Shown: positions 1 to 64,000, counted from the first letter of the stretch. The stretch is DNA of 64,000 nt from Candidatus Rifleibacteriota bacterium (GCA_015233565.1 JADFXM010000003.1:155063-219062), one strand, 5' to 3'. Numbers and translations: made by a program. Notes: a model not told the origin generated them from the letters alone.

Positions 1-628
1 TAAATGAAATCAATTCGGACAAGGGTGCATTACAATAATTTTGCAATAATGTGCAAGAACTGAAAATTCTTTCGAGATGTTTTTTCATTAGCAAAATATC
101 TTCTTTTTCTGGATAAAGGAACTTTCTGCTGGAATAATACAAAACCTCAAAAAGCAAGTTAAGTAAATCCCAGCCGTGTGGAACGGGTTTTTCATAAAAA
201 TGTTCCCAATCAAAAAAAACTACCTTTTTTTCGAGTAGAACTGCATTCCCTAACGAAAAATCACCATGTAAAAAGGAATTACCAGCGCTGTCTCTCGGCC
301 AACTGAGGAGATAGAAGTCAATAATTTTTTCAATATGGGGAAAATTTTTTTTATACCCATTAAAATAATGGGGGGAAAACCCCTCAAAATATTCAATTTC
401 AAGTCTAAAAAATTTTTCCTTTTTGTGAGTAATATTACAAATTTTTTCTTTTCTTTCTGGAAAATTCCAGCTTTGAAACCAAGTCCAGCCTCTATCTTCA
501 TTTTGCAAATTTCTTATTCCATCTGTTGAATCCGAGACTTTAATTATGGATTTCTTTTCTGAAATTTCCTCGCAAAGATAAGATTTAATTTCGCTTTGAT
601 GTTGGCAATTCCTTAATAAACAAATCAC
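1..628 (-). CDS. Small-molecule kinase/phosphotransferase of the protein-kinase-like (APH / choline-kinase) fold; C-terminus runs off the left edge of the window
   Basis: Absent from the ORF track because it has no stop in the window. My minus-strand translation is uninterrupted from a GTG at 628-626 (3 nt after the stop of the upstream methyltransferase) to position 1: ...DFYLLSWPRDSAGNSFLHGDFSLGNAVLLEKKVVFFDWEHFYEKPVPHGWDLLNLLFE... It carries the HGDxxxxN catalytic loop and the DWE metal-binding motif of APH/ChoK-type kinases. The start codon is uncertain and the N-lobe looks short. Confidence 0.55.
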   Translation of the reverse strand, partial: MICLLRNCQHQSEIKSYLCEEISEKKSIIKVSDSTDGIRNLQNEDRGWTWFQSWNFPERKEKICNITHKKEKFFRLEIEYFEGFSPHYFNGYKKNFPHIEKIIDFYLLSWPRDSAGNSFLHGDFSLGNAVLLEKKVVFFDWEHFYEKPVPHGWDLLNLLFEVLYYSSRKFLYPEKEDILLMKKHLERIFSSCTLLQNYCNAPLSELISF

Positions 629-631
629 GCT

Positions 632-1669
632 TTATTTGGTTCCAATTGCGATGATTGAAGGCGACACCGAAAGAAGTCGGAGTTTTCTGAAAATAAAATG
701 TTTGATTAGCCAACTAATCACTGATTGAAAAATGATTTTGTTTTCAGAATCCCTTATTTTAGAAGCCACTGGTATCAAATGCGTGAACTTTTTTCGAAAA
801 GGAATAATTATTTCAGGAAAACGATAATCCGGAAAAGCTGCGAATAACTCAACTCTACAAAAACCAACTGCTTTTAATAACCTCTTTATTTCATAGAAAG
901 AGTAAATCCAGTTTACATACGTTCTTCCAAGTTTCCATTTCGATATTAGATTTGCAAGCCATCGTGGAGCTATTGTTGAAAATGCCAGATTTGTATGTGG
1001 GTCTTTTGCACCAAAAAACATTTTCCAATCATACCTATTTTCAATAGCTAAGTAAATTTTTCCACCTGGATTCAATTGCCTTGAAACATAGCCGAGAAAA
1101 ATTTTTTGTTGCTCTCCTGGATTCTCAGAATAATTCACCTCTTGGAATTTTCCATAATATGAGCTTAATTCAATCATTCCTTTTTCTGGAATCCATTCAA
1201 GGACCCCGTTAACAATTGAAACATCAAATTTTTTCTCAAACTCAGGCAATCTTCTTAAATCAGCACAAACCAACTCAATATTATCTAGTTTTTCTTCGAC
1301 TGTCCTGACCTTCAATAATTCCAATGATTCCAGAGTTTGGTCAATTCCAATGACTGAGTTAGTCCTTTTTGCTAGGGGGATTGTCAATGCACCCCACATA
1401 CATCCGTAATCAATACAGTTTTCGTTTCCATTCAACCTTAACAATTCTAAACCTGCGCTGCGTTTTGGGGAAAAAATAACATCCTCAAGGTGTGGATAAA
1501 ATTGTTTTATCACTTTCGCAGAAGGCAAATTCTTCAAAAATTCGATCAATTTCTGATTTTCACATTTTGTCAGATTAGACCAATAACCTCTCGGATGATC
1601 TACTAAAAAGATCCCTGAAGAAGTAAAATTCCTGAAGTATTTATGCAATTCACTTTTCATTTTGTTCAA
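632..1669 (-). CDS. Class I SAM-dependent methyltransferase
   Basis: 345-aa ORF with a Rossmann SAM motif I (IDYGCMWGALT), an acidic post-I region (VCADLRRL) and motif III-like VSIVNGVLEWIP. It overlaps the upstream gene by 20 nt, which indicates an operon. Confidence 0.8.
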   Translation of the reverse strand: MNKMKSELHKYFRNFTSSGIFLVDHPRGYWSNLTKCENQKLIEFLKNLPSAKVIKQFYPHLEDVIFSPKRSAGLELLRLNGNENCIDYGCMWGALTIPLAKRTNSVIGIDQTLESLELLKVRTVEEKLDNIELVCADLRRLPEFEKKFDVSIVNGVLEWIPEKGMIELSSYYGKFQEVNYSENPGEQQKIFLGYVSRQLNPGGKIYLAIENRYDWKMFFGAKDPHTNLAFSTIAPRWLANLISKWKLGRTYVNWIYSFYEIKRLLKAVGFCRVELFAAFPDYRFPEIIIPFRKKFTHLIPVASKIRDSENKIIFQSVISWLIKHFIFRKLRLLSVSPSIIAIGTK

Positions 1670-2504
1670 AATGCGGCTTCATTAAAGAAGCTTTTTTCTC
1701 TGCCCATTTTAAGTGATATACGATTATAAAGCTAACAAGAAAAATGGAAACACCTCTAATCAGTAGAATAATAAAAATAATCCAAGTGAAAAAATAAGTA
1801 CTGAAGATTTCAAACAAAATGCAGAAACAGATGAAATCTTCTGATCTGGCACGCTCATCAAAAATGTTGGTAAATAAAATATATATTTTTTTTAAAAGCG
1901 GAAATCGGTTTTCCTTCAAATCTGAGGCGTTGTTTGTTTTAACATTGGAGTTGTTTGATTCTGGATTCTTTTTTGAAGCACATGCTGTCATATTTTCAAA
2001 CAAAATCCTTTTACTGAAAGACATTAGATTTGCAGCACAAAAAAATGGAATTAATGGAAGTACTATCAGAAAAAAAATGTCGTGTGATTTATTGAAAATG
2101 TAAAAGCCAAGGCCAATTTGTAAACCCAACTCATTAAGTAAAGCCCCATACTCATCCAAAATTTGCCCGGTAGCAGAAGTTTGATTTGTTAATCTGGCGA
2201 AATGGCCATCGCTCCAGTCAAGAATTCCTTTGAAGAAAAAGATAATTGTGGAAAGAATGACTGTAACTTTGCTTGGAATCGAGAGTAAAATTCCCCCAAT
2301 AATTCCGCACAGACAATAAGCCAAAGTGACCGTGTTAGGTTTTATTTTCGTTTTAAGTAATAAAAAAACCAGTATTGCTCCTGTCTCCATATAAAAAATC
2401 GATTTGATAAAAGTATACGGATTTTTTTTCCAATCAGAAAGATATGGGGCATAAGCACGATTATATTCGTATTGTTGTTTTCTAATTAGGTTATATGGTG
2501 TCAT
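1650..2504 (-). CDS. CDP-alcohol phosphatidyltransferase-family integral membrane transferase
   Basis: 284-aa multi-pass membrane ORF with DWSDGHFAR-x8-G-x3-D, the DG-x2-AR-x8-G-x3-D core of the CDP-alcohol phosphotransferase signature. The last Asp of the canonical motif is not obvious. Confidence 0.65.
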   Translation of the reverse strand: MTPYNLIRKQQYEYNRAYAPYLSDWKKNPYTFIKSIFYMETGAILVFLLLKTKIKPNTVTLAYCLCGIIGGILLSIPSKVTVILSTIIFFFKGILDWSDGHFARLTNQTSATGQILDEYGALLNELGLQIGLGFYIFNKSHDIFFLIVLPLIPFFCAANLMSFSKRILFENMTACASKKNPESNNSNVKTNNASDLKENRFPLLKKIYILFTNIFDERARSEDFICFCILFEIFSTYFFTWIIFIILLIRGVSIFLVSFIIVYHLKWAEKKASLMKPHFEQNEK

Positions 2505-2514
2505 GCTATTAATC

Positions 2515-3999
2515 TCAGGTCACCCTGCCTTTTATCAATTCCTCTTGGTTACTATATTTACGAAGAAAGAATTGGAATTTTTCCTCCCAGGCTTTTGGAT
2601 TTCTCTTCTTGGAAAACTCATTAAATTCATGGGTTTTTTTATCAACCAAGTCAACTAATTCTTTTCTGGATATAACAAAATCCGGAGAATCCTCGGGAAT
2701 AACTATCTCCGCTGATTTTACATCCATTTTAAGTCCATTTTCCGGGAGGTATCCTTTTTTTTGACATAATGTTTGGAGTTCAGAACCTGGCATAGGGTTT
2801 GCAATAAAGAATGAAACACTGTCAAATCCTGTATCAAATGGATATTGGAGTGTTTCCATTATTTCTTCTTTGGTTTCGCCTGGATAACCCAAAGAGAATA
2901 ATCCATGCATCTGGATCTTGTTTTCATGACATACTCTGATCAACTCTTTGATTTCTTCTTTTTCGGGAACTGACTTATGAATGATCTCTTGGAGTACACG
3001 TCTTGATGCACTCTCTATTCCTATTGCAAGCTGGTAAGCACCGGAATCAGCCATTAATTCAATCATTTCTTTATCAAGGGTTTTAGCCATTATTCCATGT
3101 GGTGTACACCAAACAAGATTATATCTTTTAAGGCATGAAAACAGCTCCATGGCTCTGTTGCGGTCAATTGTCATGTTATCGTCCATGAATTGGATCTCAT
3201 TTATTCCATATTTATTTACTAGTACATCAATTTCCTGAATAATATTCTTTACAGACCGGGCCCTGAATTTCCTTCCCCAAAAGTTTACAGTTGAACAGAA
3301 TACACAATTAAAAGGGCAACCTCGGGAGGTCATAACATGACTGACTCTATCTCTTCTTGCAAATGGAGCATAGGGTATTCCTATGACAATGTATTTTTCC
3401 ATATCAATTAGATCCCAGGCTGGGAAAGGAATAGAGTCAAGATCACTAATACGATTTTCCATTGGATTAACAATTATCTTTCCGCAATGTTTATAAGCAA
3501 TACCATCAAAATCAAATTCCACTTTTCCCTGGTTAAGCATGGAAAGCAGCCTTGGTAACCTGGTTTCCCCTTCTCCCATAATTACGAAATCTACGCTGTC
3601 GTTGAAAAGGGTCTTTTCGGGTTCTAAAGAGGGATGAACTCCACCCAATACGACTGGTACAGCTGGGTTAATTCTTTTTACCATCCTGCTGACGGCAAGG
3701 GCATTTTCTTGATGGGCAGAAAACATTGATTGGATACCTACAAGGTCAGGTGAAACAGCCTTTATTTTTTCAAATAATTCCTTCTCTGACAGACCGTATG
3801 TAATGTACCCGTTATTTTCTGCCGTGTTAAAGTAGCCTTCACAGGTTGAATCTATTATTGTGACTTTGAAACCATTTCCTTTCAAGGCAGCTCCGATATA
3901 TAGGAGGCCCAGGGGAATGGCAATTCTTCTAATACTGTCTGCTGCGATTGTATTCTGAGGATTGATAAGGAGTATAGAATTAATTTTTTTGCTAATCAT
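2515..3999 (-). CDS. B12-binding-domain radical SAM enzyme (class B rSAM, likely methyltransferase/tailoring enzyme)
   Basis: N-terminal cobalamin-binding-like Rossmann region (LLINPQ...PLGLLYIGAAL...VVLGGVHPS) followed by a radical-SAM core with SRGCPFNCVFC (CxxxCxxC). The track ORF begins at a GTG at 4017, and I prefer the first ATG at 3999. Confidence 0.8.
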   Translation of the reverse strand: MISKKINSILLINPQNTIAADSIRRIAIPLGLLYIGAALKGNGFKVTIIDSTCEGYFNTAENNGYITYGLSEKELFEKIKAVSPDLVGIQSMFSAHQENALAVSRMVKRINPAVPVVLGGVHPSLEPEKTLFNDSVDFVIMGEGETRLPRLLSMLNQGKVEFDFDGIAYKHCGKIIVNPMENRISDLDSIPFPAWDLIDMEKYIVIGIPYAPFARRDRVSHVMTSRGCPFNCVFCSTVNFWGRKFRARSVKNIIQEIDVLVNKYGINEIQFMDDNMTIDRNRAMELFSCLKRYNLVWCTPHGIMAKTLDKEMIELMADSGAYQLAIGIESASRRVLQEIIHKSVPEKEEIKELIRVCHENKIQMHGLFSLGYPGETKEEIMETLQYPFDTGFDSVSFFIANPMPGSELQTLCQKKGYLPENGLKMDVKSAEIVIPEDSPDFVISRKELVDLVDKKTHEFNEFSKKRNPKAWEEKFQFFLRKYSNQEELIKGRVT

Positions 4000-4027
4000 A
4001 ATTTTGTTTTGTACCACAGTTCATACG

Positions 4028-5962
4028 TCATAAGTTTAAACTGATTTTTGCCCTTTTCACTATTTCTTCGGCATTCAGCTTGTAATGCTTCACTAGGGTT
4101 TCAGGAGAGCCTGATTGACCAAATTCGTCATTCACCCCTACAATGAAAAATGATTTTGTTCTCAGATTTCCGGCTTTTAATATTTCTGCAGCAACAAGGT
4201 TGCCAAGGCCACCCGATTGATGTTCTTCCGCAACTATCACATGCTCTATCTCCTGAGCAGATCTGACAACAATTTTTTTGTCCAAGGGTTTTATCGTATG
4301 CATATTAACAATTCTAGTCTCAATGCCCCATTCAGATTTTAATACATATGCAGCCAACATGGCTTCTGCCACCATTATTCCGCAGGCAAAAATCGCCAAG
4401 GATTCATTTTCGGACTCATAATCCTCTGAAAGAAAAGTATCAAAAGAATCGGAAAACATTTTTTGCGCTTTCCGGAACCTAATAATATTTGCTTTTCCTA
4501 GTACAAACTTTGTTTCAGATTTTGTCACAATGGGTATTTTGGATTTTCCAAGTCTGATATATAAAGGTCCCTCCGCATTAATGGCTTCTTGGGTGGCTTT
4601 TCCCGTTTCGAAGGAATCGCAGGGTACAACTACTTTCATGTTTGGGAGACAGGTTGTAAGAAATATTTCCTCAAGGGCTTGGTGCGAGGCACCGTCTTTT
4701 CCAACGGTTAAACCACCAACACCTGCAATTTTGACATTAAAATTTGGTAGGCACACTGAGCTTCTTAACTGATCCCAATTTCGTCCGCACGCAAAAATCC
4801 CATAGGACCCAATGAATGGAATAAATCCCTCTTTGGCAAGACCTCCAGCAACATTTGTCATGTTTTGTTCTGCGATACCAAAGTTAATAACACCCTTTTT
4901 TTTGCTAAAATCAAAATTCTCAAATTCTGTACCGAAAATTGAATTACAAGAGTCTGCTGAGAGTTTTAATATTGCTAAATCATTGGTTTTTGCCAGGATT
5001 CGGCCGAACGCTTGCCTGGTGGTAGCCATTTCAACTCTCATGGTATCATGGCTATTCCATTTATATAATGAGGATCCATGATCAGTGTTCGGATAATAGC
5101 CCGCAGGAAAGGGTCTGCGGATATATTTTTCAAGATCACTCTTTTTCTGTTGTAATTCGCTTAATGCTGCTGAAAGTTGATCATAATCAGGGGCAGTGCT
5201 ATGCCACTTGTGATTATTTTCCATGAACGAAACATTTTTTCCCTTAATTGTCTGAGCAATAATAACACTTGGTTTTCCCTTAAAAGCTATGGCTTTTTCA
5301 TAGGCACATAATATCTTTTCCATATTATGTCCGTCGATTTCTATCACGTTCCATCCAAAAGATTTGTATTTGGAGGATAACTCCTCAAGCTTCATAACAT
5401 CTTCAGTACTGCCATCGATCTGTAGATGATTTCGATCGATAATTCCTATCAGATTATCAAGTCCGAAGTTAGAGGCGCTCATTGCTGCTTCCCAGATGCT
5501 TCCTTCCTGCTGTTCTCCATCACCCATAAGGCAGAAAACATTATAGTCTTGCCCTTTGATTTTTCCTGCCAAGGCAGAACCCACTGCAACTCCAAGCCCC
5601 TGACCCAGTGAACCTCCGGAAAATTCTACACCGTTGAGCCGTCTCATATCTGGGTGGCCCTGAAACCTGCTATGGAGTTCTCTGAAGCTCATCATATCTT
5701 CTACACTGCAATATCCTGTAGAAGCCAATGCCGCATACAGAGCAGGGCAGGCATGGGCCTTGGAAAGGAAGAACCTGTCCCTGTCGGGCCAACCAGGGTT
5801 TGATGGATCATGCTTTAACTTGTCAAAATACAATGCTGCAATCAGATCCATTGCAGAAAGAGAACCTCCGGGATGCCCAGAATTGGCATTATAAATCGCA
5901 ATGAGAGCATAAGCTCTCATTCTGTCGGCAATTTCAACTATTTGATCTGCAGGCAACCGCAT
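4028..5962 (-). CDS. tkt: Transketolase (single-chain, N-terminal ThDP + Pyr + C-terminal domains)
   Basis: SGHPGGSLS, the ThDP motif GDGEQQEGSIWEA...NLIGIIDRN, and the Pyr-domain motif FGIAEQNM. The length is typical for a full-length transketolase. Start chosen at the ATG at 5962, 1 nt after the transaldolase stop; the track start at 5989 is an alternative. Confidence 0.9.
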   Translation of the reverse strand: MRLPADQIVEIADRMRAYALIAIYNANSGHPGGSLSAMDLIAALYFDKLKHDPSNPGWPDRDRFFLSKAHACPALYAALASTGYCSVEDMMSFRELHSRFQGHPDMRRLNGVEFSGGSLGQGLGVAVGSALAGKIKGQDYNVFCLMGDGEQQEGSIWEAAMSASNFGLDNLIGIIDRNHLQIDGSTEDVMKLEELSSKYKSFGWNVIEIDGHNMEKILCAYEKAIAFKGKPSVIIAQTIKGKNVSFMENNHKWHSTAPDYDQLSAALSELQQKKSDLEKYIRRPFPAGYYPNTDHGSSLYKWNSHDTMRVEMATTRQAFGRILAKTNDLAILKLSADSCNSIFGTEFENFDFSKKKGVINFGIAEQNMTNVAGGLAKEGFIPFIGSYGIFACGRNWDQLRSSVCLPNFNVKIAGVGGLTVGKDGASHQALEEIFLTTCLPNMKVVVPCDSFETGKATQEAINAEGPLYIRLGKSKIPIVTKSETKFVLGKANIIRFRKAQKMFSDSFDTFLSEDYESENESLAIFACGIMVAEAMLAAYVLKSEWGIETRIVNMHTIKPLDKKIVVRSAQEIEHVIVAEEHQSGGLGNLVAAEILKAGNLRTKSFFIVGVNDEFGQSGSPETLVKHYKLNAEEIVKRAKISLNL

Positions 5963-5963
5963 T

Positions 5964-7322
5964 TTATCTGCACCACTGAAGCAGCTCATCGTAACTTTTT
6001 CTAAAACCGTTCAGTGTAATCAAAGTGGGTTTGAACGAATCAAATTCTTCTCTTTTTAACTTTTCTGGCTCATAAGCTTTAACAAATGTGTCGCTCTTCA
6101 TTAAGCGATCAAGAATGTGTTGATCTATTGGGTCAGAAAGGCACGGTGAATAGTCCCTGAGCTTCCCGTCAAATTCTGTAAGTTCAACAGGGTCAATCGT
6201 CATGTGTATCGGAATACTGCTGGCATCTGTAATCAAACGATCAACATGCCATGGTTTGTTGATAGAAGCTCCTAACAATAAACTGTTTCGGAAGCCCCTG
6301 TCTCGATAGAGAATTTTGTAGGCTCTTTTGGTAACTGCTGTGGATGACCAGGAACTTGCTTTTTCTCTGTGGTCGCAGACTCCTTCTCCAACCTCTTCCG
6401 CAACCGGAGCTTCAAGTCTGCTATTCATCTGAGTCAAATAACAGTGGTCTGCTTTTCCTTTTTCCAGAATTTCTCCAAATGCAAGTTGCTGGGAAACACT
6501 GTAATTGACGGTAATATTTACCCCTATCCCCTTCGATGTAAGCTCTGAAGCTACTTTCAAGCCTGCAAATGTTCCTGGGACTTTAAAAACAACATTAGGC
6601 TTTTCCCCGTTAAAAGCCTCCTTCAACCAAATGAAAATCATCTCCGCTTCGTTTATCATCGCTGTCGAATTATCTGAGATGTTTGGATTTAGCTGCAAAC
6701 TTACATAGCCAAAATTTTTGTTTCCAAAATTGAAGATGGGTCTGATTATGCGAGCTGATTCAAGTACTACTTCGGTGTAAATCCTTGCCGCCATTTGATC
6801 CAAGGTGTAGGAGGGGAATTTTTTCTTGATTTCGTCACGTTTTTTACCCCAGTATTCTGGGAATCTTTTTATGGTTTTATTGAAAATAGAGGGATTTGTG
6901 GTTACTGCGACTGCACCTTTTCTAAGGGCGTGTTTCAGCCCTGTTCCATCATTATGACTTAATCTGTTATTGATTAATTTCTGATCAGAATCTTGAGATA
7001 GCTTGCAGATCCTGGCATTCTTAATTATTGAGGCCTCATGGTCTATCATTTCTGTTAAGTTGGAATACCCAGCGTCTTTAAGAATCGAAAAGTTGGTTTT
7101 ACAAATATCTGAGATACTTTCATTTGAAAGGCAGGAGTTGCGTTCAGGGTTCTGGAGATTCCATTTGGGCAAACAAGAGTTAAGATCCATTGTTACTTCA
7201 GCCAACTGTTCCGCAAGTTCCCTTTCTTTTGTGCGCAAAAACTGTCGTCTTAATTCCATGAGTTGGTTTTCAAATTCTGAAGGCGGAGTCTCCAGTACCA
7301 ACATGTTTTTTTCCTTCTGCAT
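5964..7322 (-). CDS. tal: Transaldolase-family enzyme (long form with N-terminal extension)
   Basis: VTTNPSIF and VVFKVPGTFAGLKVASELTSKGIGVNITVNYSVSQ match the transaldolase signatures TTNPS and xKIPxT (Schiff-base Lys) ...GI..N.T..FS..Q. Confidence 0.8.
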   Translation of the reverse strand: MQKEKNMLVLETPPSEFENQLMELRRQFLRTKERELAEQLAEVTMDLNSCLPKWNLQNPERNSCLSNESISDICKTNFSILKDAGYSNLTEMIDHEASIIKNARICKLSQDSDQKLINNRLSHNDGTGLKHALRKGAVAVTTNPSIFNKTIKRFPEYWGKKRDEIKKKFPSYTLDQMAARIYTEVVLESARIIRPIFNFGNKNFGYVSLQLNPNISDNSTAMINEAEMIFIWLKEAFNGEKPNVVFKVPGTFAGLKVASELTSKGIGVNITVNYSVSQQLAFGEILEKGKADHCYLTQMNSRLEAPVAEEVGEGVCDHREKASSWSSTAVTKRAYKILYRDRGFRNSLLLGASINKPWHVDRLITDASSIPIHMTIDPVELTEFDGKLRDYSPCLSDPIDQHILDRLMKSDTFVKAYEPEKLKREEFDSFKPTLITLNGFRKSYDELLQWCR

Positions 7323-7379
7323 TTTTTTCCCCTTTTAAAATGTTGTTTTCTAGACTCCCTGTAAAGCTGTCTAAAAGTC

Positions 7380-8492
7380 CTACTTAAGTGAAAGGTTCAT
7401 CTGGAACATCACATCTTTCAATTCCTTCAGAAAATTTTCAATATCTCGGAAATCAATTGCCCCAAGGTTAGCCAACCTCAAGGTTTTCATTTTCCCAATC
7501 TTTCCTGGGTAAATTGTAAACTCTCTTTCAAAGAGAAGATCATGGAGTTTTTTAAAATCATAGTTCGGATGATCCGGTTCAATAAATGTTGTCAATATAT
7601 GGCTTTCCCATTCATCTTTGAGAAGCCTTTTAAAACCAAGCATTTCAACACCTTTTACCAACGTTTCCCAGCTTCGGGAGTATCTTCTATATCTAGCCTC
7701 CACGCCACCCTCTGCAAAAAATTCATCTATTGCTTTTCTGAGAGAATATATTACCTGAATTGGGGGCGTGAATCTCATTTCATGAGTCTTTAAGAACGTA
7801 TTATACTCATTGAAAAGGTTTAAATAAAAGGATCTTGGTGGATTGGTCGCTGTTTTTTCCAATTCCTCTTTTTTGCAAATGACAAACGCACAACCGGGCA
7901 TCCCCTGAATACATTTGTTACTTGAAGCCATCATAAAGTCAATGTTATATTCCTTGATATTAAATGGGATGCCGGCAAAACTTGAGATGGTGTCAAGAAT
8001 AAACACACAGTGGTACTTTTTTGCTATTGTTCCTATCTCTTTTGCTGGATTCAGTAACCCGGTGGTTGTTTCATGATGTACCGCAGCGACAAACTTAATA
8101 GATCTGTCATTTTTTAATGCGCTTTCAATCTGGTCAAGTACAGGTGGTTTGTCCCAATCACAGGTAATTTCAACATACGGAATGGAATATGCCTGAGCAA
8201 TTTTACACATTCTTTCGCCATATGCTCCGTTATTAACTACGAGGAGTTTGTGATCTTTATCCACCACTGAGTTAATTACCGCGTCTTGAGCAGATGTGCC
8301 AGAGCCCCCAATTAATACTGTAGTATAATTTTCATCTCCTCCAGCTATTTTCGTAAGGTCACTGATAATTGAGTCGACGATATTTACAAATTCTTTTTCC
8401 CTATGACAAATGTCTGGTACCACCTGTGCCATCTTTACACTGTCAGTAGTTGTAGCAGGCCCGGGGTTAAGAAGTATATTTCTTTTAATCAT
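7380..8492 (-). CDS. Class V aminotransferase, 2-aminoethylphosphonate:pyruvate transaminase (PhnW)-like / serine-pyruvate aminotransferase-like
   Basis: N-terminus ILLNPGPATTTDSV and the PLP-Lys motif SSNKCIQGMPG resemble PhnW-type enzymes. A GAGGG Shine-Dalgarno lies 5 nt upstream of the ATG at 8492, so I prefer that start over the track start at 8504. Confidence 0.7.
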   Translation of the reverse strand: MIKRNILLNPGPATTTDSVKMAQVVPDICHREKEFVNIVDSIISDLTKIAGGDENYTTVLIGGSGTSAQDAVINSVVDKDHKLLVVNNGAYGERMCKIAQAYSIPYVEITCDWDKPPVLDQIESALKNDRSIKFVAAVHHETTTGLLNPAKEIGTIAKKYHCVFILDTISSFAGIPFNIKEYNIDFMMASSNKCIQGMPGCAFVICKKEELEKTATNPPRSFYLNLFNEYNTFLKTHEMRFTPPIQVIYSLRKAIDEFFAEGGVEARYRRYSRSWETLVKGVEMLGFKRLLKDEWESHILTTFIEPDHPNYDFKKLHDLLFEREFTIYPGKIGKMKTLRLANLGAIDFRDIENFLKELKDVMFQMNLSLK

Positions 8493-8520
8493 AAATGCCC
8501 TCATTTGTTAGAAAATGATA

Positions 8521-9768
8521 TTACAGTGCGAAAAGTCTTTCTTTTAGTCTTGAAAACCCCTCTTCCAGTTCCTGCTTATCTGCTGAAAAAGTGAGTCGGA
8601 TATAATCATCACTGTTCGGACCGTAGGCAATTCCTGGTACACAACCTACCCCGGCATGATATAACATGTATTTGTACACTAGGATGGAATTATATCTCAT
8701 TGACAACTCAATTTCTTCTTCAGAAATATTTCTTTTTTTAGATTCCAACCTTACTTTTTCCATAAGCTTCTTTTTGTGTGCTTCTACAAACCTTCTGATA
8801 TTCGGGAATGCATAACTAGTTCCTTCAGGCATGGGACATGTAAAACCTTCAAGCTCATTAAGCCTGGGTATCAACCAGTTTCTCTTTTCCTCATATATCT
8901 GAAATTCCCTACCAAACTCTAAATTTTCATAATTATCCAGAACAAACCTGGCAAGTCTTTGAGCTCTTGTACAGGTGAATGGACTCTGTGCTATGAATGT
9001 TGAAGTAATATCAGGACTTTCAGGAAGAACTGCCCAACCGATTCTTTCACCTTGTAATCCCAGTCTGGCAAGACTTCCCAACATAATTGAAAATTTTCTT
9101 TTCCTATCAAAAAGATGCACTGGAAGATGTTTCTTTTTGTCATATATTTCAGGAAAATGATTTTCGTCATACATAATGAAAAAATCTTTTTCCTCTGCAA
9201 GGTCCACAAGCCCTGTGAGTGTTTCTTTATCATAAATAAAACCTGTTGGGTTATGAGGTGAAGTAAGAATCAGCATCTGCATATTATTTTTGATCAAAGG
9301 CCTGAGGTTATTTGCGGATACTTTATTGAAACCAAGCGGAAGTCTTGTAATATCTCTTCCGTCCAGTGAATGTGCTGCTGAAAGAGTGTAAAACGGATAA
9401 GAGGGATCAGGTATTACAATTTGATCTCCAAATTTTGTAAAGGTCTGCAAGGTTAGACTAATTGCACCTGTGCCTCCAACAGTTACAGCAATAGAGGCAG
9501 GATTAACCTCCAGATCAAACATCCGCCCATACCAAGAAGCGATTGATTTTCTCAGATCCTTGGCACCTGCGGATTTTTCATACCGGAAGATAGTTTTATC
9601 CTCCCTGGAAATAATCCTCTTTGCTTCATCATATATCTTTTGGCATGGTAGAAATCCGGCTTGTCCTCGGCTGAGATTAACTGCACCTGGTTCTGCAGCG
9701 GCTCCTTCAGAAATTTGTTTGGTCAGATAAAATGGAATCTCTTTGGCTATTGGGTTTATTTTGGCCAT
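8521..9768 (-). CDS. Class I/II aminotransferase-fold protein; canonical PLP-binding lysine apparently replaced (SLAR instead of SxSK)
   Basis: LTSPHNPTG and YDENHF (DExY-like) motifs are followed by IMLGSLARLGLQGERIGW, where fold-type I aminotransferases have SxSK-x(6-7)-GxRxG. The codon at 9064-9066 is AGA (Arg). Confidence 0.7.
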   Translation of the reverse strand: MAKINPIAKEIPFYLTKQISEGAAAEPGAVNLSRGQAGFLPCQKIYDEAKRIISREDKTIFRYEKSAGAKDLRKSIASWYGRMFDLEVNPASIAVTVGGTGAISLTLQTFTKFGDQIVIPDPSYPFYTLSAAHSLDGRDITRLPLGFNKVSANNLRPLIKNNMQMLILTSPHNPTGFIYDKETLTGLVDLAEEKDFFIMYDENHFPEIYDKKKHLPVHLFDRKRKFSIMLGSLARLGLQGERIGWAVLPESPDITSTFIAQSPFTCTRAQRLARFVLDNYENLEFGREFQIYEEKRNWLIPRLNELEGFTCPMPEGTSYAFPNIRRFVEAHKKKLMEKVRLESKKRNISEEEIELSMRYNSILVYKYMLYHAGVGCVPGIAYGPNSDDYIRLTFSADKQELEEGFSRLKERLFAL

Positions 9769-9804
9769 ATTTTCCTTTTTCTCCCTTTGTTATATCATTT
9801 TCGG

Positions 9805-11214
9805 TCAGGCATCTTTTTCATGACCCACTGACCTCTGGAGCTGATTTTCAGGATCATAGAACCTCTGGAATCTATTTATTTGTTCGGAAATATCCGGAAT
9901 AACGAATTCTTGTGAATTCATTTTATGTTTGATTTCCTCAAACAGATCCCAGATCAAGAATTCCAGGATCTTTTTGGAAAAATCACACAGTCTCTTATCA
10001 ATTTTTTCTATGTTTCCTGCGTTTGCAGCAAAAGCATCATAGGTACAACCCCCGCCACAGACTCCTATTGCACTGCATTTATTACATTCTTCCATAGTAA
10101 ACGGAGACCTTCTCGCCCATTTAATGAATTCAGTCTCTTTTGAAATATCCCTGTTAACTTCATCAGCAGCTTTGGATATTTTATCTGATACTAAAAGACT
10201 CTTACAGACTCCTATTTTTCCTCTGGAATCAATACAGAAGCCCCGCCCTTGAGCCTGACATTCATTATATCTTGGCACTTGTTGGGTAAAAGGTTCTATA
10301 AATCGGGAAATATTTTCTACAAATATTCCTCTTTCCCTGAAGGAAAGATATACCTTGATGAGGAAATCGGCATATTGTTCCATTGTGATGGCTGTGTGAT
10401 TATCTTTTTCAAGCAAGTGGTGACCAAAATTCAGACCGAGGCTCGAGATTCCAAGATTTACGAAATAATCTATCACCTCATCAATTTTTTCTATGTTGTG
10501 GACTCCTGTAACGGCGGAAATACCTGTCTTGCAGCCAGCGTCCCTTAAAAGTTTGTACCCTTCCAGGGAGGATTCAAATGTTCCAGTGCCATTTTTAAAA
10601 ACCCGGAACTTATTATGTACTTCAGCGGGGCCGTCCAGCGATACAAGCATAAGGGCCTTTGTTCTTGCAAAAAAGTCGGCCAGCTCTTTTGTAACCAATG
10701 AACCATTTGTAAAAATAATAACTCTTGATCCTTTGATTTTCATTACACGTTCCAGAATATACTTTACGGCGGGGATATTCATCAGGGGCTCTCCGCCAGT
10801 AATAGAAACTGTTTTTTTGTCATCAGGTTTGATATTTGCTTCAAAAAGATCCAGGGCCTTTTCAGCAGTATCAAGAGTCATGGAATGGCTCATCTGACTT
10901 TCATTCATGTTTTCTTCAATTTGACAATAGTCACATCTATAATTGCACCTGTTGTCAACAAGCATTACTATGTTTTTAATGCCTATGTGACCTGTACCGG
11001 ACTTGAGAATCTGATATCTCTGATTATCTTGTTCAGGTGTGGTGCAGAATCCATGCCGGCGCAGGGGGCTTTCCGAATTCTGTGCGGATTGTATCATTGA
11101 ATCAAGGTAATTTTTTTCTGAATAAATTTTTTGAAGGGTAAGTCCATTAAAGAGTGCAGAATAATTTCCTTTATCAAATCTTCTGACAAATTCTGATAAT
11201 CTATAATTGTCCAT
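9805..11214 (-). CDS. Radical SAM enzyme with C-terminal SPASM domain
   Basis: Radical-SAM cluster motif NRCNYRCDYC (CxxxCxxC). C-terminal Cys clusters are CQAQGRGFCIDSRGKIGVC and CNKCSAIGVCGGGC (SPASM). Confidence 0.85.
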   Translation of the reverse strand: MDNYRLSEFVRRFDKGNYSALFNGLTLQKIYSEKNYLDSMIQSAQNSESPLRRHGFCTTPEQDNQRYQILKSGTGHIGIKNIVMLVDNRCNYRCDYCQIEENMNESQMSHSMTLDTAEKALDLFEANIKPDDKKTVSITGGEPLMNIPAVKYILERVMKIKGSRVIIFTNGSLVTKELADFFARTKALMLVSLDGPAEVHNKFRVFKNGTGTFESSLEGYKLLRDAGCKTGISAVTGVHNIEKIDEVIDYFVNLGISSLGLNFGHHLLEKDNHTAITMEQYADFLIKVYLSFRERGIFVENISRFIEPFTQQVPRYNECQAQGRGFCIDSRGKIGVCKSLLVSDKISKAADEVNRDISKETEFIKWARRSPFTMEECNKCSAIGVCGGGCTYDAFAANAGNIEKIDKRLCDFSKKILEFLIWDLFEEIKHKMNSQEFVIPDISEQINRFQRFYDPENQLQRSVGHEKDA

Positions 11215-12333
11215 TTATTTCCGCCCTTGAAAAATCAGTGTACATAGATAAGAAGAATGGATAAGATCTTTTTGGTCCTGGGACTTGATTACTTCAATCT
11301 TGGGAATATCAAGTTTGCGGTAAATGGGACAATACTCATCCGGTTCATCCAATAATCCGTTAAGGTAGCGCCGGCCGGCGCAACCACCACCGCAGACATC
11401 AACCTTGTCGCATTGTTTTCTACAGAATTCAGGAATCGTCCGGATTCTTTTGAAGCTTTCATTTTCGTAGGCAGGGGCAAAGGATTCCTTGAGATCTTCA
11501 ATATGGACAGTGCTTTTTGTCCAGTATTCGGCAGGAATTGCCCTGCCATCACCAAGGGTTATCGTTTCGTTGCTGTTTATCCAATACACGCAGGGCATGA
11601 CTTCCCCATCAGGGTGAATTCTAAGGCTTTCAAGTCCACATGGAGATTGAGATACTGCGGGTATTATGTTTAACATCGCATTGATGATCGGTTCTGAACA
11701 GCTTATAAGGTTTCCATGTGTGAAAAGTAGCCCAACTGCCTCCCAAAACTGATCGTAACTAAGCTTGAATTCAAATATTCCAGCCTTCGGTACTGTTTTG
11801 AAGATGTTTACTCTCAAGTTGCAGTTTTCTTTTGCCGCCCTCTGCAACAGGCCTGGAATTTGTTTAAAATTGATATTCATCAAGGCAGTTGTAATGCTGA
11901 ATTCAATTCGGAGTTTCTGACATTTTTTTATGGCTTCATCAACAAAATTCCAGGATGCACCTTTTCTAAAAGTATTTTGTTCAATCTCATCTGGAAAATC
12001 CAGTGAAATGTCAACATCATTAAATCTCTTTAGAATAGCTTCATCCATTTGTCCTATGGTGTAGCCATTGGATGTAACTGACATCCTGATCCCCTTTTTG
12101 CAGCAGAGATCGACCATGTCTAAAAATTCAGGGTTAAGAATGTTCTCACCGGTTCCGAAATTTATTGAATGGATTTTTTTGTTTTTTCCTTCAATGATAT
12201 CTTCAAATTCAGAATATGTAAGGGTGTTCCCTCTGAGGGGTCGTGAATAGCAGTGCCCACAGTTGAGGTTGCAGTTTGCGGTAGAGCCAATACCAAGGGA
12301 AATGCCGTTATCTCTATTAGGTTCACAGTTCAT
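11215..12333 (-). CDS. Radical SAM enzyme with C-terminal SPASM domain
   Basis: NCNLNCGHC (CxxxCxxC); C-terminal CGLESLRIHPDGEVMPC and CRKQCDKVDVCGGGC. The gene abuts the downstream gene with no gap. Confidence 0.85.
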   Translation of the reverse strand: MNCEPNRDNGISLGIGSTANCNLNCGHCYSRPLRGNTLTYSEFEDIIEGKNKKIHSINFGTGENILNPEFLDMVDLCCKKGIRMSVTSNGYTIGQMDEAILKRFNDVDISLDFPDEIEQNTFRKGASWNFVDEAIKKCQKLRIEFSITTALMNINFKQIPGLLQRAAKENCNLRVNIFKTVPKAGIFEFKLSYDQFWEAVGLLFTHGNLISCSEPIINAMLNIIPAVSQSPCGLESLRIHPDGEVMPCVYWINSNETITLGDGRAIPAEYWTKSTVHIEDLKESFAPAYENESFKRIRTIPEFCRKQCDKVDVCGGGCAGRRYLNGLLDEPDEYCPIYRKLDIPKIEVIKSQDQKDLIHSSYLCTLIFQGRK

Positions 12334-13363
12334 TTGATTGATTTTCTCCAGTAGGGTTTCTGTAAGTATTTACTTCCCTGGGTATTTTATTCAGGTCGCA
12401 ATGAGAGCATAGGTCAAGATCGTCAGCCTCATAATTTATATGCATGCGCCTCAAAGAAGTCATTTTTTCGCCATGCCAAATATTCTTAATACTGTCTTTT
12501 TTTACATTTCCCAGAGGGAATCTACAGGCATTATCACCAGTGCAAGGGTATACGGTGCCATCCCAGGCAATTGTAAGCCTTTGCCAGAGTTGTGGACATG
12601 GAAAGATACTTTCAGGCTTATTTTGAGCTCTTCTCTTATCTCTGGGATTACCATCGGGGCTTTGGTAAATTGATATCCTGACCATATCAGCTCTGGTTCG
12701 CCAGTAATGAATAAATGCCATAAGTTCTTCATGGGTCTGCTTTTGATCTATGATTTGGACAATAATTTCAGGATTTCTGATACCCTGTTTTTCCTTTTCA
12801 TTTGTCAGAAATTCAATGTTTTTGAGTACCAGTTCCAAGTCCGAGCCGACCTTTATTTTTTGATAGGTCAGAGGGGATGCTGCATCAATAGAGAAAATAA
12901 TTCGATCCAGGTCACTTTCGATAATTTTGTGGGACATCTCCTTATTGATCAAAACTCCATTGGTGCTGATCCTTATATCCAAGATCCCCTTTTGTTTTGC
13001 ATAGGTGATCATTTCAATCAGTCTCGGGTTGAGAAATGATTCCCCAAGCCAGTCAGGATCTATGGAACATAAACCATTTTCCATTCCCTGATCAATTATC
13101 ATTTTGAAAAGGTCAAACTCCATATCTCCGATGTTCGTTCTCCTGGAGTGCCTTATGCAGTGCTGACACATGAGATTACATCGACCGGAAACTTCTATGT
13201 CCAGATGAAGCGGAAAATCAGATACAATGAATTGCCTTGGGTTCTGTTCCCATTTTCTTCTGTATTCAATTACCGCTGGATCGGCTTGTGGAAAAGGAAT
13301 ACTTGATTTCCCTATTATATCCAGGTGGTAGGCGTATATCTGAAGTTTTGAATGAGTATGCAT
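12323..13363 (-). CDS. Radical SAM enzyme with SPASM/twitch-like C-terminal Cys motifs
   Basis: GRCNLMCQHC (CxxxCxxC); C-terminal CPQLWQRLTIAWDGTVYPC and CSHC. It overlaps the next gene by 11 nt and is a paralogue of the gene at 23792-24796. Confidence 0.8.
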   Translation of the reverse strand: MHTHSKLQIYAYHLDIIGKSSIPFPQADPAVIEYRRKWEQNPRQFIVSDFPLHLDIEVSGRCNLMCQHCIRHSRRTNIGDMEFDLFKMIIDQGMENGLCSIDPDWLGESFLNPRLIEMITYAKQKGILDIRISTNGVLINKEMSHKIIESDLDRIIFSIDAASPLTYQKIKVGSDLELVLKNIEFLTNEKEKQGIRNPEIIVQIIDQKQTHEELMAFIHYWRTRADMVRISIYQSPDGNPRDKRRAQNKPESIFPCPQLWQRLTIAWDGTVYPCTGDNACRFPLGNVKKDSIKNIWHGEKMTSLRRMHINYEADDLDLCSHCDLNKIPREVNTYRNPTGENQSNEL

Positions 13364-13373
13364 GAAGGCAGTC

Positions 13374-14102
13374 CTACGTTAATTTTTCCGATGTTTTCCA
13401 GTAAGTGGTGATTACCTGTGTTGCTCGTTCGATATCGCTTTTTGAATCGATTTCAGACCACATTCCGGATTCTATTGCCAATCCGTGCCAAGGTATTGAT
13501 AATCCAGTTCTAATCGTTCCTGTTTCATACTGTTCTTTAAGATTTCCGGACTGTTTATATTGATTAATCAGTAATTCAGTAAACTGACCTGAAAGTTTGG
13601 TGATACCTGCGTATTCGTATTTAACAGGAATTCCTGGATGTTGTTTTCCTAGATAAGTGATTATGTTGTTTTCGTCTAATACAGTGAAAACCTCATCGCC
13701 GTTGCCGCTGCAAGGTAAAACAATACCTGTATTTTTTTCGGAATAATTAAACAGCTCACGAACAATATGCGGATTAAATACCAAGTCCCCATCAAAAACC
13801 ATGCAATCTGAGGGGGTTTCGAGGGCTAGTGCAAGAGAATGCATGCTGCCTGATTTATCATAGATTCCGTTTACAACATAAGTTATATTCAAGTTGTTGA
13901 AAAAATTTCCAAAAGTATTGAAAATTAAGTCATGCCTATAACCCGTAACTATTGTAACCTCTCTGATACCCGAAAGAGAAATAGCTTCCAGCATATAATG
14001 CAGTAAACTTTTACCGTTTATTGAAAATAATGGTTTTGGAAGGTCATTTGAAACGTCTTTCAGCCTGCTTCCAATTCCTGCTGCAAGGATAATTGCTTTC
14101 AC
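13374..14102 (-). CDS. LicC-like nucleotidyltransferase (sugar-/alcohol-phosphate cytidylyl/nucleotidyltransferase)
   Basis: GTG start. The N-terminus (V/M)KAIILAAGIGSRL...LPKPL is the NTP-transferase G-x-G-x-R-L loop. At 242 aa it has the size of LicC/PntC-type enzymes. Confidence 0.75.
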   Translation of the reverse strand: MKAIILAAGIGSRLKDVSNDLPKPLFSINGKSLLHYMLEAISLSGIREVTIVTGYRHDLIFNTFGNFFNNLNITYVVNGIYDKSGSMHSLALALETPSDCMVFDGDLVFNPHIVRELFNYSEKNTGIVLPCSGNGDEVFTVLDENNIITYLGKQHPGIPVKYEYAGITKLSGQFTELLINQYKQSGNLKEQYETGTIRTGLSIPWHGLAIESGMWSEIDSKSDIERATQVITTYWKTSEKLT

Positions 14103-14108
14103 ATGGGC

Positions 14109-14774
14109 TCAACTGTTTTTAATTATGTAACAAGGCCGGGTTACAAATGGAAATTTTCTTATCTGAACATCTTTGCCTTTGAAAAAATCGTCTATTCCTT
14201 TTGTGTCACCGTGAAATGCGGCATAATTATCAAGCAGGATAATACCGCCTTTGGAAACATGATCGTAAAAGTTTTCAAGAACGCATGTTGTTGATTCTAC
14301 AAAATCGATATCAATATTCAGAAGAGAAATCTTTAAAAACGGCCTTGCTTTGATATACTCAGGTATTGTCTGAAGGACATCCCCTTTAATCAGCTCAAAG
14401 TTTTTTATTCCTTTGTCATGGAAGATTGCTTCTAATTGTTTGATGTCAATGGAGCTTGAACCGGCTGTTTTTATCCAGTGTTCTCGCTGGGCCTTGTCTT
14501 CTTCAAATTTCGTGTCAGGATATTCATCACTGAAAACGTCAAACCCGATTATTTTTGTTGCCGCATGATTGGCTAGAAGTTCTCTGAACATGGCAAATCT
14601 GACAATCGATGTCCCCTTGAACACTCCGCATTCTACGATTTCCCCGGGGATATCCATGACCATTTTAAAGGCTTCATAGTGTGCAGCGAATTTTCCAAGT
14701 CGGCTTAAGTCCAAAGTCAAATGGAAAAAAGTCTCATATTCATACATTTTACTATTGTCTGGAAGTTTTATCAT
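14109..14774 (-). CDS. TylF/MycF-family SAM-dependent O-methyltransferase
   Basis: GEIVECGVFKGTS (SAM motif I) and NIDIDFVESTTCVLENFYDHVSKGGIILLDNY match the TylF pattern DGDLYEST...GG.i..DDY. Confidence 0.75.
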   Translation of the reverse strand: MIKLPDNSKMYEYETFFHLTLDLSRLGKFAAHYEAFKMVMDIPGEIVECGVFKGTSIVRFAMFRELLANHAATKIIGFDVFSDEYPDTKFEEDKAQREHWIKTAGSSSIDIKQLEAIFHDKGIKNFELIKGDVLQTIPEYIKARPFLKISLLNIDIDFVESTTCVLENFYDHVSKGGIILLDNYAAFHGDTKGIDDFFKGKDVQIRKFPFVTRPCYIIKNS

Positions 14775-15239
14775 CTCAGCTCCCCGGATAAATTGACTGC
14801 CTAGCCTTTTAAAATTGCCTCAGATTTCGCTCAATAATATTTGGTTTCTCATTCAAAAACTGATAAAATTTCAAGAAAGCTTTTCCAAGATGGAATTCGC
14901 AATAATCATCAACCAGTTTTATGCATCAGCCAAGCTTTTTCTAAATATAAATCATTTTCATTGATTGATGCAATGCTAAATCTTACGTTTAGTTTTTGAA
15001 AGTGGTTGGAACATTCATCTTGCGATGTTTTTCATATTTTTCACAACCATTTCCTTCCGTTAATATGCCATTTATATGGTATAGGATTATTTTAGCTTTT
15101 CGAAATAATGAAAGTTTAACAACTAAGATCCAAAAGCCATCCCGCAAAGCCATATTTAAACCGAAATTTCCAAAGTCTTTCCCTTTTGGTTTGACGGTTG
15201 AAATCTATTTTACCTAGCCTTGATGGGAATATTTGAAAA

Positions 15240-16934
15240 TTAAAGATTCCAAAGAAATTTAATCCAATCAATCCACCAAAACTTACTTGTAAGAGCGTAT
15301 TGATGGCACCAATCCAAACGGGCCATTTGAATTTCTTTGGTTTGCCACCAATCTTGAACGTTTTCCCAAATTTCATTTACTTTTCTTGCAGCCAAAGCGC
15401 CATTCTCAAAGAGGATTCCACATTTTTTAAAATTTTCAAAAAGATGGCTTGATTGCCGACACATGTGAAAAGCTTTTGGTTCCCAGAAACAAATTGTTGG
15501 GCAATTTGCTGCCAAGGAAATATTCAAAGTTGTTCCCGGATGATCAATTACAGCCAGTTTACATTCCAATAATTGAGAATGCAAATTTCCTTCACAAATT
15601 TGTAGATTTGGGAATTTTCTCTTGAAAAAGGAAATATCTTTTAAGCAACCCGGCCCCTCGGGGTAGGGTCTGTATAAGGTGTTTCGGAAAATATGGGGAG
15701 AAATTTGATTGAAAAATTGTTCTTTGCTTTTTCTATAACGAATTTGTTCATTTGATTGAAGAAGATTTGATTGGAGCCTAAAAAGAAATAAGTTCATTTT
15801 GTTTCCAACTTCGATTAAAACTTCGTTTCGCTTTTTGTGCTTCCCAGAAAATTGGGATAAAAAAGGAGAAGGAAGAGGGATAATGTTTCCCAAATAATCT
15901 TCTTGTCTTCTCCAACCCCAGCTTAGGAAGGCAAAATGTTTGAATTCTATTTCTGAAGCTATAGGAAAAATTTGGGATGTTCCGTATCCACCACCATGTT
16001 GAGTGACGATAACGTTTTCTCCTTTTTCTTCAGAGAAGGCGATCTTGATTTTATCTTTTTCGGAATTGAAAAGCAGTGGTCCAATCAATTGTAATTTTCC
16101 TTTTTTGCCTCTTTTTGGATTAGGCAAAAGAGGTTTTATATCAAGAAAAATTCTTGGAAGCGTCTTCATCCCCAATTTGAAAAAATCCATTCTTGAATTC
16201 AGATTTAAGCTGGGTTTTAATAAACCAGTTTTTTTGATGTTTATTCTTTTTTGTGGAGGTTTGATAGAAAGAAAAATTGAAAACAAAACAGAAACCCACC
16301 AGGAAAACCCATAAACCTTATTACATCGTTGAAAAAAACGGGAAAAAATTTTTTCCCGAAAAAAAAATTTCAAAGGTTTTTCCAGGGGTGGGGGATTTAC
16401 AGTGGGGGATATATTTACTGCCACATAGCTGACTTTCCAGGACGAAATGTCATATTTTTCGAGTATTCTTGAAAATAGCCACCATTCAAAAACGGGTGAA
16501 AGAGTGAAATTATCAAAGTCTGCAGTGTTCAAAAAGTTCCATTCAATGGTATCCGAAACAAGAGTTACCTCGAACGGTTCTTGAGGATGGTCTTCAAAAA
16601 ATTTTTGGATCCGGAGTTCCCTTTCCCAGGTATTTTCAATTAGTTGAAATAGCCATGGAAAAAGCAATACCCTCCAAAATTTCTGGGAAAATTTAATTGA
16701 GTTTCTTCCATTAAGAATTTGGGAGAAAAAAGGAAGTAGGGTCTCAGTCAAAAAAATGCATTGTTGGGTAGCTTGGATCATTTCTTGAGGTGTAGAGAAC
16801 GGATCTGGTGAAAAATTCAAATTTTCCCAATTGGGGAAAGATTCCTCTCTTTCGAGAAAACACCAAGGGCCTAAAACTACATCATGCTTAACTGAAAAAT
16901 CATCCGGAATAACAGATAAAAACAACCTTCTCAT
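15240..16934 (-). CDS. Large soluble protein of unknown function, possibly a glycan transferase
   Basis: 564-aa ORF with coding-like composition in the glycan island, directly upstream of the nonulosonic-acid genes. The QHGGGYG and VIDHPGTTLNISLAANCPTI segments are reminiscent of GT-B-like transferases, but I do not recognise the family with certainty. Confidence 0.45.
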   Translation of the reverse strand: MRRLFLSVIPDDFSVKHDVVLGPWCFLEREESFPNWENLNFSPDPFSTPQEMIQATQQCIFLTETLLPFFSQILNGRNSIKFSQKFWRVLLFPWLFQLIENTWERELRIQKFFEDHPQEPFEVTLVSDTIEWNFLNTADFDNFTLSPVFEWWLFSRILEKYDISSWKVSYVAVNISPTVNPPPLEKPLKFFFREKIFSRFFQRCNKVYGFSWWVSVLFSIFLSIKPPQKRINIKKTGLLKPSLNLNSRMDFFKLGMKTLPRIFLDIKPLLPNPKRGKKGKLQLIGPLLFNSEKDKIKIAFSEEKGENVIVTQHGGGYGTSQIFPIASEIEFKHFAFLSWGWRRQEDYLGNIIPLPSPFLSQFSGKHKKRNEVLIEVGNKMNLFLFRLQSNLLQSNEQIRYRKSKEQFFNQISPHIFRNTLYRPYPEGPGCLKDISFFKRKFPNLQICEGNLHSQLLECKLAVIDHPGTTLNISLAANCPTICFWEPKAFHMCRQSSHLFENFKKCGILFENGALAARKVNEIWENVQDWWQTKEIQMARLDWCHQYALTSKFWWIDWIKFLWNL

Positions 16935-16972
16935 TCGCGCATTCCACTATCCGATAAACCGAACTAAAAAAA

Positions 16973-18001
16973 TTACCAATTTTGGCCGTCATAGGAATTC
17001 TTTATATCGTCTATTTTTATCCAAGAGCCGCATTTTGAGCTTTCTTCCGCAGCAAAAAGTATATCAGAAAGATGCCGTTCTTCTTGCCAGGTTTTATTAT
17101 ACAGGTTTTTTCCTAAAAGCGCTGAATGAAAATTTTCCATTTCCCGGAAGTAAATTTCTTCAAAATTGAATGAATTCAGTGTTTTTGTACCGGGCATTTT
17201 AAGAAATTTCCATGAATCGGTTTCCAAGTCATATCGTTGGATTTCATGTTTTGCCAGATCGAGAGTTAGGGCAAGATTTTGACAGGATATTCGACCAATT
17301 CTAAAAGGGGCTGTTTGGTGCAATTCAATGTTTAGAGTGCCCTTTAAGCCAGACTCAAATTTTAAATGCAGAAAATATGAATCATCAATATCAGTTTTCC
17401 ACTTTGAAAATTGGCCGTGAATGGCATGAACACTTTCAACCTTTCCAAAAACGAAGCATAACCATTCCAATTCCCAAGGTACCATTTCTCTGGCTGCAGA
17501 AGTTTTTCTTTTCCCCGCATAAAAATCCCAATAATTTTCATAGGGATGCCAAAGTGGTAAATACCCCCCGTAATGATAATGAACAGAATTGACTTTTTCC
17601 ATTCCGTTTCTTTCCAAAATTTCTTTTGACATATGAAAAATGGGATGAGATCTCCATGTGGCAGATGGGAAGGCTCTCACTCCTGAACTTTTCTCTTGTT
17701 CCAAAAACCAGGTTTCGTTCGGACAAAATATATTGGCTTCGCTGAAAAAAGATATTTTGTTTTTAAAACATTTTTTGTAGTATTCAAAATGAATATCTGG
17801 TGGAGTTGATATAACTACTGCTTGAACTTTTTCGTCCAATATTTTTTCGAAAGAAGGAAGGAACTTAATATTATAAATTTCTTGTGTTTCCCGAGCTCTT
17901 TTTTCAGATATATCAAACCCAACAATTTCGCAATTTAACCGTAAAAGGTCTCTTACTCGTCTTTTTCCCATGGAACCCAATCCGATAACTGCTATTTTCA
18001 T
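16973..18001 (-). CDS. Gfo/Idh/MocA-family NAD(P)-dependent oxidoreductase
   Basis: N-terminal Rossmann MKIAVIGLGSMGKRR and the EAN(I)F (EKP-like) region. The length and architecture are typical of the family. Confidence 0.8.
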   Translation of the reverse strand: MKIAVIGLGSMGKRRVRDLLRLNCEIVGFDISEKRARETQEIYNIKFLPSFEKILDEKVQAVVISTPPDIHFEYYKKCFKNKISFFSEANIFCPNETWFLEQEKSSGVRAFPSATWRSHPIFHMSKEILERNGMEKVNSVHYHYGGYLPLWHPYENYWDFYAGKRKTSAAREMVPWELEWLCFVFGKVESVHAIHGQFSKWKTDIDDSYFLHLKFESGLKGTLNIELHQTAPFRIGRISCQNLALTLDLAKHEIQRYDLETDSWKFLKMPGTKTLNSFNFEEIYFREMENFHSALLGKNLYNKTWQEERHLSDILFAAEESSKCGSWIKIDDIKNSYDGQNW

Positions 18002-18003
18002 TC

Positions 18004-18804
18004 TTAAGCCTCTATCTTTTCAGTTTTTCCCTCAACAGTTCGGAATTCTAGCAACGCTCTTTCAGTTGTCCTTTTCCAGAAATCTTTGGAACGGAAAGCA
18101 TTAATCTCAACCAATTCCGGTTTGATATCTAACAGTTGGATAATCTCCTCTATTCCAAAAATTTTTCCCTCGTGATATAAGTTCTTAAAAAGATTGTTAA
18201 AAAAAATAAGGTCTTCCTCATAGTCAAGGGTCAATCTTGCCTTATCATTGATATGAGATTTTTGTTTGGGTAAAATAGCTTTCTTTTTTACAAGGTCAGT
18301 TTTTGTGAAATAATAAATAAATCCAGTATCATTTCGATTAGTCAAATGAGAATCCCATATTTTCTTCAACGCAGCGGTTCGAATAGCTTTGGTCCCTATT
18401 CCCAAAGGTAAACCCTGGCAAAAGGCAATTCCTAATTCTCGGTCATTGATCAGTTCTTCCACGCAAAAATCCATGTAAGATGGTTCTGAACACGGGTCAT
18501 CCCCATCAACTTCAATAAAAATGTCAATTTGATTTTCTTCTGCTGCTCCCCAAAAACGGTCAATAATATCATTTTCACTTCCACGAAAAAATCTAACACC
18601 ATTTTTTGTTGCTTCTTCGACGATGAGATCGTCTGATCGATTCAAAGTGGTACAAACGATTACATCCTTTGGCAGCAGGAATTTACTGGAAAACACACGG
18701 TCCAAAAGATGAGAAAACACAGACCTTCCACAGATCTCTTTTAGAATTTTTCCAGGCAATCTTTCGGATTCAAGTCTTATGGGGATTAAGGCACCTATTT
18801 TCAT
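18004..18804 (-). CDS. Cytidylyltransferase (SpsF / acylneuraminate cytidylyltransferase family)
   Basis: IGALIPIRLESERLPGKILKEICGRSV is the CTP-transferase-3 motif (P.R..S.R.P.K.L). The track start at 18819 is a TTG, and I prefer the ATG at 18804. Confidence 0.8.
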   Translation of the reverse strand: MKIGALIPIRLESERLPGKILKEICGRSVFSHLLDRVFSSKFLLPKDVIVCTTLNRSDDLIVEEATKNGVRFFRGSENDIIDRFWGAAEENQIDIFIEVDGDDPCSEPSYMDFCVEELINDRELGIAFCQGLPLGIGTKAIRTAALKKIWDSHLTNRNDTGFIYYFTKTDLVKKKAILPKQKSHINDKARLTLDYEEDLIFFNNLFKNLYHEGKIFGIEEIIQLLDIKPELVEINAFRSKDFWKRTTERALLEFRTVEGKTEKIEA

Positions 18805-19186
18805 GATATTCTCTGGCAAATGGTCATTTTGACAAAAAAACTATAAAATACAATTATTTGTGTTTTTCGAAATATTTTCCAAGTTTATATCGATCGAAAT
18901 TCGCAGCCGTAAAAAATGATCTTCGCGATGGCTCAACTAAAAAATCTTGTAATTTTTTTGGCGGAAGGTTAATCATTTTGATCATAATGTTCTTTTCGGA
19001 GGATAAGCTTTCGAAAGATCGGGGAAATTTTTGTTCATTTTATTTTACAAAGTTAGACATTCGATTTTTTTTGATAATTTTTCATTGCCTTTCTAAGAAT
19101 CCCAAAAAAATGAAAGTTCACTGTTACTCTTAGGTGATCATTTAATCTAATGAGGGTTTTTAATTTCTTTTAATAGTTCTTACGAC

Positions 19187-20200
19187 TCAATCAAGGAAAT
19201 TCCAAAATAGAATTTCATCTTTTTGAATTTTTCGATTAGCTTTCATCGTAAGCACCAGATCAATGTCCGCTGGAGAAATTCCGTGAGCTGGTCGCTTCCA
19301 GGTTATGTCTCCAATCTCAATTTGCTTTCCAGCTGGAATAAACTGAGAAGCAACAAGACTTCTCCGGGCATTTTCCCGAGCGGATTTTTCAGCATCTAAC
19401 GGCTGCTTTTTTTCAGATCCCAGAATTGAGATTACTTTTTGAAGATTATTTTTCAACAGTTTCAGATCGGTTTTATCCATAGAATGATAATGATCATTGC
19501 CGGGAAGGGTTTTGTCATGGGTAAAATGTTTTTCAAGTATAGTGGCTCCGAGCAGAAAGGCAACTTCAAGATTTTTCATGTCCCCAGGGAGTGTGTGATC
19601 CGAATAACCTATGCAAATTCCGGGAAATTTTGCCTTTAAGCCTTTGATCATAGCCAGATTGGCTTCCTCATCGGGCGTTGGATAGCATAAAACGCAGTGC
19701 ATTAAAGCAAATGGATTTGCTTTTTCGAACCATTCAATTGAAGATTCAATTTCAGAAAGAGTGGAAGCACCAGTTGAAAGTAATATTGGCTTATCAAAAG
19801 CACTTATGAACTGAATGAACGGCTTATTTGTGATATCTGAGGAAGAGATTTTAAAAACCTCCATTAAATCATTAAGAAAAACTGCGGATTCCTGATCAAA
19901 TGGGGTACTGAGAAATTCCACCCCAACTTTGTCGCAGTGTTCCTTCAATTTTTCAAAATCCTTTTTCCAGAATTTGTCATGCTTTTTAAAAAGCTGGTAT
20001 TGTGTATTGGTAGGTTCTTTTGATGTATCCCAATAGGCGGGAGAATTAACTGAAGCAAGAGTTTCAGCCCGATAAGTTTGAAATTTTACAGCATTTGCAC
20101 CCGCTTCGCTGGCTTCTTCAATTTGGCGGATTGCAAGATCCATTTTACATTCGTGGTTGACCCCTATTTCCGCAATCAGAAAAGGGGGACAAAACTTCAT
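19187..20200 (-). CDS. Nonulosonic acid synthase (NeuB/PseI/LegI/SpsE family) with C-terminal SAF domain
   Basis: PFLIAEIGVNHECKMDLAIRQIEEASEAGANAVKFQTY is the NeuB signature, and the C-terminal IEIGDITWKRPAHGISP is SAF-like. The track ORF is extended 43 codons upstream, and I prefer the ATG at 20200 (MKFCPPFLIAEIG). Confidence 0.85.
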   Translation of the reverse strand: MKFCPPFLIAEIGVNHECKMDLAIRQIEEASEAGANAVKFQTYRAETLASVNSPAYWDTSKEPTNTQYQLFKKHDKFWKKDFEKLKEHCDKVGVEFLSTPFDQESAVFLNDLMEVFKISSSDITNKPFIQFISAFDKPILLSTGASTLSEIESSIEWFEKANPFALMHCVLCYPTPDEEANLAMIKGLKAKFPGICIGYSDHTLPGDMKNLEVAFLLGATILEKHFTHDKTLPGNDHYHSMDKTDLKLLKNNLQKVISILGSEKKQPLDAEKSARENARRSLVASQFIPAGKQIEIGDITWKRPAHGISPADIDLVLTMKANRKIQKDEILFWNFLD

Positions 20201-20686
20201 CAAAGTAGAACACCCGCTGCCTGTAATTATTTCTTTTAATTTAATCACAATTAACTCCAACTTCTTCGTGTTTATCAAATTGCTGCAGCGAAAAAAAGTA
20301 AAAATACTTGACTTATAAACCTGCACCAACGCAAGTGCAGAAAATTTGGAAAAAATAATTTTTTGCGATTTTTTTGAATTGTATGGTTAATTGCCAACAT
20401 CAATATGAATTTATTCTTTGTTGCTGAATTTCTGGAGTCAATTTTTTTTTAAAACTACGCTTTTTTTAAGAAAATTTAATCAGTTACACATCAGAGTGTT
20501 CCAAAAATCTCCGATTTTTATTGATTCTGGTATTTCGATATTTGAAAAATAGAGGAGTTTTTAGGGACTATTTAGCTAGCCCTCTTGATCATTGGCCAAA
20601 TTCAAAAATTCCTGAAACTTCAACCTGAGAAAGTTCTGCAAATCAAAAAAATCGCAAAAATCAAACTAATGCAAGTATACTACAAT

Positions 20687-22306
20687 TTATTTTGAACTTT
20701 CAAGAAGTTGATTGATAAGGGAAACAATTCGTTTTCTTCGGTTAATAAAATTGTGACGTTTCATTCTATCCTTCAGTTCCTTGCGGAAATCAGGCTCAGA
20801 AATTAAGCGTTGACAAAAGTGTTGAAGTTGTAGAATCGAAGACTCGTTACAAAACCCTAGGTGAATAAAACCATTTTTTGGAGATGCAAAAGAATGTTCT
20901 AATTCTCTTTCATTTTGTGAAAAAACTAATGCAGGGATGCGCATGTGTGCGAGTTCAAAAACCGTTCGGCCATTGGCGCAAATTGCAAAGTCGACTTTTT
21001 CCATATACCCAGATATGGCGTCAACAGCAAAAGAGACATTGATTTTTGGAGAGCCTTGTTTTTTTATCCACTCCAACAAATCATTCTTAAATCTGTAGCC
21101 TTCCCCCAAGATAATATATACTTCAATTTTCGAACTCTGAAAAATTGAGAGAAGACTGTTCAGAACTTTAAAAGCAATATTGGAAGGGTCAGTTCCCCCA
21201 AAAGTAAGAAGAACGCTTCTTGGCTCTTTTCTGAATCGTCCCTTTCGTGCGTTGCAAAATTCTTCTCTGATAAAGAAGAATTTTGGGCCCCATAAAATAT
21301 TTTTTGAAACAGCTGTATTCTTCTCATAAAGATCGTTAATAGTAAGATCAGTAAAAGAGGCTCCAGGTCCCAAATCTTCAAAATTTAACGTTTTGATGCC
21401 TTTTTGCTTGAGTCTAAGAATATATTCTTTTTTGGTGTTTAAAATATCATTTACGACCAGATCTGGTTTTAGGTTAATTATTTCCTGCTCAATCGTGCAA
21501 GAGGGAAACTCTTTTATGATGTAGTCATAGACAGCTATGGTTTCTACCGCAAGAGCGCTTTTCTCATCACAAACAAACAAAACTTCGTGATCGGTAATTT
21601 CGTGGGCAAGTGAAAGGGAACGAAAAATGTGCCCCATTCCGACCTCTGGGTAACCGATAACTCGGAAAACAATTCGTTTCTTTTTTAGAAGCTTCTCGCA
21701 TATCCACCAATCTTGATAATTTTTTATTTCAACTGTTTCATTATCAAGGAGATATTTTCCAATTTTTAATTGCCGTTTCTCCCCTTCTACTAAAGTTGAG
21801 CGAAAAATCAGAAATCCCTTTATTTCTGTAAGGAAGGATTCTTGAACATCGGAAGACATTAGTTCTATAACATCGGCTTGAATTTCTCTGTAAACTCTTT
21901 TTTTTTCTTCTTTTACAGAAAGCAAAATGTCATAATCTGATTGAGAAAACTGGATAAATGCATTTTGAATCGTAGTGTGGGAAAGGGTGGGGCAGTATGG
22001 AAAAACAATTAAAAAATTATTATAGGAGCTTTTCAAACTTAGAAGAAATGTTTTTAGACTTTCTATTATATCAGGTTCGCTTAGCCTTAAATCTTGTTGG
22101 TAAAAGTATTTTACTTCGTTTCGTTCGCAAATTAAAGAGATCCCCTGTGAATCTGTAACAACAAAAATATTTTGAATATTTGTTAAATGTTTCGATTTGT
22201 TTATCGCATGCTGAATTAAAGTAATACCATTCAATTTTTTAATTAGATCATCAGCAAAAGCTACATTTTTCTTTACGGCAGGAATTATTATTGCGAATTG
22301 AAGCAT
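20687..22306 (-). CDS. Fusion protein: N-terminal CMP-nonulosonate cytidylyltransferase (NeuA-like) + C-terminal PseG-like UDP-sugar hydrolase/GT-B domain
   Basis: The N-terminus IIIPAVKKNVAFADDLIKKLNGITLIQHAINK is cytidylyltransferase-like. From about aa 210, FRVIGYPEVGMGHIFRSLSLAHEI resembles the PseG G-x-G-H-x-x-R-x-x-x-LA motif, and the rest is GT-B-like. Confidence 0.7.
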   Translation of the reverse strand: MLQFAIIIPAVKKNVAFADDLIKKLNGITLIQHAINKSKHLTNIQNIFVVTDSQGISLICERNEVKYFYQQDLRLSEPDIIESLKTFLLSLKSSYNNFLIVFPYCPTLSHTTIQNAFIQFSQSDYDILLSVKEEKKRVYREIQADVIELMSSDVQESFLTEIKGFLIFRSTLVEGEKRQLKIGKYLLDNETVEIKNYQDWWICEKLLKKKRIVFRVIGYPEVGMGHIFRSLSLAHEITDHEVLFVCDEKSALAVETIAVYDYIIKEFPSCTIEQEIINLKPDLVVNDILNTKKEYILRLKQKGIKTLNFEDLGPGASFTDLTINDLYEKNTAVSKNILWGPKFFFIREEFCNARKGRFRKEPRSVLLTFGGTDPSNIAFKVLNSLLSIFQSSKIEVYIILGEGYRFKNDLLEWIKKQGSPKINVSFAVDAISGYMEKVDFAICANGRTVFELAHMRIPALVFSQNERELEHSFASPKNGFIHLGFCNESSILQLQHFCQRLISEPDFRKELKDRMKRHNFINRRKRIVSLINQLLESSK

Positions 22307-22357
22307 AATCCTAATTATAACTCATCTTTTGCATTATTTTTTTTGCAAAACTGTATT

Positions 22358-23686
22358 TTACAAATTGTTATATTTACGAAAAACTGGCTTAATGGCTTTT
22401 CCGAAAAAAGATTTTTCCACAGTGCTTGTTTCCAATGCTTTTTGAACTTTTTTCATTCCCATTCTCAAAGCCTCAAAGGTAATCTCCAGCTCATTTTCAG
22501 TATGAGAATAAGTAATACTGGTCCAAGGAATTAATACACCGTTGGCAATTACTTCTTCGTGGAAACTTGTATGAAGTTCCGGCCAAAACGTTCCATCTTT
22601 TTTTGTACAAAGTATTTGAGGATTGCAATCAAAACCAATTACTCGAACAAAATCTTGGACTTTTTCAGCTTGTGCTAATTCTCGAACTCCTGAAACCAGT
22701 TTTTTGCCAATCTGGTTGATATATTGACTAATGTTCACTCTTTCACATTCTTTCAAGGTTGCCAATGTCGCTGCGAGACCAATTGTTTCGGAAGAATGAG
22801 TTTGAGAAAGCAAAAATACTTTAGGTTTTGAATGATGTAAACCGCCGAGTTCCATTATTTCCTTTTTTCCCGCAAGGACAGAACAAGAATAACCGTTGGC
22901 AATTGCCTTCCCAAAAGTGGCTAGGTCAGGCATTACTTTGTATAGGTGGTGAGCCCCCCTGATATCGAAGCGAAGCCCGGAAACTATTTCATCGAAAATT
23001 AGAATAGTTCCTTCCCTTGAGGTAATATTTCGGAGTTGCTGAAGATATCCAGGTTTTGGCTTGTCATTTTTAACAGGTTCGAGAATTATTGCGGCAATTT
23101 GCTTTGGGTATTTTGCAAAAAGTGTTTCCAAGCTGGTGATGTCATTGTACCCAAAACTTAGGGTCAATGAGCTTATCTCTTCTGGAATTCCTGAATTGCA
23201 CGGTGTAGTGCCAATGAACCAGTCCCCAACGCTAAAAAATGGATGGTCTTTGCACACTGCAACATATTTTCTCCCTGTGAAGGCTCTGGAAAGTTTTATT
23301 GCTGCTGTAGTTACATCAGAGCCATTTTTCCCAAATTTAACCATTTCAGCACAAGGCCAGAGATTGGTGAGATATTGCGCCAGTTCAAATTCTAAGATGC
23401 TGGGCCTGGTAAAATTTGTCCCAAGATCAATTTGTTTTTTGACTGCTTCATCAACTACAGGATAAGAGTGTCCCAAGACCGAAATACGAATTCCCATGCC
23501 CCAATCTAGAAATTTGTTTCCATCCATATCCCAGCAATAAGCACCTTTTGCATGGGAGATTATCTTCGGGGCGTGTTCTGGAAATTGGCTTTCCCCTTTA
23601 CTATATGTGTGACTCCCCCCGGGAACCATTTCTTCCAGCCTTTTTTGGATTTGGTCACCTTTGGCAAAATTTTTAATTCTCTTCAT
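22358..23686 (-). CDS. Class III aminotransferase (glutamate-1-semialdehyde aminomutase-like)
   Basis: GGSHTYSKG, IFDEIVSGLRF and DLATFGKAIANGYS (PLP Lys) match fold-type I class III / HemL-like enzymes. Confidence 0.8.
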   Translation of the reverse strand: MKRIKNFAKGDQIQKRLEEMVPGGSHTYSKGESQFPEHAPKIISHAKGAYCWDMDGNKFLDWGMGIRISVLGHSYPVVDEAVKKQIDLGTNFTRPSILEFELAQYLTNLWPCAEMVKFGKNGSDVTTAAIKLSRAFTGRKYVAVCKDHPFFSVGDWFIGTTPCNSGIPEEISSLTLSFGYNDITSLETLFAKYPKQIAAIILEPVKNDKPKPGYLQQLRNITSREGTILIFDEIVSGLRFDIRGAHHLYKVMPDLATFGKAIANGYSCSVLAGKKEIMELGGLHHSKPKVFLLSQTHSSETIGLAATLATLKECERVNISQYINQIGKKLVSGVRELAQAEKVQDFVRVIGFDCNPQILCTKKDGTFWPELHTSFHEEVIANGVLIPWTSITYSHTENELEITFEALRMGMKKVQKALETSTVEKSFFGKAIKPVFRKYNNL

Positions 23687-23791
23687 TTCAGCGTCCTTCT
23701 TCTCATTTAGTATGAATTAGTAATCACCTAAAGGAAAAAAAATTGTTAACGTAGACGGCTCTTCGATGAAAAACAGCTGCTAAATTTCAAA

Positions 23792-24796
23792 TCACTCAAA
23801 AAACTCTTTTCTTTCCTTAAGAAAACTTGTTAAATCGCCAATGGAAACCCAAACTATGCATTGTTCACAAACTTGATAATCAGTGAATTCTGCTTTCAAA
23901 TGGGCTTTTCTGATATTCTTAATTTCTTTAGAATTCCAGATTTCGGTAAGAGATTGATTCCTGATATTCCCCACTTTTAGCTCTGTGTTCCAATCAACTG
24001 AACAAACCGTTACTTCTCCATTCCAATTAATTGCAAGAGAATACCAGAGTAATCCACAGGGGAACCTTTTACCTGCTCTTTCATCGGTAATTTGAATATT
24101 CTTGATTTCTCCGCTCCAGGAGTGAACCCCTGTCACTTGTACCATATCAGCAATTGGTTCCCATTTTTCGTAAAATTCCCGAATCTCTTCTCGGGAAATT
24201 CCGGCAAACTCCATAATCTTTGCCCGAGCGAAAGGTCGTTTCAAGGCGAGTTCTTTTCTCTTTTCAAAAAATCGCTTAACTTGCCTTTCTATTCTTTCAA
24301 GGCAATCAACCCCCTTTAACCGTCTAAAAGTTTCTTGTCTAGCAGCGTCAATGCTAAGGGTAATATCATCAATTCCACAGTTCAAAATATTCTCTATAAC
24401 TGAATCAGTCCAACATAGGGCATTAGTGTTCAAATGTACAGTCTTGGCGACATTTTTTTGTTTCGCATACTTGACCATTTCAAAAAAATCTGCATGCAAA
24501 AAAGGTTCCCCGTCTTTGTGAAGATTTAGCATAATTAGTTTTTTAAAATGTGAAGCTTCATCAATTATCCTTCGAAAAACCTCGAAAGGCATGTCCCCAA
24601 AACCCTTTTCAGCTTTTTTACGAGGGCAATAGTAACAGCTCAAATTGCAACGATTTGTAGGTTCAATATTTAAAATCAAAGGAAAATCATTGTTTATTTG
24701 TTCTTTAATCGTGGCCTGCTTTAAACAGGTAAGAGTCCCTTCAACATAATCTTGATTAAGAACTTTATAATATTTTGTAGTTGGGCCGCGTCCCAT
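23792..24796 (-). CDS. Radical SAM enzyme with SPASM/twitch-like C-terminus
   Basis: NRCNLSCYYC (CxxxCxxC); C-terminal CGLLWYSLAINWNGEVTVC and CEQC. A GGAGG Shine-Dalgarno lies 4 nt upstream of the ATG at 24796, while the track start at 24820 is a TTG. Confidence 0.8.
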   Translation of the reverse strand: MGRGPTTKYYKVLNQDYVEGTLTCLKQATIKEQINNDFPLILNIEPTNRCNLSCYYCPRKKAEKGFGDMPFEVFRRIIDEASHFKKLIMLNLHKDGEPFLHADFFEMVKYAKQKNVAKTVHLNTNALCWTDSVIENILNCGIDDITLSIDAARQETFRRLKGVDCLERIERQVKRFFEKRKELALKRPFARAKIMEFAGISREEIREFYEKWEPIADMVQVTGVHSWSGEIKNIQITDERAGKRFPCGLLWYSLAINWNGEVTVCSVDWNTELKVGNIRNQSLTEIWNSKEIKNIRKAHLKAEFTDYQVCEQCIVWVSIGDLTSFLKERKEFFE

Positions 24797-25051
24797 TTTT
24801 CCTCCAAGGAATCTTGACAAAGTATTTATAATTTATTTTCTCCTATCGAAAATGTGCTATGTCATTCGGGACTGCCTGCTTTGATGATAAATTTTGAACC
24901 GGGGGTTTCACCAAAGAAAAAAACTGGTTGCTCAATCGGCCACGTGTACTCATTAGCAGTAGTTATTAAGTAACGTTTTTTCAAGATTTACACTCGAATT
25001 CAAGTTTAAAATTATCAAGAACCGCTATTGCTAAATGACTTGGGGGTGAAA

Positions 25052-25786
25052 TCATCCTTCAAGCCCCTCAAGCCCGCCCTCAAAAATAATTTTCCCTTTT
25101 TCCAAATGTATAATTTTTGAGCAGGTTTTCCTAATTTGTTCGAAATCATGGCTGACAACCAAAAAAGTTTTACCTGATTGAACGAAATGATCAATTTTTT
25201 CGGAAACCTTTTTTTTGAAATCGAGGTCACCTACTGCGAAAGTTTCATCCATTATTATAATATCCGGTTCAACTAAATTTATCGCAACCGAAAAACCCAG
25301 ACGGAGAAACATTCCGCTTGAAAAATGTTTTATTGGAATATCAATAAATTTCTTTACCCCTGCAAAATTTACAATTTCGTCAAAACGTTCATGAATTTTT
25401 TTCATTGATTGCCCAAAAATTACCCCATTTAGGAAGATATTCTCTCTTCCGGTCAAGTCCGGGTGAAATCCAGCTTCCAATTCAAGGAAAGAACACATAT
25501 TACCGAAAATAGTAACCCTTCCTTCGGTGGGGCAATAAATTCGGGAAAGAATTTTTAACAAAGTGGATTTGCCCGAGCCATTTGGGCCGATTAAACCTAT
25601 TCGGTCACCTTTTTTGATTTCAAATGAAATATTTCTTAAAGCCCAGAAATCTTCGTAATGCGTTGCGAAGATTTTCCTCTTAATTTTATGGAAAAAGTTT
25701 TTTAGCAAAGAACGTTTTGTTTCCACTTCGTGGAAAATTTTAAACTTCTTTCCGATTCCCTCAACTCTTATGGCAATTTCGTTCAT
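25052..25786 (-). CDS. wzt: Polysaccharide ABC exporter ATP-binding protein (Wzt/TagH-like, short form without C-terminal carbohydrate-binding domain)
   Basis: Walker A GPNGSGKST, signature-like FSSGMFLRLGF, and Walker B IIIMDE. It overlaps the upstream ABC-2 permease by 4 nt. Confidence 0.85.
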   Translation of the reverse strand: MNEIAIRVEGIGKKFKIFHEVETKRSLLKNFFHKIKRKIFATHYEDFWALRNISFEIKKGDRIGLIGPNGSGKSTLLKILSRIYCPTEGRVTIFGNMCSFLELEAGFHPDLTGRENIFLNGVIFGQSMKKIHERFDEIVNFAGVKKFIDIPIKHFSSGMFLRLGFSVAINLVEPDIIIMDETFAVGDLDFKKKVSEKIDHFVQSGKTFLVVSHDFEQIRKTCSKIIHLEKGKIIFEGGLEGLEG

Positions 25787-26607
25787 ACTTTTTCCGCAAA
25801 ATACTTTTCATAGTAATTAAAAATTAAGATTGAAAGAAGGAACATGCAAAAAGAAAAACATGTGGAAAGCACACAAACTCTTTTGGAAAAGAAACTGTTC
25901 AGATTTAATGCCCATCTAAAACCTTCAATATAAGATGAGACGGGGTTTAAATATAATACAAAATGCCATTTCTCTGAAATCATTGAAAAATCATAAATTA
26001 CCGGAGATGCATACATCCACAATTGCAGGAGGAAGGTTATACCATTTAGGAAGTCCCGAAAGAAAACAGTGATGGTACAAAAAAGTAGCCCAAAAGCTAA
26101 CGCTAGAATTATAGTTATCAAAATGAAAAAAGGAAGGAATAGAAATCGAATGGTAATATCCAGGTGAAAGAAAAAAATTAAAAAAATGATCAAAACCAGC
26201 GAAATCAGAAAATCAAAAAACGCTGGAAAGACATCAGCGATGGGAATAACTAATTTTGGGAAAAAAATTTTGGAAATCAAAGTGGCGTTAGAAACAAGAC
26301 AACCGGTATTTCTGACAATAATCTTGGAAAAAAGATTCCAAATCGCCATTCCACAGAACAATTTTAAAAAGTATTCCTGATTGGCTTTTTGAATATTTCC
26401 AAAAACCCCAAAAATAAAAAAAAAGGTTATTGTGGGAAGCAAGGGCTGAAGTATTATCCATAAAAACCCCAAAACAGCTTGTTTTACTCGAAGCTGAATG
26501 TCTCTCCACCCAATTAACCAAATCATTTCACGATATTTCCAAAATTCGGAAAAGTTGAAGGAGAAAAACTTATTTTCGGATCCTATTATTGTAACTTTTT
26601 CATCCAT
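25783..26607 (-). CDS. wzm: ABC-2 type polysaccharide exporter permease (Wzm-like)
   Basis: Six-TM ORF with the N-terminal EFWKYREMIWLIGWRDIQLRVKQAVLGFLWIILQP motif typical of Wzm/TagG. ATG at 26607; the track start at 26622 is a GTG. Confidence 0.8.
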   Translation of the reverse strand: MDEKVTIIGSENKFFSFNFSEFWKYREMIWLIGWRDIQLRVKQAVLGFLWIILQPLLPTITFFFIFGVFGNIQKANQEYFLKLFCGMAIWNLFSKIIVRNTGCLVSNATLISKIFFPKLVIPIADVFPAFFDFLISLVLIIFLIFFFHLDITIRFLFLPFFILITIILALAFGLLFCTITVFFRDFLNGITFLLQLWMYASPVIYDFSMISEKWHFVLYLNPVSSYIEGFRWALNLNSFFSKRVCVLSTCFSFCMFLLSILIFNYYEKYFAEKV

Positions 26608-26846
26608 AATTATTAATTGCACTCAAATAGGGTTATTGTAGCTCTAAACCTTTTTTGCAAGATGTTTTAATCGGACAAATTTCTCTTTTCTTAAAGGGTA
26701 AACTTTTCTATTCCACGGGATTCCTTTAACTTAGCTTAACACTTGCACCTTGATGGCCCTTCTTAATCCAAATGATAAAAAGGTATTTTTCTTTCCTTTA
26801 TAACCAATTCTTTACATTTTACCACTCAATAGTTTAACATTTACCC

Positions 26847-29024
26847 ATGGATCTTTCATATAAACTTCTCATGTATTTTTTAATCGCAAATGTTGCCTTT
26901 ATGATTTTTTCCCTGATCTCTAAAGGCGTCCGAGTTTATAAGGCTTATCTTTTCCAACTTTCTTTGGTTCTGTTTTTCATGTTGTTTTCGTTAAAATACG
27001 ATGAAGATGGTTCCAAATCAATACTTATTTCTGTTTTCCTGCTTTTTTTGTTTGTGATACTTCCCTATATTCTCCAAAAAAGAATTGAGCTTTTGCTTTT
27101 TGAACAACGTTTTGACGAACTTGAATGGCCGGCGAAGGTAAAATCTCTTCTTGCCTGGAGCGCGATGAACTACCATATTCTTGAGCTGGCACGAGCGGTT
27201 AAACCATTTAGTCTTGATCCTGCTGTTGCCGAGAAAAATATCCTATTACTCCTTGGACGCGGTGAGCCGTTTGAAAGTTTAACGCGAATTTGTCTTGCTC
27301 AGGTATATATTAATCAGAGGAAATTCCAGGGTATTATCGATTGCTTATTCCCTCCCAATGTGAAAATTAGTGAATTGTCTTCTGAAGAAATGATATTTAT
27401 CACTCGCAGTTTGCTTGAAACGGAAAGATTTGAACAAGCAATTGAACTTCAGATTGCGCTTGAAGAAAAAGTGCAAACTGAGACAAATAAATACTTTCTT
27501 GACAGTGTAGTTGTTTCAAGACTGCTTCTTTTTTCGTTTCTCGGTTGGAAAGAAGATTTTGAAAACCTTCTTAAACCTGGAAATCAGGATTTGCCTTCTT
27601 TGCCTCCATTGATAAAAGAATTCTGGAACGGTGTAACTCTTTATAATTCAGGGAAATGCGAAGAAGGTCTGGGAATCCTGCGAACGATATTAAATTCACA
27701 GGAACTTGAGTTCTTCCCTGAAAATTGGCAGGGAGGAATTCGTTCAAGATATGAAGAATTGAACCAACGTCATGAGCGATTCTTGAAAGAAGTTTTCCCT
27801 AAACTTGAAGAAATTAAACAAAAAAATCATACGATTTTTCTCGAAAAACTTCAAAAGTTCACTGTTCGAAAGGAACCTATAAAAGGTCCTGTTATTGCCA
27901 CTTATTCTTTGATTCTGCTTTTGTCTCTGAGTTTCGGAATTTCTCGAGCTATGGGAAATCTTTTTGATATCGGGGATTTAGTTACTTTTGGCGCTAACAA
28001 TGCAATTCTCGTAGAAAATGGCGACTACTTCAGACTTTTTTCTTGCCTTTTTTTGCACATGGGTTGGATTCACTTTTTGATGAATATTCTGGCTTTGTAC
28101 TACATTGGTCCTTCACTTGAAGCTCGAACCGGAACCAGCATTTTTCTGGGGATATTCCTGATTTCAGGATTATCCGGAAGCATTGCAACGGTCTATTTTC
28201 ATCCTGGAATCTCTGTAGGAGTTTCCGGGGCAATTCTTGGCCTGTTAACGGCTTCAGCTGCGCTTGAACTATTTCAGAAAAAAAAGCCCAGGATTCTGGG
28301 TCCTGGTAGCAAATTGTCAGCGCTATTTTTTATTATTTTCCTGAATATTCTTATTGGCTTCTTCGAAAAAGGTGTTGATAATAGCGCCCATATTGGTGGA
28401 ATGATTGGCGGATTCCTTTCAGGTTTGACAGCAAGAGTTTTTTTGAAATTTTCTATTTTACGATTATTTGCCAAATTGATCTCCTGGGTTGGATTTATAA
28501 TTGTTTTGTTCATTTTGTTATCAAGCATTTCCACAAGCAAGCTTGAACTACCTTATTTGTTTGGTGGAGGTTTTGAACGGAAAAATATTGAATCTCTCGG
28601 CTATAAACTCAAAGTTCCCCAGAGATGGCTCTTCCAGGAACCAACCAAAAAAGAGCCAGAAAAATTTTCTATGACGGGGCCTCTAGGTGAAAGAATGGAT
28701 TTCCTCCTGGGAGAATGGTATGAAAATGGGGATGTTCTGGCAAAGGAATATTCCGATAACAGAACCAAAGGAATTTTGAAAAATTCTGAGTTAGAACTGA
28801 AAGGCGTTTCTGATCCTGCTTCATTTTCAGATGGAATCTGGGAATGTTGGGGAATGAAATGGCGACTTGAAGCTTTTGGAAGGCCATTCGTCCAAAAGGA
28901 CTATATTTGTCTGGCATCACAAACAGTCCTTTTTGTGCAATGCCTTTTACCTACCGACCGGGATACCGTTTATGACAATTTCTTAAAAAATGTCATTGGC
29001 GCAATAAAGCCGCTTAAACCCTGA
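26847..29024 (+). CDS. Rhomboid-family intramembrane serine protease with long N-terminal (TM + helical-repeat) and C-terminal extensions
   Basis: The central region FLHMGWIHFLMNILALYYIGPSLE...GVSGAILGLL...AHIGGMIGGF contains the rhomboid HxxxN, GxSG (catalytic Ser) and H-x4-G motifs. Confidence 0.8.
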   Translation: MDLSYKLLMYFLIANVAFMIFSLISKGVRVYKAYLFQLSLVLFFMLFSLKYDEDGSKSILISVFLLFLFVILPYILQKRIELLLFEQRFDELEWPAKVKSLLAWSAMNYHILELARAVKPFSLDPAVAEKNILLLLGRGEPFESLTRICLAQVYINQRKFQGIIDCLFPPNVKISELSSEEMIFITRSLLETERFEQAIELQIALEEKVQTETNKYFLDSVVVSRLLLFSFLGWKEDFENLLKPGNQDLPSLPPLIKEFWNGVTLYNSGKCEEGLGILRTILNSQELEFFPENWQGGIRSRYEELNQRHERFLKEVFPKLEEIKQKNHTIFLEKLQKFTVRKEPIKGPVIATYSLILLLSLSFGISRAMGNLFDIGDLVTFGANNAILVENGDYFRLFSCLFLHMGWIHFLMNILALYYIGPSLEARTGTSIFLGIFLISGLSGSIATVYFHPGISVGVSGAILGLLTASAALELFQKKKPRILGPGSKLSALFFIIFLNILIGFFEKGVDNSAHIGGMIGGFLSGLTARVFLKFSILRLFAKLISWVGFIIVLFILLSSISTSKLELPYLFGGGFERKNIESLGYKLKVPQRWLFQEPTKKEPEKFSMTGPLGERMDFLLGEWYENGDVLAKEYSDNRTKGILKNSELELKGVSDPASFSDGIWECWGMKWRLEAFGRPFVQKDYICLASQTVLFVQCLLPTDRDTVYDNFLKNVIGAIKPLKP

Positions 29025-29042
29025 TGAAACAGAATCAAAAAA

Positions 29043-30062
29043 ATGGTTAAAGAACCTGAGAAGCTTGATAAAGTAGAAAAAATCAGCCGAATCTCTCTTA
29101 TCAATCTTAAACGTGAAATCGGAAAAGTCATAATTGGAAATGAGAACGTGATTGATCCGGTTCTGGTTTCCATCTTTGCCGGAGGACATGTGCTTTTGGA
29201 GGGTGTCCCCGGGCTAGGTAAAACTCTTTTGGTAAAAACCCTCTCAAGAATTCTTCAAATGAGCTTCAAAAGGATTCAATTTACCCCTGACCTCATGCCC
29301 GCTGATATTATTGGTACCCAAATAATTCAGGAAGATGAAAAGAATCGAAAAAGTTTCGTTTTCCAGGAGGGTCCGATTTTTTCGAATATTGTACTCGCTG
29401 ACGAAATTAATCGTGCGACTGCTAAGACTCAATCCGCTCTTCTTGAAGCGATGGCCGAAGGAACAGTCACATCCGGGAGCGAAACACATCTTCTTCCCAA
29501 GCCATTTTTTGTCCTAGCTACTCAAAATCCCATCGAAATGGAAGGGACTTACCCCTTACCTGAAGCTCAGTTAGACCGTTTCTTTTTCAAAGTTCTCATT
29601 GATTCTCCGACAAAAGAAATGCTGGAAAATATTCTTGAAAAGACCACTGGAAATGAAGAACCGGAACTATTGAAAATGTTGGGTGGCGGTGAGTTGCTCG
29701 AGGGCCGAAAAACAATCAGAGAAATTCCCATCGCGAAACATCTGCGGGAAGCAATTGCACAGCTTATTTCTTCCACTCATCCAAAAAACCAATCATCTCC
29801 CCCACAAATTAAACGTTATGTTGCATATGGCAGTTCGCCCCGGGGCCTTCAAGCAATAGCACTTGGCGCAAAATCCATGGCGTTCCTTCGTGGTCGGAAT
29901 CATGTTTCTTTTGAGGAGATTAAGCTTGTTTGTAAACCAGCCTTGAGGCATCGGTTAATCCTGAATTTCGAAGGTGAAGCAGAAGGAATTTCTGTGGATG
30001 AGATTATCGATAAACTGGTTTCCCAAATTGAATCCAGCCTGGTTATCGGGAAGCCGGCATGA
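29043..30062 (+). CDS. MoxR-family AAA+ ATPase
   Basis: Walker A GVPGLGKT, Walker B VLADEINRA, and ATQNPIEMEGTYPLPEAQLDRF, which is diagnostic of MoxR/RavA-type AAA_3. Confidence 0.9.
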   Translation: MVKEPEKLDKVEKISRISLINLKREIGKVIIGNENVIDPVLVSIFAGGHVLLEGVPGLGKTLLVKTLSRILQMSFKRIQFTPDLMPADIIGTQIIQEDEKNRKSFVFQEGPIFSNIVLADEINRATAKTQSALLEAMAEGTVTSGSETHLLPKPFFVLATQNPIEMEGTYPLPEAQLDRFFFKVLIDSPTKEMLENILEKTTGNEEPELLKMLGGGELLEGRKTIREIPIAKHLREAIAQLISSTHPKNQSSPPQIKRYVAYGSSPRGLQAIALGAKSMAFLRGRNHVSFEEIKLVCKPALRHRLILNFEGEAEGISVDEIIDKLVSQIESSLVIGKPA

Positions 30063-30225
30063 AGTATCTCCGTCATTCGAGTTTTATTCGACATTGTACC
30101 GAATTTGTGCAGCCCATTTTTATAAATTTTACTTTTATCAGTATTGCGAAAATTTTCACAACCATGGACCAGGTAATTTTGAAAAAGCTGAATTTAATCC
30201 CCTTAAAATGATGCGAGATCTATAA

Positions 30226-30813
30226 GTGATAAATCTAAATTCTGAAATTGACACTAATACGCTGAAGCGCTTAAACGTTCCATTATTCTTAATTATTTGT
30301 CTCTTTTTTTTTCAGGGAATTCCTAAGCCCGAGCCACCGACTGCTGAAGAGCTGGTCGAGGTTGCATTTGGACAGTTAATGATGGATAACGTTTATGCTG
30401 CCGAAAAATTGTATTGTCAGGCTTATGAATTGGATAAAAATAACCCTGAGGCGATCAAAGGGTTGGGAATGGTAGCCATAATTAGAGAAAATCCGGAAGA
30501 AGCTTTTCAATATTTTTCAGTGCTTGAAGGAATAAAAAAAAGTGGTTTTAAAGATTTTCTTGATATTGGGCTTTTATTCGAGAAGCAGAAAAAATTTGAT
30601 AAAGCCGAAGAATTGTACAACTATGTTTTAAAAAACTATTCTGATTGCTTTCCGGCTTCTTATCGTCTCGCAAAAGTGGAATCTGAAACTGGTAGAAATA
30701 GCCAGGCATTGTCTCGCCTGGAAGAACTATTAAAAAAAATGCCAGAGGGTTTTGAGAAAAGCCAAGCTTCCGCAGGTTTAACCTTTTTACGCTCACAAAC
30801 TGGAACTAAATAA
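30226..30813 (+). CDS. Membrane-anchored TPR-repeat protein
   Basis: N-terminal TM segment (VPLFLIICLFFFQG) followed by TPR-like repeats (AEKLYCQAYELDKNNPEAIKGLG..., AEELYNYVLKNY). GTG start. The TAATG junction with the next gene is a 1-nt overlap. Confidence 0.65.
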   Translation: MINLNSEIDTNTLKRLNVPLFLIICLFFFQGIPKPEPPTAEELVEVAFGQLMMDNVYAAEKLYCQAYELDKNNPEAIKGLGMVAIIRENPEEAFQYFSVLEGIKKSGFKDFLDIGLLFEKQKKFDKAEELYNYVLKNYSDCFPASYRLAKVESETGRNSQALSRLEELLKKMPEGFEKSQASAGLTFLRSQTGTK

Positions 30814-32792
30814 TGTCAATTTCACCAAATGCACAAATGACAATCGATACCCAAATTACAGAGACTTCAAAACAGGATTTGCCAAGAGTTCTGGGAATTT
30901 CAGCTGTCAAAAATAAATTCCTGGGAATTCTTGCGTCGCTTCCTGATTTTCTTCTATTGCTCACGATTTTTCTTCCAATGATATTCCGTGAAAATGAAAT
31001 CGACGATTATCCCAGGCTTTGTACTGAATATTATTCTTTGTTTTTTGGAATGTTTTTTATTATTTCAGTTCAACTTCAGAATTTTTTTTCAGGTAGAAGC
31101 CTTTTTTCAGGAGCTTCATATTCCAAAACACGGATTTTTGTTATTCTTTTCTTTGTCTATTTGTTCTTTAATAGTTTCATGGCTTTTAATCCACTTCCGG
31201 CCCGGAAGCATCTTGCAGCAGTTTTGGGATTTTTCTTAATTGCCCAGAGTTTCCTTGACTGGCTTGAGTTTTCGCCCAAAAAGTTAAATAGAGCCATTTT
31301 TTTCATTGGTTTTGCCGTGGCATTTCAATTAGGAGTTGGATGCTTCGAATACAATGGTATTCCAAAACCGGTTGACCGGGAATATTCCAGTAAAGATTTG
31401 ATTTCTCCGGTGGGAGGTTTTTTTTCCACGAGGGCTTGGGGTTTTATTTGCTCGATTAAACCCGCTTCAGGATCAAAAGATAAAATATACGGGACCTTTA
31501 ACAATCAGAATTTTTTTGCAGAGTTTCTAATTTTAACTGTCCCACTAGTTGTTTTTTCGTTGTTTACTCAATCTAGAATTTTATATCGCTTGGCAATCTT
31601 CCTGTTTCTAATTCCTATGCAGGTTTTTCTTTACTATATTAACTGTCGCGCAGCCTGGATTGGATTGATTTCTGCTGGTGTGGCTGTGTTATTAACATTT
31701 AAATCTAAGTTAAGTAATTCAAGAAAATCACTTTTCCTTTTATTTTGCGTAATCTCAGTTTCCATAGCACTTTTGGCTTCTTATTTTTTCATTTTCTCAT
31801 CTCCTCAAAAACTTGCGGAGGACCCAAATATCGAAGGACGCCTCAGCAATTGGAAAGTTGCATTCCAGCTATGGCTTGATCATCCGATTTTCGGTTGTGG
31901 GTTGGGAAATTATAAATTGGTATCTGAAGATAAGGTAAGATCTCAGGTAAAGAGTGGAAAACTTCCGAAAATTTTTTCGGTTGCCCGATTTTTTCAAGTT
32001 CATAACGAGGTATTGCAAGCATTCGTTGAATTTGGCTTAATTGGCGGAATACTTATTTTTCTTGCTTTCGGGCTTTGGACTTACGAAACATTTCACAACC
32101 AATCATTGGAAGAGTATAAAAAAATTGGACTTTTTTGGGGAATTTTTGGCACGGTAATTGCCGGACAATTTGGATTCCCATTTCACATTTCTTCCACGGT
32201 ACTTTTTTTGCTTTTGTTCATTTGCATTGGCATTTCAAACAGTGAAAGAAAGCAAATTGAGCCCAATAGCGATAAAAAATCCATTTTTGTAATTAACTTT
32301 TTATCTATAATTTTACTGGTACTTGTTCTTGGAACGACATTTTTCCGTTCGATTTACCCGGTCTACCTTGGGGGATTGTATGAACGTCCAACTCCTTTTT
32401 TGGTTGAAAAACATCACTATGAGTGCGCGGAAAAAGCTATAGTTTTAGCGGATAGATTCATTAGATATAGAGGTGATTTAAGAATTGCTCTTCTCGAGTG
32501 TTTTGTTCATTTAGGAAAATTTCGCGAGGCGGCAATTCTATTTGAATTAAGTAAAAAGGAGGGTTTGCCTATTAATTCATTTTTTTGGGTGGCGACTTCG
32601 TATGCTTTGCTTGGCCGCTTTTTTGAATCTGCATTTTATTTTTGTGAGTTAATGAAATTTTATGACGACCAATCAAAACTTGCTGAAACGGTTGCTCGGG
32701 TTTCTCCTAAATTGGAATTTAATTTTGAATTACCTACTATTATTGAAAACTTGAATTACATAGGTTTTCTAAAACTTTTGAGATTGTTTTGA
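30813..32792 (+). CDS. Wzy_C (O-antigen ligase / PglL-PilO-like) polytopic membrane protein with C-terminal helical-repeat domain
   Basis: Multi-TM protein with FFQVHNEVLQAFVEFGLIGGILIF, the H-N-x-x-L-x-x-x-x-E-x-G-x-x-G loop motif of the Wzy_C family. Confidence 0.75.
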   Translation: MSISPNAQMTIDTQITETSKQDLPRVLGISAVKNKFLGILASLPDFLLLLTIFLPMIFRENEIDDYPRLCTEYYSLFFGMFFIISVQLQNFFSGRSLFSGASYSKTRIFVILFFVYLFFNSFMAFNPLPARKHLAAVLGFFLIAQSFLDWLEFSPKKLNRAIFFIGFAVAFQLGVGCFEYNGIPKPVDREYSSKDLISPVGGFFSTRAWGFICSIKPASGSKDKIYGTFNNQNFFAEFLILTVPLVVFSLFTQSRILYRLAIFLFLIPMQVFLYYINCRAAWIGLISAGVAVLLTFKSKLSNSRKSLFLLFCVISVSIALLASYFFIFSSPQKLAEDPNIEGRLSNWKVAFQLWLDHPIFGCGLGNYKLVSEDKVRSQVKSGKLPKIFSVARFFQVHNEVLQAFVEFGLIGGILIFLAFGLWTYETFHNQSLEEYKKIGLFWGIFGTVIAGQFGFPFHISSTVLFLLLFICIGISNSERKQIEPNSDKKSIFVINFLSIILLVLVLGTTFFRSIYPVYLGGLYERPTPFLVEKHHYECAEKAIVLADRFIRYRGDLRIALLECFVHLGKFREAAILFELSKKEGLPINSFFWVATSYALLGRFFESAFYFCELMKFYDDQSKLAETVARVSPKLEFNFELPTIIENLNYIGFLKLLRLF

Positions 32793-32803
32793 GATAAAAA
32801 AAA

Positions 32804-34465
32804 ATGCCTGAAAGACTTCTGATTGTTGGGTTGTTAATTGGAGTTGCATTTTTCTTTCCAAGTTTTCTGATTGCATTTCTTGAATCAAAAGAAGCTTTTT
32901 TAGCTGTTTTTTCTTTTGTTATTCTACTCAGGTTGTTTTTTTTACCTTCAATTAAGATAAAAAAGAATTTCTTTTTTCCTGTTTTTGTAATTTTTCTGGT
33001 TTCATTGGTTTTTTTTCTTCACCAACGCTTGGCAGGAAGTTTTATTTCGCTCAATTTTTATTATATTGCATTGTTCATGTTTGTTTTGATTTTGTTAAAC
33101 CAAGCTGAAAATCTAAACCCAGATGATGATTCCAGGCTTTTTGTTATTTTCTATAGCTTTTTTGTGATTCTGGGTCTTTTGGAATTCTTTGGTGTCACAT
33201 TATTTAATCATCCATTTCAGGGAACGACGCTTTTTGGAAACACCGAATTCTTTTCCTCTTTCTTTTCTCCCTTGTCAGTAATAGTTATTCCATTTTATCT
33301 CGCTTCCTCTAAAAATGGAAAATTGCTTTCCCTTTCATTATTAATAACTTCGGTTTTCTTTTATTTCTTACTTGGAAGCAGAATCGGCTTCATTTCAATG
33401 TTTTGTGGCTATCTTGTTTTTTTCATTGCCGGGGGAATTTCCCTTGATTTTGAAACCAAGAAATCATTAAAAAAACTGTTTTTAGTGTTTGGGATTTCTT
33501 TCTTTTTAGCAATTCTAGTTATCCCTAAGCTGACTTCCCACAGCAATGTAATCGAAAAATCTTTTCAGGAAGGGGGAAGCCAAAATATCCAAGTAAGGTT
33601 TGTTTTTTGGAAATTTGCTTTTGAAATGTTCCTCCAAAACCCGATTCTGGGCGTTTCTCCAGAAGGATTCAGATTTAATTACCCTTCGTTTCTTGACAAA
33701 TTTTTAAGCTTGAACCCTGACAAAAAGACATTGTTTGAATCAGGGGTTGCTGGAAATGTCCATTGCGAGCCACTTCAATTTTTAACTGAATATGGATTTC
33801 TAGTTTTTGTGCTTGTCTTTTTCTTGATTTTTAGAGGAATAATAAGATCCTTCAAGTTGCTTCAAAAAGCAACAAATGAAGAAAAAATCCGAGGTGTTGC
33901 TTCTTTCTCTATTATTATTTCTTTTTTCATCAATTCTCTTACCGGTCCGTCCTTTCATCTTTTTCCTACGACATTGTTAACCTTTTTCCTAGCTTACCGG
34001 TTTTTTAAAGACGAAGAAATAGAAATTCAACTTCCCCTGGATAAAAAATATTTAAGAATTTTGTTCTTTCTAATCGGATTGATTATTTCCGGGCAAATAT
34101 TTCTTTATTCGCTTTCTTCGCATTATTTCTACTTAGGGAGCTTTGAAAATGATTTTGCTTCAAGGGAAATTCTTTTTAAAAGAGCCCTGGACCTTAAACC
34201 GTTTGAACCCAGATATAGCGATGCCTTAGCCAACTTATACCTTGACCAGGGAAAACTGGATTTAGCTGCTGATAATTTAAGCTCAGCTTTGAAATTTTCA
34301 AATAACCCTGGTTTACTATTTACACTTGGAAGACTTAAGTTTGAGCAAAAAGATTATCGCGAAGCAACAAAAGCTTTTATTATTTTTTCACGATTGCAAC
34401 CGAATTCTAGTCTTGCGGAAAATTATCTGACCGAGATTCTGAAAAGAACTGGTCCTGCAAAATGA
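32804..34465 (+). CDS. Wzy_C (O-antigen ligase / PglL-PilO-like) polytopic membrane protein with C-terminal TPR domain
   Basis: Multi-TM protein with the Wzy_C-like loop GNVHCEPLQFLTEYGFLVF and C-terminal TPR-like repeats (ALANLYLDQGKLDLA..., FEQKDYREATKAF). Confidence 0.7.
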   Translation: MPERLLIVGLLIGVAFFFPSFLIAFLESKEAFLAVFSFVILLRLFFLPSIKIKKNFFFPVFVIFLVSLVFFLHQRLAGSFISLNFYYIALFMFVLILLNQAENLNPDDDSRLFVIFYSFFVILGLLEFFGVTLFNHPFQGTTLFGNTEFFSSFFSPLSVIVIPFYLASSKNGKLLSLSLLITSVFFYFLLGSRIGFISMFCGYLVFFIAGGISLDFETKKSLKKLFLVFGISFFLAILVIPKLTSHSNVIEKSFQEGGSQNIQVRFVFWKFAFEMFLQNPILGVSPEGFRFNYPSFLDKFLSLNPDKKTLFESGVAGNVHCEPLQFLTEYGFLVFVLVFFLIFRGIIRSFKLLQKATNEEKIRGVASFSIIISFFINSLTGPSFHLFPTTLLTFFLAYRFFKDEEIEIQLPLDKKYLRILFFLIGLIISGQIFLYSLSSHYFYLGSFENDFASREILFKRALDLKPFEPRYSDALANLYLDQGKLDLAADNLSSALKFSNNPGLLFTLGRLKFEQKDYREATKAFIIFSRLQPNSSLAENYLTEILKRTGPAK

Positions 34466-34532
34466 ATCCCTTTAAGGTTTCTGGGTGACACCTGGTCGTT
34501 GAGCGGAGCCGAAGCGCTTCCAATGGTGGTTA

Positions 34533-35405
34533 CTACCACTGATACCAATAAGAAGTTGTTACTGTTGCTGGAACGATATTTCCTGGTGAAGCAGCTAATA
34601 AATAACTTCCAAATTGGCTCCAGTGCTGAAGTGATTGCATCGCGCAGGAAGCAGCCACACCGGTGGATTCAGTCCAGGCTGATGGAAAAATGCCGGTTGC
34701 TGGGATACCGTTGATTTCAGCCCATTTTTCGATCATTACGTTGTCTAATAACCCGGTTCCGGTGGTCGAAAAAGACATTTCCAAGTCAGTCGCTCCAATA
34801 AGGGTAAAATATTGGGAAAAGCGGCACCATTCCGTGGAAGTCGAATGTATTTCTGCCAAGGGAGTCGGATCAAATTTTTTTGTTACTTTGGCAATGAACT
34901 CGTTGGTCGAAGTCCCTTTAAACCAATAGCTGAGGACATAGGTAGCAGGAGGTATCGGAAATAACGAAACGTATTGAGAAATTGCAGATTGAGTGACTAA
35001 CCACCCGTCTGGAATTCCATTTCCGGCAGTATAATCTCCTTGGTTTTTGTAGTCGAACCCTACATCTGTTTCAAGGCTCGGGTTTTTTACACAATTTATT
35101 ACTGTCCTCCAATTGAAAGGGAAATCCAATGAATTGAAGTTTGCTGAAGCACGGGGATACCTGCAAAGGGCAACAGTTGCAAGATTTGTAATTAAGTTTG
35201 AGGAATCTTGGTCGCTGAGTTTATCGGGATAACTTGCTAAAGCAGTTTTAATTCCACTTCTGAGATTATTAAGGTCTTCCTGTAGAATTTTTTCCTGAAG
35301 CCGTTTTTGAATGTTGGATTCATCAGGAAGAGAGAGCATTGCTTCAAGTACTAGAATACCGAAAAAAATGATCAGCAAAAAAATAATATTTCCCTTGCGA
35401 TTCAT
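34533..35405 (-). CDS. Signal-anchored secreted protein with C-terminal beta-sandwich (CBM/jelly-roll-like) region; function unknown
   Basis: 290-aa ORF with the N-terminal hydrophobic helix NIIFLLIIFFGILVL and then a pseudopilin-like helix (LNNLRSGIKTALASY). The C-terminal pattern YVLSYWFKG...EWCRFSQYF...LEMSF is reminiscent of carbohydrate-binding jelly-rolls. It is divergent from the pilin array. Confidence 0.5.
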   Translation of the reverse strand: MNRKGNIIFLLIIFFGILVLEAMLSLPDESNIQKRLQEKILQEDLNNLRSGIKTALASYPDKLSDQDSSNLITNLATVALCRYPRASANFNSLDFPFNWRTVINCVKNPSLETDVGFDYKNQGDYTAGNGIPDGWLVTQSAISQYVSLFPIPPATYVLSYWFKGTSTNEFIAKVTKKFDPTPLAEIHSTSTEWCRFSQYFTLIGATDLEMSFSTTGTGLLDNVMIEKWAEINGIPATGIFPSAWTESTGVAASCAMQSLQHWSQFGSYLLAASPGNIVPATVTTSYWYQW

Positions 35406-35422
35406 ATTCGCTTATTATATAT
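35394..35422 (+). promoter_or_regulatory. Sigma-70-type promoter of pilin gene A (-35 TTGCGA, 17-nt spacer, -10 TATATT)
   Basis: TTGCGA at 35394-35399 and TATATT at 35417-35422. The same hexamers with the same spacing precede copies B and C. The -35 element overlaps the first codons of the divergent gene. Confidence 0.5.
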
Positions 35423-35469
35423 TATCTGTGGGAGTTTGTGAATTTTTTAATCCCCCAAGGGAGGAAAAT

Positions 35470-36312
35470 ATGAATTTCTTGTCGAGAAAGCGCGGCTTTA
35501 CACTATTGGAGTTATTGATAGTCGTGGCGATTATCGCAGTTTTGATTGCTTTAGCTTTGCCGTTTTACCAAGATTATATTACAAAATCTAAATATACTGC
35601 TGCTCTGGCTGACTTGTCAAACATTCGCAAAGCAGTTCAGATGTATGAGCAGGTAGAACAAAGCTCATTGACAGTCTTCGATTTGCGGCCTCTGATCGGT
35701 GACTATCTCGAAGACTTCAGAAAAAGCGATTTGACTCAGACAACTCCGCGTGATCCCTATGGAAATGACTATTCCTTTAATCCTGAACGCGGTCTTCTAA
35801 TCTCTTATGGCCCGAACCATATGTGTGAAATGACAACAGCTGACTTGAAAGCAAGACGAGCTACCGGAGACGACATCTGTGTGACATATCTTCCGCCGTT
35901 TTATTTAATGAGGGTTTCTACTTTGAATAACCGCGAACTTGAACTTGAATTTTCTAGAAGAGTTAATGATAGTCTTATCAGCTCTGGGATGTTCGGATTT
36001 TATGTTCTTGACACTACCACTGGACAACCCAAAAATCCGGCTACAGGTGCAAACTTTAGTGGAAATGCTGAGATTTATCGAATTTCTTCGACAGTTTATC
36101 GTCTTCGATTTCAAGATGCTGACAAGCTTCAATCGGGTGCCTATTATCGCGCCTATGCGAATGGTGTAAAATCCCAAGGGGGAAGAAATCTTACAAGCGA
36201 CCCTGGAACTGTTGGAAACTGTGATGCTGACGACCGACCAGGAAGCGAAACAAAAACTAGCATGAACACAAATAATGGCGCTTGGCTTGATTTCAGCGCG
36301 CCTGCTTCATAA
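35470..36312 (+). CDS. Prepilin-type protein A: GspG-like pseudopilin/type IV pilin core + ~130-aa C-terminal Ig-like extension
   Basis: Class III signal KRG|FTLLELLIVVAIIAVLIALALP (Gly-1, Phe+1, Glu+5) and a GspG-like core ...PRDPYGNDYSF...ISYGPN. GGGAGG Shine-Dalgarno before the ATG at 35470; the track ORF is over-extended to 35311. The protein ends ...DFSAPAS. Confidence 0.85.
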   Translation: MNFLSRKRGFTLLELLIVVAIIAVLIALALPFYQDYITKSKYTAALADLSNIRKAVQMYEQVEQSSLTVFDLRPLIGDYLEDFRKSDLTQTTPRDPYGNDYSFNPERGLLISYGPNHMCEMTTADLKARRATGDDICVTYLPPFYLMRVSTLNNRELELEFSRRVNDSLISSGMFGFYVLDTTTGQPKNPATGANFSGNAEIYRISSTVYRLRFQDADKLQSGAYYRAYANGVKSQGGRNLTSDPGTVGNCDADDRPGSETKTSMNTNNGAWLDFSAPAS

Positions 36313-36326
36313 TTGAAAAAAAATTG

Positions 36327-36351
36327 GCCCTCCATAAAGGAGGGCTTTTTT
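36327..36351 (+). terminator. Intrinsic terminator after pilin gene A
   Basis: GCCCTCC (36327-36333), loop ATAAA, GGAGGGC (36339-36345), then TTTTTT. Confidence 0.8.
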
Positions 36352-36391
36352 GCTTTTAGGAAAAAAAATCTTCTTAAATAATAATTTTCCC

Positions 36392-36420
36392 TTGCGATTC
36401 ATAATTGTTTGCTATATATT
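36392..36420 (+). promoter_or_regulatory. Sigma-70-type promoter of pilin gene B
   Basis: TTGCGA at 36392-36397, 17-nt spacer, TATATT at 36415-36420, inside the conserved repeat. Confidence 0.5.
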
Positions 36421-36465
36421 TCTTATAGAGTAAATTAGCTTTCTTAATCTCCAAGGGGGGAATAC

Positions 36466-37308
36466 ATGAAACATTTTTTGAATAAACGCGGCTTTACACT
36501 ACTTGAATTGTTGATTGTCGTTGCGATTATCGCTGTACTGATTGCTTTGGCATTGCCCTATTATCAAGATTATATCGAAAAATCAAAATATTCCGGTACT
36601 CTTGCAGATTTGTCGAACCTTCGCAAAGCTGTTCAAATGTATGAACAGATGGAATCGAAATCTCTTAGTACTTTTGATATGAGACCTCTTATCGGTAGAT
36701 ATATCGAAGATTTTCGAAAAAATGACCTTACCCAGACTACTCCCCGGGACCCCTATGGTAACGATTATTCCTTCAACCCAATGTACGGAATTATCTTTTC
36801 CTACGGTCCGAATCATATTGCAGATATGAATAACGCTGCTATGAAGGCGAGATATGCAACTGGTGACGATATAATAACTACCTTTCTCCCCCCATTTTTT
36901 TTGAAGAGGGCGATTGCACTTGATAATAAAGAAGTTGAAGTGGAATTTTCTCGGAAAGTAAACGAGTCTACTGTCATACCAACAACATTCTATTGGCATA
37001 AAGATCAGACATGGACTCACAATGGCGGAACTGCAGTGGGAGCAGGAAATGGTAAATGTGGGGATAACGCAGGTGGTTCTCCGACTGTAACAAAAATTTC
37101 CCCAACCGTTTTTCGTTTCCGTTTTGATGACAATAATTTGCTAACAGCGGGCTCATACTATTGTCTCTATATTTCTGGAATTTCATCAGCACAAGGGCGC
37201 TATATGGGAGCCACCGAATGTGATGACCGCCCGGGACTTGAAGCCAGCAGCGATATCGGTGGTGGAACCAACAGCGGTTGTTGGCGCGAATTTACCATGC
37301 CTGATTAA
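36466..37308 (+). CDS. Prepilin-type protein B (paralogue of A)
   Basis: KRG|FTLLELLIVVAIIAVLIALALP and PRDPYGNDYSF. The N-terminal ~165 aa are highly similar to A and C while the C-terminal extension diverges. The protein ends ...EFTMPD. Confidence 0.85.
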   Translation: MKHFLNKRGFTLLELLIVVAIIAVLIALALPYYQDYIEKSKYSGTLADLSNLRKAVQMYEQMESKSLSTFDMRPLIGRYIEDFRKNDLTQTTPRDPYGNDYSFNPMYGIIFSYGPNHIADMNNAAMKARYATGDDIITTFLPPFFLKRAIALDNKEVEVEFSRKVNESTVIPTTFYWHKDQTWTHNGGTAVGAGNGKCGDNAGGSPTVTKISPTVFRFRFDDNNLLTAGSYYCLYISGISSAQGRYMGATECDDRPGLEASSDIGGGTNSGCWREFTMPD

Positions 37309-37333
37309 TTCTTTTTCATAAAATCTTTTGATG

Positions 37334-37355
37334 CCCTCCTTTTGGAGGGTTTTTT
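37334..37355 (+). terminator. Intrinsic terminator after pilin gene B
   Basis: CCCTCC (37334-37339), loop TTTT, GGAGGG (37344-37349), then TTTTTT. Confidence 0.8.
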
Positions 37356-37412
37356 GATTTCGAAAAAAAATGAAAACAATGCAAAATCACTTCAAAAAAA
37401 TTAATATTTCCC

Positions 37413-37441
37413 TTGCGATTCATAATTGTTTGCTATATATT
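37413..37441 (+). promoter_or_regulatory. Sigma-70-type promoter of pilin gene C
   Basis: TTGCGA at 37413-37418, 17-nt spacer, TATATT at 37436-37441, inside the conserved repeat. Confidence 0.5.
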
Positions 37442-37488
37442 TCTTAATAGTGGGAATTACCTTTCTTAATCTCCATCGGGGGGGAAAT

Positions 37489-38307
37489 ATGAAACATCGT
37501 TTGAATAAACGCGGCTTTACGCTTCTTGAGTTGCTGATTGTCGTTGCAATTATCGCAGTTTTGATTGCTTTGGCCTTGCCGTTTTACCAAGACTATATTG
37601 AAAAATCCAAATATACTGCTACTTTGGCTGATTTGTCGAGTCTTCGAAAAGCTGTACAAATGTATGAGCAAGTTGAACAAGCCTCTCTCACTCTTTCTGA
37701 TTTGAGACCCTTGATTGGTAAATACATAGAAGATTTCCGAAAAAATAATCTACTCCAATTATTACCACGTGATGCATACGGAAATGATTATTCAATAAAT
37801 CCGACATATGGTTTGATAATATCTTATGGTCCTGATCATAAATTGAATATGACTGCCTCTGATTGGAAAGCAAGACGATCTAGAGGTGATGACCTTGTAA
37901 CCGCTTATCTTCCTCCATTTTATTTGATGAGGGTTTCCCCTTTGAACAGGCGCGAATTTGAGGTCGAGTTCTCTCGCAAAATTCTTACCTCTTCCATTTC
38001 AACGACCAATTTTTATTGGTTACATTGGGGAACTCACACCATTGTTAATGCGGGTGATGCAACTGAACGCCCTGATGGTCGACTTTTCAGGATTTCTCCG
38101 ACTATCTTCCGTTTCCGTTTTACCAGTGATACTGGCTCTCTCACTGCGGGAGGAGACTACCGCCTTTACGTAGATGGAATTAGTGCTCAAACAGGCCGAA
38201 GCCTGTCGACTGCCGATTCTGATGACCAACCTGGATATGAATCGTCAAGTAGTGGGGGTGGTTCAAACAGCGGTTGCTGGGTTGATTTCAGTGTTCCGGC
38301 TTCATAA
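37489..38307 (+). CDS. Prepilin-type protein C (paralogue of A/B)
   Basis: KRG|FTLLELLIVVAIIAVLIALALP and PRDAYGNDYSI. ATG at 37489, preceded by a G7 Shine-Dalgarno tract; the track ORF is over-extended to 37426. The protein ends ...DFSVPAS. Confidence 0.85.
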   Translation: MKHRLNKRGFTLLELLIVVAIIAVLIALALPFYQDYIEKSKYTATLADLSSLRKAVQMYEQVEQASLTLSDLRPLIGKYIEDFRKNNLLQLLPRDAYGNDYSINPTYGLIISYGPDHKLNMTASDWKARRSRGDDLVTAYLPPFYLMRVSPLNRREFEVEFSRKILTSSISTTNFYWLHWGTHTIVNAGDATERPDGRLFRISPTIFRFRFTSDTGSLTAGGDYRLYVDGISAQTGRSLSTADSDDQPGYESSSSGGGSNSGCWVDFSVPAS

Positions 38308-38323
38308 TTTCAAATGTCCAATC

Positions 38324-38349
38324 GCCCCCATTTTGGGGGCTTTTCTTTT
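38324..38349 (+). terminator. Intrinsic terminator after pilin gene C
   Basis: GCCCCC (38324-38329), loop ATTTT, GGGGGC (38335-38340), then TTTTCTTTT. Confidence 0.75.
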
Positions 38350-38360
38350 ATTTTCCAATT

Positions 38361-38882
38361 ATGAGTTTTAATTCAAAACCGCATTCAATTCAAGCTGGAT
38401 TGACCCTTCTTGAAGTCATTTTTGCCACTGCACTTCTTTTGGTTTTTTCGCTCGTGATTTTCACTCCGCAGGAGATAATCCAACGAAGGCAAGCGGAATA
38501 TGAATTGAAAACAGCGCTCCACGATATGAGGGGGGCACTAGACCAATTCTACCTTGATCGGGGAGAGAGGGCCACTTCAATATATTCTTTGATGACTATT
38601 CCCAGAAAAGATGGCGGGGGTTTTTATTTGCGAAATTTTCCCCTTAACCCTTTTACGGCAAGCACCCAATGGTCAATCCGGGCTACTGATGCCGATGAGG
38701 CTGCAACAATTGACTTGGGTTGGACATTCATTTGCTCTCCCCAAGCCACTTTACCTCTTGATGCGGGAATTATTAACATTCGTGTACCAAGTATCCCTGC
38801 GACCACCCTTTCTGGGGTAGCATCCTGCGTTTTTGACGACAATTTTGTAAGCCTGAATGGAATTCCTTATTATAAGTGGTAG
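38361..38882 (+). CDS. Prepilin-type N-terminal cleavage/methylation-domain protein (minor pseudopilin-like)
   Basis: QAG|LTLLEVIFATALLLVF (Gly-1, Glu+5) followed by a helix ending ...ALDQFYLDRGE, as in GspG/H-type pseudopilins. Confidence 0.7.
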   Translation: MSFNSKPHSIQAGLTLLEVIFATALLLVFSLVIFTPQEIIQRRQAEYELKTALHDMRGALDQFYLDRGERATSIYSLMTIPRKDGGGFYLRNFPLNPFTASTQWSIRATDADEAATIDLGWTFICSPQATLPLDAGIINIRVPSIPATTLSGVASCVFDDNFVSLNGIPYYKW

Positions 38883-38911
38883 AAGCAAAGTAGAAAAAAA
38901 TGGGGTACAGT

Positions 38912-39101
38912 ATGATATTCACCGCAGTTGTTGATAAATGTTCCGAAACAGGCCTTTATATTGGTTATGTACCAGGTTTTCCAGGGGCGCATTCCAGTTG
39001 GTAGAACCTTAGATGAACTCAACGAAAATTTGAAAGAGGTCATTGAAATGCTTATTTCTTTCCCCAGATGGCGTATTGATCGCCACTTGTCAGAAGCTTG
39101 A
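38912..39101 (+). pseudogene. HicB-like (UPF0150) antitoxin-family gene interrupted by a +1 frameshift
   Basis: Frame 1 reads MIFTAVVDKCSETGLYIGYVPGFPGAHSSW* with its stop at 39002-39004. The next frame continues PVGRTLDELNENLKEVIEML... Joined, these match the conserved family pattern ...PG.H..G.TLDE...NLKE.IE. One extra T near 38991-38995 would explain the shift. The 3' end overlaps the convergent amylase gene. Confidence 0.5.
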
Positions 39102-40329
39102 ATGAAGAGTCGGGACACCAGTCGGCGGAACCAAGTTTGATCGCTATTTTTTCATCAATGAAAGCTGCATATAGCCCTTGGTCGGCTTTTTCGATTCTAA
39201 GTGAGCTGTCGGCTTTAATTCCATAGTTTTGCCTGATCGCCATCAATGTTTTAATGGTCTCCATTAGTTTCCAATCGTAAATATGTTCCCATAATACACA
39301 GGGAATTCCAGGGTGAGTCATAATGTAGGCATATCCCTGACAGACTTTATCGGCGGGAAAAGGCCACAAATTTTGTTGCGACCCGGTGTCGTGATTGTCG
39401 ATGAAAGTCACAGCTCGCTGAGGGTTCCAACCGATTAACCCGGGTGCTTTCCCTTGCTGGTCGCGAAGTCGCCAATATTCACCTTTTACCGCTTCTTGAA
39501 GGATTCCTTTAGTGGTAACGTCGAAAACCGTTACGTTTCCTGCTGCCCCATTAAGGTAGTCGCAGAGCACTTGGCGATGTGCATCTTGATTGTATTGAGG
39601 TTTGCTTTGATCATAGGCCATGTTCGTAAATACCTCGGCCACTGAAAATTGTGAGTCTGTACCTTTGTCAAAAATTGTGACAAATTTCGGAGCGTAGCCT
39701 TTGGCGAAGTCATATCGCCATCCGACAAAACCAAGTGTTTTAAGCCAGTTAAGATATGCAATTATATCTTGTTGAATGTTCGGGTTTGTATGATCAATGT
39801 CTGGGGCTGCTTCAAAATTATCACCTGTGTCGGGGTTGCCGGTTCCTCCAAATTCTCCCTTTACTATTGCGGATTGATTCCATGCTGCTTTTCCGCTGGG
39901 GAAAATAAACTGATTCCAAAGCCCGCTACAGTCCTGCTTCCCGGCACAACGATGGTTTAAGACTGCATCGGCAAGAGGTTTGATGCCCGCTTTGTTCATC
40001 TTATCCAGGGTAGCCTTTAATTGATCTGCTGTCCCGTAAAATGTTGGATTCTGTTGAGTTCCTAAATCGTAATAATCGCCAGGTAAATATCCTGGGTCGT
40101 CGACCGATCTGCTCGGAGGAGGAAACCACGCGAGCGTGAACCCCATTTTGCCAAGCTCTTCAGCATGCTCAGCAATTAAGTTATACCAATTTCCAGGGGA
40201 TCCTGCATTTTTCAGCTTCCACCCAAATACTTGGATCATTATTTCGGTGTTTGAACGTGTTCGGGCGGAAATAGCAAGACTTAAAGTCAGAAAAAATAAA
40301 ACAAAAAATGAAACAAATATTTTTTTCAT
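39052..40329 (-). CDS. Secreted GH13 alpha-amylase (plant/archaeal-like subfamily)
   Basis: GH13 conserved regions DAVLNHR (I), GWRYDFAKGY (II), AEVF (III) and FIDNHDTGS (IV). Signal peptide MKKIFVSFFVLFFLTLSLAISA from the ATG at 40329; the track start is 40368. Confidence 0.85.
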   Translation of the reverse strand: MKKIFVSFFVLFFLTLSLAISARTRSNTEIMIQVFGWKLKNAGSPGNWYNLIAEHAEELGKMGFTLAWFPPPSRSVDDPGYLPGDYYDLGTQQNPTFYGTADQLKATLDKMNKAGIKPLADAVLNHRCAGKQDCSGLWNQFIFPSGKAAWNQSAIVKGEFGGTGNPDTGDNFEAAPDIDHTNPNIQQDIIAYLNWLKTLGFVGWRYDFAKGYAPKFVTIFDKGTDSQFSVAEVFTNMAYDQSKPQYNQDAHRQVLCDYLNGAAGNVTVFDVTTKGILQEAVKGEYWRLRDQQGKAPGLIGWNPQRAVTFIDNHDTGSQQNLWPFPADKVCQGYAYIMTHPGIPCVLWEHIYDWKLMETIKTLMAIRQNYGIKADSSLRIEKADQGLYAAFIDEKIAIKLGSADWCPDSSFKLLTSGDQYAIWGKK

Positions 40330-40469
40330 GTTAATCCCTTTCTTGAAGGCCTTTTGGGAAAATGCCAATCATGCCAATAATTAAAATATAGCAAAATTTA
40401 TAGGTTTGATCAAGCCTCTGGTGTTGTAAACCGTCTAATATATTAAGTAATTATTTCGTGGGATTGATA

Positions 40470-41348
40470 TTACCCGTTTAACTGTTTAATTATCTCTTTC
40501 ACGATTTTGTCTGCGTCTTGATTGGCGACTTGGCATGTTGCAGCGCCCTTATGCCCGCCCCCACCGTATTGATTGCACAATGCACCTACATCTACTTGGC
40601 ATGTGCGATTAAAAATGCTGTGCCCGATTGCGATTACTGTGAATTCTCCGCCTTTGCCATTGAAAACCCTTACTTGAACGCTTCCTTCCGGAAAAATCGT
40701 GAATATCAGAAATCTATTTCCAGCTGGCACTTTTGGGGTTTTCCTCAAATCAGTAAAAATCACTTTGCCTTCGACTCTTGAAGTCTCCCTCATTAATTTT
40801 TCGAACTCTTTCTGCTGTTGGAATAGGTCAGTGCAACGCTTTTTTACTTCAGGAATTTCAAGTATTTCACTTATTGGTTTGAAAATGATCCAATCCATTA
40901 ATTTTAAAAAGTAATCTTTGAATGGTCCGAGCCCGGAACGGGGATCGAGAGTGTAAAATAGAAGTATGTAATCTTTGGGATCAGTAACATCTGGGATACT
41001 GAGTTGCGCAGAGTCCAACATATCAGTTGCTTCCAACAAATCAAGAAATGGTTTCAATTCAGAGCAATCATAATGCTCAAAAATGACTCTGGCAGCACTG
41101 GGGGCAATTTTAAATTTTCCTTTGAAAGGTTTATTGGCATCCTTTTCACTGGAGGCATGATGATCGAACCACATTCCACAGTCCGGATGATAGGGAAGAT
41201 TTGCGATTATATCGTTTGTTGTTACCATAACTTTTCCATCCTGCATGTCTTTAGGATGAACAAATTCGATAGAATCAATTGATTCCATAATTCTTAAAAA
41301 TACGGCGCAGCAGAGTCCATCTGCATCACCTCTTGTAATTAGTCGCAT
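40470..41348 (-). CDS. DHH-family phosphoesterase
   Basis: N-terminus TRGDADGLCCAVFL (DxD motif) and WFDHHAS (DHH motif). Confidence 0.65.
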   Translation of the reverse strand: MRLITRGDADGLCCAVFLRIMESIDSIEFVHPKDMQDGKVMVTTNDIIANLPYHPDCGMWFDHHASSEKDANKPFKGKFKIAPSAARVIFEHYDCSELKPFLDLLEATDMLDSAQLSIPDVTDPKDYILLFYTLDPRSGLGPFKDYFLKLMDWIIFKPISEILEIPEVKKRCTDLFQQQKEFEKLMRETSRVEGKVIFTDLRKTPKVPAGNRFLIFTIFPEGSVQVRVFNGKGGEFTVIAIGHSIFNRTCQVDVGALCNQYGGGGHKGAATCQVANQDADKIVKEIIKQLNG

Positions 41349-41467
41349 TTTTTTCCCTCCGGTATTTGATTTTTAATTGGTCTTTCATTGTGTGCCGATA
41401 AATTATAGTAGACATTTATCCTATTCAAATTTGCTTCCTTTTTCAAGAGGAAAGTGGAAAGGAATCT

Positions 41468-42718
41468 ATGAAAAGACTGTTTTCAGCCGTTCAGGTTAAG
41501 GAAGAGGGTGCCCTTTTAAAATTTTTTGAGGAATCCTTCAATCTCAAGATTATCAACGGTTTAATTGAATTCAAGGAAAAGGAATCTCCTGATAACTATT
41601 TACCCTTCTATATGAGAGGATACTCTCTGCCCATCAATAAGGCCTTTGGTGGAAAAGTATATTCAGTGTGTTCCAAAATTTCCGAAATGTTGGGCTATAC
41701 TGAGAAGGAAATCGAATTCTACGTTTCAAATGAAGCGGAATTCAATTCGTCATCGATTCTAAGCAGTATCAGAGGAAAACCCCACATTGTAATAATTAAT
41801 CGAGGATTAATTGAAAAAGTTTCATTAGCTGAACTGGAGTTTATTATTGGGCATGAAATTGGTCATCTTATCTTTCGTCATGCTTATGTGACAAGGGTTA
41901 TTCAATATGTTTATCCAACCTATGAGAATCTTCCGCCGCTGCTGCAAAAACTTTACGATGTATGGAGCAAGCTTTGCGAAATTTCTGCTGATCGAGTCGG
42001 CCTTCTTGCTTGTGGAGATTTAGAAACTGCAGTCAGAGGGCTTTTTAAGCTTTCTTCCGCTCTTGATGAAAAATATTTCGATTTGAGCTTAGAGAATATG
42101 GTGAGAATTGCTGATTTAACTTATACCGAAATGCGCGAACATCCCTCTTATGTTTCGGCGACACATCCAGCCAATCCAATCAGAATTAAAGCTTTGATGG
42201 AATTTTCCAGATCAACTCTTTGGGATGGAATTGTAAATGGCGACAAGAAAGCTTTTCCTCACGATCCATTGCTGGAAGAAAAAATGAACGACATTCTTTA
42301 TCTGATCAAGAAAGCGCCTTTCGATGAACAGGAAGAGGTTGAACTCATGTTTCTTGCTTCGGCTGGAATGCTTCTGTTATCAGCTCAGGAAGAACATAAA
42401 GATGACGAATACAATTATTTGATCAACGTATTGGCACAATATGTGCATTGGCCGCCTGCTTATCTTGACGAACTTAACAAAAACAATATTTACGAAATGA
42501 TGGAAAAAGCCTCTGCGACTATCATGGAATTTTATCCTCAGCGTACCAGGGATCTGGTGAAACAACTTTTCCCGATCATTGTTCGAGACCGAAAACTCGC
42601 CGATGCTGAAGTTGGAGTGTTTTTGAAGATTTCTACAGAAGAGCTGAAAATTCCCTATTCCGAAATTGTGGACATTTTTCTTCAGGGCATCAGAGAGCTT
42701 TATCAGCCATTTGGTTGA
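41468..42718 (+). CDS. M48-family zinc metallopeptidase with C-terminal helical (TerB-like?) domain
   Basis: IIGHEIGHLIFRH (HExxH) with a downstream E in EISADRVG, in an M48/Ste24-like arrangement. Confidence 0.65.
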   Translation: MKRLFSAVQVKEEGALLKFFEESFNLKIINGLIEFKEKESPDNYLPFYMRGYSLPINKAFGGKVYSVCSKISEMLGYTEKEIEFYVSNEAEFNSSSILSSIRGKPHIVIINRGLIEKVSLAELEFIIGHEIGHLIFRHAYVTRVIQYVYPTYENLPPLLQKLYDVWSKLCEISADRVGLLACGDLETAVRGLFKLSSALDEKYFDLSLENMVRIADLTYTEMREHPSYVSATHPANPIRIKALMEFSRSTLWDGIVNGDKKAFPHDPLLEEKMNDILYLIKKAPFDEQEEVELMFLASAGMLLLSAQEEHKDDEYNYLINVLAQYVHWPPAYLDELNKNNIYEMMEKASATIMEFYPQRTRDLVKQLFPIIVRDRKLADAEVGVFLKISTEELKIPYSEIVDIFLQGIRELYQPFG

Positions 42719-42776
42719 CTGACCTTGCAGGATGATAGAGATAATACTCTATACATAAAATAAAATCGTATTCTTT

Positions 42777-42812
42777 GCGGCGAATTAAAGCTCTGGGAGT
42801 CTAATTCGCCGC
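42777..42812. terminator. Perfect 11-bp-stem hairpin between convergent genes (possible bidirectional terminator)
   Basis: GCGGCGAATTA (42777-42787), 14-nt loop, TAATTCGCCGC (42802-42812). It lies 59 nt after the M48 peptidase stop. The downstream sequence is only moderately T-rich. Confidence 0.4.
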
Positions 42813-43086
42813 ATTTCTATTCATTAGGATAAAAGTTAAATTTTCACCAGAATTCCTTCCCTCGGGAATTTTATTCTGGCAACATTTTTTTGAGGCCTAT
42901 ATAGATAGTTGGGTTATGAAGGGATTACTTGGTTAATAAATTTGGTTAATCGATCTCAAGAGATTATCCAGCGATAAATATTTCGAATGCCATCAAAATT
43001 GATTTTGAAGTTAAGTTTACAGTTGGATTTAGCGGATGTGAACAGGAAATCTTAGCCGGTTCTCCTGAGAGGCATTTTTTTAATGA

Positions 43087-45057
43087 TCAGGAAGACCCAT
43101 TCCCTGCTTCATTTGAGAAGTTTGCTAGTTCTTCACTTAGGATTTCCCATTTTTCAAGTGCGGCATTGAGCTCATCTTTTAGTGTTGCATGGTTTTGAGA
43201 GTATTCCGCAATTTTTTCTCTGGAAATTTCGGGGCCGGTGTTGGAAAGTAGCTTCTCAATTTCCTTCTGCTGCTGCTCAAGCATTGCGATTCGGCTTTCC
43301 ACATCGCTGATTTCTCGCTCAATTTTTTGGGCTCTATTATTGTCTTTTCGCCGATTTTTCCATTGTTCACGTTTTGCGTCTTCACTTGTTGAGGATTCAG
43401 ATAAGTTTTCTGAAGAACCTGTCTCTTCCGGTGAACGATGCTCTTTGGCCCATAAATATTCGCTATAATTCCCATCGTAGTATTCAGCTTGTCCGTTGGA
43501 TAAAGCAATTATCCTGGTTGCAAGCGCATCCACAAAAAATCTGTCATGCGAGACGTAAACAATTGTTCCTGGAAATTCACTTAAAGCTTCTAAAAGAGCT
43601 TCTCTGCTATTTATGTCAAGATGATTTGTGGGTTCATCAAGTAAAAGGAGGTTTGCAGGGCGCAAGAGCATTCTGGCCAGACCTAGGCGGCTTTTTTCAC
43701 CGCCCGATAAAACTCGGACAGGCTTTTCAACAGCATCTCCCGAAAAAAGGAAGATTCCGAGAAGTTTTCGTAATTGGGGAACCATTTCGAATGGAGCTTC
43801 TCTAGCCAGCCTTTGATATACAGTTTCTTCGTTCTCATAACTTATTTCTTCATCCTGGGCGAAATAGGCGAATGAAACTCTATATCCGATGGCGGTTTCA
43901 CCCTGAAATTGACGGTCTTGCTCTGCAAGAATTCTCATTAACGTTGATTTACCTGTTCCATTCTCACCCACAATGGCTAGGCGATCGCCTTTGTATACGC
44001 TAAATTGAATTTCTTTAAGAACGTGGTTTGATCCGTAACTTTTATTAAGTTTTTTCGCTTCCAGGACAGTTTGCCCACTCTCGGGGCAGGGAGGAAACCT
44101 AAAATCCAGACTCCGCTGCTCAAATGGCCTATCAACTGTTTTTATTTTATCAAGGGTTTTAATTCGACTCTGGACCTGTGAAGCTTTGGTGGCTTTATAT
44201 CGAAATCTTTCTATGAATTTTTCTATTCTGGCAATCTCTTTACTCTGGCGTTTTTGTGCGGCCTCAGCTTCCTCGCTCCAAGCCTTTCTGGCTTCAAGGA
44301 AATCTTCGTAATTTCCTCGATAGACACGGGCTCCCTCAGGCATGAGTGCCACGACTGAAGTTGCCAGGTTGTCCAGGAAATAGCGATCATGTGACACCAT
44401 AAGTATTCCGCCGGGATAAGACTCCAGATAATCTTCCAGAAACCTTATTGAAGCAATGTCCAGATAGTTTGTTGGCTCATCCAGCAACAGATAATCTGGT
44501 TCGCTCAAAAGCAATCTGGCAAAGTAGCCACGCATTTGCCATCCACCTGAAAATGTTGAAAGGGGATCATTAAACCGGGATTCGGGGAATCCAAGGCCTT
44601 TCAGCACTCGAACTGTTTTTGCCTGCCAGGTATATCCACCCTTTCTTTCAAATTCGTTTATCAATCTGTCATGAGTTTCCTGTAATTGTGCTGTTATATT
44701 ACCTTCAGCAAACCCTTTCTCAATCGTTGTGATTTTTTTCTGGATTTCTTGTAGCGGGGAAAAAGCTTCCGAAGCTAAGTCCCAGATTCCGGTTTCTTTA
44801 TTAACCTCGGTTAGTGTAACTTCATTGGCGAAAAAAATTTCTTGTGGCATATACCCAATTTTGGCTTCTCTGGGATAAACAACGCTTCCCTCATCTGGGT
44901 GTTCTTTTCCAAGGATAATACGCATCATAGTAGTTTTCCCCGAGCCATTGGGGCCTACGAGTGCAATTTTTTCTCCCGGATTTAAAGCAAAATTTACTTT
45001 GGAAAAAAGTGTCCGAATACTAAAACTTTTCTTAAGTTCTCTTATCTGCAATGACAT
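43087..45057 (-). CDS. ABC-F family ATPase (two ABC domains, C-terminal coiled coil; translation-factor type)
   Basis: Two Walker A motifs (GPNGSGKTT, GENGTGKST), two signature motifs (FSGGWQMR, LSGGEKSR), no TM domains, and a K/E-rich C-terminal tail. Confidence 0.9.
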   Translation of the reverse strand: MSLQIRELKKSFSIRTLFSKVNFALNPGEKIALVGPNGSGKTTMMRIILGKEHPDEGSVVYPREAKIGYMPQEIFFANEVTLTEVNKETGIWDLASEAFSPLQEIQKKITTIEKGFAEGNITAQLQETHDRLINEFERKGGYTWQAKTVRVLKGLGFPESRFNDPLSTFSGGWQMRGYFARLLLSEPDYLLLDEPTNYLDIASIRFLEDYLESYPGGILMVSHDRYFLDNLATSVVALMPEGARVYRGNYEDFLEARKAWSEEAEAAQKRQSKEIARIEKFIERFRYKATKASQVQSRIKTLDKIKTVDRPFEQRSLDFRFPPCPESGQTVLEAKKLNKSYGSNHVLKEIQFSVYKGDRLAIVGENGTGKSTLMRILAEQDRQFQGETAIGYRVSFAYFAQDEEISYENEETVYQRLAREAPFEMVPQLRKLLGIFLFSGDAVEKPVRVLSGGEKSRLGLARMLLRPANLLLLDEPTNHLDINSREALLEALSEFPGTIVYVSHDRFFVDALATRIIALSNGQAEYYDGNYSEYLWAKEHRSPEETGSSENLSESSTSEDAKREQWKNRRKDNNRAQKIEREISDVESRIAMLEQQQKEIEKLLSNTGPEISREKIAEYSQNHATLKDELNAALEKWEILSEELANFSNEAGNGSS

Positions 45058-45165
45058 TCGGTTATCTTAGAAAGAACCCGGTTCATTGTCAAGTTTTGTC
45101 GATTGTAATTTCATCTTTGAAATGGTATTTATTTTAGCTCTCCTAAAAAGGAGCAACACGAGAAA

Positions 45166-46539
45166 ATGCAAAGTTTGATACCTGAAAACCACTGGAAATA
45201 TATTTTTTTTGCCTTTGCAATTAATATTTTTTTGAGGGGAATCCTCTTTTTTGCAGTTTTTCCTGAGGATCATGTTCTTCGATTGGATGACCAAGGGGAA
45301 TACCTTTCCCTTGCTGAAGCAATTGAAAAAACTGGTTTTGATGAGAATTTCAAAGTTGGAAGAACCCCGACCTATCCTTTGTTTTTATACATTTGCTCCC
45401 ATATTTCAAAGAGTCTTTTCTTTCCGATAATTGTCCAACATGGCATTGGATTAGGTGCCATTTTTTTTGTTTATTTATCGGGATTCTTGTTTTCCGAAAA
45501 AATTGCCTTGTTTTCGTTATTCCTGGGAGCTCTGAATTTCAATTTTATTGTACTAAGTAATTATTTATTGTCTGATTCTCTATATTATCCAATGTTTTGC
45601 GTCCTTTATTTTTTTATCTTACGATTTTATTTGCTGGGTTCGACTGTCACAAATTCGGTTGCATTGGGTGTAGTTCTTGGGTTTTCCATTTTAATCCGTC
45701 CTGTCTCAATGTACATGCCGTTTTTTATTATCCCCTTTATTATTTGGACCAATAGGAAAATGTTTCGAAAGGGAATTATACATTCGTTAATATTCCTTTT
45801 TTCTGTTTCCATAATTCTTTGTCCATGGTTTTATAGAAACTATAAGGTATATCATGCTTTCGGATTGACTAACTTCGGCTATTATCAATTGATGACCGGG
45901 ATTATTCCGGGAGTGATGATGGGTGTACAAAATATTTCTTTCCGTGAGGCCCAGGAAAAAGCATGGGCAGGATGGGAAAAAGAGAAAACCAAGATTCCTA
46001 TGGAAATCCAAAAAAATCCTTTTGAAATAGATAGCATCGGGAAGGAATATGCTCTTAAGACTCTTTGGAGTTACCCTATTACCAATCTACTTTTTGCTTG
46101 GGGTTGGGGAGCTGCAAGAAATTTATTTTCTCCTGAAATTATTGAAATATCGCACCTGACAAATTGGGAATGGTCTCGGTTCGCTGATACTAAAGGATCA
46201 AACTACCTTGAAAAATCGTGGAATTTTATTTTTTCCAATAAAAACAGTTGGTATTCAGCACTGTTTTGCTTCGGGTGCTTTGTAGTCATCCTTCTGCGAA
46301 TTGTTCAAACAATTGGAGCTACTGTTTGGATGAAGCAGGATCCTGTAATGGTAATATTTTTGTTAGTAAATATTGTGTATTTCCTTCTTTTAATGGGACC
46401 TTATGGAAGTCCAAAATATCGACTTCCTTTTGAACCAATATTAATCATTTTTGGCGCATTTGGCATTCAAAAATTATTTTTGAAAGATTACAAGGCTAGC
46501 GAAAATAATGAAAAATTTTTAAGTGGCTCTAGGAGTTAA
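45166..46539 (+). CDS. GT-C fold membrane glycosyltransferase (ArnT/PMT, GT39/GT83-like)
   Basis: About 11 TM segments. The first loop DDQGEYLSLAEAIEKTGF resembles the D-E/D-x-x-Y-x-x-x-A motif of ArnT/PMT-type enzymes. Confidence 0.5.
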   Translation: MQSLIPENHWKYIFFAFAINIFLRGILFFAVFPEDHVLRLDDQGEYLSLAEAIEKTGFDENFKVGRTPTYPLFLYICSHISKSLFFPIIVQHGIGLGAIFFVYLSGFLFSEKIALFSLFLGALNFNFIVLSNYLLSDSLYYPMFCVLYFFILRFYLLGSTVTNSVALGVVLGFSILIRPVSMYMPFFIIPFIIWTNRKMFRKGIIHSLIFLFSVSIILCPWFYRNYKVYHAFGLTNFGYYQLMTGIIPGVMMGVQNISFREAQEKAWAGWEKEKTKIPMEIQKNPFEIDSIGKEYALKTLWSYPITNLLFAWGWGAARNLFSPEIIEISHLTNWEWSRFADTKGSNYLEKSWNFIFSNKNSWYSALFCFGCFVVILLRIVQTIGATVWMKQDPVMVIFLLVNIVYFLLLMGPYGSPKYRLPFEPILIIFGAFGIQKLFLKDYKASENNEKFLSGSRS

Positions 46540-46563
46540 TTTTTTCATTTTGGGAGTAACGAA

Positions 46564-47961
46564 GTGAAATTTGTTTTTATTAATCCTTCCAGAAATTTTT
46601 TCAAGAAAAATGTTTGGAAATTGATTAATTCGGTTACTCCACCCATTGGAATTGCTATTCTTGCAGCAGTTTTGGAAAGAGCCGGAATTGAATCAGACCT
46701 TATCGACGCTGTCGCGTTAAATCTAAATGAAGACCAGATTTTGGATAAAATCGATCCTCAAGCTGACTATGTGGGTATTTCGGCCACTACTCCTGAAATT
46801 GATGTTGTGCTAAACCTTGCCGGGAATATTGCAAAACGATTTCCCCAAATCCAGATTATTTTGGGAGGTGTCCATCCGACAATTTTCCAGGAGTCCCTAG
46901 TTGAAGGACGGTTCTGTGATTTGGTGATCAGGGGAGAGGGCGAAACACCCATTCTTGAGTTGGCGAAAAAAAAGCCAATTGAAACCATTTGCAACCTAAC
47001 TTGGCGCTCGTCTGATGGTAAAGTTATTGTCAATCCTATGAGTGAAACTTTTATCGACTTGGACACCCTTCCTGTGCCTGCATACCACAAACTTCCAATG
47101 GAAAAATACCATTCCGCTCTTGGTGCTGCTAAATATCAGCCTTCTATCGGAATGATTACTTCACGCGGATGTCCCGGAGCTTGTACATTTTGTTTTTCAG
47201 GAATGTTTGGTCGGAAAATTCGGTTTCTTTCTTTCCCAAAAATTCTTGAACAGATTGATTTATTACAAACTTCTTATGGAATCAGAGAAATCTCTTTTTA
47301 TGATGACACATTTACAGCCGACCGAAAACGAGTACAGGATCTCTGCGAAGGTTTAATTCAGAGGAAGAAAAAGTTAAGCTGGTCTTGTTTTGCCCGAGTT
47401 GACACGGTTAATAAGGATTTGTTGATGGTCATGAAGCATGCAGGATGTCATCAAATCATGTATGGGTTTGAATCAGCAGATGAAACGGTTTTAAAAACTA
47501 TCAATAAAAGAATTGCCCTGAGACAAGTTAAAGAAGTTGTTAACTGGACAGAAGATGCGGGGATAGATATTCGCGGCGCTTTTATGTTTGGCAATCCTGG
47601 AGAGACAGAAGGGCATTTGAAGAAAACTATCGAATATGCTATTAGCCTGGGAATTCAATATGCAATATTTAACATTACCACTCCTTTTCCGGGAACCTCC
47701 TTATTCAATTGGGCTGAAGAGAATAATTTACTAAGGCATACTGATTGGCAATCATATGATCTTTCTCATGCTATTCTAAGTATTCCTGGATTACCTTATC
47801 AAACCATTGAATCGTATTATCAAAAAGCCTTCAGTAGTTTTTATTTTCGACCTCGCTATTTGCTTGAAAGGCTTTTTGCCAAGCATACGAAATTTGAAAC
47901 TAAATCTTATTTTAAAGCCTTTTCAGGATTGCTCCTACAAATGATTTCTGCAAGGTATTAA
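46564..47961 (+). CDS. B12-binding-domain radical SAM enzyme
   Basis: N-terminal B12-like domain (FINPS...PPIGIAILAAVL...IILGGVHPT) and SRGCPGACTFC (CxxxCxxC). GTG start with a GGGAG Shine-Dalgarno. Confidence 0.8.
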   Translation: MKFVFINPSRNFFKKNVWKLINSVTPPIGIAILAAVLERAGIESDLIDAVALNLNEDQILDKIDPQADYVGISATTPEIDVVLNLAGNIAKRFPQIQIILGGVHPTIFQESLVEGRFCDLVIRGEGETPILELAKKKPIETICNLTWRSSDGKVIVNPMSETFIDLDTLPVPAYHKLPMEKYHSALGAAKYQPSIGMITSRGCPGACTFCFSGMFGRKIRFLSFPKILEQIDLLQTSYGIREISFYDDTFTADRKRVQDLCEGLIQRKKKLSWSCFARVDTVNKDLLMVMKHAGCHQIMYGFESADETVLKTINKRIALRQVKEVVNWTEDAGIDIRGAFMFGNPGETEGHLKKTIEYAISLGIQYAIFNITTPFPGTSLFNWAEENNLLRHTDWQSYDLSHAILSIPGLPYQTIESYYQKAFSSFYFRPRYLLERLFAKHTKFETKSYFKAFSGLLLQMISARY

Positions 47962-48016
47962 TTCACCCCTGTTCCAAATTGTTGCATTAGAAAAAGTGAA
48001 ATGTTAAGATAAAAAC

Positions 48017-48502
48017 ATGAAGAACACAAAAAAGACCAGTGCCAGGCAGGAAATTCAGGTTGTGGGATTTTACATCGGAACTGATGAATATGCCCTTGGA
48101 ATTTCCGACGTTCGCGAAATTGTTGCTATGACTGATATCAGAAAAGTTCCCAAGGCACCTAAATTTGTCGAGGGAGTAATAAACCTTCGCGGCAAAATAG
48201 TTCCTATCCTTGATCTTCGTAAACGGTTCGATATTACGCCTGCAGCCGAAATGTCCCAGGCGAAAATTTTGATAATTGAGTTCCATTCCAATCTTTTAGG
48301 AATGATTGTTGATAATGTTTCAGAGGTTTTTAAATTGTCTTCCGACCAACTGGAAAGGACTCCCCCTATCCTGGGAAGTGCTATCGATTCCCAATATATC
48401 TGGGGTGTCGGAAAAGTTGAAAACCGCTTGGTTATACTTTTGGATACCGAAAAGCTTCTTTCTTTCGAAGAAAAAAATCAACTAGCGAGTATGCGCCCGT
48501 GA
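48017..48502 (+). CDS. cheW: CheW-like chemotaxis coupling protein
   Basis: VVGFYIGTDEYALGISDVREIV...VPKAPKFVEGVINLRGKIVPILDLRKRF is the canonical CheW-domain pattern. Confidence 0.85.
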   Translation: MKNTKKTSARQEIQVVGFYIGTDEYALGISDVREIVAMTDIRKVPKAPKFVEGVINLRGKIVPILDLRKRFDITPAAEMSQAKILIIEFHSNLLGMIVDNVSEVFKLSSDQLERTPPILGSAIDSQYIWGVGKVENRLVILLDTEKLLSFEEKNQLASMRP

Positions 48503-49230
48503 CAGCTCCCAACCCAGTTCCCACCCCAGCTCCAAAACTGGCTCCCAAACCTACTTCTAAACCTGCTGTGAAAACAGCTTCCAAAACTTCTGTTTTTTCA
48601 AAGGGATGTGGTTGCTTTTTCGGAGTTTTAATTTCCCCGATATTAATTGCTCTGATTCTGTCAGGTATTTTTTTCCTATTTATGCCCGATTGGATTCAAA
48701 TTTCTCAGCGTCCACCCAATCAAAAATTTCAAATTTTACCCCCAAGTAACTCAGACAAATTAAGCCTTGAGGAAAAATTATCCGTAGCGTTTCCTTCTGA
48801 CGCATCTTTTTCCGAAACCTTAACACTCTCTTATGGCGAACTCAACGGCCTCCTCGGATCACTGAAATCTGATCCTTGTAGAGGTTTGATAATTGATAAA
48901 ATGGCTTTTTTCTATGAGGAGGGCAAAGTCTTCTTCTTTGCAAATGCCTCAGGTTTTTTTCAACCCCAATTATATATCCTCCTGGAGCTCGTGAACTCGA
49001 CGACTAGTTTGTCTTATCCGCCAAAGTTAGTTTCAGGAAAATTGAACAGTCTTAGCATTTCTGAGGGCTGGCGGCTTTCAGCCCTCCAGAAATACTATCT
49101 TGACCAAGTTGCAACTATGACTGAATCAGCTTTCGCTGCCAAACCCTTTTTCCCAAAAGAAATTGAATTTGCCTCAAGTGGAGTCAAAATCAAACTTTCT
49201 TCAAAAATTAAATCCGGAGGAAAGAAATGA
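48499..49230 (+). CDS. Membrane protein, Pro/Lys-rich N-terminus + one TM + extracytoplasmic domain; unknown function
   Basis: The GTG start overlaps the cheW stop (GTGA). Low-complexity PNPVPTPAPKLAPKPTSKPAVK is followed by the TM segment FFGVLISPILIALILSGIFFLF. Confidence 0.5.
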   Translation: MTAPNPVPTPAPKLAPKPTSKPAVKTASKTSVFSKGCGCFFGVLISPILIALILSGIFFLFMPDWIQISQRPPNQKFQILPPSNSDKLSLEEKLSVAFPSDASFSETLTLSYGELNGLLGSLKSDPCRGLIIDKMAFFYEEGKVFFFANASGFFQPQLYILLELVNSTTSLSYPPKLVSGKLNSLSISEGWRLSALQKYYLDQVATMTESAFAAKPFFPKEIEFASSGVKIKLSSKIKSGGKK

Positions 49231-50237
49231 AGGAAAATGAAATTCCCCAAAACCTTCTGACCAAGTTGAAAACTGAAAAAATTTCTCCGGAAAGAATTCT
49301 GTTTCTTTGTCAATCTGACACTGTAAAGGGTGGGGGAACCGGTGAGTCCTGGCTTTTGGGTTTGCCAAACAGAATCGTAATGTATTCCAGTCCTCCATTT
49401 GGTGATATTGAACAGGTTTTTGATGCTCCCAAAGAAAAAATTGCTCAGATTATCGCCTCTCGAACTTTTTTAAGAAACTTGGTTTTGAAATTTTTTACAT
49501 CGACCGGAGAAGAAGTTCTGACTTTTGAGGTTTCTTCGCTATTTGAACAAAATTGGGAAGCTTATAAAAATTATTTGAAGGAATTGTTCCCAGGTAAAAT
49601 GGATGAATCTGAAGAGCTTTCCACACTTGAAACATCCCTCAATTTTACTGTTCCTCCACCAATGTCTGTTGATACAAGATTGGATACGGCAGATACTTTG
49701 AGCATTGGGTCAAAATTAATCTCCGCTGACCTTCAACAGCATCCCTTGCCTTCTAATCCCAATCCTGAAGATTCAGTTAAGAATGTAGATTTTTCCCAGG
49801 ATATGCTGAATATGCAATCAAGCGTTCAGAATTTTCAGATGCCTGACATTTCTTCCTCGGTAAACCAGAATGTTACAGAATCTACCCCTGAAACTGTAAA
49901 AACTTTTGAGAAAAATGATTCCCGGTCTTCAAAACAGTTGCCAAAACCAAAAAATAAACCAGCAGTCCCGGCAGTTCAAACTAAAAAACCCGCAAAACTT
50001 TCTGAAATAAAATGCCAGAAATGTGGATCGCAAAATTCTGTCGATTATGATTATTGCTTGAATTGTGGGGAACAACTCCGAAAAGAGAACGAAAAATATA
50101 GCCGCGCTAAACGCACAGCTTTTGGGTCATCAGCAACTTCTGCAACTAACCCAGAGGATGTTAGCGGATGTATTACTGGAATTTTTAAGTTCGCATTTTG
50201 GATAATGGTTGCATATGCTATTTTGAAGGCACTTTAG
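49227..50237 (+). CDS. Unknown protein: N-terminal PH/GRAM-like region, disordered linker, zinc-ribbon (CxxC...CxxC), C-terminal TM anchor
   Basis: ATGA overlap with the upstream gene. Zinc ribbon CQKCGSQNSVDYDYCLNCG and the C-terminal TM segment ITGIFKFAFWIMVAYAIL. Confidence 0.5.
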   Translation: MKENEIPQNLLTKLKTEKISPERILFLCQSDTVKGGGTGESWLLGLPNRIVMYSSPPFGDIEQVFDAPKEKIAQIIASRTFLRNLVLKFFTSTGEEVLTFEVSSLFEQNWEAYKNYLKELFPGKMDESEELSTLETSLNFTVPPPMSVDTRLDTADTLSIGSKLISADLQQHPLPSNPNPEDSVKNVDFSQDMLNMQSSVQNFQMPDISSSVNQNVTESTPETVKTFEKNDSRSSKQLPKPKNKPAVPAVQTKKPAKLSEIKCQKCGSQNSVDYDYCLNCGEQLRKENEKYSRAKRTAFGSSATSATNPEDVSGCITGIFKFAFWIMVAYAILKAL

Positions 50238-50258
50238 GCTTTTCAAATCCCAAATTTC

Positions 50259-51293
50259 TCAAAAGTATTCCAATTCTTCCTCCCCTTCCATTTTTAGGAA
50301 TGAGGGGAGATGATTTTTCATTTTTTCAACCATTTCCGAAAGATTGAAATCTGACCATTCCTGCGGACCAATAACAAATTCAAAGTCATTTCCCAAAAGA
50401 GTTACCAGGAATGGTGAAGGGAAATTCGGTCTTCTGGGGATTTCAACTACAATTCTTTTTTCTTTAACACTTATTATTCGGCCTGTTTCACCTGAGACTC
50501 TGATGACGGGGCGTGCTTTGGTAAAAATTCCATCTCGCCATCCCACATCTGAAGTTATGAGGAATCCCTTTTCTGTTTCAGAAAGTGGGTAACCCCATAA
50601 CTTAATGCTTAGGGTCGAGGTCAATGGTGGATTACTAGGAATGAGTCCTAGGATTGAATCACTTATTATTTTGATTTGTTTGAATCTGACTGGAATAGGG
50701 CCGTTTCCAGCCCCTAGTATCATCATTGACCTGGTTTCGGGAAGATGTTTCGAGACCGCACGACTCAACTGATCACACTGAATGCGAGTTGAAAATGGTT
50801 CATCCAGGAATACCCCGATTACTTCAAGCATTGGTAGAGTTCGAATTTTTTCAATCAAAGGAAGAAAGCCACTTGGACCTGAATCAAGGGAAAGATTTCC
50901 ACCTCGGATTCGTAGCAAAACCTTCTGAGGGCGCCTCATTGCTTGTGCTTCGTTTGAGGCAAGGATTCCTTCCCCGATGTGCCCGATGCAGGGAATCAAT
51001 CCTAGACGGATGGTTTCGCGCAAGATTCCACTGTCAAAAGGGGGTGCAAGAAAACCCGAAAACTTTGATAAACGCTCATTCCAGGTTGGGAAATTCGAAC
51101 TTGCAAGATAGCCAACTATTCCACGCCTGACAAATTCACTGGAAAACTTGGGTGCAATTGCACCTAGAATGGGAGATCTAAGGTCGATCAGTGAATCTGT
51201 GGAATCTAACTTATCCAGATTCGCCAAAAGCGCCGGCCCGTCAAGTACTATTACGCCGGGGGAATCCCAAGGTGGATGAATTGAATCTTCCAT
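50259..51293 (-). CDS. Alanine-racemase-fold-like protein (degenerate; no recognisable PLP-lysine motif)
   Basis: The C-terminal half (SDVGWRDGIF...VIRVSGETGRIISV...VVEI...LVTLLG) parallels the Alr pattern IGYADG..R...V.I.G....VG.I.MD...V. The N-terminal region lacks the (V/A)KANAYGHG motif. The alignment was done by eye only. Confidence 0.3.
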   Translation of the reverse strand: MEDSIHPPWDSPGVIVLDGPALLANLDKLDSTDSLIDLRSPILGAIAPKFSSEFVRRGIVGYLASSNFPTWNERLSKFSGFLAPPFDSGILRETIRLGLIPCIGHIGEGILASNEAQAMRRPQKVLLRIRGGNLSLDSGPSGFLPLIEKIRTLPMLEVIGVFLDEPFSTRIQCDQLSRAVSKHLPETRSMMILGAGNGPIPVRFKQIKIISDSILGLIPSNPPLTSTLSIKLWGYPLSETEKGFLITSDVGWRDGIFTKARPVIRVSGETGRIISVKEKRIVVEIPRRPNFPSPFLVTLLGNDFEFVIGPQEWSDFNLSEMVEKMKNHLPSFLKMEGEEELEYF

Positions 51294-51295
51294 TT

Positions 51296-52570
51296 TTAGG
51301 TGGCCGGAAATTTCTGGGAAAATTCCGAATCCCTGACATCTGTTCCGGTTATTTTTGCTCCTTGTTCACACACTGCTTGATAAACTAGTTCCCCAATTTC
51401 ATCCTCGGTTTTTCCGGATTTTTGAAGGCCTGAAACATCAATTGGCTCTCCAAAGCGAAGTTTCAATGTAACCGGACGGGGAAAAATCGCTCCAGTTGGC
51501 ATCAGTAGATGTGAATTGGCAATAAACGCCGGAACAATTGGAACCGCGTGCTTGGTTGCAAGCTTAAGTGCTCCCGGTTTAAATGATCTAACCTTGCCCT
51601 CAGGGTTTCTTGTCCCTTCCGGAAACAAGGCCAAGGGCTGTCCTTCTTTTAAAAGTTTGAAAACCATCTTGATAGTGGTTGGTTCCGGTTTTTCCCGGTC
51701 AATTGGAAAAGAAAAACATTTCCTCAAAAACCATCCCGCAAAAGGATTTTCAAAAGCTTCCTTTTTTACCATTATGTGAATCGGCCTGCCAATTGCTGTT
51801 CCGATCAGAAAACCATCAATCATGCTGGCGTGATTTGCTACTACAACCATTGCACCATTCTGTGGGACTTTTTCCAATCCTTCAAAAGTTAGTCTATTGT
51901 ACAAACCCAGCGAGATTTTCAAAATCACTTTCACAATTCTTACAAAGAAATAGGAGGGTAGGGTTTTTGAGATTTCACCTTTATTTCCGCCAGATTTTCC
52001 AAATACCCATTTGAAAAATTTAATTAGTAAAAAAAGGAGAATGAGGCCTGAAAGTAATGGAATAATTATGGACAAAAAAGTTCCCAAAACTGCTATTATT
52101 TCTTCCATCAAACTTAAAGCGGGGTTCATAACTCCTCCGGTTGCTGCTGTAGAAGTGGCTCTTAATGCTGCTTTCCCGCCATGTACAGTTAACCCGGTTC
52201 CTCCTCCGATAATAATTGCCAGGATGAAGTAGATCCAGGCATGTTCACCGGATTGAGGAATTATTGAGTAGGTTAATAATGAAGAGATAAAAAATTTAAT
52301 CGGAGCGTGAATTAAATCAAGTAAGTGGTCTATATAGGGCACTTTATCCCCGATGAACTCAACAACCACGGCGACTCCCAGTGCAATCAGGACGGGATCT
52401 CGAGTTAATATTTCCAGGGAAAGTAGATATTTGAAAGGAATTAGCCAGTTAGGTCCAAATTTTAATGCCAATCCAAGGAGAAAGGGTGGAAGAAAAGCTC
52501 TGAATCCTGTACATGCCGACAAAGAAATGCCTGTTAATACCGCGAGAGAAAAAGTCCAATATTCATTCAT
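51296..52570 (-). CDS. Fusion: N-terminal DUF4126-like membrane domain + C-terminal lysophospholipid acyltransferase (PlsC/AGPAT family)
   Basis: The N-terminal ~190 aa contain TGFRAFLPPFLLGL and GDKVPYIDHLLD (DUF4126-like). The C-terminal domain has VVVANHASMIDG (HxxxxD) and LFPEGTRN, which are acyltransferase motifs I and III. Confidence 0.7.
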   Translation of the reverse strand: MNEYWTFSLAVLTGISLSACTGFRAFLPPFLLGLALKFGPNWLIPFKYLLSLEILTRDPVLIALGVAVVVEFIGDKVPYIDHLLDLIHAPIKFFISSLLTYSIIPQSGEHAWIYFILAIIIGGGTGLTVHGGKAALRATSTAATGGVMNPALSLMEEIIAVLGTFLSIIIPLLSGLILLFLLIKFFKWVFGKSGGNKGEISKTLPSYFFVRIVKVILKISLGLYNRLTFEGLEKVPQNGAMVVVANHASMIDGFLIGTAIGRPIHIMVKKEAFENPFAGWFLRKCFSFPIDREKPEPTTIKMVFKLLKEGQPLALFPEGTRNPEGKVRSFKPGALKLATKHAVPIVPAFIANSHLLMPTGAIFPRPVTLKLRFGEPIDVSGLQKSGKTEDEIGELVYQAVCEQGAKITGTDVRDSEFSQKFPAT

Positions 52571-52946
52571 TTTTAAAACCCTTATCCTAAATAAAATATT
52601 TCACTTGCAAGATTCAAATCATTTCATTTGGAAACCAAAATTCTACAATATTTTTGCCGAAGTGTCGAATTGAAGTTGCCATTTAAAGTGAAAATAGTTT
52701 AAATTGTTTACGAGTATTTAAAAATATTCGTCGTAGCAAAATTACTGAAAAAACAATTTGGTAAACCAGTAGTGCTCATAAATTAAGTTTAAGTGAGTTC
52801 CTGGTGAGGGAAGGAATTAGCTTACTTGGAACCCAGAGCTGGATAGAATTATCCCTCAAACTGTTACAGGATCGAAAATGGTTTTGTGGTTTCTGAATTT
52901 TTCAGTTGTAATCTTGAGGAGTAACGTTGTGAAAAAGAGTGAAAAA

Positions 52947-53531
52947 ATGTCCTTATTCGAGGATATGCCAATTAATGAACTTCCATTGGCAATACTGGAT
53001 CTTGAAACCACTGGTTTTAAACCTCCGGAGGCCAAAATTACCGAGGTGGCCATAATTTGTCCCAATTCCTCTCCAGAAGAAGTTTTTCATTCCCTGGTTG
53101 ACCCTGAAGTTAGAATTCCGGCAGAAATTACTGCCCTTACGGGGATCACAAATTCCATGGTAAAAGGAAAACCTAAAATTGGGCAACTAGCTGAAAAAAT
53201 CGCGGAAATTCTTGAAGGCAAAATTTTTGTTGCTCACAATGTCCCCTTTGATTTGGCTTTTATCAGCCATTTATTTTCCAGTGTTCTCGATAGAGAACTT
53301 CAGATTCCATCCCTCTGCACGTTACGTTTATCCCGAAAATTTTTTGCCTTGCCTTCTAACTCTCTTGGTGCGGTTGCAAAACATTTTAACATCCAAACCG
53401 TGGGGGCACATAGAGCTATGGCTGATACTCTGACAGTCAAATTGCTAATGCCCGTTTTTATTGAACGGCTTGACAGGGAAGGTTATAAAAACGGTGGGGA
53501 TTTGATTCGTGCAAAGCTGATAAAGACATAA
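52947..53531 (+). CDS. DnaQ-like 3'-5' exonuclease (DNA polymerase III epsilon family)
   Basis: ExoI LAILDLETTG, ExoII FVAHNVPFDLAFI and ExoIII HRAMADT. I prefer the ATG at 52947 over the track start at 52878. Confidence 0.85.
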   Translation: MSLFEDMPINELPLAILDLETTGFKPPEAKITEVAIICPNSSPEEVFHSLVDPEVRIPAEITALTGITNSMVKGKPKIGQLAEKIAEILEGKIFVAHNVPFDLAFISHLFSSVLDRELQIPSLCTLRLSRKFFALPSNSLGAVAKHFNIQTVGAHRAMADTLTVKLLMPVFIERLDREGYKNGGDLIRAKLIKT

Positions 53532-53913
53532 GTTTGAGCCCAGAGGGTCTAGCAAAATCAATCGATCTCTGCTTGTTAAACCCTTCTCAGCACTGATTAA
53601 TGTGCCTGTCGAAAAATCCCCGAAAATTCACTTTTTTGGGTACCCATTCAATTTATCGCCCCGCTTTCTCGCATCAACAACGAGCCGATTTGTACCGAAT
53701 AAAATGTACCGAGATTAATCGACAGCTTCTAATGCGAAACCTCACTTGAGGTTCCCAAATTCAAATTGTTGCCGGTAGGGCTTTTGGCAAAATTACATTA
53801 TTCTTGATTGAGAAAAATTTCACAACCTGAGTGAATGTCGAATTTTTTGTTGAGTTTGCAAAGTTTCTTAAATACTGCAAGAACCTCAGTTTTTTATTGA
53901 AATCCAAAAAAAG

Positions 53914-53931
53914 TGTGACACAATTGTCACA
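53914..53931. promoter_or_regulatory. Perfect inverted repeat TGTGACA-N4-TGTCACA (candidate operator) upstream of the VIT-VWA gene
   Basis: TGTGACA at 53914-53920, CAAT, TGTCACA at 53925-53931, with a third half-site CGTGAC at 53935-53940. The repeat lies 168 nt upstream of the ATG at 54099. Confidence 0.4.
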
Positions 53932-54098
53932 TAACGTGACGAATTAAGCTTCCCCCCAACCCACTGGAAGTTACAAAAGGGCCTTACAGAGCTGGTTTTA
54001 AAGCTTGGTATGGCTCTTGTGTTATTTAGTACTATCATTATTAATCCAAAACGGGTCACATTATTGATTATTGCCCGTAAGGAAAAAAGGAGGGAAGT

Positions 54099-56576
54099 AT
54101 GAGTTACAGGAATCTATTTATCGTAGTTCTGTTGGTCTCTATTTTCATTCCCGGAGAATCGCTGTCAGCAATTTTCTCAAGCAATGGAAGTGCCTTCCCG
54201 GTAGTTCAACAAAAGGCGGAAATTACCATTAATAACCAGGTTGCACTTGTTAAGCTTGAGCAGAAATTTTTTAATCCGACGGATTCAACTGTGGAATGTG
54301 AATTAAGTCTTCCGCTTAATGAGAAAGCCTCGATTCAAGAATTTGGCATGACTGACTCATTAGGGAATCGTAAAGCAGGTGTAATTGAGGAAAAAGGAAA
54401 AGCCGCCCAAACTTTTTCTTCCGCTCAGATGAAGGGTGTATCAGCAGCTATGGGAAGACAGACAGATGCAAATTCCTTTGAAACAAAGGTTGGAATTGTT
54501 CCACCAAGAAGTTATGCGGTTGTGGATGTAAGTTATAGTGAAATCTTAGTGTACAAAAGTGGTAAGATATTCTTCTCTCTTCCATTGAATTTGAAAAATA
54601 TTCAGGAAAAATCGTTGGATCTAATAAGTGTGACAGTTTCTCTTCATGATCAGAAAAAAATAGTTAGCTTTTCTTCTCCATCACATTCGGTTTCGGCGAA
54701 AAAAAAGAGTGAACATGAATGTAATATGGTTTTCGAAAAGACTTCCTACCTCCCTGATGCAGATTTTCAAATGGTTTACGAGGTTCAAGCTGAAAATATG
54801 GGATTCAATTTTCTTACGACCCGGCCGGAACAGAGTGAGAATGGCTATTTCATGATGCTTCTTGCTCCCCAGGAAATCATTAAGGCAGAAGATATAGCTG
54901 CCCGGGATATTGTTTTTGTAATGGATGTTTCAGGAAGTATGCAAGGGCAAAAAATTGAACAAACGAAATCGGCTTTCAGGTTTTTCATTGAGCAGCTTAA
55001 TGCTGATGACAATTTTAATGTAGTTGCGTTTTCAGATAGCATCCACCCTTGGTCAAATTTTATGAAATCTGCGACGGTAGATAATCGAACGGAAGCTTTA
55101 AAATATATTGATTCTCTCAATGCATGTGGCGGGACGAATATCCAGCAGGCTCTTGATTTTTCGCTAAACTCCTTTCAGGAGAATAATAGAACAAAAGCGA
55201 TTATTTTTCTGACAGATGGTCAACCAACGGTTGGGAACACGAACATTTGGGATATTGCGAATAGTTACACCGCACTGAACGCGGGAAGAGTCAGAACCTT
55301 TGTGTACGGAGTAGGCGAGGATGTAAGTACAACTTTATTGGACCAAATTTCTGGAAAAAATATGGGTGAAGTTATATATGTTCGACCAAACGAGGATTTA
55401 AAAGAAAAGTTAATTAGTTTTTATGAAACGATAAGCAAGCCACTTTTGACAGATGTTTCAGTAAATTGGGGCGGAATGGAAACCAAAGAAGTATATCCAT
55501 CTGAAAAAGTGAATATTTACAAGGGCTCGCAAGTCAGCATTTTTGGACGTTATTCTGGATCTGGAGCAGTTAAATTAATTGTCTCAGGTAATTTAAATGG
55601 GAAAAGGCAGGAATATCCTCTGGAAGCAGTTTTCCCCGAGCAAAAAAAATCTGATGGTTTTATTGCACGTCTTTGGGCTAAGACGCGAGCCGACGTTTTG
55701 ATAAAAGAAATTCGGTCTACTGGAATTCAGGACCAACAAAAAATTGATGAAGTTATCAATCTAAGTAAAGCTTTCCAATTTACCACCCCCTATACTTCAT
55801 TTATTGCTGTTGATCAACCAAAACTTGCTGTTAATAATTCTTTTGGGAAAAATCAATATGGGTTTGTACCACCGCAGCATAATATGAATTCTAACTTCCA
55901 ATCAAATACCCCAACTTCTCCTTATCCATCACCAGTTGTTGCTCAACCACAAGTTCCTGTTCCATCGTCAATCGTAGCTCCATCAGCAAATCCTCAGGTA
56001 ACCGTGGTCCAGGAAACCCCTGCAAAGCCCTTTGAATTGTGGGGTGCTGCCGGATTTTTCCCTGCGGCTTTGTTGGTTCCCAATTTCCGAAAAGCTCGAG
56101 AGCAAGCCAGGGAAAAAGCCTGTTATGCAAATATGCGCGTTTTACTTGGAGCAGTTGAAATGTACAATCTTGACAATGCGACTGGCTCCCAGATGCATCA
56201 AATTGACGAGGAAGCGATGAAAAATCTTACTTCGTTAGGTTATCTGAAGGGAAATCTAAATAGACCGGAAACCTTTTGTGGCTATTATAGTGCTGGTGAT
56301 TTGGCAAGCCCTAGTGGTTACCTAGCATGCCTGGCCCATGGAACGGTTGAATCTGACTCTGGTATAGTTCCAATTCCTTCGAATCCCAACATAAAGATAA
56401 TTGACAAAACACCTTTGAATACTAGAATTTGGAACCAGTACCATGGTTTGATTGAACTTGCTATTAATATTCCTATTTTGATCATCGGTCTCTATTTTTC
56501 CTACCTAATGTTTATTAAATTGCCTCTTTCAATTTTCATGGCGATTTTTACACCTCAGTCGGCAAATAGGAAGTAA
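54099..56576 (+). CDS. Secreted VIT + von Willebrand factor A (VWA) domain protein with Pro-rich linker, a pilin-like globular module and a C-terminal TM anchor
   Basis: AGGAGG Shine-Dalgarno and a signal peptide ending ...ESLSA. An N-terminal VIT-like region is followed by the MIDAS motif DVSGSM (D-x-S-x-S) with FLTDGQPT. At aa ~645-752, AAGFFPAALLVPNFRKAREQAREKACYANMRVLLGAVEMYNLDN...GYLKG...C...C..HG resembles ComGC/GspG-type pilin heads. The C-terminus has hydrophobic helices. Confidence 0.8.
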   Translation: MSYRNLFIVVLLVSIFIPGESLSAIFSSNGSAFPVVQQKAEITINNQVALVKLEQKFFNPTDSTVECELSLPLNEKASIQEFGMTDSLGNRKAGVIEEKGKAAQTFSSAQMKGVSAAMGRQTDANSFETKVGIVPPRSYAVVDVSYSEILVYKSGKIFFSLPLNLKNIQEKSLDLISVTVSLHDQKKIVSFSSPSHSVSAKKKSEHECNMVFEKTSYLPDADFQMVYEVQAENMGFNFLTTRPEQSENGYFMMLLAPQEIIKAEDIAARDIVFVMDVSGSMQGQKIEQTKSAFRFFIEQLNADDNFNVVAFSDSIHPWSNFMKSATVDNRTEALKYIDSLNACGGTNIQQALDFSLNSFQENNRTKAIIFLTDGQPTVGNTNIWDIANSYTALNAGRVRTFVYGVGEDVSTTLLDQISGKNMGEVIYVRPNEDLKEKLISFYETISKPLLTDVSVNWGGMETKEVYPSEKVNIYKGSQVSIFGRYSGSGAVKLIVSGNLNGKRQEYPLEAVFPEQKKSDGFIARLWAKTRADVLIKEIRSTGIQDQQKIDEVINLSKAFQFTTPYTSFIAVDQPKLAVNNSFGKNQYGFVPPQHNMNSNFQSNTPTSPYPSPVVAQPQVPVPSSIVAPSANPQVTVVQETPAKPFELWGAAGFFPAALLVPNFRKAREQAREKACYANMRVLLGAVEMYNLDNATGSQMHQIDEEAMKNLTSLGYLKGNLNRPETFCGYYSAGDLASPSGYLACLAHGTVESDSGIVPIPSNPNIKIIDKTPLNTRIWNQYHGLIELAINIPILIIGLYFSYLMFIKLPLSIFMAIFTPQSANRK

Positions 56577-56791
56577 AACGAATCCGATTTAATTCAACCC
56601 CCAAATTCCTCTCAGTAAATGGGTTGCCACTGGTTGCTGTGAAGGTGTGAAAAAATGCTCTGTTTTGCCACATTGCCCTATGAAAGACCTATCAACAGCG
56701 GGTTGATTTTCGAGAAACCAAATATTTCACAGCTTGTGAGCGAAGTAGAAGCGACTAAGTAATCAAGTTTGCCTTTCCCTCTGTGAGCTCT

Positions 56792-56821
56792 GCGAATTAA
56801 GCGCTTTATGGCTTAATTCGC
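56792..56821. other. Perfect 11-bp-stem hairpin in the intergenic region downstream of the VIT-VWA gene
   Basis: GCGAATTAAGC (56792-56802), 8-nt loop, GCTTAATTCGC (56811-56821). No T-run follows. Confidence 0.35.
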
Positions 56822-56993
56822 ACCAGGGAGGGCCTAATTTAAGGGTATAGGGATTTCCATTTTTTTTAAGCGGTTTTGCGACTCTTTACGTTTTTCCCCT
56901 CTCCTCGGCGGCTTCGGGAGAGAGGGCAGAGTGAGGATCTATTTTGTCCGAGCGAAGGACGTTAACTCAATGACTGATATAAGGAGTGGAAAC

Positions 56994-57944
56994 ATGAATA
57001 CTCAAAAGAGAACATTGATCACATTCGTGGCTTTTGCTATCAACTACTACCTGATAATGCTCGCCCATCGGGGAACACTTATGACACTCGAACAAAACGT
57101 ATTAGTATGGCTGGTTTTCGTGACTTTCTGCGTTTTTTCATATATAGCCTGGGATATTAGCTTTCTTTTCGGCGCAATGGCTTCTTTGTATGTATTTTTT
57201 CTGGTTTTCAAATCGGTGTTTTCTTTTTACACGATCGTTTCGGTTTTGGTTATCTCCACTATGTATTTCCTCCTTTTTCGGGAAAAGATTTCTCTGGAAG
57301 TTTCCTTGCCGAATTGGAAAAAATTAGCCGCAATTTATTCAGCAAAATCCCTCAAAGAAAGAATAAAAAAAATTGCAGGTGTCAAAGCTCAAGGCTGTGA
57401 GTTTGGGGAAAATCAAATCGAGCGTTTTTCCCTTTTGGAATCTGAAGTCAAAAGAATCAATGGCTTTTTTGATGGGTCTGATACGGTTTTGGAAGAAAGT
57501 GTATTCGGAACAAAGAAAATGATTGGCGATTTGTTGAAAGATTATTGCAGATTGATTTTAAGAGAATCGCATCTGAAAAAATTGATAAATAACTCGGGGA
57601 AAGCAAATTTACAAAAAGAAAAGGAAGAAATTAGTCAGAAAATTCAGAACGAAAATGATTTAGTGGCAAAAGAAGAAATGCGCCATACTCTTGAAATGAA
57701 AGGCAATAGAATCACTGAAGTCGAAAAACTTGAAACATGCCTTGGACGGGAAATGGCAAGAAAAACACAGATTGAGGAAATAGTTTTTAGTACCTATAAC
57801 CGCCTGAATTCTCTCAAGTTTTCTGATATTCAGACCTTGGATAGTTCTTTGAATCTTTTGGATAGTCAAGTTCAATTATTACGTGACGAGCTTGATGAAA
57901 CTGCAAATAGCATAATTTTGGTGGAAAAACAGGGATTGCGATAG
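56994..57944 (+). CDS. Membrane-anchored coiled-coil protein, unknown function
   Basis: AAGGAG Shine-Dalgarno 7 nt upstream of the ATG at 56994; the track start at 56931 is a GTG. Three N-terminal TM helices are followed by a long K/E-rich helical region. Confidence 0.5.
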   Translation: MNTQKRTLITFVAFAINYYLIMLAHRGTLMTLEQNVLVWLVFVTFCVFSYIAWDISFLFGAMASLYVFFLVFKSVFSFYTIVSVLVISTMYFLLFREKISLEVSLPNWKKLAAIYSAKSLKERIKKIAGVKAQGCEFGENQIERFSLLESEVKRINGFFDGSDTVLEESVFGTKKMIGDLLKDYCRLILRESHLKKLINNSGKANLQKEKEEISQKIQNENDLVAKEEMRHTLEMKGNRITEVEKLETCLGREMARKTQIEEIVFSTYNRLNSLKFSDIQTLDSSLNLLDSQVQLLRDELDETANSIILVEKQGLR

Positions 57945-57951
57945 GTTCTTC

Positions 57952-58722
57952 TCAGGGTAAACTCACACTTCCAAATCTTCCAAATACTAAAAAAAGCAAT
58001 GAAATTGAAATAGTCCAAGTCAGAAAATCTGTTACTTTAAAACCGAATTGGTTAAAGCTTGTTCTATTACAATTTAATCGATAGCATCTTGAACTCATTG
58101 CAGTTGCCAGCTCCTCGGCTCTTTTTAGGGAAAGAGTTATAAGCGGAATTAGTATTGAAACCAGGCTTTTCAAATTTACAAATACCCCCTGCTTTTTTGA
58201 TAATTTTGCTCCACGTGATTGTTGAGCCATTTTAATTTTTTCGATTTCTTCGAAAATTACTGGGAAAAAGCGAATTGAAATAGCCATGGCAAGAGCTGTT
58301 TCTTTTGATGGAAAACCAAATGGGGAAAAAGGTGAGAGAGTTTTTTCCCAAAAAAACAGAAGCTCCGAATGTGAAATAATTGAAATAAACAATGAGGAAG
58401 CCAAAAAGACTCCTGCAATTCTAAATGCTGAATCCAGGGCTGTTTTGATGGTTCCACAATCCGTTGACAAGTATTGAACGAGGAAAACAAAAAGGAGGAG
58501 AAATTTAATTTTTTTCAATCCAATAATCGCGGGAAGAACAGAAATTTGGTTGCTCCAGAAAACCAGAAAAATTAGGAGTACAACCGAAAGAGTTATTTGA
58601 ATTCCGTTAGGATGAAGAGATAAAATTAAAATCAGAAAAAGGCAGAAAAAACCTTTGGTTAATGGATTTAACAAGTGAAGAGGACTTGTCCCCGGTTGAT
58701 AGGAAATAAGAGGTTCAGTCAT
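57952..58722 (-). CDS. ecfT: Energy-coupling-factor transporter transmembrane subunit (EcfT/CbiQ family)
   Basis: Polytopic protein with AISIRFFPVIFEEIEKIKMAQQSRGA, the conserved EcfT coupling-helix region ending in the A-x-x-x-R-G motif. Confidence 0.75.
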   Translation of the reverse strand: MTEPLISYQPGTSPLHLLNPLTKGFFCLFLILILSLHPNGIQITLSVVLLIFLVFWSNQISVLPAIIGLKKIKFLLLFVFLVQYLSTDCGTIKTALDSAFRIAGVFLASSLFISIISHSELLFFWEKTLSPFSPFGFPSKETALAMAISIRFFPVIFEEIEKIKMAQQSRGAKLSKKQGVFVNLKSLVSILIPLITLSLKRAEELATAMSSRCYRLNCNRTSFNQFGFKVTDFLTWTISISLLFLVFGRFGSVSLP

Positions 58723-58833
58723 GAATTTGAACTTCCTGACTCGTGATCGAATTGATCATTGCTTCTGAAAAAATCCAGAATTGATGGTGTGTACCATTTC
58801 ATTGTTGAGCTAGGACAAAATTTTTCATTTGTT

Positions 58834-59652
58834 TTACTCTCCTGGTATTTTCTTTTCATGCATATTTCGAAAGTAGTCTTTAATACTTTGAATATTTGGC
58901 CAAGGAGGGGGGACTTCAGAGGAAAATTGTGGTGTGAGTTGTAGATACCAATCTGGTAAAGGATATAATTCAGGTTTTGCCAAGACTGCCTTAATAAATT
59001 TAACCGGACAGTCAAAGGAATAATAGTCCTTTCCATGGATAAGAGAAACTGATTTCGCTAACGGCAGCAAGTTCTCAATATCATGGGTGACCGTAAGAAC
59101 CAAGCTGTCCTCAGATAATTTTCCCAGTGTTGCCAGGATTTTCTTTTGAGATATTGGGTCTAAACCAGAGAGTGGTTCATCGAGAAGAATAACATCAGGT
59201 CTCAATACTGTTGCTGTTGCAAGTGCGAGTCGTCGTTTTTCGCCGCCAGAAAGAAAAAATGGTGGCTTCTCCCAGAATGATTCAGGGTTTAACCCCCAGG
59301 CTTCCAACCACTGTTTGCCCTTTTTTATAGATTCATTGCTATCTATGCCGCTTTCCAGCAGGCCGAAGGTGATTTCTTCCCCAGCGGTAGCAAGAAAAAA
59401 CATATTTTCAGGGTTTTGAAAAGCAATACTGGCCTGGGGTAGTTCGTTCACTGGGCTGTCAGTATTATAGAAAATTATTTTCCCCGAAATTGGTATTAAG
59501 AATCCACAAATTGTTAACAGAAGTGATGTTTTTCCTGAGCCGGAAGGCCCAAGTATCAAGTTTAATCCACCACTGGAAAATTGAAAATTCAGCTTTGCTA
59601 AAATTGGAATTGATTTATATCCAACGCTCAATTCGCTCAATTCTATTCTCAT
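58834..59652 (-). CDS. ecfA: ECF/ABC transporter ATP-binding subunit (EcfA/CbiO family)
   Basis: Walker A GPSGSGKTS, signature LSGGEKRRLALA, Walker B ILLDEP, and the H-loop VTHD. Confidence 0.85.
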   Translation of the reverse strand: MRIELSELSVGYKSIPILAKLNFQFSSGGLNLILGPSGSGKTSLLLTICGFLIPISGKIIFYNTDSPVNELPQASIAFQNPENMFFLATAGEEITFGLLESGIDSNESIKKGKQWLEAWGLNPESFWEKPPFFLSGGEKRRLALATATVLRPDVILLDEPLSGLDPISQKKILATLGKLSEDSLVLTVTHDIENLLPLAKSVSLIHGKDYYSFDCPVKFIKAVLAKPELYPLPDWYLQLTPQFSSEVPPPWPNIQSIKDYFRNMHEKKIPGE

Positions 59653-60032
59653 GGAAAAATTCTCCGCCTGGTTTCTGAAAGAAAAATTTTGTGAGATTCT
59701 AACCCAAAATTAACTCTAATGGGCAAAACCTTAACATAATAAAAATCTTTTGTTAAAGAAAGTTTTAGGGGGAAATTCCAAACCAGGAATTTTAATTCGC
59801 TTTCCCTGATTAATTTTCCGAAACATAGATTGTTTTGCTTAGCTAACAATGGAATATATCCAACATTAAAATTCTTAAAAAATCGTGATGATGCTTTTTT
59901 GCCAATCATTAAGTTTAAACCAGCTTTTCAAGAGAAAAAAGTTTTTTTTTGAAAAAAAAATTAAAAATGTTTACAGAAAAGTTGGTGTTTGATAAGATAC
60001 ACCTCATAATTTCTATCATGGGAGAAGAAGCC

Positions 60033-60272
60033 ATGTGGTTTATTAAAAAAGTTTTCTGGATTGTTACTTTACCCTTTCTGGCTTTGTGTGGGGTATTAAT
60101 GTTTGCTTTTCCTGAAGAGATGAAGGAATTTAAGAAGGATCTCGTCGACATGGTTGAAAACACTTGGCTTCGTTGGGCCGGGTTTATTGTTTTCATTTTT
60201 TCCATGGTTCATCTGGTAAAGTTTTTTGACGGAAAGCATACTTTGGTCCATTTGACCGCCCCCAAGGAATAG
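60033..60272 (+). CDS. Small two-TM membrane protein, unknown function
   Basis: The track ORF 59949-60272 starts at a TTG inside an A/T homopolymer. GGAG lies upstream of the ATG at 60033 (MWFIKKVFWIVTLPFLALCGVLMF...). A strong intrinsic terminator follows directly. The start is uncertain. Confidence 0.45.
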   Translation: MWFIKKVFWIVTLPFLALCGVLMFAFPEEMKEFKKDLVDMVENTWLRWAGFIVFIFSMVHLVKFFDGKHTLVHLTAPKE

Positions 60273-60289
60273 TTTTTAGAAAATCAACT

Positions 60290-60314
60290 GAGAGCTGAGG
60301 CTCTCTTTTTTTTT
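60290..60314 (+). terminator. Intrinsic terminator after the small membrane-protein gene
   Basis: GAGAGC (60290-60295), loop TGAG, GCTCTC (60300-60305), then a T9 run. Confidence 0.8.
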
Positions 60315-60581
60315 GCCCTTTTGCCCGGATGATTCAGGAATAAATTTAATATTTTCAATAAATTAGACACGAAAGTGTTTTGACTGGCAATTTATTTTCC
60401 AAACTTTTGTTGCAGTCGAGTTTATTCTTTCGTTCCCAAGGTGGACACACTTACACATCTTTTTTTCGAGGTCATTCCGAGTTCCTTCGACAGGGGTTCG
60501 ACAAGTTGTTTTTTCACAATGTCTGCCGCAGTAGCAACAATTATCTAGTAATTCTATATATTTAATAGACTGTAATTGGTT

Positions 60582-61259
60582 CTACTCGAAGTTGGAAACT
60601 CGTATTCGGTAAGATTTTATCCCGATGGGGGGATTAGGGAAGGGAATTTCAAATAGAGAGCTTTCGTTTGGAAATAATCCCCGGTCTTTTAAAGTTAACG
60701 GGGTCGAAGATCTGCGCAATTCCTGTCGGTTCTCATCGTAAAGAGTCGCGGAAAGTTCTATTTCGTTTTTTAACGTGCCCGAAATGTTCTTCAATTCCCC
60801 AACGATGTAGAGAGTACCAAAGGAATAATACATTTCACCTTTTTCAATAGAAAAATTCGGCTTAAAAACGCCCTCAAGTGCTGGATTTGTTTTTTCATCA
60901 GTTAATCTGTTGGTGTACAGTGATTCTGTGGCGCGATCGTAAAGACCCCAGGCTTCCAGGCTCATGGGGTCCAATCTAATGGCCGTTCGAAGTGCTTCTT
61001 TTGCCTCGGAAATCCTCCCGTCGCTTAGGAGAGATTGTCCTTGGTTAATAAACTGCCGAGCTGGTGAATCTACAACTGTGGTTTTTTTTGAAGGAGCAGA
61101 TTTGTCAGCGTTATCTTTTTCTTTTTCCTTCTCTTTCTCATCAGCTGAAAATGCACAGAGGTTTAATAATCCCAAATTAATTAACCCAACAAAAATCAAT
61201 AAGAAAAAAAAATCTTTAGTTGAGAAATCTCGCCTTTTCATTTGTTTACAGGGATACAT
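60582..61259 (-). CDS. Secreted TPR-containing protein with C-terminal beta-rich (FxLYD-like?) domain
   Basis: Signal-like FFFLLIFVGLINLGLLNLCAFSA, an (EK)n low-complexity stretch, a TPR-like repeat (AKEALRTAIRLDPMSLEAW) and a C-terminus with ...SATLYDEN... An alternative start is the ATG at 61241. Confidence 0.5.
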   Translation of the reverse strand: MYPCKQMKRRDFSTKDFFFLLIFVGLINLGLLNLCAFSADEKEKEKEKDNADKSAPSKKTTVVDSPARQFINQGQSLLSDGRISEAKEALRTAIRLDPMSLEAWGLYDRATESLYTNRLTDEKTNPALEGVFKPNFSIEKGEMYYSFGTLYIVGELKNISGTLKNEIELSATLYDENRQELRRSSTPLTLKDRGLFPNESSLFEIPFPNPPIGIKSYRIRVSNFE

Positions 61260-61327
61260 AAATCATTAGCCCCTAGTTCTTGAGATGATATTAAAAATGT
61301 TTTTTCTATTTCGCGAAAAAGTTAGAG

Positions 61328-61984
61328 CTACAGATTTGGGGAAGGGAAAGCTTTCATAACAAGGCTGAAAAAGCGCTCAAAACCAGTGATTAATAAGCCT
61401 TTTCGCAACATCTGATAAGCAAGAAGTCCGGCGTCATTTTCCTTTTCGCTTAACATTCCGAGCAATGTTGTTGGGGTTACGATTTGAATTGAGCTAGCTC
61501 CTGCTGAAATTAATTCAGATTCTAGGTATGGAGGATTGTTTTTATCCTGGGGAAGGATGAGAAAAAAATCCAATGCTTGATAACTCTCATCTAATAAGAT
61601 CTCTTTTGTGGGTTCCGAAATTTGCAAAGATTCGGGATTTAAAAGGATCGCGGAATGTACGTGATCTATAAGACGGCTTTCGAAGACATCTTTGAGTTTG
61701 GAAAACCTTGAAGACAATTCTTTTTGAACGGTAAAAAACTTGGATGTTTTCCTTGCAGCTCCCAGGGCAAGTATGGAAGAGGCCATAGGGTTTGATGGGT
61801 TTATAACACAAAGTTTGGCTTTTCCATGGGGGACGATTCTAACAACCCCCATTTCTGCAAGTTGATGAATCCGGTTATAGGCTGTTCCGTAGGGGATATC
61901 GAGCTTCTTGGATATCTGAAGAATCGAAAGAACCGCCCCTGGAGATTCAATAAAAGCTTCGGCTAATTGAATATATAATTCCAT
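61328..61984 (-). CDS. Winged-helix (HTH) transcriptional regulator with C-terminal uncharacterised domain
   Basis: The N-terminus ISKKLDIPYGTAYNRIHQLAEMGVVRIV shows a typical HTH recognition-helix pattern. The gene is divergent from rpoB. Confidence 0.55.
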   Translation of the reverse strand: MELYIQLAEAFIESPGAVLSILQISKKLDIPYGTAYNRIHQLAEMGVVRIVPHGKAKLCVINPSNPMASSILALGAARKTSKFFTVQKELSSRFSKLKDVFESRLIDHVHSAILLNPESLQISEPTKEILLDESYQALDFFLILPQDKNNPPYLESELISAGASSIQIVTPTTLLGMLSEKENDAGLLAYQMLRKGLLITGFERFFSLVMKAFPSPNL

Positions 61985-62080
61985 ATTTGTTCCAAATTAT
62001 ATCGTACTTTTGTTTTTTGGGAAAAAAAATCTAATAAAAGAATTAAAAAAAGATTCTAGCATAATTTTTGCTAGAAAAGC

Positions 62081-62109
62081 TTGACCTTCTCAAGGCATCA
62101 TGATATAAT
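62081..62109 (+). promoter_or_regulatory. Near-consensus sigma-70 promoter upstream of rpoB
   Basis: TTGACC at 62081-62086, 17-nt spacer, TATAAT at 62104-62109, about 180 nt upstream of the rpoB ATG. Confidence 0.6.
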
Positions 62110-62185
62110 GCCCCCTCATTGTTTTGGGTTTGGTACATACGGAGCGGCTTCATTAGAAAAAAAATTTTCACGAAAAAGAGTAAAT

Positions 62186-62235
62186 TGACAGAAAGGGTGA
62201 TACCTTCTCCCTTTGTGTCTGGTTTTTGTCATTTT
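62186..62235 (+). terminator. Terminator-like hairpin + T-rich tract inside the rpoB leader (possible attenuator)
   Basis: GACAGAAAGGG (62186-62196) pairs with CCCTTTGTGTC (62208-62218) with one mismatch over an 11-nt loop, followed by TGGTTTTTGTCATTTTT. Confidence 0.35.
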
Positions 62236-62289
62236 TCCCCCATTTAGAATGAATGCGGGACAATATTTTTTTAAGGAGTAAGGCAGAAA

Positions 62290-64000
62290 ATGGTGACAAT
62301 GCTGCAGCCTGGAACCGATCGACTCCTAATGGCGGACAAGCGAGTTTTTAGGGACATCCCCAACCTCATCGACATTCAACTGAAATCTTTTGAATGGTTT
62401 ATTCAGCCCAACAAAAACCCATCCGAAAGAAAAAAGCAAGGGTTGCAGGAAGTGTTTCTCGAAATTTTTCCAATTCAGGATTATGTTGGAAATCTTTGTC
62501 TAGAGTTCATTGATTATAACCTTGGTCTGGGGATGTGTAAAAATTGTCCCCAAATCAGGCTCAACAAAAAATGCCTTTATGATGATTGTTCTTTCCCCGA
62601 AAAAGAATGCGAAATAGCCTTTATTGGCGACACTCCATTTCGAGTAAAACACAGTCCTGATCAATGCAGAAAGAAGGATTTGACTTATTCAATTCCACTT
62701 AATATCAGGGTTCAATTAATTATGCAACAAACAGGGGAAGTTAAAGAACAGGAAATTTTCCTGGTTAACTTACCATGCATGACTGAACGTGGAACTTTTA
62801 TCATCAACGGAGCTGAAAGAGTTGTTGTGAGCCAATTACATCGGTCGCCCGGAGTTTATTTCTCCTTTAATAGGGCGAAGAAAATGTATTCTGCGAAAAT
62901 TGTTCCTTATCGCGGAGCCTGGATGGAATTCGAACTTGATCTGATGAAAGATGCTATTTTCGTCAGATTGGACAGAAAAAGAAAGATCCCAATTACCACT
63001 CTTCTTCGCTCTCTTGGTTATGCGGCGGATGAAGAAATTCTTGAATTGTTTGATTCCAATGAAACCATTGTGTCCTCTTTGAAGTTTGATAAGCACTCTG
63101 TGAGCAGAAATGATCCTTCCGATAAAATTGCCGCTGCTGTCACTGATTCTTTGAAGATTATTTTTTCAAAGCTTCGACAGGGCGATTTGTTCGTTGAAGA
63201 AAATGCTCGGACACTTTTGCGGGGTTTGTTCTTTGATACAAAGAAATATGATTTGGGTGATGTCGGTCGCTATAAAATGAATAAGAAGTTGAGATTAGCT
63301 GATCGCCTCTCTGACCAAATCGCTTTCAAAGAGATTATTAATCCTGTTAACGGTGAAGTTTTTCTGAAGATGGGAGAAAAGGTTTCTAAGAAACTTGCTT
63401 CACTTCTGGAAGAATTGATGATTCCGGTATATATCAAACTGGGTGAGGCAAAGACCGGCTATAGAGTAATGTACAATCCTGCATTTGCTTCAGTCAAAAT
63501 GGCTGATTTGGACAGAAATCTCATCAGTCTCCAGGCAAGATTCGCCTATCAGAGCATTCTTGATCCCAAATCTGGTGAAGTGATTGTCGAAAGTGGGGCA
63601 GAAATCAGAGATGAAAAAGGAAAAGTCTTTAAAAATCTTGGAGTCCAGGAATTAAAAATCCATAAAGACCGTGTCCTTTGTTTCGAAGACGTTATTGGGG
63701 TTGTCAGATATTTGATTGACCTTTCCAACGGAATTGGAAGACTTGATGATATTGACCATCTCTCCAATAGAAGAATTCGCAGATGTGGAGAATTATTACA
63801 AAATCAGTTCCGAATTTCTCTCTCTAGAATGGAAAGAGTAATTAAAGAAAGAATGACCATCCATGATTTAGATTCTTACACACCTCAACTTTTGATAAAT
63901 ACACGCCCTGTTACTGCTGTAGTTGAAGAATTCTTCGGATCATCCCAGCTCTCTCAATTCATGGATCAAACTAACCCACTTGCCGAGTTGACCCACAAAA
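62290..64000 (+). CDS. rpoB: DNA-directed RNA polymerase beta subunit, 5' portion (continues past the right edge)
   Basis: Absent from the track because it has no stop in the window. AAGGAG Shine-Dalgarno, then ATG at 62290. My translation reads ...[17 protein letters not shown]...FPIQDY...DLTYSIPL...[28 protein letters not shown]..., all conserved RpoB N-terminal blocks. Confidence 0.95.

Follow-up and report, generated by a model that had tools for sequence, protein, structure and literature searches.

Within a 64,000-nt stretch of a Candidatus Rifleibacteriota genome (GCA_015233565.1, JADFXM010000003.1:155063-219062; hereafter the window), three consecutive genes encode GspG-like prepilins that carry a C-terminal extension, raising the question of what the extended proteins are and what the cell might gain from three different versions of them.

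Organisation and expression signals of the prepilin genes

The three genes lie in tandem on the + strand at 35470-36312 (pilin A), 36466-37308 (pilin B) and 37489-38307 (pilin C), in three direct repeat units spaced by 996 and 1023 nt. Their products are 272-280 aa long, and all three open reading frames begin with the prepilin N-terminus KRG↓FTLLELLIVVAIIAVLIALALP (the arrow marks the putative cleavage site). Pilins A and B are both prepilins of 280 aa, with a mature length of about 271 aa for A if cleaved after Gly9, and B has four cysteines in its extension. Pilin C (272 aa) is the copy nearest to P0002, the single pilin of the MAG GCA_015232575.1, which belongs to another species.

Each copy had been proposed to form an independent transcription unit. 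In agreement with this proposal, a promoter-like block of the form TTGCGA-17-TATATT (35395-35423, 36392-36420 and 37413-37441, all +), a strong Shine-Dalgarno sequence and a terminator-like hairpin followed by a T-run (36326-36346, 37333-37350 and 38324-38340, all +) were located for all three genes. The promoter block is also kept upstream of the orthologous pilin gene of another species (orthologous locus L001) and, since synonymous sites within the genes are saturated (see below), its retention reflects selection rather than recency. The 5'UTR had likewise been described as conserved, which holds for copies B and C (83%) but not for the trio as a whole. An anti-Shine-Dalgarno mini-hairpin is present in the 5'UTRs of four out of four sequences; its stability did not exceed that of shuffled controls, and it was discarded as a 5'UTR element. 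Sigma-54 promoters are common for pilin genes; by eye, however, the TTGC is not preceded by a GG at -24, and a sigma-70-like reading was kept. Rfam and tRNA scans of the window were both empty. The promoter block of pilin A overlaps the first codons of a divergent gene for a 290-aa protein, and direct reading of the sequence reveals a relic of the 5' end of this same gene, on the opposite strand, within the promoter block of pilin B.

Architecture and divergence of the encoded proteins

The N-terminal half of the proteins constitutes a type IV pilin module whose head is GspG-like. All three copies match N_methyl (PF07963; 32.6-34.1 bits, cutoff 21.2), pass the cutoff of TIGR02532 (32.5 versus 16.3) and carry a class III signal peptide, defined as a short basic leader ending in Gly, followed by Phe or Met, about 20 hydrophobic residues and a Glu at +5. 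In the AF2 model, which is of moderate confidence (pLDDT 75.7), a helix at residues 12-62 is followed by short strands at 102-139, in keeping with a pilin helix and beta-sheet head, and seven of the eight predicted beta-strands lie after residue 145. PDB sequence matches to pilins span alpha1, and a partial GspG match covers residues 8-104. The trio has alpha1 and the head motifs PRDP(Y/W)GNDY ... GPN ... GDDI in common with GspG (PF08334, TIGR01710); however, the proteins are twice the size and score below the curated cutoffs, with 16.8 and 16.9 bits in two copies for Pfam T2SSG (PF08334; cutoff 21), no T2SSG match in copy B, and about 44 bits for TIGR01710 (cutoff 88.85). Two relatives, P0005 (23.0) and P0008 (21.1), do pass the Pfam T2SSG cutoff. 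A profile search of the genome contigs with the family alignment returned generic betaproteobacterial GspG matches (residues 6-105) and no close relatives.

A short PPF linker connects the head to an extension of about 135 aa, which is predicted to fold into a beta-sandwich resembling the Ig-like domains of SbsC. Indeed, the best Foldseek matches to the extension model were the S-layer Ig-like domains of SbsC and SbsB (E = 4e-5, rmsd about 2.2 A). None of the three extensions gave a direct Pfam match even at E <= 10, Big_5 (PF13205) included. Using a profile of the extension, we retrieved about 20 pilin-sized proteins together with about 130 giant repeat proteins, the multi-repeat proteins being matched with E-values down to 1e-22, and in all six giant proteins scanned the repeats correspond to Pfam Big_5 (E-values 1e-12 to 1e-35). 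The profile search and the same predicted fold thus point to a relationship between the extension and Big_5. The framework motifs LE(L/V)EFSR, RIS(S/P)T..R.RF, DD(R/Q)PG and N(N/S)G(A/C)W, listed in the original prediction, were all found. Overall, the pilin-signature matches and the predicted beta-sandwich, with its Ig-like S-layer matches rather than disorder or lack of kinship to surface domains, support the earlier view of GspG-like prepilins with a folded C-terminal extension, although the GspG scores are below cutoff.

The same succession of pilin module, short linker and extra folded display module occurs in modular type IV pilins such as Streptococcus sanguinis PilB and PilC and ETEC CofB (PMC8179133), and the trio conforms to this scheme in that its short-linked extra module is not specific to pilus biology. 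In contrast to these pilins, the added module of the trio appears to be a Big_5-like Ig domain undetected by any Pfam model, and the trio consists of three diverged paralogues that appear to be the principal pilin and not a rare tip subunit; the bulky modular pilins that have been characterised to date are minor subunits with a probable tip location (PMC8179133). A large major pilin with extra globular mass that changes fibre properties is likewise known from Myxococcus xanthus, whose PilA, with 208 aa, is the largest structurally solved T4aP major pilin, the other solved ones measuring 111-161 aa (PMC11046646). The trio would reach 263-271 aa after the putative cleavage, and its extra mass is a discrete C-terminal domain, the head itself not being enlarged. 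A pilin alpha-helix bearing an Ig-like outer domain in each subunit is also found in archaeal type IV pilins and archaellins, which are often glycosylated and often present as several paralogues (PMC10334743). There, however, the Ig-like fold replaces the head, whereas the trio keeps a bacterial GspG-like head to which the predicted Ig-like domain is appended, and the machinery here is bacterial and includes a secretin.

Pairwise amino-acid identity within the trio is 58-62%, and divergence is graded along the protein, being lowest in helix alpha1 and extreme at residues ~166-205. Identity amounts to 83-94% over residues 1-35, to 71-89% over residues 36-105 and to only 46-54% over residues 106-140, so the description of the first ~165 residues as nearly identical was overstated. 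By contrast, the hypervariable patch reported at residues ~165-205 is real: in alignment columns 166-209, only 2 of 44 positions are invariant and 17 columns are gapped, compared with 37 invariant positions out of 106 in the remaining extension (Fisher p = 6e-5), and divergence is therefore concentrated here and not uniformly spread. The patch spans residues 166-202 of pilin A (35965-36075, +), where it takes in a low-confidence loop of the model, residues 166-208 of pilin B (36961-37089, +) and residues 166-199 of pilin C (37984-38085, +), and maps overall to low-confidence loops of the modelled extension. It is not the single divergent patch that had been described, since a second variable stretch exists at copy A residues ~233-257.

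The pS values of 0.72-0.75 indicate synonymous saturation, with lower values (0.49-0.58) in the first 35 codons, and the whole-gene dN/dS is about 0.11-0.13. When dN/dS was calculated along the gene, as had been suggested, local values proved uninformative because synonymous sites are saturated in most segments, and for the same reason the data can neither demonstrate nor exclude positive selection in the patch. A recent duplication or an assembly artefact is ruled out by the pS values and the level of identity. Moreover, P0002 nests inside the A/B/C group, and the triplication is therefore ancient. As judged from these comparisons, the trio are old paralogues under purifying selection.

Relatives, assembly machinery and proposed function

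As originally noted, the window holds no assembly ATPase, platform protein, secretin or prepilin peptidase. Two further pilin-like genes, which went unremarked in the original prediction, flank the trio. The downstream one (38361-38882, +) encodes a short minor pilin of 173 aa (AG↓LTLLEV), 58% identical to L093_164 and 33% to L092_148, and is a conserved partner located downstream of the pilin in Riflebacteria loci. The other is the 290-aa gene (34533-35405, -), divergent from pilin A, whose product has a prepilin-like N-terminus (RKG↓N) without Glu5. Its central domain shares homology with a relative scoring above the Pfam CBM_4_9 cutoff, and this CBM-like protein is a candidate tip or adhesin subunit; its AF2 model, built from a three-sequence alignment, was unusable (pLDDT 38.2).

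About 20 relatives of the family are known, and all placeable ones belong to Riflebacteria. Most of them adjoin a PilB/M/N/O/P/C-like operon and a secretin together with a short minor pilin and a pilin-like protein of ~300 aa, the last two being the partners that also flank the trio. At L002, L003/L004, L091 and L092, the family member adjoins T2SSE, PilM-like, T2SSF and secretin genes and is the only canonical G↓FTLLE pilin besides the short minor pilin; a scan of five machinery-linked or pilin loci revealed no other canonical pilin gene. The accompanying ATPases form a Riflebacteria-specific clade. In the relatives' operons, a PilM_2/FtsA-like gene (weak PilM_2 match) and three small genes separate the ATPase from the platform gene, and no GspC, GspL or GspM family matches were recorded in them. 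In the closest related genome, the MAG GCA_015232575.1, pilin, minor pilins and the E-M-N-O-P-F operon are found at three separate loci; a dedicated assembly operon is present there, unlinked to the pilin locus, and the refuting condition of a genome without such machinery, named in the original prediction, does not overturn it. The lack of machinery in the window is thus uninformative, because pilin and machinery are unlinked in the sister genome too. Taken together, the trio most likely belongs to a pilus system restricted to the uncultivated phylum Riflebacteria, for which it defines a set of components: pilin, short minor pilin, CBM-like tip candidate, PilBMNOPC-like operon, HEAT protein and secretin.

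Arguing from the gene context of the relatives, we favour, with a probability of about 0.6, a model in which pilins A, B and C are alternative forms of the principal structural subunit of a Riflebacteria-specific type IV filament. A prepilin peptidase would cleave after Gly9, and the PilB/PilM/PilN/PilO/PilP/PilC-like machine and secretin, encoded elsewhere in the genome, would polymerise the subunits via alpha1, whereby the Ig-like domain of every subunit would face outwards from the fibre; the short minor pilin and the CBM-like protein lacking Glu5 would be likely priming or tip subunits. Because the paralogues are ancient, under purifying selection, equipped with their own promoter and terminator and distinguished chiefly by two Ig-like-domain loops, they would enable the cell to vary the surface of its fibres, as separate fibres or mixed polymers, and the benefit could lie in different ligands or in escape from phage or grazers. 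The sub-cutoff GspG scores, the absence of a direct Pfam match for the extension and the minor role of the bulky modular pilins known to date count against this model, as does the likely thickness, relative to the secretin channel, of a fibre with one extra domain per subunit, whose passage through the secretin is a structural question that the model raises. If these proteins do form the bulk of the fibre, they would be larger than any structurally characterised bacterial major pilin, widen the range of sizes and architectures among bacterial type IV pili, and challenge the view that bulky modular pilins are confined to the tip (PMC8179133). A more specific picture, which we put forward tentatively and hold to be rather doubtful in its entirety, is that of a thick, possibly glycosylated, S-layer-like sheathed fibre, converging on archaeal pili through the Ig-like outer domain appended to every subunit, in which the cell would change the sheath, or build a mixed one, by means of the different loop surfaces of the three ancient paralogues.

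Alternatively, the trio could be low-abundance modular minor pilins, acting as tip adhesins like PilB and PilC of S. sanguinis on a fibre body made of an undetected small pilin. Their architecture and the proposal that grafted-module pilins are mostly tip-located (PMC8179133) would suit such a role, but we consider it unlikely, given that the loci scanned contain no such further pilin, that the cluster has this family as its one conserved G↓FTLLE pilin, that a tip role is already fitted by the separate CBM-like protein, and that strong transcription units with a terminator of their own, as seen here, are typical of genes for major pilins. Rather improbable, too, is a function as major pseudopilins of a type II secretion-like system, in which a short periplasmic piston expels exoproteins and no surface fibre is formed. 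Here, the resemblance of the head to GspG, the secretin and GspE/PulE-family ATPase accompanying the relatives, and an alpha-amylase gene nearby in two genomes have to be set against the scores under the GspG cutoffs, the separate PilM/N/O/P-like genes in place of GspC, L or M, the three divergent paralogues, which are unexpected for a periplasmic piston, and an Ig-like domain whose diversifying loops and possible link to glycosylation better suit an exposed surface.

The remaining explanations concern the reason for the multiplicity of the genes. The original prediction had invoked antigenic diversification, which cannot be demonstrated with dN/dS values that are uninformative locally and about 0.11-0.13 over the whole gene, and no means of switching can be seen. 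A device for antigenic or phase variation, with one copy expressed at a time or variable cassettes swapped by recombination, would agree with separate promoters and a variable surface patch, and the reduced pS of the first 35 codons could reflect occasional gene conversion. Nevertheless, no invertible element, flanking inverted repeats or recombinase was found in the window, leading us to reject invertible-promoter and silent-cassette models; each copy is an intact gene whose promoter is near-identical to the others, the variable regions have no detectable cassette structure in common, and synonymous saturation indicates long independent evolution, leaving little probability for such a device. 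Least probable of all is that functionally redundant copies are kept for dosage only: near-identical promoters and alpha1 would be compatible with this, yet the copies differ by 38-42% at the amino-acid level, in loop length, Cys content and C-termini, and predate a species split.

Possible glycosylation of the pilins

Upstream of the trio, two genes encode Wzy_C membrane proteins, one of 659 aa (30813-32792, +) and one of 553 aa with a C-terminal TPR (O-antigen-ligase family; 32804-34465, +), and the two Wzy_C matches score 50.7 and 70.5 bits (cutoff 31.7). The sister genome (L001) preserves this linkage to the pilin: orthologous TPR, two Wzy_C and PMT_2 genes adjoin the pilin in both genomes, and in GCA_015232575.1 the pilin stays with the TPR/Wzy_C/PMT_2 genes while the minor pilins are located elsewhere. 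Every known pilin O-oligosaccharyltransferase has a Wzy_C domain, and TfpO and TfpM modify a C-terminal Ser or Thr (PMC9829042). By analogy with TfpO, TfpM and PglL, which are likewise Wzy_C membrane proteins encoded beside a pilin (PMC9829042), the two enzymes may O-glycosylate the pilins, a weaker suggestion than those above. Candidate sites would be the Ser at the C-terminus of A and C, as well as a Ser/Gly-rich loop ahead of the last strand.

In contrast to the known systems, there are two enzymes here, both larger than TfpO and one bearing a TPR, and no PglL_A match was found in them. Only a weak match to TIGR03097 was obtained, and a PDB sequence search returned nothing or TPR matches only. 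The genes stand at the edge of a large glycan cluster, and their products could simply be O-antigen ligase or polymerase. Copies A and C, as well as P0002, end in ...PAS, whereas copy B ends in ...MPD and, unlike TfpO/TfpM targets, has Asp in place of the C-terminal Ser; together with the conserved pilin/Wzy_C linkage, this C-terminal Ser on two of three paralogues provides a testable natural experiment on pilin glycosylation. A 195-aa TPR protein (30226-30813, +) completes the conserved TPR/Wzy_C/Wzy_C/pilin neighbourhood.

Three tandem prepilin genes and their divergence

The window carries three direct repeat units spaced by 996 and 1023 nt, each containing one plus-strand ORF, namely pilin A (35470-36312, 280 aa), pilin B (36466-37308, 280 aa) and pilin C (37489-38307, 272 aa). 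All three open with the textbook prepilin signal M..(K/R)KRG|FTLLELLIVVAIIAVLIALALP and pass the curated cutoffs of Pfam N_methyl and TIGR02532 (3/3). Upstream of each gene we found TTGCGA-17-TATATT together with a GGGAGG/GGGGGG Shine-Dalgarno sequence, and downstream a GC-rich hairpin of 7-8 bp with a T-run, thereby confirming the original prediction of a tandem triplication in which every copy has its own promoter and terminator.

Pairwise amino-acid identity among A, B and C is 58-62%. In Nei-Gojobori comparisons pS reached 0.72-0.75 (saturated) and dN 0.32-0.38, with whole-gene dN/dS of ∼0.11-0.13. Because synonymous sites within the genes are saturated, the conservation of the promoter block (CCTTGCGAT ... 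TATATATT) is attributed to selection and not to recency; the same block is also kept 5' of the orthologous pilin in another species (L001, the pilin locus of Riflebacteria MAG GCA_015232575.1). Moreover, the single orthologous pilin of that MAG (P0002) nests within A/B/C in a neighbour-joining tree (bootstrap 0.5% for A/B/C monophyly, 75% for C+P0002), which places the triplication before the species split. The three genes are therefore ancient paralogues under purifying selection.

Divergence is graded along the protein and concentrated in loops. The claim that the first 165 residues are nearly identical is too strong: pairwise identity is 83-94% over residues 1-35 (copy A numbering), 71-89% over residues 36-105 and only 46-54% over residues 106-140. 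The predicted hypervariable patch is real: 2 of 44 alignment columns (166-209, 17 of them gapped) are invariant, compared to 37 of 106 in the remainder of the extension (Fisher p = 6e-5). A second variable stretch covers residues ∼233-257.

Within the 5'UTRs, the predicted pairing of mini-hairpins (35450-35466, 36447-36462 and 37469-37486; ∼9982-9995 in L001) was no more stable than that of shuffled controls for A, B, C or L001. In all four 5'UTRs a CUCC/CCCC tract can pair with the Shine-Dalgarno G-run over 4-5 bp. Direct reading of the promoter blocks upstream of B and C further revealed the reverse complement of ATG AAT CGC AAG GGA AA, the start (MNRKG...) of the divergently oriented 290 aa gene in minus-strand sense (36398-36415 and 37419-37436), indicating that the duplication carried along relics of its 5' end. 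These relics had been overlooked in the original prediction.

The GspG-like module and its C-terminal extension

The N-terminal half of the pilins matches GspG models over residues 8-104 with scores below the cutoffs, and contains the GspG-like motifs PRDP(Y/W)GNDY ... GPN ... GDDI; in two relatives the score exceeds the cutoff of Pfam T2SSG. An AF2 model based on an alignment of 11 sequences (pLDDT 75.7) comprises a helix (12-62) followed by a small head, a PPF linker and a beta-sandwich with strands at 146-153, 156-161, 175-180, 200-204, 209-214, 225-230, 233-235 and 271-276. Its low-confidence loops (190-194, 244-249 and 257-268) lie within or beside the two variable stretches. In a Foldseek search of the PDB, Ig-like domains from two S-layer proteins, SbsC and SbsB, ranked first (E = 4e-5, ∼99 columns, rmsd 2.2 A), in agreement with the earlier suggestion that the extension is folded.

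A Pfam scan of the extension returned no match. Using a profile of the extension against 1.84 billion representatives, we obtained 151 matches, ∼20 of which are proteins the size of a pilin that carry the domain C-terminally, the others being giant multi-repeat surface proteins. Big_5 was the repeat type in all six giant proteins scanned with Pfam (6/6), and together with the predicted fold these profile links identify the extension as a divergent Big_5-type Ig-like domain. In A, B, C and P0002 this domain contains two lineage-specific insertions, the variable patch and a Ser/Gly-rich loop preceding the last strand.

Partner genes, assembly machinery and possible roles

The trio is flanked by two further pilin-like genes. 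On one side, a minor pilin of 173 aa (AG|LTLLEV; 38361-38882, + strand) begins 20 nt past the pilin C terminator and has no obvious Shine-Dalgarno sequence, which points to weak expression by read-through compared with the major pilins. On the other side, a 290 aa protein (34533-35405, - strand) has a prepilin-like N-terminus of the (R/K)xG|(N/Y) type, here RKG|N, lacks Glu5 (a GspK-like trait) and ends in a conserved ...WYQW. Throughout Riflebacteria, this protein is conserved beside the pilin. The Pfam CBM_4_9 model recognises one homologue above its cutoff (27.9 vs 25.9), and the CBM-like protein may have a tip role; AF2 modelling of the 290 aa protein itself gave no usable fold (pLDDT 38).

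As originally noted, scanning the window revealed no assembly ATPase, platform protein, secretin or prepilin peptidase. At L002, L003/L004, L091 and L092, other loci with family pilins, the pilin module adjoins a T2SSE ATPase, a PilM-like gene, three small genes and T2SSF, joined by a HEAT-repeat protein at L003/L004, L091 and L092 and by a secretin at L003, L091 and L092. Homologues of both partners adjoin the pilin at L003/L004, L091 and L092, L002 has a homologue of the 290 aa protein (∼300 aa) as well as a short pilin-like ORF, and L089 a short N_methyl protein. The association of the family with a dedicated assembly operon and with both pilin-like partner genes is thus conserved. The ATPase clade comprises at least 40 clusters, all named ones from Riflebacteria or Ozemobacteraceae, with 47-91% identity inside the clade and 46% or less to the next relatives. 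In GCA_015232575.1, which has the closest pilin, the three components occupy three separate loci: an E-M-N-O-P-F operon with no adjoining pilin, the genes for the partners of 291 and 164 aa, in a neighbourhood that shares synteny with downstream genes of the window, and the pilin directly downstream of two Wzy_C genes. With the machinery unlinked there, its absence from the window is normal for this low-GC sublineage and is no argument against function.

Each copy has a pilin signal and module, a predicted Ig-like fold and transcription signals of its own. On the best-supported interpretation, A, B and C encode alternative major subunits of a type IV filament specific to Riflebacteria, in which every subunit would display a Big_5-like Ig domain. 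Their status as major rather than minor pilins is probable, the Ig-like domain is presumably exposed at the surface, and the copies may differ in function or antigenicity. Rival readings would make them minor tip pilins, T2SS pseudopilins, parts of a switching device or simply redundant copies. Modular pilins are an established, diverse class with 264 architectures, proposed to sit mostly at the tip (PMC8179133), the largest major pilin among solved structures has 208 aa (PMC11046646), and Ig-like outer domains occur on all archaeal pilins and archaellins (PMC10334743). The present case unites these modular, large-major and Ig-bearing themes, a combination we did not find in the literature searched. 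Here a GspG-like pilin of bacterial type bears an added Big_5 domain invisible to databases, apparently serves as the main pilin of a system specific to one phylum, and occurs as three old paralogues that are transcribed independently and linked to Wzy_C enzymes.

Independently of the trio, another metagenome contig (locus L086) carries two family pilins in tandem (P0010 and P0011); at the prepilin cleavage site, both have Ala in position -1, where Gly is near-universal. In three Riflebacteria loci, giant fn3/Ig-repeat-rich proteins of 1,500 to 3,300 aa lie directly beside the pilin module (L091 20599-21749, L092 19641-21734, L003 2-4531) and might be cargo or partner of the pilus.

Wzy_C genes and the glycan neighbourhood

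Directly upstream of the pilin module, the window encodes a TPR protein and two Wzy_C (O-antigen-ligase family) membrane proteins. TPR/Wzy_C orthologues (41-50% identity) and a PMT_2 protein (57%) also neighbour the pilin in L001, where it has stayed with them even though 300 kb separates it from its minor-pilin partners. Wzy_C is common to all known pilin O-oligosaccharyltransferases (TfpO, TfpM, PglL and PglS), and the residue modified by TfpO and TfpM is a pilin's C-terminal Ser or Thr (PMC9829042). A, C and P0002 end in ...PAS, and B in ...MPD. These features are suggestive of pilin glycosylation by the adjacent Wzy_C enzymes. The same genes could equally serve LPS or capsule synthesis; they also border a large nonulosonic-acid glycan cluster (1-26600, mostly - strand) encoding NeuB, two CTP_transf_3 cytidylyltransferases, several aminotransferases, a LIC12162-family transferase and an ABC-2 exporter pair. 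The cluster further encodes at least six radical SAM enzymes, of which two have SPASM and one is B12-binding. Just upstream of the TPR/Wzy_C genes lie a rhomboid-domain protein (725 aa) and a MoxR-type AAA ATPase (26847-30062, + strand). Finally, both low-GC Riflebacteria genomes carry an alpha-amylase gene near the module of the pilin or of the minor pilin (window 39052-40368, - strand; partner-gene locus L093, 4032-5342), a linkage that may simply reflect synteny or may hint at the use of polysaccharides.
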